This document shows, piece after piece, positions 1 to 26,428 of a stretch of 26,428 nucleotides of DNA (the first letter of the stretch is position 1; every line of letters begins with the position of its first letter). The DNA comes from an uncultured virus (IMG/VR IMGVR_UViG_3300036815_000199) (lineage: Duplodnaviria > Heunggongvirae > Uroviricota > Caudoviricetes). The notes under the pieces were generated by a model. That model ran no database searches and was not told the origin of the DNA. It saw only the letters and a program-made list of their open reading frames with translations. The stretch lies in IMG/VR virus record IMGVR_UViG_3300036815_000199; one strand, given 5' to 3'. Made by a program: the position numbers and the translations under genes.

Positions 1-2
1 AG

Positions 3-719
3 CTGATCGCGGCCGCGCCCGGCCAGCGGGCGCCGATCGGCATCACCGCCGGCTGGTTCAACTCCGGCGTGACCCGCTCGCGGATGTACGCGATGCAGTT
101 CGGCCGCCCGACCTTCTACGTGTTCGACGTGCCGCACCTGGCCGGCACCGACCTGACCGGCATGACCTACGACCAGCGCCGCGCCGTGCTCGAGGAAGTC
201 GTCGCGATCCTCGACGACCGGTGCCCGGAGGCGGGCATCGTGCTGGTCCCGCAGATCCCGGCGACCGCCGGGGCGATCACCGCGCAGATCAACGCCGGCG
301 GCGAGGGCGTCATGCTCAAGCGCCGGGCCGGCACCTACCAGCCCGCCGCCCGTCCCGGGCAGCGGTCCCGCGACTGGGCCAAGGTCAAGGCGATGGGCAC
401 CGTCGACGTGGTGCTGACCGGCGGCTGGACCCCCGGCGACAACAGCCGGACGGGCACCGTCGGGTCGGTCGAGATCGCGCTGATCGGCGACGACGGGTCG
501 TGGATCCCGGTGGGGCACTGCGCGGTCAAGCCGGAACTGCTCGGCGCCTACACCCCCGGCGAGATGCCCGGCCTGGCCGGCACCGTCTGGGAGGTCATGG
601 CCGCCGGCGTGACGACCGGCCGCAAGCTGCGCCACCCGCACATGATCCGGGTCCGCGACGACAAGCGGCCCGAGTGGTGCCCGGTCGGCCAGCTCGACGC
701 ACTGCCCGCCGCCGCCTAA
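3..719 (+). CDS. ATP-dependent DNA ligase (5'-truncated by window edge)
   Basis: Frame is open from the window start ((E)LI, probable motif III). Motifs FYVFDVP (IIIa), YDQRRAVLE, EGVMLKR (IV), SRDWAKVK (V), then an OB-fold ending LRHPHMIRVRDDK (VI). Confidence 0.92.
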   Translation: MIAAAPGQRAPIGITAGWFNSGVTRSRMYAMQFGRPTFYVFDVPHLAGTDLTGMTYDQRRAVLEEVVAILDDRCPEAGIVLVPQIPATAGAITAQINAGGEGVMLKRRAGTYQPAARPGQRSRDWAKVKAMGTVDVVLTGGWTPGDNSRTGTVGSVEIALIGDDGSWIPVGHCAVKPELLGAYTPGEMPGLAGTVWEVMAAGVTTGRKLRHPHMIRVRDDKRPEWCPVGQLDALPAAA

Positions 720-904
720 ACCGCTGACGGCACACCTCACCTTGGTCTGACGTCGCACCGGCCGGATCCGTCCGGCCCGTGCCCGGCGCGGTTCCTGCCC
801 GACACGCCCCGCTGTCCTCACGGCGCGCAGACGGGCCGGTGCGCGGCCCCGGTGGACTACCCGTGATCAAAGCGCCCTAGTCCCCGCGCCGGGCTGCCGT
901 CAGC

Positions 905-1735
905 CTACGCCGCCGCCTGGCCGGCCTCCCGCCGCTCGGCCAGGTCCCGGCCGACCGCGAGCGACACCGCCACCACGTCGGCGACGGTCCGCCACAGCGG
1001 CGGGAGCTGCCCGACGTTGAGCCACCGGACCCGCCCGGTGAACCGCCACCCCGCCGCGGTCAGCGCCGCGTCGAGGGTGGCGGCGTGCTCGGCGCCCCAC
1101 ACCGCCACCGCGTCACGGCCGGGGTCGATCGCGTCGACCGCCAGCTGGGACCGCTGCTGCAGCAGCACCGCGTAGAGGTCCGGCGACAGCCGGTCGGTCA
1201 GCCGGGCCATCCACCGGGAGTGCCGGCGGGCCAGCCGCCGGTAGATCACCGGCGCGACCGCCGCCATGTACCGGGCCTCGTTGGCGCCGAGCTGCGCCGA
1301 TGCCTGCGCGACCTGGGCGCCGACCGCCATGATCGGTTCGGTGCCGGCGATCCTGATCAGCTCCAGGTCGGTGAGGTCGGTGACCTTCCACGTGCTGCCG
1401 CCGATCGCCTCGGCCTGGAACACCCAGCCGAGCCCGGCCGCCATCGCGGCGGGCCGGTCGTGGTAGGCGACGCGCAGCACGGCGGCGGCGGCGCGCTCGG
1501 CGTCGGTGGCGGCCGCCCACTGCTCGTCGGGGGCCGCGGTGATCCCCTCCAGGTAGACGGCGGCGCCGCGGTCTTCCAGCTCGCTGATCCGGCGGCGCAT
1601 CAGGGCGAAGTAGCGGCGGCTGCCGATGTGGTTGTTCAGCACCAGGACCAGCGTCTGCCGGGTCTCGGCGTGCCGGTACCAGCGCACCGGCGTCGCCAGG
1701 GTCAGCCCGCGCAGCCGCATCACGCCGCTAGGCAC
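905..1735 (-). CDS. TraB/GumN/Tiki-superfamily-like hypothetical protein (putative metal-dependent hydrolase fold)
   Basis: NNHIG near N-terminus, VYLEGI and C-terminal VAVWGAEH match the H..E..GxxH pattern of this superfamily. Overlaps the MFS stop codon; alternative start at 1720. Confidence 0.55.
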   Translation of the reverse strand: MPSGVMRLRGLTLATPVRWYRHAETRQTLVLVLNNHIGSRRYFALMRRRISELEDRGAAVYLEGITAAPDEQWAAATDAERAAAAVLRVAYHDRPAAMAAGLGWVFQAEAIGGSTWKVTDLTDLELIRIAGTEPIMAVGAQVAQASAQLGANEARYMAAVAPVIYRRLARRHSRWMARLTDRLSPDLYAVLLQQRSQLAVDAIDPGRDAVAVWGAEHAATLDAALTAAGWRFTGRVRWLNVGQLPPLWRTVADVVAVSLAVGRDLAERREAGQAAA

Positions 1736-2999
1736 CGGACAGCCCTGCCTGCGCGGCGACCTTGGCGAGCTCCGCCCGGGCCAGCACCCGCCGCCACGCG
1801 ATGATCAGCGGGATCGCGCACGCGGTGCCGGCCGCGCCGGTCCCGGCGAGCACCAGCGACGGGCTGACGCGGGCCGCGACCGCCCCGGCGACGACGATGC
1901 CGAGCGCCTGGCCGAGGCTCATGACCGCGCCGATCACGCCGCCGGCCTTGCCCTGGTGCTCGTCGGGCACCGTGGCCATCATCGCGTCGACCGCCGCCGG
2001 GATGTACCCGGTGGCGAAGCCGGAGGCGGCCAGGATGACCGCGGCCCCGGCCAGGCCCGTCGGCAGCGCGAACAAGATCAGCACCGCGCACGCGGCGGCG
2101 GCGCACCAGGAGGCGACCGGGACGCCGCGGACCGGGCCGAGCAGCCGGGTGTAGGCCAGCGGCCCGATCGTCGCGCCGGCCGCCATCGCGCCGAGCAGCA
2201 GCCCGGCCGAGCCGGTGCCGCCGCCGAGCTGGCGACCCAGCGGCACGGTGATCCCCTCCGGGGCGTTGTAGAACGCCGCCAGGCACAGCAGGCCGAGGGC
2301 GGCCAGCGCGATCGGGCGGACGCCGATCACCGTGACCCCGTGGAAGATCCCCGGCCGGGTCAGCCGCGCGTCGCCGCTGCCCGTCGGCGCGGGCCGGCGC
2401 CGCACGGCCAGCCGCAGCAGCAGCGCCGAGGCGGCGAACGACGCGGCGTCGACGGCGAGCGCGGGCCGCACCCCGAGCAGTCCGGTGACCGCGCCGCCGG
2501 CGGCGTACCCGGCGGCGGCGGCGCCCTGGTAGGTCGCCATGGTCACGCCCTGCGCCAGCTGGAAGCGGCGGCCGCCGAGCACTTCGCGGTTGATCGCGAG
2601 CCGGGCGGACAGGTACGGCTCGATCGCCAGCCCGACCGCGAACAGCAGCGCGATGAGCACCGGCAGCGGCAGCCCGGGGATGATCATGACGCCGACCAGG
2701 CCGGCGCAGATCAGGTCGGCGGTGATCATCACCTGCCGGCGCGGCCACCGGTCGGCGGTCCAGCCGAGCAGCAGCCCGCCGGCGAACATCGCGCCGGCGG
2801 TCGCGGCGAACGTCACCGCGGCGAGCAGCGGCGAGCGGGTGCGGTCGTAGACGAGGACCGCCAGGGCGATGCGGGCGAACTGGTCGCCGGCGATGGAGAT
2901 CACCTGGGCGACCCACAGCGCCCGCCACTCCCCGACGCCGAACACCTCGCGGTACCTGACCCGGCCAGCCGCCTGCTCTTCGGCGGTCCCGGCGGTCAC
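1728..2999 (-). CDS. MFS transporter (DHA3/MefA-like efflux type)
   Basis: GTG at 2999 overlaps the P450 stop (GTGA). WRALWVAQVISIAGDQFARIAL N-terminus, motif A GWTADRWPRRQVM, about 12 hydrophobic helices. Confidence 0.93.
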   Translation of the reverse strand: MTAGTAEEQAAGRVRYREVFGVGEWRALWVAQVISIAGDQFARIALAVLVYDRTRSPLLAAVTFAATAGAMFAGGLLLGWTADRWPRRQVMITADLICAGLVGVMIIPGLPLPVLIALLFAVGLAIEPYLSARLAINREVLGGRRFQLAQGVTMATYQGAAAAGYAAGGAVTGLLGVRPALAVDAASFAASALLLRLAVRRRPAPTGSGDARLTRPGIFHGVTVIGVRPIALAALGLLCLAAFYNAPEGITVPLGRQLGGGTGSAGLLLGAMAAGATIGPLAYTRLLGPVRGVPVASWCAAAACAVLILFALPTGLAGAAVILAASGFATGYIPAAVDAMMATVPDEHQGKAGGVIGAVMSLGQALGIVVAGAVAARVSPSLVLAGTGAAGTACAIPLIIAWRRVLARAELAKVAAQAGLSGA

Positions 3000-4159
3000 G
3001 GCTGCCGCCCGAGGTAGGACATCCACGCGACGGCGACGTTGTTGAACATGGTCAGCGGCGCCCGCCCGAACGGCAGCTCCCGGTCCCAGCGCAGCCACGC
3101 CCACCGGTCGGTCGCCGCGTAGACCACGGTGCGGAGCTCCTGCAGGGCCAGCGGCTCGCCCAGGCAGCGGTGCGGCCCGAACGCGAACGCCGGGTGCTGG
3201 CCGGTGTTGGGGCGGCGCGGGTCGAGCAGGCCGGGGTCGGGGAACCTGGCCGGGTCGCGGCCGGCTGACCACAGCGACCCGGTGACCATCTGGCCGGCCG
3301 GGATCTCCACGCCGCCGAACGTGACGGGCCGGGTGGCCACCGCGCCGATCGTCGGGAACGGCGGGGCGAGCCGCAGGCACTCGGCGATCGCGCCGTCGCG
3401 CAGCCCGGGGTCGGCGCGCAGCTCGTCCCAGCCGCCCCACTCCGCCAGCAGCAGCAGGGTGCTGGCGATCGCCGCGTGCGTCGTGTGGGTCCCGGCGGCG
3501 ACCAGGCCCCACAGGTACCCGATGAGGTCAAGGTCGCTCAGCGGCTGACCGGCGACCTGGTAGCCGGCCGCCTGGGCGGCGATCAGCTCGTCGACGAGGC
3601 CGCCGGCCGGGCAGCGGCGGCGCTCGGCGAGCAGGTCGGCGAAGAACGCCGCCTTGTCGGTCTGCACGATGGTCTCGTGGACCGCGGCCGACCCGGCCGC
3701 GAACTCGGACAGCCACGCGCCGAACTGCTTGTTCGCCGCCAGGTCGAGACCCATGATCTGGCAGATCACCTGGCCGGGCAGCGGCGCCGCCAGCTCGGTG
3801 ACGACCTCGAACGGGCCGCCGTGCCGCTCGATGTCGTCCATCAGCTGGTCGGTCAGGGCGCGGATCCCGGGCGCCAGGCCGGCCAGCGCGGTGCGGCTGA
3901 ACGGGTCGCGGACCAGGCGCCGCAGGTCGTGGTGCCGCGGCCCGTCGGTGACCCACATTACGTTGTCGTTGGGTTCCGTCGAGGCGGGGTCGGCGAACCC
4001 CTGGGAGAAGCACGCGGCGTCGCGGGCGAGCCGGTCGACGTCGTCGTAGCTGAACACCTGCCAGCTGCGGCGGTCCGGGTCGTAGTACGGCGGGGTGCCG
4101 GCGTCGAGGGGCAGCCCTGGCGGGCCGAGCAGGCGCTGGTCGGGCATCACTGAGGTCAT
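2996..4159 (-). CDS. Cytochrome P450
   Basis: ATG at 4159 after GGAAGG. DGPRHHDLRRLV, I-helix AAGTHTT, ExxR (ECLR), heme ligand FAFGPHRCLG. Confidence 0.96.
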   Translation of the reverse strand: MTSVMPDQRLLGPPGLPLDAGTPPYYDPDRRSWQVFSYDDVDRLARDAACFSQGFADPASTEPNDNVMWVTDGPRHHDLRRLVRDPFSRTALAGLAPGIRALTDQLMDDIERHGGPFEVVTELAAPLPGQVICQIMGLDLAANKQFGAWLSEFAAGSAAVHETIVQTDKAAFFADLLAERRRCPAGGLVDELIAAQAAGYQVAGQPLSDLDLIGYLWGLVAAGTHTTHAAIASTLLLLAEWGGWDELRADPGLRDGAIAECLRLAPPFPTIGAVATRPVTFGGVEIPAGQMVTGSLWSAGRDPARFPDPGLLDPRRPNTGQHPAFAFGPHRCLGEPLALQELRTVVYAATDRWAWLRWDRELPFGRAPLTMFNNVAVAWMSYLGRQP

Positions 4160-4239
4160 GGCGTGTGCGCCGCCTTCCGGTAGGAGTCTGGGCAGCAGCA
4201 CTCTAACAGGCGGTAACCGGATAGCTCCGTTGCGCAACG

Positions 4240-4569
4240 TCATGATTCGTGAATCGCGAATCGAGAAGGGCCCGGCGGCGCTGCCGCGGGGCCCTCCATG
4301 CCGATAGCCAATCCTCCTTTCCCGGGCGATGCTAACGCGGCGTCGCCGGGATCGCGGGGCTCTTCGCGGCCGACACTCCGGCGCAGCGGGTGGTGCCGGC
4401 CGTACAGCCGGGTGACCCGCACGTCGCCGCCGTCGCCGGCGATCTTGCGTGCCTTGCGGCGGGCGGCCAGCCTGGTCGACGCCTTCACGCCGAACGTCAT
4501 GATCCGCGGCTGGCCGCCGGGCGGGCCGGGCCGGGTGATCCGCACCTGCCAGTGCCTCCCCCGGGGCAT
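4240..4569 (-). CDS. hypothetical basic protein (MPRGRHWQVRIT...)
   Basis: ATG at 4569 overlaps the upstream TGA (TGATG); high GC3 in the 5' half; 3' end less convincing. Confidence 0.55.
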   Translation of the reverse strand: MPRGRHWQVRITRPGPPGGQPRIMTFGVKASTRLAARRKARKIAGDGGDVRVTRLYGRHHPLRRSVGREEPRDPGDAALASPGKGGLAIGMEGPAAAPPGPSRFAIHES

Positions 4570-4682
4570 CAGTTGACCGCCCGGGCGATCTGCTCGTCGG
4601 TCGCCCAGGTCCGGCACCGGCACTGGCGCCGGCACATGGCGAACACGTAGGCGACCGGGGCCCGGCAGCGCAGGCAGAGCAT
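4569..4682 (-). CDS. 37-aa Cys-rich microprotein (MLCLRCRAPVAYVFAMCRRQCRCRTW...)
   Basis: TGATG overlaps at both ends; CxxC and CxC pairs suggest a Zn ribbon. Confidence 0.6.
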   Translation of the reverse strand: MLCLRCRAPVAYVFAMCRRQCRCRTWATDEQIARAVN

Positions 4683-4813
4683 CAGCGTGACCACCACCAG
4701 CGGGCGACCTCGTAGCTGACCGACGCGATCAGCCCGGCCACCCCGGCGACGGCGACCGCGCCCGGGTGCGCGTAGGACTGGGCGACGATCCAGTTGGCGA
4801 CCTGATCCAGCAT
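4682..4813 (-). CDS. 43-aa single-TM microprotein (MLDQVANWIVAQSYAHPGAVAVAGVAGLIASVSYEVARWWWSR)
   Basis: Translated by hand, absent from the ORF track. AGGGAG RBS, high GC3, stop overlaps the next ATG. Confidence 0.65.
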   Translation of the reverse strand: MLDQVANWIVAQSYAHPGAVAVAGVAGLIASVSYEVARWWWSR

Positions 4814-4883
4814 GACAGCTCCCTGACCTGGCGGTTAGCGGGCGGGGTTCTAGTTTTGCGACCCGGTTTGAGGCGGCCGCCAT

Positions 4884-4907
4884 TTGTAATATTTGTAATT
4901 CTTGTAA
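4884..4907. repeat. three TTGTAA direct repeats at 9-bp period in an AT-rich patch
   Basis: TTGTAA at 4884, 4893 and 4902, in the intergenic gap. Confidence 0.85.
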
Positions 4908-4914
4908 CTACGTT

Positions 4915-5217
4915 TCAGATATTCGGCGGGGTGCCGTGCGCGGCGATCTGCGCGGCGACCATCTTGCGGCTTGCGGTCATCGCGGCCTGCAGCCGGGCCT
5001 CGGCGCGGGCGCCGCTGAACTGGCTGGTGACGCGGGTCGACCGGTCGACGCCGCCGGCGGCGGTCAGCAGGTACTGGACGACGTAGAACTCCGGCCGGGT
5101 GTGGCCCTCGCGGACGTGCCGGTAGACGCGCAGGCGGAAGATCCGGCCGTCGTCGGCGTAGCAGGTCAGCGTCTCGACGTCGGTGGTGCGGCGGCGGGGG
5201 ATCCGGTGGTTGGCCAT
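4915..5217 (-). CDS. hypothetical protein
   Basis: High-GC3 ORF starting immediately after the upstream gene's stop. Confidence 0.7.
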   Translation of the reverse strand: MANHRIPRRRTTDVETLTCYADDGRIFRLRVYRHVREGHTRPEFYVVQYLLTAAGGVDRSTRVTSQFSGARAEARLQAAMTASRKMVAAQIAAHGTPPNI

Positions 5218-5218
5218 G

Positions 5219-5632
5219 TCAGGCGCCGCCCTCGCAGGACCGGCAGAGCCGGTCGTAGCCGCTCATCCGCGCGTCCTCGTCGCAGACCGGGCGGCCGCAG
5301 GTGACGCACAGGCCGTCGGCCGTACCGCTGCACAGGTGGCACGACTCGGCCGCGGGCAGCGGGTGGTGCAGGGCGTCGGCGGACGTGCCGCAGAAGTACC
5401 GGAGGCGGCCGTCGGCGCCGACCGCGCGGGGGTGGGCGGCTTCCTCGCGGGCGCCGGGGACCAGCGGCAGCCCGCAGTCGGCGCACCTGCCCAGGGACGT
5501 GTTGAGCAGGCCGCACTCGGCGGCCGCCTCGTCATACGGCAGGTTGGTGACGGAGGTCCAGCGCCAGTTGGCGGCGTCCCACACGCCGTAGGTCAGCAGG
5601 CCGTAGGTGCGGACCTCGTAGCGGGCGCTCAC
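5219..5632 (-). CDS. Cys-rich Zn-finger protein (B-box-like C-terminus)
   Basis: CADC, CHLC, CVTC-x4-C, CRSC; GTGA overlap with the upstream gene. Confidence 0.75.
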   Translation of the reverse strand: MSARYEVRTYGLLTYGVWDAANWRWTSVTNLPYDEAAAECGLLNTSLGRCADCGLPLVPGAREEAAHPRAVGADGRLRYFCGTSADALHHPLPAAESCHLCSGTADGLCVTCGRPVCDEDARMSGYDRLCRSCEGGA

Positions 5633-5826
5633 CGGTCGCGCCGGTGGGCCAGGACGGCGGACAGGTTGTTAACCGGGAAGTCGCCGGCGTCGGTGCGGAC
5701 GGCGACCAGGCGGCCGCCTTCGTCCTTGCCGTAGCTGCGCACCTGCTGGCCGTCGGCGAGCTGCTGCCCGCCGCTCGCGGCGATCCAGGTGACTGCCCAC
5801 GCGGTGTCGGTGGTGTCGGTGGCCAT
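5629..5826 (-). CDS. hypothetical protein
   Basis: Preceded by CTGAAGGAGAGACCCG RBS and promoter motif copy 1. Confidence 0.8.
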   Translation of the reverse strand: MATDTTDTAWAVTWIAASGGQQLADGQQVRSYGKDEGGRLVAVRTDAGDFPVNNLSAVLAHRRDR

Positions 5827-5845
5827 CGGGTCTCTCCTTCAGTAA

Positions 5846-5872
5846 CCGTGATACGTATATATACACGGTACC
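5846..5872 (-). promoter_or_regulatory. conserved promoter motif, copy 1
   Basis: GG-TACCGT-GTATAT-ATACGTATCACGG; TANNNT -10 element. Confidence 0.7.
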
Positions 5873-5918
5873 ATACGGGGGCCGCCGTGGCGCCCCGTCG
5901 CCAGCGTCACCGGCCGGG

Positions 5919-5945
5919 GGTACCGTCGATATATCAGCATCACGA
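5919..5945 (+). promoter_or_regulatory. conserved promoter motif, copy 2 (divergent from copy 1)
   Basis: GG-TACCGT-CGATAT-ATCAGCATCACGA followed by CCTGAAGGAGAGAC. Confidence 0.7.
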
Positions 5946-5963
5946 CCTGAAGGAGAGACACCC

Positions 5964-6461
5964 ATGGCCCACGACCCGCACGCCGCCGGCGCCAACCAGC
6001 TCGGCCGCGACCTGGAAGCCACCGCCAACTCGCCGGCCTGGATCCGCGGCGGCCACCCAGACGCACGCGACTACACCGTCGACTGGCGCATCGACGTCGC
6101 CGCCGTCACCCCCGAGGACGCCGCCCGCGCCGCCCTGGCCGCCCAGCGGCGCCGCGGATCGACCGCCGGCGTGTTCGACGTCACCGACGGCTCCAGCCGG
6201 TGGCGCGTCGACCTGACCCACGGCATCACAGCGCCGCTGGCGGCCGGGCCGCCGGAGCCCGGCGGGCTACTGCACGTGTTCACGCTGCGCGTCCCCGCCG
6301 AGGCGGTGACCGGCAGCCCGCCGGGATGGGGGACGGCGCTGATCGGCCAGATCCGCCGGCTGATGGCCGACGCCGGGATCGGCGACTACGAGCTGGCGCT
6401 GTCGACCATCGGGCGGGGCACCGTCGAGTTCGGCGGGTTCGAGGACGCCGAGGACGTGTGA
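5964..6461 (+). CDS. hypothetical protein (phage/plasmid-type)
   Basis: Strong RBS; YTVDWRIDV..TPEDAA...QR...STAGVFDV segment resembles a recurrent mobile-element hypothetical family (from recall). Confidence 0.8.
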   Translation: MAHDPHAAGANQLGRDLEATANSPAWIRGGHPDARDYTVDWRIDVAAVTPEDAARAALAAQRRRGSTAGVFDVTDGSSRWRVDLTHGITAPLAAGPPEPGGLLHVFTLRVPAEAVTGSPPGWGTALIGQIRRLMADAGIGDYELALSTIGRGTVEFGGFEDAEDV

Positions 6462-6514
6462 CCGGCGTCCTACGGAAACCGGCCGGCGGGCGGCACCCCC
6501 GGCCGCCCCCGGCT

Positions 6515-6541
6515 GGTACTATGTATATATGAGCAACACGA
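6515..6541 (+). promoter_or_regulatory. conserved promoter motif, copy 3 (leaderless start)
   Basis: GG-TACTAT-GTATAT-ATGAGCAACACGA; ATG lies 6 nt after the -10. Confidence 0.8.
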
Positions 6542-6720
6542 CAGCCAGTCACTCGGCCGCCTGCGACGGCACCGCCCGCCCGTGGGTCTACGGCACCTGC
6601 GGCTACGGGTCGCTGCGCACCGTCGCCGGCACCCTGACCGCCTGCTGCCGCGTTGCCGCGTGCGACGCCGCCGAGGCGATCGACCCCGCCATGACCGCCA
6701 TCTGCCAGGCTGCCGCCTGA
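6529..6720 (+). CDS. small Cys-rich protein, probably leaderless; paralog of 9623-9895
   Basis: MSNTTA..CDGT..W..GT..RTVAGTLTACC. Confidence 0.75.
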   Translation: MSNTTASHSAACDGTARPWVYGTCGYGSLRTVAGTLTACCRVAACDAAEAIDPAMTAICQAAA

Positions 6721-6742
6721 CCACCTGAAGGAGAGAGACACC

Positions 6743-7282
6743 ATGACCAACGACGTGACGGTCGAGAGCATCCCGCTCGACGACCTGTACGCCCGCTACA
6801 CCCGCAACGAGCAGGCGATCCGCGCCGTCCACGACGTCGTGACCCTGATGAACGACAAGACCCCCGGCAAGCTGTACACCGTGGTCAAGACCAACCCGAC
6901 CACGCTGATCCTCGCGCCCGCCGACGGCGGCCTGCAGGTCAAGGCGTCCCGGTGCCTGGTCGAGGACGCGCCCGCCGGATCGGCCGCCAAGATCGCCGAC
7001 TCCTACGCCGCCGCCCTGCCGCACCAGCCGGTCGGCGCGCTGGTCCGCGTCAAGTACCAGACCGCCGCCGGGATCAACCCCGGCGAGGTCGCCGTCGTGA
7101 TCGTCGACAAGGGTGACATCGTGCACGTCGCCAAGATCGGCGGCGTCAGCACCCCGAAGGGCGACGCCTACGCCCGGCTGCCGCGCCGCCTGCTCGAGGC
7201 CGTCAAGCCGGCCGACGTGCTGGTGCCCGCCGAGGTCAAGCCGGTCGCCACCGCCCGCCCGTCACGCCGCCGGAGGTCATGA
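6743..7282 (+). CDS. hypothetical protein, possibly tandem SH3/KOW-like beta-barrels
   Basis: CCACCTGAAGGAGAGAGACACC RBS; PGKLYTVVKTN and VGALVRV..GEVAVV beta-rich segments. Confidence 0.8.
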   Translation: MTNDVTVESIPLDDLYARYTRNEQAIRAVHDVVTLMNDKTPGKLYTVVKTNPTTLILAPADGGLQVKASRCLVEDAPAGSAAKIADSYAAALPHQPVGALVRVKYQTAAGINPGEVAVVIVDKGDIVHVAKIGGVSTPKGDAYARLPRRLLEAVKPADVLVPAEVKPVATARPSRRRRS

Positions 7283-7989
7283 TGCAGTACCGGTTCACGT
7301 GCGCCCAGCACAACGTGGTGCTGGGCGGCTGCCCCGAGTTCTACCCCGCCGCCGAGGACGCGGCCGGGGTCGCCGAGTGGGTCATCGACCTGTCCGACAT
7401 GTCGTGCAGCGCCGACGACGCCTCCGACAACGGCTCCGGCTGCGCCGCCACCTGGCAGATCACCGCCGCCGGGGTCAGCCTCGCCGCGTTCACCCCCGCC
7501 GAGGTCGCCGGGCTGTCCGACGCGCTCGCCGTCGCCGAGAACGTCGACGAGCACCTGACCCGCGACCAGCTCGCCGCGGCCGCCAAGCTCGACGCGGCGT
7601 TCGCGGCGGTCCCCGAGCCGCCCGCCGACCGCTACCCGGCGCCCGACCCCGCCGCGACCGGCTGGGAGACCGCCTACCCCGAGCTGTCCGACGAGACGGC
7701 GTGCCTGGTCATGCAGGAGATCCTGGTCGACACCGAGTTCCTGTACCTGACGGCGGTCGACCCGCCGTCCGGCGAGCGCGGCGAGGTCACCCTCGTCGAC
7801 GCGGTCACCACGTTCGCGGGCAACTGCTGGGACGACCAGCACGACGGCGGCGCCCACCGGCAGAACCTGATCGACGCCAACCGGCTGCTGATCTGGCTGG
7901 GCCGCCCCGACCTGGCCGACGACTACAACGACGTGCACAGCCTGGTCGGCGACGACGTGCCCGAGCCCGAGCGGTGGGCGAGCACGTGA
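7279..7989 (+). CDS. acidic hypothetical protein
   Basis: GGAGG RBS, ATGA overlap, high GC3. Confidence 0.8.
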   Translation: MMQYRFTCAQHNVVLGGCPEFYPAAEDAAGVAEWVIDLSDMSCSADDASDNGSGCAATWQITAAGVSLAAFTPAEVAGLSDALAVAENVDEHLTRDQLAAAAKLDAAFAAVPEPPADRYPAPDPAATGWETAYPELSDETACLVMQEILVDTEFLYLTAVDPPSGERGEVTLVDAVTTFAGNCWDDQHDGGAHRQNLIDANRLLIWLGRPDLADDYNDVHSLVGDDVPEPERWAST

Positions 7990-8510
7990 CCGCCTACGAC
8001 ATGATGCCGGGCGTCCCGGCCGCCGGCCACATCGTCGGCGGCGCCTGGCACCCCGGCCCGTCCCACCACTGCACCAAGTGCGAGCACCGGCCGCGGCCGG
8101 GCACCGAGGCCGCCGCCCGGTTCTACCTGCAGCGCGACCTGTCGTTCGGCCTCGCCGCCGACGTCGCGATCGGCAACGCCCGCCGGCACCCCGGGAAGGT
8201 CGCCTACACTCCCGACGGCGTCGCCTGGGTCACCGTCGACCGCCGCGGCCGCTGGTCCTGCGGCCGGTCGTCCCGCGCCGAGCAGCACGTCGCCCACGAC
8301 CGGTCCAGCACGCCCGTCGCCACCCGGGTCGACCCCGACCAGGTCCGCGACGGCGACCGGCTGACCTGGCTGTCGCCGAAGGGCGACGCGACCCTGACAG
8401 GGACCGTCGAGTACGCCACCGCCGAGGCGGTGCACGTGGCCAGCGGCGCCTACCGCTACCCGATCGCCTGGACCCGGGTCACCGGCCACTGGCCGAAGGA
8501 GAGAGCATGA
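7986..8510 (+). CDS. hypothetical protein
   Basis: GTGA overlap; 3' part of track ORF 7113-8510; HHCTKC motif and beta-rich C-terminus. Confidence 0.75.
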   Translation: MTAYDMMPGVPAAGHIVGGAWHPGPSHHCTKCEHRPRPGTEAAARFYLQRDLSFGLAADVAIGNARRHPGKVAYTPDGVAWVTVDRRGRWSCGRSSRAEQHVAHDRSSTPVATRVDPDQVRDGDRLTWLSPKGDATLTGTVEYATAEAVHVASGAYRYPIAWTRVTGHWPKERA

Positions 8511-8827
8511 TCCACGTCATCTACACCGAGCCCAGCCCGTTCGGGGCGATGCTGACCGACCGGCAGTTCCGGTCGCCCGACGCCGCCCGCAGGTTCGTCG
8601 CCACGATCGCCGACGGCGACGTCCCGTACCTGGTCATCGACGGCGAACTTGTTAACGAGGAATGGACTTCGCACGCCGGCGGTCCGCTCGGCCGCGACCT
8701 GGAAACACGCGGCCGCGCCGAGCGGGCCGAGGAACTGTACGGCGCCGAGACGCTCAGGGACGACGACGACCGGGCCGAGCACGACGCCGAGGCCGCCTAC
8801 GACGCCGTGATGAGGGACCACCGGTGA
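8507..8827 (+). CDS. acidic hypothetical protein (MIHVIYTEPS...)
   Basis: GAAGGAGAGAGC RBS, ATGA overlap. Confidence 0.8.
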   Translation: MIHVIYTEPSPFGAMLTDRQFRSPDAARRFVATIADGDVPYLVIDGELVNEEWTSHAGGPLGRDLETRGRAERAEELYGAETLRDDDDRAEHDAEAAYDAVMRDHR

Positions 8828-9033
8828 GCGGCTTCTACGCGATCCGGCAGGCCCGCACGCGGGTGATCGGGTCGCGGTCGATGACCCGCGCCGAGGCCGA
8901 CCGGGAGGTCGCCGTCTGGGCGGCCGAGATCGGCCCCGCCCGCGTCCTGCCGGTCACCCCCGACCTGGCGCACGCGGTGCGCTACTACGACCAGGCCATC
9001 CTGGTGCCCGCGCTGAAGGGAGAGCCCTGGTGA
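8824..9033 (+). CDS. hypothetical protein
   Basis: GTGA overlap, GAGGG RBS. Confidence 0.7.
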   Translation: MSGFYAIRQARTRVIGSRSMTRAEADREVAVWAAEIGPARVLPVTPDLAHAVRYYDQAILVPALKGEPW

Positions 9034-9125
9034 CCGGATTCTGGGAGGGCCTGGCCACCGCCGCGATCGTCGTCGCGGTCATCGCCCTGGCGGCGGTGCT
9101 GGCGTTCTGGAGGACGCAGCCATGA
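9030..9125 (+). CDS. 31-aa single-TM microprotein (MTGFWEGLATAAIVVAVIALAAVLAFWRTQP)
   Basis: Translated by hand; GAAGGGAG RBS; start/stop overlaps at both ends. Confidence 0.7.
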   Translation: MTGFWEGLATAAIVVAVIALAAVLAFWRTQP

Positions 9126-9517
9126 CCGCCGCCGAGGTCCGCCGCAGCCCGCGCCGCGCCCTGCTCAAGCACCTGTTCGACTGCCACGGCGTCATGCTGA
9201 CCCGCGCCGACGCCCGCCGGTCGCTCGGCGCGATCGCCGACTACGACCCGTGCGGTGACGCGCCGCCGCTCGGCGACTGCGACCTCGGCGTCGACGCCGA
9301 GGGCTACCGGGTCCGCCGCAGCGGCGGCACCGACTTCCGGGTGTCCGGCTGCTGCGCCAAGGACGCCACCACCCTCGACGGCGACGACGAGGGCACCATC
9401 GTCTGCCGCCGCTGCAAGCGGCCCATCGACGAGGCGGTCGCGCTGTCCCCGCTGCTGCCCTACCTGGCGCCGGACGGGCACGTGCTGGTCCGCGCCAGCA
9501 CCGCTACGGGCTACTGA
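9122..9517 (+). CDS. Cys-rich hypothetical protein (SGCC...VCRRC, actinophage-like)
   Basis: GGAGG RBS, ATGA overlap. Confidence 0.75.
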   Translation: MTAAEVRRSPRRALLKHLFDCHGVMLTRADARRSLGAIADYDPCGDAPPLGDCDLGVDAEGYRVRRSGGTDFRVSGCCAKDATTLDGDDEGTIVCRRCKRPIDEAVALSPLLPYLAPDGHVLVRASTATGY

Positions 9518-9608
9518 GTAGCAGGCGAGCGGCCGTGGCCCGGCGGGCTACGGGACGCAGGTCCCGGCCCGGCCAGGCCCGGCAGGGCGCCACCGGGCGG
9601 TCCCATGC

Positions 9609-9635
9609 CGTATTATGGATATATGAGGAACACGA
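9609..9635 (+). promoter_or_regulatory. conserved promoter motif, copy 4 (leaderless start)
   Basis: CG-TATTAT-GGATAT-ATGAGGAACACGA. Confidence 0.8.
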
Positions 9636-9895
9636 CAGCTATCACCGCCCGGCACTGCTCGGGCTGCGCCCAGGCCGACCCCATCGACGACGGCGACGGC
9701 TACACCGACTGCTGCAACGAGTGGATCTGCGACGGCACCGGCGCCGACCGGTGGACCGTCGGGACCCTCACGTTCGACGAGGCCGGCCGCGAGGTCCGCA
9801 CCGTCACCGGCGAGCTGCTCGCCTGCTGCGGCGGCCGGGCCGACAAGCTGGCCGCCGACCAGGCCCCCGGCCGCATCGCGCTGTGCCGCAACTGA
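9623..9895 (+). CDS. small Cys-rich protein, probably leaderless; paralog of 6529-6720
   Basis: MRNTTA..CSGC..GYTDCCNE..CDGT..W..GT..RTVTGELLACC. Confidence 0.8.
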   Translation: MRNTTAITARHCSGCAQADPIDDGDGYTDCCNEWICDGTGADRWTVGTLTFDEAGREVRTVTGELLACCGGRADKLAADQAPGRIALCRN

Positions 9896-9919
9896 CCACC
9901 ACCTGAAGGAGAGACCGAC

Positions 9920-10243
9920 ATGACGACCCCCGACACCAGCCGGACCCACCGGTTCCCGCCGACCGGCTGCGTCAACCAATGGGCCGCCGACCACGACCAT
10001 GCCGACTGCTGGGCCGCCTTCCTGGCCTTCCACGAGGCACCGGCCGGGCTGGGCATCGACGAGTTCTACCGCTGGCTGGAGACGACCCCGCACGCCGCCG
10101 ACATCACCCCCGACGGCGACGGGTTCCTGGTGACCTGCCGCCGCGGCTGCGCGCTGGGCACCAGCGCGCGCCAGAGCGACCGGGCGGGCGCCGACCGGCG
10201 GGTCCGGCAGCACCGGATCTGCACGATCCCGCTGACCGCCTGA
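9920..10243 (+). CDS. His/Cys-rich hypothetical protein
   Basis: CCACCTGAAGGAGAGACCGAC RBS. Confidence 0.8.
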   Translation: MTTPDTSRTHRFPPTGCVNQWAADHDHADCWAAFLAFHEAPAGLGIDEFYRWLETTPHAADITPDGDGFLVTCRRGCALGTSARQSDRAGADRRVRQHRICTIPLTA

Positions 10244-10261
10244 GTGTGCCGGAGGGCACAC
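10244..10261 (+). terminator. hairpin immediately after the stop codon
   Basis: GTGTGCC-GGAG-GGCACAC; no U-tract. Confidence 0.45.
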
Positions 10262-10301
10262 CGATCCGGTACCGGCCAGGGCGACAATCCGCCGCCCGGC
10301 C

Positions 10302-10328
10302 GGTATTATGGATATATGAGCAACACGG
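10302..10328 (+). promoter_or_regulatory. conserved promoter motif, copy 5
   Basis: GG-TATTAT-GGATAT-ATGAGCAACACGG followed by CTGAAGGAG. Confidence 0.8.
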
Positions 10329-10345
10329 CCACTGAAGGAGCCCCG

Positions 10346-10858
10346 ATGACCACCCCGACGACCAGCCGCGACGTCCGCGCCAACCCGACCAACGCGGCCG
10401 GCCGCTACGTCGAAACCGCCGAGTACATCCAGGCGGCCCGCCGGTTCGTCCGCGGCGCCGGCCGGCGGGTCGGGGACATGAACATCGACGACCTCGACAT
10501 GCTCATGGCGCTGGCCGAGGAAGCCAACGCGATCCTGCACGAGGCCGCCCGCGACCTGCACGACCGCGAGAAGGACGGCTACTCCTGGCAGGAGATCGGC
10601 GAGGCCGTCGGCTACGACCCGAGCCACGCCCGGCACACCGCCTGGAAGCGGTTCAGGGGCGCCCGCAAGGCGTTCCCGGCCGCGCGCCGCACGGTCGTCA
10701 AGGACGACATCGTGGGCGTGTCCGGCCGCAAGTACGCCGGCCGGGCGTTCCGCGTCGAGCGGGTCAGCGGCGCGACCGCGCTGCTGGCGCCGGTCGGCGG
10801 CGGCCCGAAGGTCCGCGCGTTCCACGACCTGATCACCGACGCACCCCAGGAGGGCTGA
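10346..10858 (+). CDS. HTH DNA-binding protein (in-frame leaderless alternative start at 10316)
   Basis: VETAEY..ARRFVRGAGRRVG...GYSWQEIGEAVG...AWKRF resembles an HTH family common on actinobacterial plasmids/phages. Confidence 0.8.
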   Translation: MTTPTTSRDVRANPTNAAGRYVETAEYIQAARRFVRGAGRRVGDMNIDDLDMLMALAEEANAILHEAARDLHDREKDGYSWQEIGEAVGYDPSHARHTAWKRFRGARKAFPAARRTVVKDDIVGVSGRKYAGRAFRVERVSGATALLAPVGGGPKVRAFHDLITDAPQEG

Positions 10859-10861
10859 GCG

Positions 10862-11107
10862 ATGGACCTGCCCGGCAAGGACCTGCTGTTCCTCAACGTC
10901 GCCGTGGCCTGCAGTCGCCCGGGCTGCGCCCCGGCGACCCCGTGCCCGGCCTGCGCCGACATCGTGCGCGAGCCGCTGATCGGCGAGCGGTTCCGGCTGA
11001 TCGCCGCCGCCGCCGCCGAGCCGCCCGGTCCCGACCGGGACGCGCTGACCGCTCGCATCACCGCGATCGAGAACTGGCTCGACGCCCACCCCGAGCAGGA
11101 GGCCTGA
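10862..11107 (+). CDS. small Cys-rich protein
   Basis: GGAGG RBS; C-x4-C-x5-CPAC. Confidence 0.75.
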   Translation: MDLPGKDLLFLNVAVACSRPGCAPATPCPACADIVREPLIGERFRLIAAAAAEPPGPDRDALTARITAIENWLDAHPEQEA

Positions 11108-11108
11108 C

Positions 11109-11465
11109 ATGGACGAGCAGCGCGACTACGCCGAAGAGGCATACAACGCCCGGTTCTGCCAGGCGTGCGGGACCAGCCCGTGCGGCTGGGACGGGCAGCC
11201 CGACGGCTTCCACACCGACGACCCGGCGCCCGCCCCGGAGCCCTACCGGGCCAGCGTGACCCTCCCGGCCACCGATGCCCACCCGTACACCTGGACGATC
11301 ACCTGGCCGGCCGGCTGGACCCCGCCCGGCTACCACGTCACCGTCTGCCCGGCGTGCGGGCAGGTCACCGAGCCCTACAGCGACACCGACCCGCGCATCG
11401 TCCACCGCGACACCGGCTGGGCCCTGTGCGGCGACCCCGCCACCTGGAAGGACACATCATCATGA
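11109..11465 (+). CDS. Cys-rich hypothetical protein
   Basis: AGGAGG RBS; CQAC and CPAC. Confidence 0.75.
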   Translation: MDEQRDYAEEAYNARFCQACGTSPCGWDGQPDGFHTDDPAPAPEPYRASVTLPATDAHPYTWTITWPAGWTPPGYHVTVCPACGQVTEPYSDTDPRIVHRDTGWALCGDPATWKDTSS

Positions 11466-11812
11466 CCGCCACCGCCTACCGCCCGGGCGCCCGCGTCGCG
11501 CACTTCGCCGACCCGACCTGCCTGGGCTCGGTGACCGTCGCCGAGCTGGGCACCATCCTGGTCGCCTGGGACAACGGCAACGAGCAGCGCCTGACCCCCG
11601 AGGCGGTCACCCCGGCCCCGGCCGAGCCGTACCCGTCGCCGGCGGACATCAGCTACGACGAGGACAGCCGCTGGTGCCAGGACCACGGGCACACCGGCCT
11701 GCTCACCGGCGACATGTGCGTTACCTGCGACCGGCTGGCCGCCACCGACCGGCGGTTCGCCGCGGTGCTCGACACCGTGCACAACCCCGACGGATCCCGC
11801 CGGACCGCGTAG
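11462..11812 (+). CDS. hypothetical protein (SH3-like N-terminus, C/H-rich C-terminus)
   Basis: ATGA overlap; YRPGARV..GSV..VAWDNG; CQDH..CVTC. Confidence 0.75.
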   Translation: MTATAYRPGARVAHFADPTCLGSVTVAELGTILVAWDNGNEQRLTPEAVTPAPAEPYPSPADISYDEDSRWCQDHGHTGLLTGDMCVTCDRLAATDRRFAAVLDTVHNPDGSRRTA

Positions 11813-11868
11813 CCCGCCGGGCTACGGCTAAGCAAGAGCAAGCAAGCACAGCGAAGGAGAGAGACCCG

Positions 11869-12333
11869 ATGACCAAGAAGACCATCGAGGGCACGTGGGG
11901 CACCGAGCCGCTGACCTACGGCGGCACCGCCAAGGGCAAGACCGTCGCCCGCCTGTCCGTCTGGTACGACCAGGACCGCGCCGACGCCGCGTTCACCCCC
12001 GACAAGGGGCGCCACTACGCGATCGGCGGCGTCTACGACACCGAGGTCTGCCGCGACGCCGAGGGCGCGATCGTCGGCCGCCGCGGCACGCCCCGGTTCA
12101 CCGGCACCCACCCCGACACCGAGTGGGTCGCCGCGCTCGAGGCCGACGACTACGCCGCCCAGCAGAAGATCGCCACCGGGCAGCTGGAGCGCCGCGCCGC
12201 CCGCGACAGCGAGATCGACAAGGCGCTGCAGCCCGTCGAGGACCTGGCCGCCGGCCTGAACTACGCCCAGCGCGACGCGCTGGTGGCGATGGTCACCCGC
12301 CGGATCTACCGGGCCAGGGCCGGGAGGGGGTGA
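11869..12333 (+). CDS. hypothetical protein (MTKKTIEGTW...)
   Basis: GAAGGAGAGAGACCCG RBS; high GC3. Confidence 0.8.
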   Translation: MTKKTIEGTWGTEPLTYGGTAKGKTVARLSVWYDQDRADAAFTPDKGRHYAIGGVYDTEVCRDAEGAIVGRRGTPRFTGTHPDTEWVAALEADDYAAQQKIATGQLERRAARDSEIDKALQPVEDLAAGLNYAQRDALVAMVTRRIYRARAGRG

Positions 12334-12344
12334 CGGCCGCGGAG

Positions 12345-12409
12345 GGCGAAACCCCCGGATAACGTCGGGGGGTCCGCGCGGAGACGAGCGCCCGCGCGCT
12401 GACGAGGCC
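12345..12409 (+). ncRNA. type II hammerhead ribozyme
   Basis: GGC-GAAA-CCCCC..GGGGG-TC^-CGCGCGG-loop-CCGCGCG-CTGACGA-G-GCC. All core nucleotides and stems I-III are present; predicted cut after C12374. Confidence 0.88.
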
Positions 12410-12450
12410 AGCCGGCCATCAGCCCAGCTCGCACCTGAAGGAGAGAGACC

Positions 12451-12927
12451 ATGTACCCGTACCCAGACACCACCATCGACACCGGCCAGCCCGCCGCCCG
12501 CCCGGTCTACCGCCGCCCGGCCGTCCTCGCCGTGATCGCCATCGTGGTGATCGCCGCGACCGCGCTTAGCCTGTTCCTCGCCGGCGTGTTTACCAGCCAG
12601 GCGCAGACCCCGGCCGGCATCTTGCAGGCTGACGGCTACACCGTCACCGCATCGCAGACCGTCGACCAGGCCGCCGCCGCCGGCGCATTCAACGACGCCA
12701 CGGGCAAGACCCTCAAGCCGTACATCGTGGCGATCGCCGCGGGCACGCACGGGAAGGCCGGCGAGGGCGTCGTCCAGCTGACCGACGCCGGCCGCACCAT
12801 GTTCGCCAGCCTGATGCCGCTGCTCAGCGGCCAGATGAGCGCCGGCGTGACCGCCCACATGGCCGGCAACTTCCTGGTCCTGGACGGCACGGCGGCGCAG
12901 GTCGGCACGATCGGCAGCTTCGGATGA
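12451..12927 (+). CDS. membrane-anchored/secreted protein
   Basis: RRPAVLAVIAIVVIAATALSLFLAGVF TM segment; strong RBS. Confidence 0.85.
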   Translation: MYPYPDTTIDTGQPAARPVYRRPAVLAVIAIVVIAATALSLFLAGVFTSQAQTPAGILQADGYTVTASQTVDQAAAAGAFNDATGKTLKPYIVAIAAGTHGKAGEGVVQLTDAGRTMFASLMPLLSGQMSAGVTAHMAGNFLVLDGTAAQVGTIGSFG

Positions 12928-13337
12928 CCGCCGCCGCCACCCCGGCGGGCGCCCACGCGGCGCCCGGCCGGGGCCGGACCACCGTCATCATCGCCGCCGC
13001 CGTCATCGCCGCCGTGGTCGCCGTCGTGGCGTTCCTCGCCGTGACCGTGACCGGGCAGTCCGGCCAGATCGGCGCGCTGCGCGGCCAGGTCGCCACCGCC
13101 CAGCACGCCGCCGACGCGGCGAGCGCCAAGGCCAACGCGGCCGCCGGGACCCGCTCGGCCGCCGCCACCGCCCACCTCGGCGTCTGCGTGGCCACCAGCT
13201 ACAACAGCGACGCCGGCGCGAGCTGGGTCCAGTCCGTCGCCGTGACCGCGCCGGTGCTGGTCTCCGGCGTCGCCTCGTGCCCGTCGGGCACGTTCGTCCC
13301 CGTCAGCCCGCAGCCCGGCGGCCAGCCCGCCAGCTAA
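12924..13337 (+). CDS. membrane-anchored protein with Ala-rich stalk
   Basis: N-terminal TM, ATGA overlap, two Cys in the C-terminal domain. Confidence 0.8.
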   Translation: MTAAATPAGAHAAPGRGRTTVIIAAAVIAAVVAVVAFLAVTVTGQSGQIGALRGQVATAQHAADAASAKANAAAGTRSAAATAHLGVCVATSYNSDAGASWVQSVAVTAPVLVSGVASCPSGTFVPVSPQPGGQPAS

Positions 13338-13343
13338 CCCGCG

Positions 13344-13377
13344 CCCGGCCCGGCCGCTCCCCGGCGGCCGGGCCGGG
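13344..13377 (+). terminator. 14-bp GC hairpin
   Basis: CCCGGCCCGGCCGC / GCGGCCGGGCCGGG just after the stop at 13337; no U-tract. Confidence 0.55.
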
Positions 13378-13427
13378 GCGACGGGACGAGCGTCCCGTGA
13401 CCTGCGGTTACCCCCTCGCCGCGTTGC

Positions 13428-13440
13428 CGATATATAGTCT
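13428..13440 (+). promoter_or_regulatory. probable -10 element (TATAGT)
   Basis: CGATATATAGTCT AT patch about 50 nt upstream of the 13488 start. Confidence 0.5.
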
Positions 13441-13487
13441 GGTCAGTCGCCGGTTACCGGTGACCACCTGAAGGAGAGAGACACACC

Positions 13488-13727
13488 ATGACCGATCCGC
13501 AGCCGGGCATCACCTGCCCGCCCGACCCCGGGCGCCTGATCAGCGACGCGCGCCGCCAGCAGGGATTCCGCGACCAGGCCCACCTCGACCGGTGGTTCGC
13601 CTACTCCGACCACACCAAGGAGTGCCCGGACTGCGGCCTGCCCGGCGACGGCTACGACGGCCCCGACGGCTGGCAGCCCACCGTCACCCAGTGCGCCGAC
13701 GCCGCGCGCCTGCTCGCGCTGGTCTGA
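13488..13727 (+). CDS. small H/C Zn-binding hypothetical protein
   Basis: CCACCTGAAGGAGAGAGACACACC RBS; H-x3-CPDC...C. Confidence 0.8.
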   Translation: MTDPQPGITCPPDPGRLISDARRQQGFRDQAHLDRWFAYSDHTKECPDCGLPGDGYDGPDGWQPTVTQCADAARLLALV

Positions 13728-13762
13728 CCGTCGCCGCGGCGACGGCTGACCGGCAATCAACT

Positions 13763-13817
13763 GGACCGAAACGCGCAAACGGCGTCCGGGGGACAGAGAC
13801 CCCGCCGATGATGGTCC
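13763..13817 (+). ncRNA. type II hammerhead ribozyme, core variant (CCGAUGA)
   Basis: GGACC-GAAA-CGC..GCG-TC^-CGGGG-GACAGAGA-CCCCG-CCGATGA-T-GGTCC; predicted cut after C13786. Confidence 0.8.
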
Positions 13818-13858
13818 CAACGCCCGTCACCGAACTGCACACAGAAAGAGACACCACC

Positions 13859-14167
13859 ATGGCACCGAACACCACCCCGAAGCCCGACGAGATCGCCCGC
13901 ACGCTGGCCGGCTACGCGACCGCCGACCTGTCGACCACCTGCGCGATCTTCGCCGGCATCCTGCAGTCGGTCCGCCTGACCGGCCCCGACGACCAGATCC
14001 CGGCCGGCATGGCCGGCGCCAAGGCAGGCGCCGACAAGCTGCGCGTCGAGACCGACAAGTGGGGCAAGCGCTTCCGCAAGGTCAACGGCACCGGCCAGGC
14101 GGCCGACGACCCGATCGCCAAGCTGGTCGCCGCCGGCCAGGCCGCCCTCGCCCAGCCCGCCGAGTAG
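13859..14167 (+). CDS. hypothetical protein (MAPNTTPKPD...)
   Basis: AGAAAGAG RBS downstream of the ribozyme; high GC3. Confidence 0.8.
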   Translation: MAPNTTPKPDEIARTLAGYATADLSTTCAIFAGILQSVRLTGPDDQIPAGMAGAKAGADKLRVETDKWGKRFRKVNGTGQAADDPIAKLVAAGQAALAQPAE

Positions 14168-14260
14168 GCGCCAGTCCCCCGACCGCCCGCGCGCCCCGTT
14201 AGTGGGGCCGGGGCGCGCGGGCACCCCGGGACCAGCCCCCCGCCAGCGAAGGAGACCACG

Positions 14261-14716
14261 ATGACGACGACGATGACCAGGTACGCGGTCCACGCCGGGT
14301 TCATCTACGACCCGCGGCTGCTGACCCCCGGCGCGGTCGAGAAGCTCACCGACCGGGCGCTGATGGCGCTGGCCGTCGCGCTGACCCCCGGCTACCTGAC
14401 CCCGGGCGGCATCGAGAAGACCAAGACCGGCAAGCAGCGGCAGATCGACGAGGCCAAGCTCGACACCCTGCTGCGGCTGATGGTCAACGACCTGCACATC
14501 CGCACCGCCGACGGCTACACCGAGAGCGCGCTGCGGTTCCGGCTGGCCGCGCTCGGCGCCGACCGCGGCGTCCTGCAGCCCGACGGGTCCCCGTTCGGGC
14601 GGCCGGCCCGCGACCACGGCCCGTGGGCGCTGTGGGACGTGATGACCGACCAGCGCCGGGACCGCGAAGAGCCCGGCCGCCGCACCTCGGCGCGCGGCTG
14701 CGCGCCGCGCTACTGA
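14261..14716 (+). CDS. hypothetical protein
   Basis: GAAGGAG RBS. Confidence 0.8.
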   Translation: MTTTMTRYAVHAGFIYDPRLLTPGAVEKLTDRALMALAVALTPGYLTPGGIEKTKTGKQRQIDEAKLDTLLRLMVNDLHIRTADGYTESALRFRLAALGADRGVLQPDGSPFGRPARDHGPWALWDVMTDQRRDREEPGRRTSARGCAPRY

Positions 14717-14744
14717 CACCACCACCACGAAGGAGAGAGACCCG

Positions 14745-15140
14745 ATGACCGACATTCACCCCGACGCCGACCCGACCCCGGGCAGGTACGTGATCGCGCT
14801 GCACGACACCGGCGACCCGGCGACCGCGCACCGCGACATCTACGACCCCGACGGCAACTGGCTGTCGATGCTCGACGAGGGCACGCCGGTGACCGGCGCG
14901 ATGCCCGACCTGGCCCTCGGCCCCGCCGAGTTCGCCTACCTCGCCGACGTGTTCGCCCGCGTCCTGGCCGAGGCCGAGGGCGAGCAGTCGACGGCGGGCA
15001 TGTTCGGCCCGTTCGCGGCGATCGCCCAGATCGCGCTGACCAGCCCGGCGATCCGCCAGCAGGTCGACGAGAACCCGCCCGTTCCCGGTCGCTCGGCGCC
15101 AAGCGAGTGCCCGCACCCGGCACGCTGCGGATTCCGCTGA
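14745..15140 (+). CDS. hypothetical protein
   Basis: GAAGGAGAGAGACCCG RBS. Confidence 0.8.
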   Translation: MTDIHPDADPTPGRYVIALHDTGDPATAHRDIYDPDGNWLSMLDEGTPVTGAMPDLALGPAEFAYLADVFARVLAEAEGEQSTAGMFGPFAAIAQIALTSPAIRQQVDENPPVPGRSAPSECPHPARCGFR

Positions 15141-15245
15141 GGCCTGACCGCGGCGCGTCCCGCACAGGCCCCGCCACGCGCCGGGGCCTGCGCGGGTGCG
15201 CGGCCCGGGACAGTCCCGCAAGCCACGGCACCTGAAGGAGCCACC

Positions 15246-15644
15246 ATGAAACGCACCACCACCCGCCGCCTCGTCCTGATCGCGGCCGGCCCCGCCGCGC
15301 TGGCGGGCCTGCTGCTGACGTCCGGCACCGCCTTCGCGAGCACCGGCCCAGCCGGCAACGGGCAGACCGGCCACCTGACCGGCAAGAGCGCCGTCTCCTA
15401 CACCGACCCGTGGTTCGGCCCGGTCCGGTGCAACGAGACCCAGCACCCGACGTTCGACACCGTGTCGTGCCAGTCCACCACCGGCGCGCCGGTGACGAAC
15501 GCGTCGCCCGGCCAGGTCATCTCGTTCCCCGGCCAGTGGAACTCTGACTTCGCCGGCGGCCCGGCGGGCGGCTCGATCACCGTCACCGTCAACGCGGACG
15601 GCATGGGCTACACCGGCCAGGCCACCTACCCGGCGGCCGGCTAA
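15246..15644 (+). CDS. secreted protein
   Basis: Signal peptide MKRTTTRRLVLIAAGPAALAGLLLTSGTAFA (AxA cleavage site); two Cys. Confidence 0.85.
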   Translation: MKRTTTRRLVLIAAGPAALAGLLLTSGTAFASTGPAGNGQTGHLTGKSAVSYTDPWFGPVRCNETQHPTFDTVSCQSTTGAPVTNASPGQVISFPGQWNSDFAGGPAGGSITVTVNADGMGYTGQATYPAAG

Positions 15645-15685
15645 CAGGGCGTGCCGGGCGGGCGCGGGGTTCCCGGCCGGCACTG

Positions 15686-15729
15686 AAAAAGGGCAGCCGC
15701 CCGGATCCGTCAGGGTCCGGGCGGCTGCC
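15686..15729 (-). terminator. intrinsic terminator of the GntR gene (possibly bidirectional)
   Basis: GGCAGCCGCCCGGA / TCCGGGCGGCTGCC stem with an adjacent A5 tract (U-tract on the minus strand). Confidence 0.75.
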
Positions 15730-15759
15730 TGGTGCGTGACACGATTCGCGTCACGCATG

Positions 15760-16554
15760 TCACGCCAGGTCGAACGCGACCTCCAGCACCCGCCCGGCCA
15801 GCGTGACCTGCTCGAGATAGGACCAGCACCGGCCGGCGGGGTCGAACCACATCCACACCGTGGCCGACACGTACGCGCCCGGTGCCAGGCCGAGCAGCGG
15901 CCCCTCCCGGCCGTCGTCGAGGACCGGCCGCGCCTCATACGCGGTGCGGCCGCGGGCGAACGTGACCGGCTTGTGCGGCCACCGGTCGGGGTCGGCGGTC
16001 CGCTCGGTGATCAGCGGCAGCGCGCCGCGCGGGTCGGCCAGCGGCACCCGGTGCAGCAGCTCGGGGCACGGCCCGGACAGCTCGCCGGGGAACCACTCGA
16101 CCGACAGCGCGAACGGCCGCGAGCCGCCCTCGCCGTCGTCCTCGAGGTAGCGCTGCTCGCGGCGCACCACCGGCACGACCCCGTTGCGCGGCGCGGCCTC
16201 CAGGTCCAGCAGCGGGATCAGCCGCGGGTAGACGGCCGCGGCGTCCAGGTAGTCGGCGGCGGTGACCTCGACGTGCTCGGCGGGCGGCGGCCCGGTCCAC
16301 GACAGGCGCTGCACCGGTCCCTGCTTGTACCGGCCGGCCTGCACGTAGGAGCCGGTCGGGTCGGTGCGGACCAGCCCGTCGACGTCGCGCAGCCAGGTGA
16401 CGGCGCGGTTGGCGGTCGCCGAGCTGACGCCGTGGGCGGCGGCGAGCGCCCGCACCGACGGCAGCCGGATCCCGTCGGCGAGGCGGCCGGTGCTGATGTC
16501 GGCGGCCAGTTCGTCGTGCAGCTGCTCGGCGGGCGACCGCAGGTCGATGGGCAT
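15760..16554 (-). CDS. GntR-family repressor with UTRA-like domain (KorSA/TraR-like)
   Basis: RLPSVRALAAAHGVSSATANRAV wHTH; divergent from transfer genes as on actinomycete plasmids/AICEs. Confidence 0.88.
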   Translation of the reverse strand: MPIDLRSPAEQLHDELAADISTGRLADGIRLPSVRALAAAHGVSSATANRAVTWLRDVDGLVRTDPTGSYVQAGRYKQGPVQRLSWTGPPPAEHVEVTAADYLDAAAVYPRLIPLLDLEAAPRNGVVPVVRREQRYLEDDGEGGSRPFALSVEWFPGELSGPCPELLHRVPLADPRGALPLITERTADPDRWPHKPVTFARGRTAYEARPVLDDGREGPLLGLAPGAYVSATVWMWFDPAGRCWSYLEQVTLAGRVLEVAFDLA

Positions 16555-16676
16555 GGCGGGGCCTTTCCGGTAGTCGTCCTTCCTGGCGATCGTACGCTTG
16601 CGCGTGACACAACCGCGACAGTGTGAGACGATCGTCTGCGACTCGTATCGCCCGTATCACCCGAGAGGTCACCACA

Positions 16677-17342
16677 ATGTCAGCGACAGATACGACGGCC
16701 GGGACCCCGGCCCTGACGCCCGCCGAGCTGCTGTGGGCCGCCTGGCGCGGCCGCGTGTTCGCCGGCCTGGCGGTCGCGGTGTGCCTCACCGTGCCCGCCG
16801 CGTTCTTCGAGTCATTCCACGGCCTGATCGAGTGGTGCCAGGGCAACGGGCTGGGCGGCGTCTACGCCTGGTTCGCCCCGGCGATGGTCGACGTGTTCAT
16901 CTTGGCCGGCGAGACCGTGCTGCTGCTGGCCATCATGGAAACGTGGGACTGGCCCGCCAAGGCCGCCGGCTGGTCCGCGATCGGCGCCGGCCTGGCCGTG
17001 TCCGTCGCCGGCAACGTCGGCCGGTCCGGCTGGCACGTGCCGCTGGAGCGGATGGCCACCTTCGCCGTGGCGCCGCTCGCGCTGGCCGGCCTGACCGCCC
17101 TGTTCCTGCTCGTCGCCAAGCGCCTCCTGCACCCCCATGTCCGCGACCGCGCCGACGTGAACGAGGACGTGGTGATCGCGCTGCTGCGGTACCGCGACCA
17201 CGCGGAGGCGGGCACGGTCCCGACCTTCGCCGAGGTGATGGCCGACCTGAACTGCGGGCAGCCCCGCGCCCGCCGTATCCGCGCGTGCCTGCCGCGTATC
17301 ACCCCTGTCCTGCAGACCCTCAACGGGGCGGTGCACTCATGA
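16677..17342 (+). CDS. DUF2637/Spd-like membrane protein with C-terminal HTH-like region
   Basis: AAFFESFHGL..G..G..AWFAPAMVD...SVAGNV...AVAPL pattern, four TMs. Confidence 0.75.
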   Translation: MSATDTTAGTPALTPAELLWAAWRGRVFAGLAVAVCLTVPAAFFESFHGLIEWCQGNGLGGVYAWFAPAMVDVFILAGETVLLLAIMETWDWPAKAAGWSAIGAGLAVSVAGNVGRSGWHVPLERMATFAVAPLALAGLTALFLLVAKRLLHPHVRDRADVNEDVVIALLRYRDHAEAGTVPTFAEVMADLNCGQPRARRIRACLPRITPVLQTLNGAVHS

Positions 17343-17752
17343 CCCGCACCGCCCGCCGGCCCCTGGCCCGGGTGATCGGCGACGCCACCGACCGTCACCG
17401 CGGCGCGGTCCGCCTCGTCGCCCTGGCCGTGCTGATCGCCGGCGGGATCTGGTGGCACTGGCACACCGTGCTGCCGCTCGTCGCCCTGGCCGGGGCGCTG
17501 GCGGCCGAGGGAACCCGGCTCGCTGCCGAAGCGTGGGGCTGGCAGCGGGCCGGGGGCCGCGCCGAGCTGCGCCGCCAGCGCCGCCACGGCGGCCCCGCGC
17601 CGATGCGCGAGCTGTTCACCCACATGTCGCTGACCGCCGCCCGCCGCGCCGTCCGCGGGCTGCGCCCGTCGCTGGCCGGCCGTCGCCTCCGCTCGATCCC
17701 GGCGCACGACGCGGGGATCTACCTCGGCACCGCGAGGAGGGCAGCGCGATGA
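17339..17752 (+). CDS. membrane protein resembling the N-terminal anchor of a coupling protein
   Basis: Two hydrophobic segments, then G.A..REL...MS..AARR...LRPSL...GIYLG; ATGA overlaps on both sides. Confidence 0.7.
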   Translation: MTRTARRPLARVIGDATDRHRGAVRLVALAVLIAGGIWWHWHTVLPLVALAGALAAEGTRLAAEAWGWQRAGGRAELRRQRRHGGPAPMRELFTHMSLTAARRAVRGLRPSLAGRRLRSIPAHDAGIYLGTARRAAR

Positions 17753-19227
17753 ACTGGTGGCACCTGCGCCCGCAGGTCAACGTCTACGGGTCGTTCCGGT
17801 ACGCCTACGCGGTGATCGGGCCGCCCGGGTCCGGCAAGACCGGGTTCCTGGCCCGCACCGGCCTGGCCGCCCCCGGCCCGGCGCTGATGTCCTCGTCGAA
17901 CTACGAGCTGGCCCGCGACACCGCGGTCGCGCGCAGCCGCGACGGCCTCGGCCCGGTCTGGTGGATCAACCCGCGCGGCGCCGGCGGGTTCCCGTCCAAC
18001 TGCGGCTACAGCCCGCTGGCCGGCTGCGCCGCGCCCGACATGGCGATGGAGGCCGCCGGGGCGCTGATGGCCGCCGCGCCGCACGACAAGAAAGACGCGC
18101 ACTGGGACGGCTGGTCCAAGACGTTCCTGCAGTACCTCATGCACGCCGCCGCGCTGCACCCCGACCGGCCCGACATCCGGCTGGTCCGGCAGTGGGCCGC
18201 CGACCCGGCCAGCCCCGACGAGCCGATGGCCGTCCTGGACCGGTGGGGCACCGACGGCTGGGCGCAGCAGCTCGACGACGTGGCCGCCATGTGCCGCACC
18301 GACGGCGACGGCCGGACCGCCGCGGCGATCGCCGGCGGCGTCCTGGCCGCCCTCGCCTGGCTCGACGACCCCGGCCTGGCGGTGCTGGCCTGCCCGCCGC
18401 CCGGCTATGAGTTCGACGCCCGCGCGTTCCTCCGCGACCGCGGCACCGTCTACGCGATCGGCTCCGACTCCGAGCACAACCCGCAGACCCCGTACCTGTC
18501 CTGTTTCGCCACCCACGTGTGGAACGAGGCCAACCGCGCCGCCCAGGACCCGCTCGAGGCGTGCTCGGCGCGCGGCAAGCTCGACCCGCCGCTGCTGATC
18601 GTCGGCGACGAGCCGGGCAACTCCTGCCTGGTCCCCTACGACAAGTGGGCGTCGACCGCCGGCGGCCGCGGGATCTGCCTGGTCACCGGCTGGCAGTCCG
18701 AGGCGCAGATGCCGCAGCGGTGGGGCGACCACGCCGCCCGGGTGATGCTCGACGCGTTCGGCTGCACCATCGTCTACGGCGGCGTCAAGGGCGAGCTGGC
18801 CACGCTGGCGTCCTCGTGGGCCGCCGACAAGCCCACCTGGACCAAGGGGGAGCGCGGCGCCCGCACGCTCGGCAGCGTGCCGACGTTCAGCCCGGCGGTG
18901 CTCGGCACGCTCAAGGATTTCCGGGCGATGGTCAAGTACAAGAACCGGCGCGCGTTCCTGTGCGACATGCCCGACCCGCGCGACCACCCGTGGTACCGCG
19001 AGGCCACGTTCGCCGACTTCCCGCCCGAGCCGGCGTGGGAGCTGCCCGCGCTGGACTCCCGGTCTCGCCGCGCCGCCGTCCAGGCCGCCGCCGGCGCCGG
19101 CCTGTCCGCCGTCCCGTCCAATGGCCGCCCGGCCGTCACCCGTCAAGGAGCACCGTCATGGCCACCACAACTAAGCAGCAGGCGAGCCCTCCCGGGCGCC
19201 GGCCGTCCTGGCGGGCGCGCCGGCTAG
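17749..19227 (+). CDS. VirD4/TraG/TraD-like type IV coupling ATPase
   Basis: Walker A GPPGSGKT, PGPALMSS, YSPLAGC, Walker B LLIVGDE, GGRGICLVTGWQSEAQMPQRWG. Confidence 0.88.
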   Translation: MNWWHLRPQVNVYGSFRYAYAVIGPPGSGKTGFLARTGLAAPGPALMSSSNYELARDTAVARSRDGLGPVWWINPRGAGGFPSNCGYSPLAGCAAPDMAMEAAGALMAAAPHDKKDAHWDGWSKTFLQYLMHAAALHPDRPDIRLVRQWAADPASPDEPMAVLDRWGTDGWAQQLDDVAAMCRTDGDGRTAAAIAGGVLAALAWLDDPGLAVLACPPPGYEFDARAFLRDRGTVYAIGSDSEHNPQTPYLSCFATHVWNEANRAAQDPLEACSARGKLDPPLLIVGDEPGNSCLVPYDKWASTAGGRGICLVTGWQSEAQMPQRWGDHAARVMLDAFGCTIVYGGVKGELATLASSWAADKPTWTKGERGARTLGSVPTFSPAVLGTLKDFRAMVKYKNRRAFLCDMPDPRDHPWYREATFADFPPEPAWELPALDSRSRRAAVQAAAGAGLSAVPSNGRPAVTRQGAPSWPPQLSSRRALPGAGRPGGRAG

Positions 19228-19955
19228 CGAAGCTGATCGGGCACCGCAAGGTCCGCCGCGACAAGCAGCTGATGCACCGGCTGATGCAGGAGCTGCAGCG
19301 GGAGCTCAAGCGGGCGCGCAGCCCGTGGTCCCGGCTGCGCGCCAGGGCCCGCGAGGCGATGGACCGCCGCCGCCACCCGTATGTCCGCGCCGACACCGGC
19401 CGGTCCTACCGCACCAGCGAGCAGGCCATGCGCGGCACGGGCGGCGGCGGCCAGGGCCGGCAGGGCCGGCAGCAGGGCCGCCACGCCGCCCCGAGCGGCC
19501 CCCGCGAGCACGTCGGCGGCAGCACCCTGCGGACCCGCCGCAACCAGGCCCGCCGCCGCCGCCTGGCGGGCCGCTCGGGCTGGGCGCACCGCGCCGCCAC
19601 GTCCGCGTGGCACGGCACCGCCCAGCGCCAGGCCAACACCCGCGCGTGGTTCAGCCGCCGCCGCGCCGCCTACCAGCGCGCCGCCGAGCCCGGGATCCGC
19701 CGCGCCGAGGCCCGCGCCCAGTGGCGCGCGAACGGGATGGGCCGGCGGGACGCCGCCCGGCACGCCAACCGGCTGCATCCCGGCGCGGTCCGCCGCCGGT
19801 GGCGGTCCTCACGCGGCCCGGCCCGCGCGACCGCCGCCCGCGGCCAGGCCATGCGCGCCGCCGGGATGGCCGGCGCCCGCGTGCCGAGGATGCGCCGGGT
19901 CCGCCGCGCCCGCGCCGTCCGGATGCCCCGCGTCCTCGGCCGCGGCGGCCGGTAA
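19158..19955 (+). CDS. highly basic Arg-rich protein
   Basis: AAGGAG RBS, very high GC3; about a quarter Arg by hand count; ends in GRGGR. Confidence 0.7.
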   Translation: MATTTKQQASPPGRRPSWRARRLAKLIGHRKVRRDKQLMHRLMQELQRELKRARSPWSRLRARAREAMDRRRHPYVRADTGRSYRTSEQAMRGTGGGGQGRQGRQQGRHAAPSGPREHVGGSTLRTRRNQARRRRLAGRSGWAHRAATSAWHGTAQRQANTRAWFSRRRAAYQRAAEPGIRRAEARAQWRANGMGRRDAARHANRLHPGAVRRRWRSSRGPARATAARGQAMRAAGMAGARVPRMRRVRRARAVRMPRVLGRGGR

Positions 19956-19997
19956 CACCCCGTATTGTCCCAGGTCAGCGACCCGAAGGAGAGACCG

Positions 19998-20720
19998 ATG
20001 ACCACCACCCAGGCAGCCCGCGAGGCGTGGAGCCGCGACGACGCGCTGTCCGCGTTCCTGGCCGTCACCGCCCGCCCCGCCGCCGACCCCGACGACGGCA
20101 CCGACCTGATCATCCTGACCGACGCGCAGCTGGCCCGGCTGCGTCCGATCGTCGACCGGGCCCGCCGCGTCGGCTACTGCCTGCAGTGCGACCCGGCGTT
20201 CCCCGAGGTGTGGGCACCGGTCGACGGCTGGCCGCACCTGGCCAGCTCGCACGGCATGGTCCGGTCGCGGCGCCGGCTGCTCACGCTGCGGCCGATGAAC
20301 CGGCCGCCCGGCGACGGCGTGGTCAAGTACGAGCAGACCGACCTGTGCGCCGGCGGCCGCCAGGTCACCCGCCCGGTCCACCAGATCCTGCTGATGGCCT
20401 TCGAGGGGGCACGGCCGAGCGACAAGCACGAGTCCTGCCACGGCGACGACGTCGCCAATCACAACCACTGGACCAACCTGCGCTGGGGCACCGACAACGG
20501 CCTGGACCACGCCCGGCAGGCCGCGTTCACCAGCCCGGGCGCCGCTGCCCGCCGCTCCGACGCCGCCCGCCGCGCCCAGGCCGCCGGCGCCGGCCGGCTC
20601 GCCGCCATGCGCGACGCCGACCGCGCAACACACCGTGACAATGACACGCAGCGTCACGGCCTGGCGAGGGTCACCGGCTGGCTAGCCAGTCACCGACTGT
20701 GGCGACAGGCGGGCCGGTGA
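19998..20720 (+). CDS. NUMOD4-HNH endonuclease-like protein
   Basis: EVWAPVDGWP..ASSHGMVRS (NUMOD4); VHQILLMAFEG..ESCHGDD..NHNHWTNLRWGT (HNH). Confidence 0.85.
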   Translation: MTTTQAAREAWSRDDALSAFLAVTARPAADPDDGTDLIILTDAQLARLRPIVDRARRVGYCLQCDPAFPEVWAPVDGWPHLASSHGMVRSRRRLLTLRPMNRPPGDGVVKYEQTDLCAGGRQVTRPVHQILLMAFEGARPSDKHESCHGDDVANHNHWTNLRWGTDNGLDHARQAAFTSPGAAARRSDAARRAQAAGAGRLAAMRDADRATHRDNDTQRHGLARVTGWLASHRLWRQAGR

Positions 20721-20913
20721 CAGACGGTGAGCCCGACCGATGACAGACCGATGACACATCGTCGCAGGTCAACGGCCTGCACGCACCGTAACGACGGAAC
20801 TCGGAAGCCGGCACGCAAATTCGCCGCCTCCGGCGGCGCCTTCCGAGTTGCCGAACCGGTGACAGCGCGTGACGACCACGGAGCGTGACTAGGCTACAGC
20901 GCGTGACGACGAC
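20633..20913. repeat. cluster of TGAC-containing direct repeats plus nested inverted repeats
   Basis: GACCGATGACA tandem x2 (20735-20756); ACAGCGCGTGACGAC x2 (20862, 20896); IR AACTCGGAAG/CTTCCGAGTT (20798-20849). Confidence 0.75.
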
Positions 20914-20928
20914 AGGAGGCTACCCAGC

Positions 20929-22947
20929 GTGATGGCGATCAGCGGCCCCGACCCGCTGCCCGTGACCCGGTTCGCCGAGCAGCACGCGACCCCGGCCTGG
21001 CTCGCCGCGGCGGCGGTGCTGGTCGTGGTGGCGCTGGCGCTGCGCGTGGTGGTGGGGCGCGTGCAGCGCGCCGAGCACAAGGAGGGCACCGCGACGGCGT
21101 TGGGCCGGCTGCTGGCGGGGATCGACCTGCACCACGGGCGCGATCACTGGACGAACGCGGGGTGGCTGACGCGGCCGGGGGAGGTCACCCTCGTCGGCGC
21201 CGGGACGAAGCGGGGGCGGGCGTCGTGGTGGCAGCACCAGAACTACGCGTTCCGGTCGGTGGTCCGGTCGGGGTGGCTGCCCGTGTCCGTCACGTGGGTG
21301 CTGGCCGGGGCGGAGGCGGCCGTAGCGGCCGCGCTGGCGCTCGGGCTGTTCGCGTTCTACGTCCGGACCCGCACCCGCCCTGGGTGGCTGTCCGCGGCGT
21401 GGATCCCGCGGGTGCGCGGCGTGCACGACGCCGGCCGGGTCGGGCCGCTGGCCGAGGCGCTGGCGCCGCTGACCAACGTCAGCGCCCGGGCGGTCGAGCG
21501 GGGCCTGCACTGGCACCCCGACTACGCCGAGTCATCGCCGGGCGATGAGGTGCTGCGCTGGGACATCCCGCCGGCGTTCAAGGCGATCGGCCAGGTCCGC
21601 GGCACCGTGACCGACCTGATCGAGTCGCGGGTCGGGTTCGGGCTGGCCGCGTCCTGGCGGACGAGCGAGCTGCCGCCGGTGCTGGTGCTGTCGCGGGCCC
21701 GGTCGCTGCCGCCGATCGTGTTCCTGGCCGACGTGCTGGACCGGGTCGACGCGCTGCCGGCGTCCAAGACCGCGATCGGCCTGGACGACCTCGACCGGCT
21801 GGTCTGCTGGGACTGGGGGTGCGAGACCCCGCACGGCGTGATGAACGCCGGGTCGCGGCACGGCAAGAGCGAGACCAACAAGTGCCTGATCTGCCAGATC
21901 TTGCGCAAGGGCGGGTCGGTCACCGCGGTCGACGTCAAGGAGATCAGTTTCCAGGGCCTCGAGGGGCTGCCCGGTTTCACCCTGGTCAATGACCCCGGTG
22001 ACATCCCGGCGATGTGGGAGGCGATCGCCGAGTTCGCCGGGGAGCTGAACGTGCGGCGCGCCGAGCGGGCGGCCGGCACGGCGACCAGCTGGCCGGTCAA
22101 GCTGCTGATAATCGAGGAGGCCAACCAGTTCGGCGAGATGACCGACGACTGCTGGGAGGACCTGCCCTGCGTCGACGACATGGACCCCGAGGAGCGCGCG
22201 CTGCTGCGCGGCACCGAGCTGTGGAAGACCAAGGGCGCGAAGAAGACCCCGCGCGTGTGGCGGCACGTCAAGGCGGTCGCCTGGCAGGGCGCCGCGTTCA
22301 ACATGCACGTGCTCGTCGACGGCCAGGACATGAAGGATTCGGTCGTCAAGGGGCTGCGCAACAGCCTCGGGATGCGGCTGCTCGGCGGGTACCTGCCGCA
22401 GCAGTGGAAGTTCCTGGTCGGCACCACCCCGGTCCCGGCCGCGCCGGCGGTCAAGGGCCGCTTCTGCCTGGTGATCGGCAACCAGCAGACGTGGCTGCAG
22501 GCGATCCTCGCCGACCTCGACCCCGACATGTCCTCGCGGATCTGGCGGGACTTCGCGCTCAACGGTCGGCCCGACCCCGGCCCGGGCGGCACCGGTGACG
22601 GCGACCGACGACAATTCACCGACGACAGCGTCCCGCCGCTGGTCGGCGCTACAAACGGCGACGGCCCGTCACCGGTGACCGGCGACCAGTCGATCCCCAT
22701 GACGCTGCTGCAGATCGCCCGGATCTTCCTGGCGCCCGACGCCGGCGACGAGGACCAGAAGAAGCTCGCGGCCGCGCTCAAGCAGGACCGGCAGCGGCAC
22801 GACCGCGGCGCGCTGCCGCCCGGCCTGATCTTCCCCGGCCCGGTCGGCACCGACGGTCAGGCCGAGCTGTTCCTGCCCCACCAGGTGATCGCGTTCAACA
22901 CCGCGCGGCGCGGCCAGCCCGCCGCCAGAAACGGAGGTCGACCATGA
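20929..22947 (+). CDS. FtsK/SpoIIIE-family conjugative DNA translocase (TraB/TraSA-like)
   Basis: N-terminal TMs, TPHGVMNAGSRHGKS Walker A, VDVK, LLIIEEAN Walker B, C-terminal FPGPVG..G.AELF wHTH-like tail; CAGGAGG RBS. Confidence 0.85.
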   Translation: MMAISGPDPLPVTRFAEQHATPAWLAAAAVLVVVALALRVVVGRVQRAEHKEGTATALGRLLAGIDLHHGRDHWTNAGWLTRPGEVTLVGAGTKRGRASWWQHQNYAFRSVVRSGWLPVSVTWVLAGAEAAVAAALALGLFAFYVRTRTRPGWLSAAWIPRVRGVHDAGRVGPLAEALAPLTNVSARAVERGLHWHPDYAESSPGDEVLRWDIPPAFKAIGQVRGTVTDLIESRVGFGLAASWRTSELPPVLVLSRARSLPPIVFLADVLDRVDALPASKTAIGLDDLDRLVCWDWGCETPHGVMNAGSRHGKSETNKCLICQILRKGGSVTAVDVKEISFQGLEGLPGFTLVNDPGDIPAMWEAIAEFAGELNVRRAERAAGTATSWPVKLLIIEEANQFGEMTDDCWEDLPCVDDMDPEERALLRGTELWKTKGAKKTPRVWRHVKAVAWQGAAFNMHVLVDGQDMKDSVVKGLRNSLGMRLLGGYLPQQWKFLVGTTPVPAAPAVKGRFCLVIGNQQTWLQAILADLDPDMSSRIWRDFALNGRPDPGPGGTGDGDRRQFTDDSVPPLVGATNGDGPSPVTGDQSIPMTLLQIARIFLAPDAGDEDQKKLAAALKQDRQRHDRGALPPGLIFPGPVGTDGQAELFLPHQVIAFNTARRGQPAARNGGRP

Positions 22948-23276
22948 CGCAGCTCGGAGAGCGGCTGTCCCTGTTCTGGGCGCGGCACCGCCCCACGCGG
23001 GTGCCCGGCCGGTGGCGGCACGGCCCCACCGCGACCGGGATCCACAACTGGCGCAGCAAGCGCACCATCGCCCGCGGCCGGGTGCCCTACTGGCAGCGGG
23101 CCACCGCCGCCGCCGCCTCGCGGGCGCCGGTCTACCGCCGCCGGATCAACCGGGCGACCGGCCGCCCGCACCGCGACGACGCGATGATGCGCCGCAGCGG
23201 CGACCGGTCGCTCGCCCGCACGCGGGACCGGCACCAGCCCGGGCCGCGCCGGGTGTCCGGCCGGGGCGGACGGTGA
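22944..23276 (+). CDS. Arg/Trp-rich basic protein
   Basis: GGAGG RBS, ATGA overlap, high GC3; ends in GRGGR. Confidence 0.7.
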   Translation: MTQLGERLSLFWARHRPTRVPGRWRHGPTATGIHNWRSKRTIARGRVPYWQRATAAAASRAPVYRRRINRATGRPHRDDAMMRRSGDRSLARTRDRHQPGPRRVSGRGGR

Positions 23277-23290
23277 GATGATTACCGACC

Positions 23291-23593
23291 ATGACCAGAT
23301 TGCTACTGCTGGTAGCCGGCTACGGCGGCGGCATCCTGCTGACCTGGCGCGGCGACTGGCGGCACGGCCTGGCACTGTTCGCCATCACCGGCGCCCTGCA
23401 CTTCCTGGCCGTCGTGGCCTACCCCTGGCACCGCTGCTGGGCGTGCCGCGGCCGCGGCGTGTTCTGGCTCGGCCGCAACCATGGCGACTGCGTGGTCTGC
23501 GGCAACCGGCGGCGCTACCCCCGCGCCGGCGCCCGGATCCTGACCCCCGGGCGCGCCCGGAGAATGACCCAGCGAAGAAGGAGAGGACGATGA
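23291..23593 (+). CDS. membrane protein with DnaJ-like Zn finger
   Basis: Two TMs then PWHRCWACRGRG..CVVCG..R.R.GAR; a type I recall next to actinomycete traB genes. Confidence 0.75.
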   Translation: MTRLLLLVAGYGGGILLTWRGDWRHGLALFAITGALHFLAVVAYPWHRCWACRGRGVFWLGRNHGDCVVCGNRRRYPRAGARILTPGRARRMTQRRRRGR

Positions 23594-24012
23594 CCCACCC
23601 CGCGCACTACGAAATCATCGGCGGCCCCGCGCCGTACCCCGACTCGGCGGCCGCGCTCAAGGCGGCGGCTACCCGCCGTGACCAGGTCACGGCCAGGCAG
23701 GCGGCGGACATGGCGCAGGCATCCGCGGACACGCCCGGTAACGGCCCCGGCTGGCCGGGCGGCGCCGACGGCGCGCTGATCGCCCGCACCTTCCTGCAGG
23801 CGCTCGGCGACAGCCTCGACGAGGCGTGGCCCGAGCTGATCGCCCGCGCGTGCAGTTACGCCGGGATGGGCGCGCCGATCCCCGGCGCCGACGCCTACGT
23901 CGCATGGCTCGCCGCGGCGCTCGGCGTGCCCGTCGACGAGGCGCCGTTCGAGCTCGACCAGCTGATCCCCGGCCTGCCCGTGGACACGCGCGGACACGAG
24001 GTCACGTCATGA
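23590..24012 (+). CDS. hypothetical protein
   Basis: GAAGGAGAGG RBS, ATGA overlap. Confidence 0.75.
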   Translation: MTHPAHYEIIGGPAPYPDSAAALKAAATRRDQVTARQAADMAQASADTPGNGPGWPGGADGALIARTFLQALGDSLDEAWPELIARACSYAGMGAPIPGADAYVAWLAAALGVPVDEAPFELDQLIPGLPVDTRGHEVTS

Positions 24013-24443
24013 GGGTCCGGATCGGCACCGGCGGGCTGCTGGCGCTGATCGTCCTCGCCGTGATCATCCTGATCGCCGGGCTGCGCTGGCTCGGCTCCAA
24101 CGCCGCCGCTATCAAGGCCGGGGTCGGCACCGGCGTGCTGGTCCTCGTCGTCGCCGGGGTGCTCGGCCTGGCCGTCCACTGGCTGCTGCGCGCCTACCAG
24201 GCCGAGGCGCTGCCCTGGCAGCAGCGGCCCGCGCCGCCCGCCATGCCGCCGGCCGTGATGACCGCCGAGGTGCTGCCCGCCGCCCCGGCCGAGCTGACCG
24301 CGCCGGCCGCGCCTGCCGCGATCGCCGCGCCGCCGCCGGGGGTCACGGTCGTCGTGAGCACCGCCGAGGCCGCCGCGGCGTTCGCCGCCAACCTGCACGT
24401 CCCGCCGCAGGGCGGGCAGGGCGGCGGGAGCCCGGCGGAGTGA
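24009..24443 (+). CDS. two-TM membrane protein with Pro/Ala-rich tail (Spd-like)
   Basis: ATGA overlap; two hydrophobic helices. Confidence 0.75.
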   Translation: MRVRIGTGGLLALIVLAVIILIAGLRWLGSNAAAIKAGVGTGVLVLVVAGVLGLAVHWLLRAYQAEALPWQQRPAPPAMPPAVMTAEVLPAAPAELTAPAAPAAIAAPPPGVTVVVSTAEAAAAFAANLHVPPQGGQGGGSPAE

Positions 24444-24682
24444 CCGCCGCGGCCGGCGCGGGGAGCGTCACTACGATGATGCGCCGCCGCCGCGGCGGCC
24501 AGCCTGGGGCGGCGGCGACAGCCACGTCCACGACACCGCCCCAGGTCCTTGAGGCTGAGCCCACCGGCCGTCCGTGTGTGGCCGCAGGGCACGACGGGAC
24601 GCTATCAAGCCCGCCGCGGCCGCGCCGCCCGAACCGGGGAACTGATGGCGTTTTCACCGCGGCGGCTGAGGGGGCCGCCGCG

Positions 24683-25318
24683 GTGCCCGATCCTGATGGC
24701 GCTTTTACGCAAAAACGCCATAGGAACGCGCACGCCGGGTCGGAGCGGCCCGCCGAGCCGCTGACCCCCGCCGAGGTCGCCGGCCTGCTCGCCGCGTGCT
24801 CGCGGTCCTCCTGGAGCGGGGTCCGCGACCGGGCGATGATCACCGTGCTGTACCGGTCCGGGCTGCGCGTGTCGGAACTGCTCGGCCTGCGGCTGTCCGA
24901 CCTCGACCCGGCCGCGCGGACGCTGCGGCTGCGGCACACCAAATCGCGTCGCCCGCAGACCCGCGGCTACCACCCCGCCGCCGACGACGCCCTGGCGCTG
25001 TGGCTGCAGCTGCGCCGCCCGATGGGGCCCGGGCCGCTGTTCTGCACCCGGGCGGGCGGCCCGATCTGGCCGCAGCAGGTCCGCGCGACGCTCGCCCGCC
25101 TGGCGGCCCGCGCGCAGATCGACAAGGCGGTCCGGCCGCACGGGCTGCGGCACACCCTGGCCGTCGAGCTGCTGCGCGCCGGCGAGGACATCGCCATGAT
25201 CTCCAAGGTGCTGGGCCACTCCTCGATCGCCACCACGGCGCGCTACCTTGATCACCTGACCAACAGCGCCGCGCTGGCCCGGCTCACCACGGCCAGCCTG
25301 CCGGCGCTGGGCCCGTGA
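24683..25318 (+). CDS. tyrosine recombinase, catalytic domain only
   Basis: RDRAMI..LYRSGLRVSE (R), HTK (K), HGLRH, LGHSS, ARYL (Y). Start chosen at GTG after GAGGGG; uncertain, frame is open from 24440. Confidence 0.92.
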   Translation: MPDPDGAFTQKRHRNAHAGSERPAEPLTPAEVAGLLAACSRSSWSGVRDRAMITVLYRSGLRVSELLGLRLSDLDPAARTLRLRHTKSRRPQTRGYHPAADDALALWLQLRRPMGPGPLFCTRAGGPIWPQQVRATLARLAARAQIDKAVRPHGLRHTLAVELLRAGEDIAMISKVLGHSSIATTARYLDHLTNSAALARLTTASLPALGP

Positions 25319-25336
25319 CAACAGGGTGGGGCTCCG

Positions 25337-25516
25337 GTGATCATCGTGCTGGCCGAGACCAACAGGGACATGGCGGCGATCGAGCGGGCCGAGCGGACCC
25401 GCACGGCGGGCCTGTTCCACGGCCGGCCGTACGCGGTGATGCGGATCCTGCCCGGCAAGCTGCCCGTGTTCGACTCCGCCCGCCGCGACGACGGCGGCCC
25501 GCCCCCCCGATCGTGA
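25337..25516 (+). CDS. 59-aa hypothetical protein (MIIVLAETNRDMAAIE...)
   Basis: Translated by hand; high GC3; fills the gap between flanking genes. Confidence 0.55.
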   Translation: MIIVLAETNRDMAAIERAERTRTAGLFHGRPYAVMRILPGKLPVFDSARRDDGGPPPRS

Positions 25517-25524
25517 GGACCGCC

Positions 25525-25818
25525 GTGCCCGCTATCTCACTGTCCATCGTCCGCGCCGGCGACCCGCCGCCGTGGTCCGACCTCACCGAACCGGACCGGT
25601 ACGTCGCGCCCGGCGCGTCGTGGGAGCTGGCCATCTTCGAGCGCGGCATGCAATCCGGCAAGCCGTCGGTCGCGCTGCGGGTGGACTACACCCCCGGCGG
25701 CGGCCCGGTGATCATCTTCGAGAACAGCATGGCCGCGTGGATCGCCGCCACCGCCGCGATGCGCGGCGCGTTCCCCGAGGCGTTCGCCGATGGCCCGCTG
25801 GCCGCGCCGCCTGCCTAG
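25525..25818 (+). CDS. phage-type hypothetical protein
   Basis: GMQSGKPSVALRVD...ENS motif recalled from phage hypotheticals; GAGGA RBS; alternative start at 25513. Confidence 0.7.
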   Translation: MPAISLSIVRAGDPPPWSDLTEPDRYVAPGASWELAIFERGMQSGKPSVALRVDYTPGGGPVIIFENSMAAWIAATAAMRGAFPEAFADGPLAAPPA

Positions 25819-26092
25819 CCGGGCCGACCGGCGGGCGCTGCGGACCTTCCGGCTGCTGCTGGCCCGCCGCGCCACCTGCCCGCCGCCGACCCGGCCGGCC
25901 GGGCACGCCGCCGACGGGCTGCCCGCGCACTGGCTGGCCTGCGCCGAGCTGTACGCGGCGGCCGCGCCGCGCGCCCTGGCCGTCAGCCCGCTGCTGGCCG
26001 GGATGATCCTCGACCAGGCCGCCCGGGACCGGTACGCGGCGGCGCGGGCCGAGGCGTGGCAGCGGGTCATGCCCGGCGCTGGCGGTCCGTGA
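25790..26092 (+). CDS. hypothetical protein
   Basis: High-GC3 ORF overlapping the previous gene. Confidence 0.55.
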   Translation: MARWPRRLPSRADRRALRTFRLLLARRATCPPPTRPAGHAADGLPAHWLACAELYAAAAPRALAVSPLLAGMILDQAARDRYAAARAEAWQRVMPGAGGP

Positions 26093-26428
26093 CCGGGCGG
26101 CTGCTGCGGGTGTACGGTAGGCGGACCCGGGGCACTTGGGGGACGGTCCGCCGTTCCGCTCCCGGGCGTACGGCACGGCACGCCGCCGGAGCCTGGCCTT
26201 GCGCCGGCAGCGTGGCACGGCGCGCCGCCTGGGCGGATGGATTGGCGCCTTTAGGGGCGGCGTGAGAACGGCACCACGAGGTCACCGGGGCCAAGTCAGG
26301 ACGGGCCAATCCGCCCGCGGCCGGGATGGGCGCCAACAGCGTCGCCCGCTTCGCCCGGCCGTGCGGACACTGCCCGGCGCGCACCCCAGACCACGGTGAA
26401 CCTCCGCCGGCCGGCCGCGGCCCGCAGA

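Follow-up and report, generated by a model that had tools for sequence, protein, structure and literature searches.

A type II hammerhead-like motif in an intercistronic spacer of a conjugative-looking, very GC-rich element

We report a type II hammerhead-like motif, here called HH1, that is located on the + strand in the 117-nt non-coding gap 12334-12450 of the window, i.e., of the whole 26,428-nt stretch of DNA that was analysed (74.6% G+C). Based on its sequence and predicted fold, HH1 is almost certainly a member of the hammerhead lineage, and we conclude that it shares ancestry with the type II hammerheads of phages rather than resembling them by chance, because of its match to the Rfam Hammerhead_II model, because of the counts obtained on shuffled DNA and because of its likeness to a covariance model of the phage elements. 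The family itself is already known, with HH1 being a new, off-consensus member of it that resides in a conjugative-looking actinomycete element. It is considered probable that HH1 still cleaves at a biologically meaningful rate, and the cleavage is expected to be real but slower than that of the canonical members, because an extra G is present and the adjacent pseudoknot between loop I and the tail is missing.

Architecture of the motif and likeness to hammerhead models

Reading of the sequence recovers every element that the original prediction had named, each at the place it had assigned (Table 1). The elements follow one another in the type II order, that is, the 5' strand of stem II, GAAA, the capped stem III, H17, the capped stem I, CUGANGA and the 3' strand of stem II. 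The invariant core is complete (C3 U4 G5 A6 N7 G8 A9, G12 A13 A14, A15.1-U16.1, H17), with 13/13 invariant positions and 13/13 pairs of stems I and III intact. The standard pairs next to the core are also present, namely C12375-G12398 (1.1-2.1), G12406-C12347 (10.1-11.1) and A12351-U12373 (15.1-16.1), the presence of such pairs being the rule by which hammerheads were accepted in Perreault et al. 2011 (PMC3088659), as described there. With the G12406-C12347 pair formed, the following position of stem II is an unpaired G, and in the alignments to both RF02276 and the model R1 described below the extra G appears as an insert or a mispair. Outside the three core-proximal pairs, stem II can be extended by GGCC(G) at 12335-39 with (C)GGCC at 12413-17, so that in the constrained fold the tail AGCCGGCC can pair with the leader to give a stem II of about 9 bp with two internal loops.

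Table 1. Coordinates of the features in and around HH1 and HH2 in the window
Feature	Position	Strand	Description and basis
Upstream gene, 154 aa	11869..12333	+	TGA 12331-12333; GC3 frame plot, translation; no family
Stem II, 5' strand	12335..12347	+	GGC 12345-47 core-proximal; outer GG 12341-42 and GGCC 12335-38; sequence, constrained fold
Core GAAA (G12 A13 A14 A15.1)	12348..12351	+	Sequence, Rfam alignment, descriptor
Stem III hairpin	12351..12373	+	6 bp including A15.1-U16.1; C12352-56/G12368-72; 11-nt loop 12357-12367
GUC	12372-12374	+	C17 = 12374; predicted cleavage 12374/12375, from motif position
Stem I hairpin	12375..12398	+	7 Watson-Crick bp, 12375-12381/12392-12398; 10-nt loop 12382-12391
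Core CUGACGA (C3-A9)	12399..12405	+	Sequence, Rfam alignment, descriptor
Extra G	12406	+	Insertion between A9 and G10.1, or G12406 = G10.1 with G12407 bulged in stem II
Stem II, 3' strand GCC, and tail AGCCGGCC	12407..12417	+	GCC 12407-09 pairs with GGC 12345-47
GCUCG	12427..12431	+	Complement of loop I CGAGC 12385-89; not beyond chance
Ribosome-binding region GAAGGAGAGAGACC and ATG of downstream gene	12437..12453	+	Recurs at many gene starts; repeat families D8, D13, D16
Two overlapping genes	12451-12927, 12924-13337	+	Small proteins, one strongly hydrophobic segment each
HH2	13763..13817	+	GGACC/GAAA/stem III/GUC/stem I/CCGAUGA/extra U 13812/GGUCC; C17 = 13786; stem I 13787-91/13800-04, 5 bp; stem III with one bulge; stem II GGACC/GGUCC
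Gene after HH2	13859..14167	+	Near-identical in the related contig L001 along with HH2; upstream gene in L001 unrelated
GntR regulator	15760-16554	minus
TraG-D_C/VirD4-like domain protein	17452-19227
HNH endonuclease			Downstream of the run of small genes
Tyrosine recombinase	24440-25318

The motif begins 2 nt past the TGA of gene 11869-12333 and ends 33 nt ahead of the ATG at 12451, and the GC3 frame plot gives no codon-position GC bias at 12334-12450. By the same plot a coding reading of the spacer, as well as the minus-strand ORF 11653-12858, was ruled out. A reading of the spacer as a terminator was likewise rejected, as it has no U tract and no terminator-like + strand site.

The cmsearch with Rfam hammerhead models, which the original prediction had put forward as its check, gave a full-length match to Hammerhead_II (RF02276; model positions 1-66 of 66), with E=1.6e-5 in a search of 271 nt and E=0.0015 in a search of the whole window with all 4227 Rfam families, where the runner-up match of any family has E=3.6. 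On the other hand, the score of 34.3 bits lies 2.7 bits below the RF02276 threshold of 37, and no Rfam family reached its gathering score. With a descriptor of our own, which demands the exact core in the type II order and was run on both strands of the window, HH1 is the sole site on either strand, the lengths of stems III/I/II being 6/7/3 bp. On both strands of 1000 dinucleotide-preserving shuffles of the window this descriptor gave 7 matches at stems of at least 3/3/1 bp, none at stems of at least 4/5/1 bp and none at 6/7/3 bp.

The phage elements used for comparison come from a scan of IMG/VR with a pattern of the core plus the initial four pairs of stem III, which gave 98 stretches and, from these, 82 distinct reference elements. 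The covariance model R1, of 71 positions, was built from 76 of these 82 phage type II hammerheads, with those references left out in which the matched part is longer than 60 nt or which are identical across the trimmed span. R1 aligns with HH1 over its full length (positions 1-71 of 71) and gives 44.0 bits (E about 2e-9), with 13.8 bits for the second-best match in the window; this score is partly by construction, since the training set was chosen by a pattern taken from HH1's own stem III and core, while the Rfam model and the shuffles are tests independent of that selection.

It could be argued that HH1 is unrelated to the hammerheads by descent and resembles them by chance, as many stems arise in GC-rich intergenic DNA, as very many windows were scanned so that rare chance motifs are expected somewhere, as the score is below the Rfam threshold, and as the fold of the spacer is no more stable than that of shuffles (z=-0.25), which is not unusual for its composition. 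We regard this as extremely unlikely, however. Stems far looser than those of HH1 gave no match in the 1000 shuffles, the E values are 0.0015 with Rfam and about 2e-9 with R1, the 7-nt tail is that of the phage-family consensus, as is the placement from stop codon to RBS, and a second hammerhead-like element (HH2) is close by. The claim of a type II hammerhead in an intercistronic spacer is thus upheld by the RF02276 match, the shuffles and the R1 score. It is noted that the hammerhead fold lies 4.9 kcal/mol above the minimum free energy of the spacer (-46.5 vs -51.4), with the competing folds being GC-rich.

The extra base and the pairing of loop I

The 82 references have the common layout 'aagGCGAAAC ... 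GUC, stem I, CUGAYGA, GCC, AGCC, RBS, ATG', and many of their source contigs have 65-68% G+C. One reference locus has an identical counterpart in Streptomyces phage Celia and near-identical ones in Urza and Itza, and the nearest relatives of HH1 are the intercistronic hammerheads of Streptomyces phages. As a side observation, canonical type II hammerheads form arrays, with four or more members, in L069, L071 and similar IMG/VR loci and in the cultured phages Celia, Urza and Itza (about 41.7-49.4 kb); in the three phages they lie in the right arm amid small hypothetical genes, where the record features matched are proteins only.

An extra base between CUGAYGA and stem II is present in 6 of the 82 references (U in five, A in one), and HH1 has one extra nucleotide in or next to the core, the G at 12406/12407. 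A scan of IMG/VR for an extra base before GCCAGCC (L114-L181) gave 62 distinct copies, of which 59 have U, two have A, one has G and none has C. By these counts, an extra base at the A9/G10.1 junction is a common, recurrent and tolerated natural variation, of which G is the rare case. The sole G case among the 62, L101, is otherwise canonical, with a normal 4-bp pseudoknot and an R1 score of 43.4 bits, and pattern scans for the extra G as in HH1 returned L101 alone, together with its metagenome twin L108. The natural spectrum (U 59, A 2, G 1, C 0) parallels the ranking of activities in the CChMVd (+) hammerhead, where, according to the summary of De la Pena and Flores 2001 in a review (PMC3705267), which concerns the one hammerhead tested, the extra A10 between A9 and G10.1 has little cost, its change to U raises the rate 3-4-fold, and its change to G or C is strongly detrimental. 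The extra G had originally been taken as harmless; G is the rarest insertion observed (1/62) and was strongly detrimental in CChMVd in that summary. Note also that the extra G of HH1 can be read as a bulge past an intact G10.1-C11.1 pair, in which case the core junction would be canonical.

A complement of at least 4 bp between loop I and the tail is found in 46 of the 82 references, starting 0-3 nt past stem II in 35 of the 46. Such a pseudoknot of at least 4 bp just past stem II belongs to the majority of type II members, not to all, and it is absent from HH1, whose loop I (AGACGAGCGC) has no tail complement at an offset of 0-3 nt past stem II. The sole pairing of at least 4 bp open to loop I of HH1 is CGAGC/GCUCG, with 5 bp, 17 nt past stem II. 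Shuffling the 41-nt tail 20,000 times produced a helix of at least 5 bp with loop I in 9.7% of the cases, and of 644 real segments of this length taken from the window 178 (28%) also have one. The original prediction had placed a pseudoknot between loop I and 12427-31; the 5-bp complement exists there, but it is at chance level by these counts and its offset of 17 nt is atypical.

If HH1 is active, the distal pairing 12385-89/12427-31 could be thought to regulate it by coupling the folding of the ribozyme to the access of the ribosome at gene 12451. The Watson-Crick complement of 5 bp is indeed present, and the long interrupted stem II (12335-47/12407-17) together with a 9-nt linker could return 12427-31 to loop I. 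Such regulation is nevertheless very unlikely in our view, considering that the complement is at the chance level of both the shuffled tails and the real segments, that its position is atypical against the references, and that in the type II hammerhead tested by Perreault et al. 2011 (PMC3088659) insertions around the pseudoknot are described to lower the activity by orders of magnitude. In the same work, kobs at 0.5 mM Mg2+ is reported to fall by orders of magnitude once the pseudoknot is disrupted or displaced. A pseudoknot of HH1 linked to the RBS is an unlikely arrangement, not favoured by the evidence. Instead, the long interrupted stem II may take the place of the pseudoknot in HH1, where it might provide tertiary support.

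The host element, the second motif and related loci

The left part of the window has chromosomal-looking genes, namely a DNA ligase fragment and a P450, with which a scan of genomes gave matches of 31-33% at best, the P450 gene being the query; from about 5.9 kb a long run of small + strand genes follows, past which the regulator, transfer and recombinase genes of Table 1 are located. Among the proteins of the window there is no match to phage structural families, with no capsid or terminase, and from this gene content the element carrying HH1 looks conjugative-type rather than viral. For the genes flanking HH1, no match was obtained in Pfam, PHROGs or NCBIfam, the upstream gene having been queried both as 11275-12333 and as 11869-12333. 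The upstream gene has homologues of 67-76% identity (P0005-P0007) and the downstream genes have three homologues (P0008-P0010), all of them metagenomic.

The RBS context GAAGGAGAGAGAC is common to many genes of the run, and no terminator-like site was found on the + strand between 5800 and 15800; co-transcription of the run of small genes is plausible on this reading of the sequence. Several other features of the run are noted here in their own right. A near-identical start context (CCTGAAGGAGAGAGAC, 3-6 nt, then ATGAC), unusually uniform, stands ahead of at least nine genes, with copies starting at 5942, 6721, 9898, 10324, 11847, 12433, 13463, 14723 and 15224. An AT-rich motif of about 54 nt with the core TATTATGGATATATGAG occurs in three copies (6492-6545, 9586-9639 and 10279-10332) in otherwise 75% GC DNA, and the region's sole sigma-70-like promoter match (10281-10309) overlaps one of them, so these copies may be promoters or operators of the gene run. 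In the spacers 11809-11825, 13728-13745 and 14185-14225, GC-rich hairpins without U tracts are located directly past stop codons, and they may be processing or stability elements in the slot that a hammerhead takes elsewhere.

The second hammerhead-like element, HH2, a degenerate copy, is located in the next long spacer, 13728-13858, 1.4 kb downstream of HH1, with HH1 and HH2 bracketing the three-gene block 12451-13727. It corresponds to the second R1 match (13760-13825; 13.8 bits, E=0.099), and its type II layout is complete by eye, with the core reading CCGAUGA for CUGAUGA, i.e., with U4 changed to C. HH2 was not detected in the Rfam search. With the descriptor relaxed to at most one core mismatch, HH1 and HH2 are alone in the window, and the stem lengths of HH2 with at most one core mismatch are reached in 1 of 706 shuffled windows. 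The unconstrained minimum-free-energy structure of the HH2 spacer is a three-way junction. The bracketing fits the habit of hammerheads to flank short gene blocks, as described in Perreault et al. 2011 (PMC3088659).

Homologous copies of HH1 were found in none of the IMG/VR, JGI metagenome and GTDB genome collections. Searches of phage and plasmid DNA with the locus or the spacer gave short matches at chance level only, and no related loci were returned from GTDB genomes and JGI metagenomes. In IMG/VR there are two related loci, L001 and L107, both without HH1. L001, a 108-kb contig, has a VirD4/TraG-like protein of 78% identity and no HK97-capsid or TerL match; it has the upstream gene at 76% identity, followed by the next gene after 7 nt, with no spacer. 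Its homology with the window begins right upstream of HH2, past unrelated genes, and HH2 is conserved there (6803-6868) apart from a single change in loop I and two more on the 5' side of stem II. A pattern scan for copies of HH2 returned this contig alone. Weak R1 matches in the L001 record (L182) are partial and were rejected as hammerheads. L107 (G002) is a 62.8-kb phage contig with an HK97-type capsid gene, where a 58% homologue of the membrane protein 12451-12927 stands behind a 94-nt spacer without a hammerhead. Since L001 and L107 carry flanking genes without HH1, HH1 is dispensable in these contexts, and the arrangement of the two loci places HH1 and HH2 at junctions of a mosaic, with neither of them tied to the genes beside it. 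Because a phage contig carries the homologue of 12451-12927, the comparison also suggests that phages and the conjugative-type element exchange genes. The DNA of the window is present in the soil metagenome run X1, its probable source, and no RNA run is listed as containing it. Contigs with the spacer at a likeness of at least 80% are present in the soil metagenome runs X2 and X3, where record 9 of X2 spans 11873-12409, record 19 of X3 spans 12278-12449 and several short contigs span 12374-12449; among the differences listed between these relatives and HH1, the sole indel falls in loop III, where the relatives are shorter by a single base at 12367, and the listed substitutions include none within 12313-12752.

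Predicted cleavage and comparison with known systems

Based on the family likeness, the following pathway is proposed. HH1 almost certainly shares its descent with the hammerheads that separate small genes in Streptomyces phages, and its transcript would be part of a polycistronic mRNA, made from an integrated element of conjugative type that resides in a soil actinomycete of high GC content. The transcript would fold co-transcriptionally into the three-way junction and, as expected from the family, be cut between C12374 and C12375. After the cut, the stem III hairpin, carrying a 2',3'-cyclic phosphate, would form the 3' end of the upstream message, and the stem I hairpin, carrying a 5'-OH, would form the 5' end of the message that encodes the two small membrane proteins. 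With both products having a terminal hairpin, as follows from the type II topology, their stability and translation might be uncoupled from the upstream genes. The role of a natural insulator giving a hairpin-protected 5'-OH end, which had been suggested for HH1 from the start, is a reasonable inference from this topology, and an idea of this type matches the hypothesis given in Perreault et al. 2011 (PMC3088659).

From the sequence, self-cleavage of HH1 is plausible but uncertain, and HH1 may cut poorly. Counting for activity are the lack of a terminator-like + strand site in 5800-15800, the natural recurrence of an extra base and the presence of HH2 1.4 kb downstream; counting against it are the sub-threshold score, the extra G, the lack of the adjacent pseudoknot, the more stable competing folds and the relatives without HH1. 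Opposed to an active HH1 is the possibility that it is a decayed phage-type hammerhead, an inactive relic kept as a structured spacer, in which the insertion of the G and the loss of the pseudoknot have made the catalysis dead or negligible in vivo and of which the hairpins may still serve mRNA stability or uncouple the translation of the neighbours. Such decay would be consistent with the extra G being the rarest observed (1/62) and strongly detrimental in CChMVd as reviewed (PMC3705267), with the absence of the canonical pseudoknot and the chance level of the distal 5-bp pairing, with the core mutation of U4 to C in the neighbouring HH2, which indicates decay under way in the element, and with the relatives L001 and L107 that are without the motif. 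By contrast, 13/13 core positions and 13/13 pairs of stems I and III are intact, which is unexpected after a long neutral decay; the hammerhead of L101, canonical in other respects and with a normal pseudoknot, has this extra G too; the G is readable as a bulge in stem II with G10.1-C11.1 in place; and viroid hammerheads with U4C are active enough in vivo, as stated in Perreault et al. 2011 (PMC3088659). We hold the decay to be a possible but somewhat doubtful explanation, and a still cleaving HH1 to be the probable one.

A further reading, which is rather unlikely, is that the hammerheads are portable 5' boundaries of gene cassettes, with HH1 representing a pseudoknot-free architecture that tolerates the extra G. 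Each ribozyme would then move together with the gene that follows it, and its position would show where related elements and phages swap genes, and in HH1 the long interrupted stem II would give the tertiary support. This reading is based on the start of HH2 being the exact start of the homology between the window and L001, and on the genes that flank HH1 occurring apart, in L001 and in the phage contig L107.

With HH1, a true hammerhead relative is missed by the Rfam threshold, which means that annotation undercounts such elements in very GC-rich mobile DNA, and the known setting between prophage genes is extended to a conjugative-looking element. HH1 provides a natural test case for the cost of an extra G at the A9/G10.1 junction and for the function of a type II hammerhead without the adjacent pseudoknot. 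The general picture of 2011 is unchanged.

Synthetic insulators such as RiboJ have a self-cleaving hammerhead followed by a hairpin ahead of the RBS, which gives a defined downstream 5' end. They are engineered from a satellite-RNA hammerhead and have a topology other than that of HH1, for which insulation is a putative effect. With the viroid systems the likeness is local. In the CChMVd hammerhead, as in HH1, a single nucleotide is added where the core meets stem II, but the CChMVd hammerhead is of type III, comes from a viroid and has A as the extra base. The U4C variant, which occurs naturally in viroids and, as cited in Perreault et al. 2011 (PMC3088659), cuts poorly in vitro and sufficiently in vivo, shares the C for U4 with HH2, whereas HH2 is of type II, resides in a bacterial mobile element and has an additional extra U.

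Type II hammerheads between prophage genes have been known since 2011, and the text of Perreault et al. 2011 (PMC3088659) describes several of them as flanking, in the vicinity of integrases, one gene or a short run of genes. A genome paper also predicts class II and III hammerheads in Mycobacterium. Our search, which covered literature outside the subscription journals, gave no paper devoted to naturally occurring hammerheads of Streptomyces phages or of conjugative elements in actinomycetes. With the hammerheads of Streptomyces phages HH1 has in common the core and the circular permutation (stems I and III capped, stem II open), the 3-bp GCC/GGC stem II followed by AGCC, with the leader GGC and with GCCAGCC being the phage consensus, the GC-rich stem III that starts with ACCCC, the position on the sense strand from just past a stop codon to just ahead of an RBS, and the occurrence of several copies flanking short gene blocks near integrase genes. 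It differs from them in the extra G after CUGACGA, in the 10-nt loop I without a tail-pairing motif of the UGG type, in the longer loop III and in the stem II that is extendable to about 9 bp with internal loops, and from the known type II members in scoring 2.7 bits below the Rfam threshold. The element around it, with a VirD4/TraG-like protein and no capsid or terminase match, is conjugative-looking, unlike the phages in which its nearest relatives reside.

What the first reader, a model, noticed from the sequence alone, without database searches (positions are those of the whole stretch)
13763..13817. Second hammerhead with a non-canonical core (CCGAUGA) and entirely different stems
Seen: stem II GGACC/GGTCC, GAAA, stem III ACGC/GCGT, GUC, stem I CGGGG/CCCCG, core CCGATGA plus one extra U. 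Topology and the one-nucleotide insertion match the first ribozyme while stem sequences differ, so the two copies support each other. U4 is C, so it is either a natural core variant, a rate-tuned ribozyme or a decaying one (inference). It lies about 40 nt upstream of gene 13859.
Basis: partly seen in the sequence, partly recalled or inferred. Interest (0 to 1): 0.8.

Follow-up and report, generated by a model that had tools for sequence, protein, structure and literature searches.

The report
Hammerhead ribozyme with C4 core variant
A small self-cutting RNA motif of the hammerhead type sits just upstream of a gene in a soil actinobacterial mobile element. Its one-letter change in the catalytic core recurs in many related phage-borne copies, so it is probably a working, perhaps slower, variant rather than a wreck.

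Summary
The motif is at 13763-13817 (+) exactly as described: a type II hammerhead three-way junction with core CCGAUGA (C13806 at position 4), one extra U, and GUC with cleavage expected after C13786. Chance is excluded: 0 of 1500 shuffles give such a motif. Rfam does not report it. It is a full-length match (67.8 bits, E about 4e-16) to a model built from nine unrelated viral-contig hammerheads. These belong to a subfamily with a 5-bp stem I, an 8-nt loop RANNGWGA, flanking CU and C, and a U insertion. All three stems covary strongly in this subfamily. C4 is a recurrent natural allele. In viral contigs, 31 of 66 C4 pattern matches fold as hammerheads. The figures are 0 of 36 for A4/G4, 0 of 48 at position 5, 0 of 94 at position 6 and 4 of 63 at position 8. 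The only relative of this element keeps C4, with 1 change in 59 nt against 28 in 156 nt of non-coding flanks. The best reading is a functional, probably slowed, mRNA-processing ribozyme. Cleavage itself is untested.

The parts
13761..13762 (+). Conserved 5' flank CU just before stem II
   Evidence: CU (once CA) precedes stem II in nearly all subfamily members. It is part of model R1 (alignment).
13763..13767 (+). Stem II, 5' strand (GGACC); the open stem of a type II hammerhead
   Evidence: Pairs with 13813-13817. Helix 1 covaries in the family: 4 of 5 pairs show changes on both sides.
13768..13771 (+). Core GAAA (G12 A13 A14 and A15.1)
   Evidence: Invariant in all aligned members.
13771..13785 (+). 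Stem III hairpin: ACGC / GCGU with a 7-nt loop
   Evidence: The same ACGC...GCGU stem III occurs in more than 85 viral-contig hammerheads.
13786..13787 (+). Predicted cleavage site: C17 = C13786, scission between 13786 and 13787
   Evidence: Position in the hammerhead consensus (GUC then stem I). Cleavage is not shown.
13787..13804 (+). Stem I hairpin: CGGGG / CCCCG with the 8-nt loop GACAGAGA (family consensus RANNGWGA)
   Evidence: All 5 pairs of this helix show changes on both sides across the family.
13805..13811 (+). Core box CCGAUGA; C13806 replaces the consensus U4
   Evidence: C4 is kept in the relative L001. C4 recurs in 31-32 other well-formed viral hammerheads.
13812..13812 (+). Extra U between A9 and G10.1
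   Evidence: A family trait: 27 of the 48 aligned rows carry it, all of those with a 5-bp stem II (rows printed; counted by eye).
13813..13819 (+). Stem II 3' strand GGUCC and the conserved 3' flank C(A)
13820..13858 (+). Rest of the leader, with a weak Shine-Dalgarno-like GAAAGAGA before the ATG at 13859
   Evidence: 33 of 44 family members have a Shine-Dalgarno-like motif plus a start codon within 70 nt downstream.
13859..14167 (+). Downstream gene (102 aa, no family found)
   Evidence: Frame and GC3. No Pfam, NCBIfam or PHROG hit. One relative at 89% identity.
13488..13727 (+). Upstream gene of the same operon (79 aa)
12345..12409 (+). First, canonical type II hammerhead (CUGACGA plus a G insertion), 1.35 kb upstream on the same strand
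   Evidence: Rfam RF02276 at 34.3 bits (gathering score 37), E 0.0015. Descriptor hit.

Best explanation
The element at 13761-13819 is a genuine member, by descent, of a distinct subfamily of type II hammerhead ribozymes carried by phages and other mobile elements. It lies in the 131-nt spacer between two small genes of a long plus-strand operon in an actinobacterial integrative or conjugative-type element. When the polycistronic RNA is made, the three-way junction folds. The RNA most likely cuts itself after C13786, leaving a 2',3'-cyclic phosphate on the upstream piece. The downstream piece gets a 5'-OH end and begins with the stem I hairpin 72 nt before the ATG at 13859. The result is a separate message for the downstream gene with a defined, structured 5' end. 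C in place of U4 is a tolerated natural allele of the U-turn. It probably lowers the cleavage rate, so that only part of the transcripts is processed. What is shown: the fold, the homology, the covariation, the recurrence of C4, the conservation and the gene context. What is inferred: cleavage, its rate and its effect on the mRNA.
For: 1) The motif is not chance: 0 of 1500 shuffles.
2) Model R1 was built only from nine U4 hammerheads of unrelated viral contigs. It matches 13761-13819 end to end at 67.8 bits, E about 4e-16. The next hit not attributable to a hammerhead scores 15.6 bits or less.
3) The subfamily is real. Across 30 aligned members, 99.3% of cells are paired against 72.5% in shuffles. 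13 of 16 pairs show changes on both sides, and the covariation score is 0.56 against 0.15; slid controls reach at most 0.12.
4) C4 is specifically tolerated in nature. Among pattern matches in viral contigs, 31 of 66 with C4 are well-formed hammerheads. None of 24 with G4, none of 12 with A4, none of 48 with a changed G5 (a complete scan) and none of 94 with a changed A6 are well-formed. Four of 63 with a changed G8 are.
5) In a scan that took U or C alike, there were 85 well-formed U4 and 4 well-formed C4. In the subfamily, 6 of 30 are C4.
6) C4 copies fall into at least 8 sequence clusters with 26 different stem I arms. Comparable C4 pairs show 22 compensatory double changes.
7) The one related element (L001) keeps C4 and differs at 1 of 59 positions, at a loop base that is A or U in the family. 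The non-coding flanks differ at 28 of 156 positions, one-sided p 0.0006; against the whole rest of the block p is 0.011.
8) Context fits. 33 of 44 family members sit within 70 nt (median 23) upstream of a Shine-Dalgarno-like motif plus a start codon, against 3 of 44 in an upstream control. No promoter-like site lies between the two hammerheads and their genes.
9) Literature. Tandem hammerheads flank single genes in prophages and cut about 2-kb polycistronic RNAs in vitro. A U4C viroid variant cleaves poorly in vitro yet suffices in vivo (PMC3088659: section 8 read in full, other passages read).
Against: No cleavage data exist for this RNA or any C4 type II hammerhead that I could find.

In a comprehensive mutagenesis of a type III hammerhead, all single mutants of the CUGA U-turn had low activity (PMC9901934, passage read). 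Perreault et al. say U4C 'considerably decreases activity in vitro'.

Rfam's Hammerhead_II model does not report the site, even at E up to 10 on 181 nt, nor its orthologue in the 108-kb record.

The fold energy is not better than shuffles.

The recurrence counts come from patterns that fixed all other core bases and one stem III sequence. They therefore cannot show that C4 copies keep the rest of the core by selection.

Conservation rests on one close relative. A second soil run only repeats it.

No Watson-Crick pseudoknot of the kind that stabilises typical type II hammerheads is evident.

The model's training sequences were fished with a pattern taken from this very motif.
Confidence: 0.6

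Rival explanations
1. A recently disabled hammerhead. A U-to-C transition killed or nearly killed catalysis, and the rest of the motif has not yet had time to decay. It has no present function.
For: U-turn single mutants have low activity in the laboratory (PMC9901934 passage; PMC3088659 Discussion passage). Rfam does not report it. Some C4 copies differ from a U4 copy by almost nothing else (similarity ratio 0.96), which is what a fresh mutation looks like. One C4 subfamily copy (L444 594-649) also has a mismatch in stem II. Decayed copies do exist next to intact ones (L506 496-556, 19 bits).
Against: If fresh lethal hits were being sampled, transitions at G5 and A6 should appear about as often as at U4. 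There are none among 48 and 94 pattern matches, against 31 of 66 for C4. C4 is shared by two elements whose non-coding flanks differ at 18% of positions, while the ribozyme differs at 1 of 59. C4 copies differ from each other by compensatory stem changes.
Confidence: 0.2
2. A hammerhead-derived fold that no longer cuts and is kept for another job, such as a structured 5' leader that protects the message, binds a protein or affects translation of the gene at 13859.
For: The structure is conserved and always lies just before a ribosome-binding site. In the longer context, the core box and the 3' strand of stem II can instead pair with the leader at 13821-13830.
Against: All other catalytic bases are intact here and in the relative, which a non-catalytic fold would not need. 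The alternative hairpin is not better than shuffled leaders (z -0.8 for the window; mean -0.42 over 43 members). No covariation data for it exist.
Confidence: 0.1
3. A chance look-alike in G+C-rich DNA.
For: The folding energy is no better than that of shuffled sequence. There is no Rfam match.
Against: 0 of 1500 shuffles give the motif. It scores 67.8 bits against an independent family model, while background in 46.7 kb stays at 15.6 bits or below. It is conserved in a relative. It shares family features that the search pattern did not ask for: the CU flank, the RA start of the loop, the U insertion and the trailing C.
Confidence: 0.01

Closest known systems
Type II hammerhead ribozymes of prophages and phages (Perreault et al. 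2011, PMC3088659; Rfam RF02276 Hammerhead_II)
   Same: The permutation is the same: stem II open, stems I and III capped. The GAAA, GUC and CUGANGA-type boxes are the same. The location is the same: intergenic, on the coding strand, between small non-conserved genes of a mobile element, with a second hammerhead nearby.
   Different: Position 4 is C, not U. No Watson-Crick pseudoknot between loop I and the 3' tail is apparent. Instead there is a fixed 5-bp stem I with the conserved loop RANNGWGA and conserved CU and C flanks. RF02276 scores the canonical subfamily members at 23.1-31.7 bits, all below its gathering score of 37, and does not report this one or the other C4 copies.
U4C hammerhead variant of a viroid (Ambros and Flores 1998, known to me only through its citation in PMC3088659; the paper itself is not held)
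   Same: The same base change at the same core position. It is reported as much less active in vitro yet sufficient in vivo.
   Different: That is a type III hammerhead in a replicating RNA and a single variant. Here the change is in a DNA-encoded type II hammerhead of a bacterial mobile element, and it recurs in dozens of independent copies.
A6C hammerhead of phage Bcep176 (PMC3088659 section 8; PMC7151607, abstract and introduction read)
   Same: A natural single-base core variant in a phage intergenic hammerhead. Its activity is low in Mg2+ but the ribozyme is still functional.
   Different: It is at another position. A6C favours Mn2+. In my scans no well-formed A6 variant with this stem III turned up (0 of 94), whereas C4 is common.
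The canonical hammerhead at 12345-12409 in the same window
   Same: Same strand, same type II order, a one-base insertion after A9, and a 41-nt spacer to the next ATG.
   Different: It has a canonical U4, a 7-bp stem I with a 10-nt loop, and a 3-bp stem II that may extend through a tandem G.A internal loop. It scores 21.9 bits to the subfamily model. It lies in a gene module that the relative L001 lacks.

Membership tests
Hammerhead ribozyme, type II | Three helices around a junction in the order stem II 5' strand, GAAA, hairpin III, cleavage site, hairpin I, CUGANGA, stem II 3' strand | tested here: met
   Sequence, MFE fold, descriptor, model alignment.
Hammerhead ribozyme, type II | Core bases C3, G5, A6, G8, A9, G12, A13, A14, the pair A15.1-U16.1, and H17 (not G) | tested here: met
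   All are present: C13805, G13807, A13808, G13810, A13811, G13768, A13769, A13770, A13771-U13785 and C13786.
Hammerhead ribozyme, type II | U at core position 4 (the U of the CUGA U-turn) | tested here: not met
   C13806. The strict consensus is therefore not met. I file the element as a hammerhead by descent with a variant core, not as a proven ribozyme.
Hammerhead ribozyme, type II | Score at or above Rfam's gathering cut-off for RF02276 (37 bits) | tested here: not met
   No match at gathering score, none at E up to 10 on the window or on 181 nt. Canonical members of the same subfamily also stay below 37.
Hammerhead ribozyme, type II | Site-specific self-cleavage giving a 2',3'-cyclic phosphate and a 5'-OH | not testable with these tools
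   No RNA sequencing run holding the stretch was listed.
Hammerhead ribozyme, type II | Tertiary contact between stem I and stem II (in type II usually a Watson-Crick pseudoknot of loop I with the 3' tail) | tested here: inconclusive
   I found no complementary tail by eye. Loop I (RANNGWGA) and the flanks CU and C are conserved in the subfamily, which suggests a contact of another kind.
GWGA-loop subfamily of type II hammerheads (defined here) | CU flank, 4-5 bp stem II, GAAAC, 5-bp stem I, 8-nt loop RANNGWGA, a U insertion when stem II has 5 bp, and a trailing C | tested here: met
   67.8 bits, model positions 1-60 of 60. All listed features are visible in the alignment rows.
GWGA-loop subfamily of type II hammerheads (defined here) | Position just upstream of a ribosome-binding site on the coding strand | tested here: met
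   41 nt to the ATG at 13859. The family median is 23 nt, and 33 of 44 members qualify.

The most novel reading that the evidence does not exclude
C4 hammerheads are a selected, functionally distinct class and not merely tolerated slow copies. Replacing the U-turn uridine by cytidine would make cleavage depend on a condition. Candidates are pH (a protonated C, or its amino group, replacing the U N3-H contact to the A6-N7 phosphate) or the metal ion (as A6C does for Mn2+). Phages and conjugative elements would then use U4 and C4 alleles to set how much of a polycistronic RNA is cut before each gene.
Probability: 0.25. Interest if true: 0.65.

Novelty: new variant of a known kind. Interest (0 to 1): 0.5.

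Why it matters
Hammerheads between phage and mobile-element genes have been known since 2011, but their role is still called an open question (PMC6155905, passage read). This case adds two things.

First, there is a coherent subfamily that the standard Rfam cut-off misses altogether, so such elements go unannotated in soil actinobacterial mobile DNA.

Second, there is a clear natural experiment on the catalytic core. U4-to-C is common in otherwise intact copies, while changes at G5 and A6 are absent. Yet bench mutagenesis rates all U-turn mutants as poor. Either slow cleavage is good enough (or wanted) for mRNA processing, or the type II scaffold rescues C4. Either answer bears on how much activity a genomic ribozyme needs, and it is directly testable with wild-type and C13806U pairs.

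My two text searches found no paper describing C4 in bacterial or phage hammerheads. Subscription journals are not covered by those searches.

Tried and rejected
**Rfam.** Nothing at gathering score and no hammerhead call at this site at E up to 10. The same holds for the relative's whole 108-kb record.

**Relatives.**
- No whole genome is held for the window.
- Genome contigs gave no relative of the downstream protein or of the TraG-like protein.
- The phage and plasmid collections gave no useful DNA match.
- The downstream protein has only one relative in the large protein collection.
- The earlier-findings index had nothing.

**Expression.** No RNA holder was listed. The three DNA runs laid only repeat the window and the L001-type arrangement. 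One run has no cover over the ribozyme.

**C4 linked to U at position 7.** The raw counts are 28 of 32 against 45 of 85 (p 0.0005). After crude clustering they become 6 of 8 against 12 of 19 clusters, so I do not claim it.

**Alternative hairpin between the core box and the leader.** It is not better than shuffled leaders for the window (z -0.8). Seven of 43 members fall below z -1.64. I leave it as a lead.

**Pseudoknot of loop I with either flank.** I looked by eye and found none that convinces.

**The 18-nt palindrome at 13728-13745.** It lies on a deletion junction relative to L001 and is not conserved.

**The longer gene call starting at the ATG at 13808, inside the core box.** I reject it. 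GC3 there is low by my reading, and two 1-nt deletions in L001 break that frame.

**Papers.** Ambros and Flores 1998 and Nelson and Uhlenbeck 2008 are not held. For PMC9901934 I saw only the list of supplements, so per-mutant activities such as U4C were not seen. Figures 5, S6 and S7 of PMC3088659, which show the tested core variants, could not be viewed.

Full report
**The observation**

The window is 74.6% G+C. At 13763-13817 on the plus strand the sequence reads GGACC GAAA CGC-GCAAACG-GCG U C CGGGG-GACAGAGA-CCCCG CCGAUGA U GGUCC. This is the type II order of a hammerhead. The 5' strand of stem II comes first, then GAAA, hairpin III closed by A15.1-U16.1, then C17 (C13786), hairpin I, the 7-nt box, one extra U, and the 3' strand of stem II. 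The only departure from the 11 conserved core bases is C13806 where U4 is expected.

ViennaRNA folds the 71-nt stretch into exactly this junction. The energy is ordinary for such G+C-rich sequence, with z -0.37. A descriptor scan of both strands finds only this site and the canonical hammerhead at 12345-12409. Allowing any single mismatch in the 7-nt box, with stems of at least 4 bp, no hit arose in 1500 dinucleotide-preserving shuffles of the window. With stems of at least 3 bp, 12 of 1500 shuffles had a hit.

**What the standard library says**

Rfam finds nothing in the window at gathering scores. At E up to 10 it reports Hammerhead_II (RF02276) at 12344-12417 with 34.3 bits (gathering score 37), E 0.0015. 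It reports nothing at 13763-13817, and nothing there even when only 181 nt are searched. By Rfam's rule, neither hammerhead in this window would be annotated.

**Surroundings**

GC3 frame analysis and ORFs show a run of small plus-strand genes from about 6.7 to 15.6 kb. None has a Pfam, NCBIfam or PHROG family. After them come:
- a divergent GntR-type regulator (15760-16554, minus strand);
- a protein with a TraG-D_C domain (17452-19227);
- an HNH endonuclease-like protein (19965-20720);
- a Xer-type tyrosine recombinase (24440-25318).

To the left lie a DNA ligase, an MFS transporter and a P450. This looks like an integrative or conjugative-type actinobacterial element rather than a tailed phage, although IMG/VR holds its relative as a viral record.

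The ribozyme lies in the 131-nt spacer between genes 13488-13727 and 13859-14167. No sigma-70-like promoter is seen between 12200 and 14300. A public gene call for the downstream protein is 119 aa long, which puts its start at the ATG at 13808, inside the core box. That stretch has low GC3, and the relative has two 1-nt deletions in it. I therefore take 13859 as the start.

**The only close relative**

The downstream protein has one relative in the large protein collection, at 89% identity. Its DNA is an IMG/VR record of 108 kb, fetched as L001. The two elements are syntenic but mosaic:
- The window's 12318-13382, which holds the first hammerhead and two genes, is replaced in L001 by one other gene.
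- L001 has an extra gene of about 0.6 kb ending just before the second hammerhead.
- The window's 14256-14728 is absent from L001.

The second hammerhead is present in L001 at 9886-9940 with C4. It has a single change, A13797 to U in loop I. Over 13761-13819 there is 1 difference in 59 positions. The non-coding flanks of the same homology block differ at 28 of 156 positions (one-sided Fisher p 0.0006). Against all other columns of the block, p is 0.011.

A contig of a third soil run shows the same arrangement and the same single change, so it is not independent. This is evidence of purifying selection on an element that already carried C4, but it rests on one comparison.

**A family for it**

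Of 126 unique matches, 89 meet a strict fold test: contiguous stem I of at least 4 bp, stem II of at least 3 bp, and 0-1 inserted base. Of these, 85 have U4 and 4 have C4. Many contigs hold several copies a few hundred bases apart, as described for prophages (PMC3088659, passages read).

A second pattern asked for HHR2's geometry only: GAAAC, GUC, nine bases, GWGA, five bases, CYGANGA. It gave 68 stretches. Of the 69 matches, 21 are well-formed, 17 with U4 and 4 with C4. A further C4 copy has a mismatched stem II.

These share features the pattern did not demand:
- CU before stem II and C after it;
- a stem II of 4 bp without an insertion, or of 5 bp with an inserted U;
- a 5-bp G+C-rich stem I;
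- a loop that reads RANNGWGA.

I built covariance model R1 from nine U4 members with the 5-bp stem II. None came from the window or its relative. With filters off it scores 13761-13819 at 67.8 bits (E about 4e-16, rough calibration) over all 60 model positions. The L001 orthologue scores 67.0 and the first hammerhead 21.9. Everything else in 46.7 kb scores 15.6 bits or less.

Over 69 sources R1 finds 30 members at E up to 0.001. On their model-fitted alignment, the counts are as follows:
- 99.3% of cells pair, against 72.5% in shuffles;
- 13 of 16 pairs show changes on both sides;
- the covariation score is 0.56, against 0.15 in shuffles and at most 0.12 when partners are slid.

Such an alignment leans toward the model's structure, and the members were fished with a pattern taken from this motif. 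Both caveats apply.

A metagenome scan for HHR2's own stem I, with either U4 or C4 allowed, gave 16 stretches. All 16 are strong subfamily members at 52-81 bits, and all have U4.

Rfam's RF02276 gave 9 matches in 8 of 20 subfamily loci, at 23.1-31.7 bits. None reached 37 and none fell on the four C4 copies in those loci.

**Is C4 a wreck or an allele?**

I scanned viral contigs with the same stem III pattern while forcing a non-consensus base at one core position at a time. Counts are unique pattern matches.

| Position forced | Scan status | Well-formed / matches |
|---|---|---|
| 5, any non-G | complete, 63 stretches | 0 / 48 |

With another de-duplication key, one search counts 32 well-formed C4 copies.

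The C4 copies fall into at least 8 clusters (similarity ratio 0.8) and have 26 different stem I arms. Many keep a tail complementary to loop I, as typical type II hammerheads do. Among 29 comparable C4-C4 pairs there are 22 compensatory double changes, 26 single changes that keep a pair, 12 pair-breaking changes and 81 changes at unpaired positions.

If the C4 copies were freshly killed ribozymes, transitions at G5 or A6 should be sampled about as often. They are not. Only a pyrimidine is accepted at position 4.

The limits are these:
- The patterns fixed the rest of the core, so these counts cannot show that C4 copies keep it by selection.
- Only hammerheads with one stem III sequence were sampled.

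**Bench knowledge**

[quoted passage not shown] They also state that the phosphate linking A6 and N7 contacts U4 (PMC3088659, Discussion and section 8 read). Roberts et al. found low activity for all single mutants of the CUGA U-turn in a type III hammerhead (PMC9901934, passage read; per-mutant values not seen). A natural A6C phage hammerhead is slow in Mg2+ but works with Mn2+ (PMC7151607, abstract and introduction read). Searches for 'U4C' with 'hammerhead' and for 'CCGAUGA' with 'hammerhead ribozyme' found no report of C4 in bacterial or phage hammerheads.

From my own recall, not from any call: C can replace the U of the anticodon-loop U-turn in some initiator tRNAs. This would fit a pyrimidine-only tolerance.

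**How it most likely works**

Shown: the fold, the homology, the covariation of the family, the recurrence and conservation of C4, and the position. On position, 33 of 44 family members have a Shine-Dalgarno-like motif and a start codon with an open frame within 70 nt downstream (median 23 nt). The same test on the upstream side gives 3 of 44. Here the distance is 41 nt, the same as for the first hammerhead.

Inferred: the operon transcript cuts itself after C13786. The downstream message begins with a 5'-OH and the stem I hairpin, 72 nt before its start codon. The upstream piece ends in hairpin III with a cyclic phosphate. With C4 the rate is lower, so a share of the transcripts stays polycistronic.

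That a 5'-OH, hairpin-capped end protects against 5'-end-dependent RNases of actinobacteria is general knowledge applied by inference.

I put the odds as follows:
- about 0.95 that this is a true hammerhead-lineage element;
- about 0.6 that it cleaves at a biologically useful rate;
- 0.2 that it is a recent dead copy;
- 0.1 that it is a fold kept for another purpose;
- 0.01 or less that it is chance.

**Comparison and novelty**

It works like, and descends from, type II hammerheads. By the strict consensus (U4) and by Rfam's cut-off it fails membership, and I say so in the table. The class and the genomic setting are known. The U4C change is known from one viroid.

Three things appear new:
- a subfamily below Rfam's threshold, with a conserved GWGA-type loop and no evident pseudoknot;
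- C4 as a frequent, specifically tolerated allele in phage and mobile-element hammerheads, at about 4 of 89 in the broad sample and 6 of 30 in the subfamily sample;
- the contrast between that frequency and the bench data.

I rate it a new variant of a known kind, of moderate interest.

Noticed in passing
window 12345-12409 (+): A canonical type II hammerhead (CUGACGA, G insertion after A9). Rfam RF02276 gives 34.3 bits, just under its cut-off of 37. It lies 41 nt before the ATG at 12451, inside a module (12318-13382) that the relative L001 lacks. Contigs of two other soil runs cover it with some differences.
   Followed up: partly
L426-L509 (viral and metagenome loci), e.g. L434 1494-1553, L507 377-436: A subfamily of type II hammerheads with a 5-bp stem I, loop RANNGWGA, and CU and C flanks. 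Its canonical members all score below Rfam's gathering cut-off (23.1-31.7 bits), so they would be missed in routine annotation.
   Followed up: yes
Viral loci, e.g. L020, L030, L057, L070, L012; also L432 2020-2093, L496, L504: In many type II hammerheads the bases right after stem II (GUCAG, CGUCAG, AUCAG) are complementary to the CUGAYGA box itself. This would form a hairpin that competes with the active core. Over 43 subfamily members the mean z against shuffled leaders is -0.42, and 7 fall below -1.64.
   Followed up: partly
L536, L549, L564, L614; L388: Four otherwise well-formed hammerheads have A at position 8 (CUGACAA, CUGAUAA), giving C3 opposite A8. One has U at position 3 (UUGACGA), giving U3 opposite G8.
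   Followed up: no
window 14168-14260 (+): After the stop of gene 13859-14167 the same frame stays open, with GC3 of 0.9 or more and no ATG, GTG or TTG until 14261. This could be an unusual start, a read-through or an assembly error. The relative L001 lacks 14256-14728.
   Followed up: no
window 13808-13858 (+): A public gene call of 119 aa for the downstream protein implies a start at the ATG inside the ribozyme's core box. Low GC3 and two 1-nt deletions in L001 argue for the ATG at 13859 instead.
   Followed up: yes
window 13728-13745 (+): A perfect 18-nt palindrome (CCGTCGCCGCGGCGACGG) follows directly after the stop codon of gene 13488-13727. It sits on the junction where L001 carries an extra gene of about 0.6 kb, and it is not present as such in L001.
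   Followed up: partly
L431 (266-327, 872-933, 1267-1325, 2150-2205); L506 392-452 and 496-556: One viral contig holds four hammerheads within 2.4 kb. In a metagenome contig, a decayed copy (19 bits, several core and stem changes) lies about 100 nt from an intact one. This shows what a decaying copy looks like.
   Followed up: no
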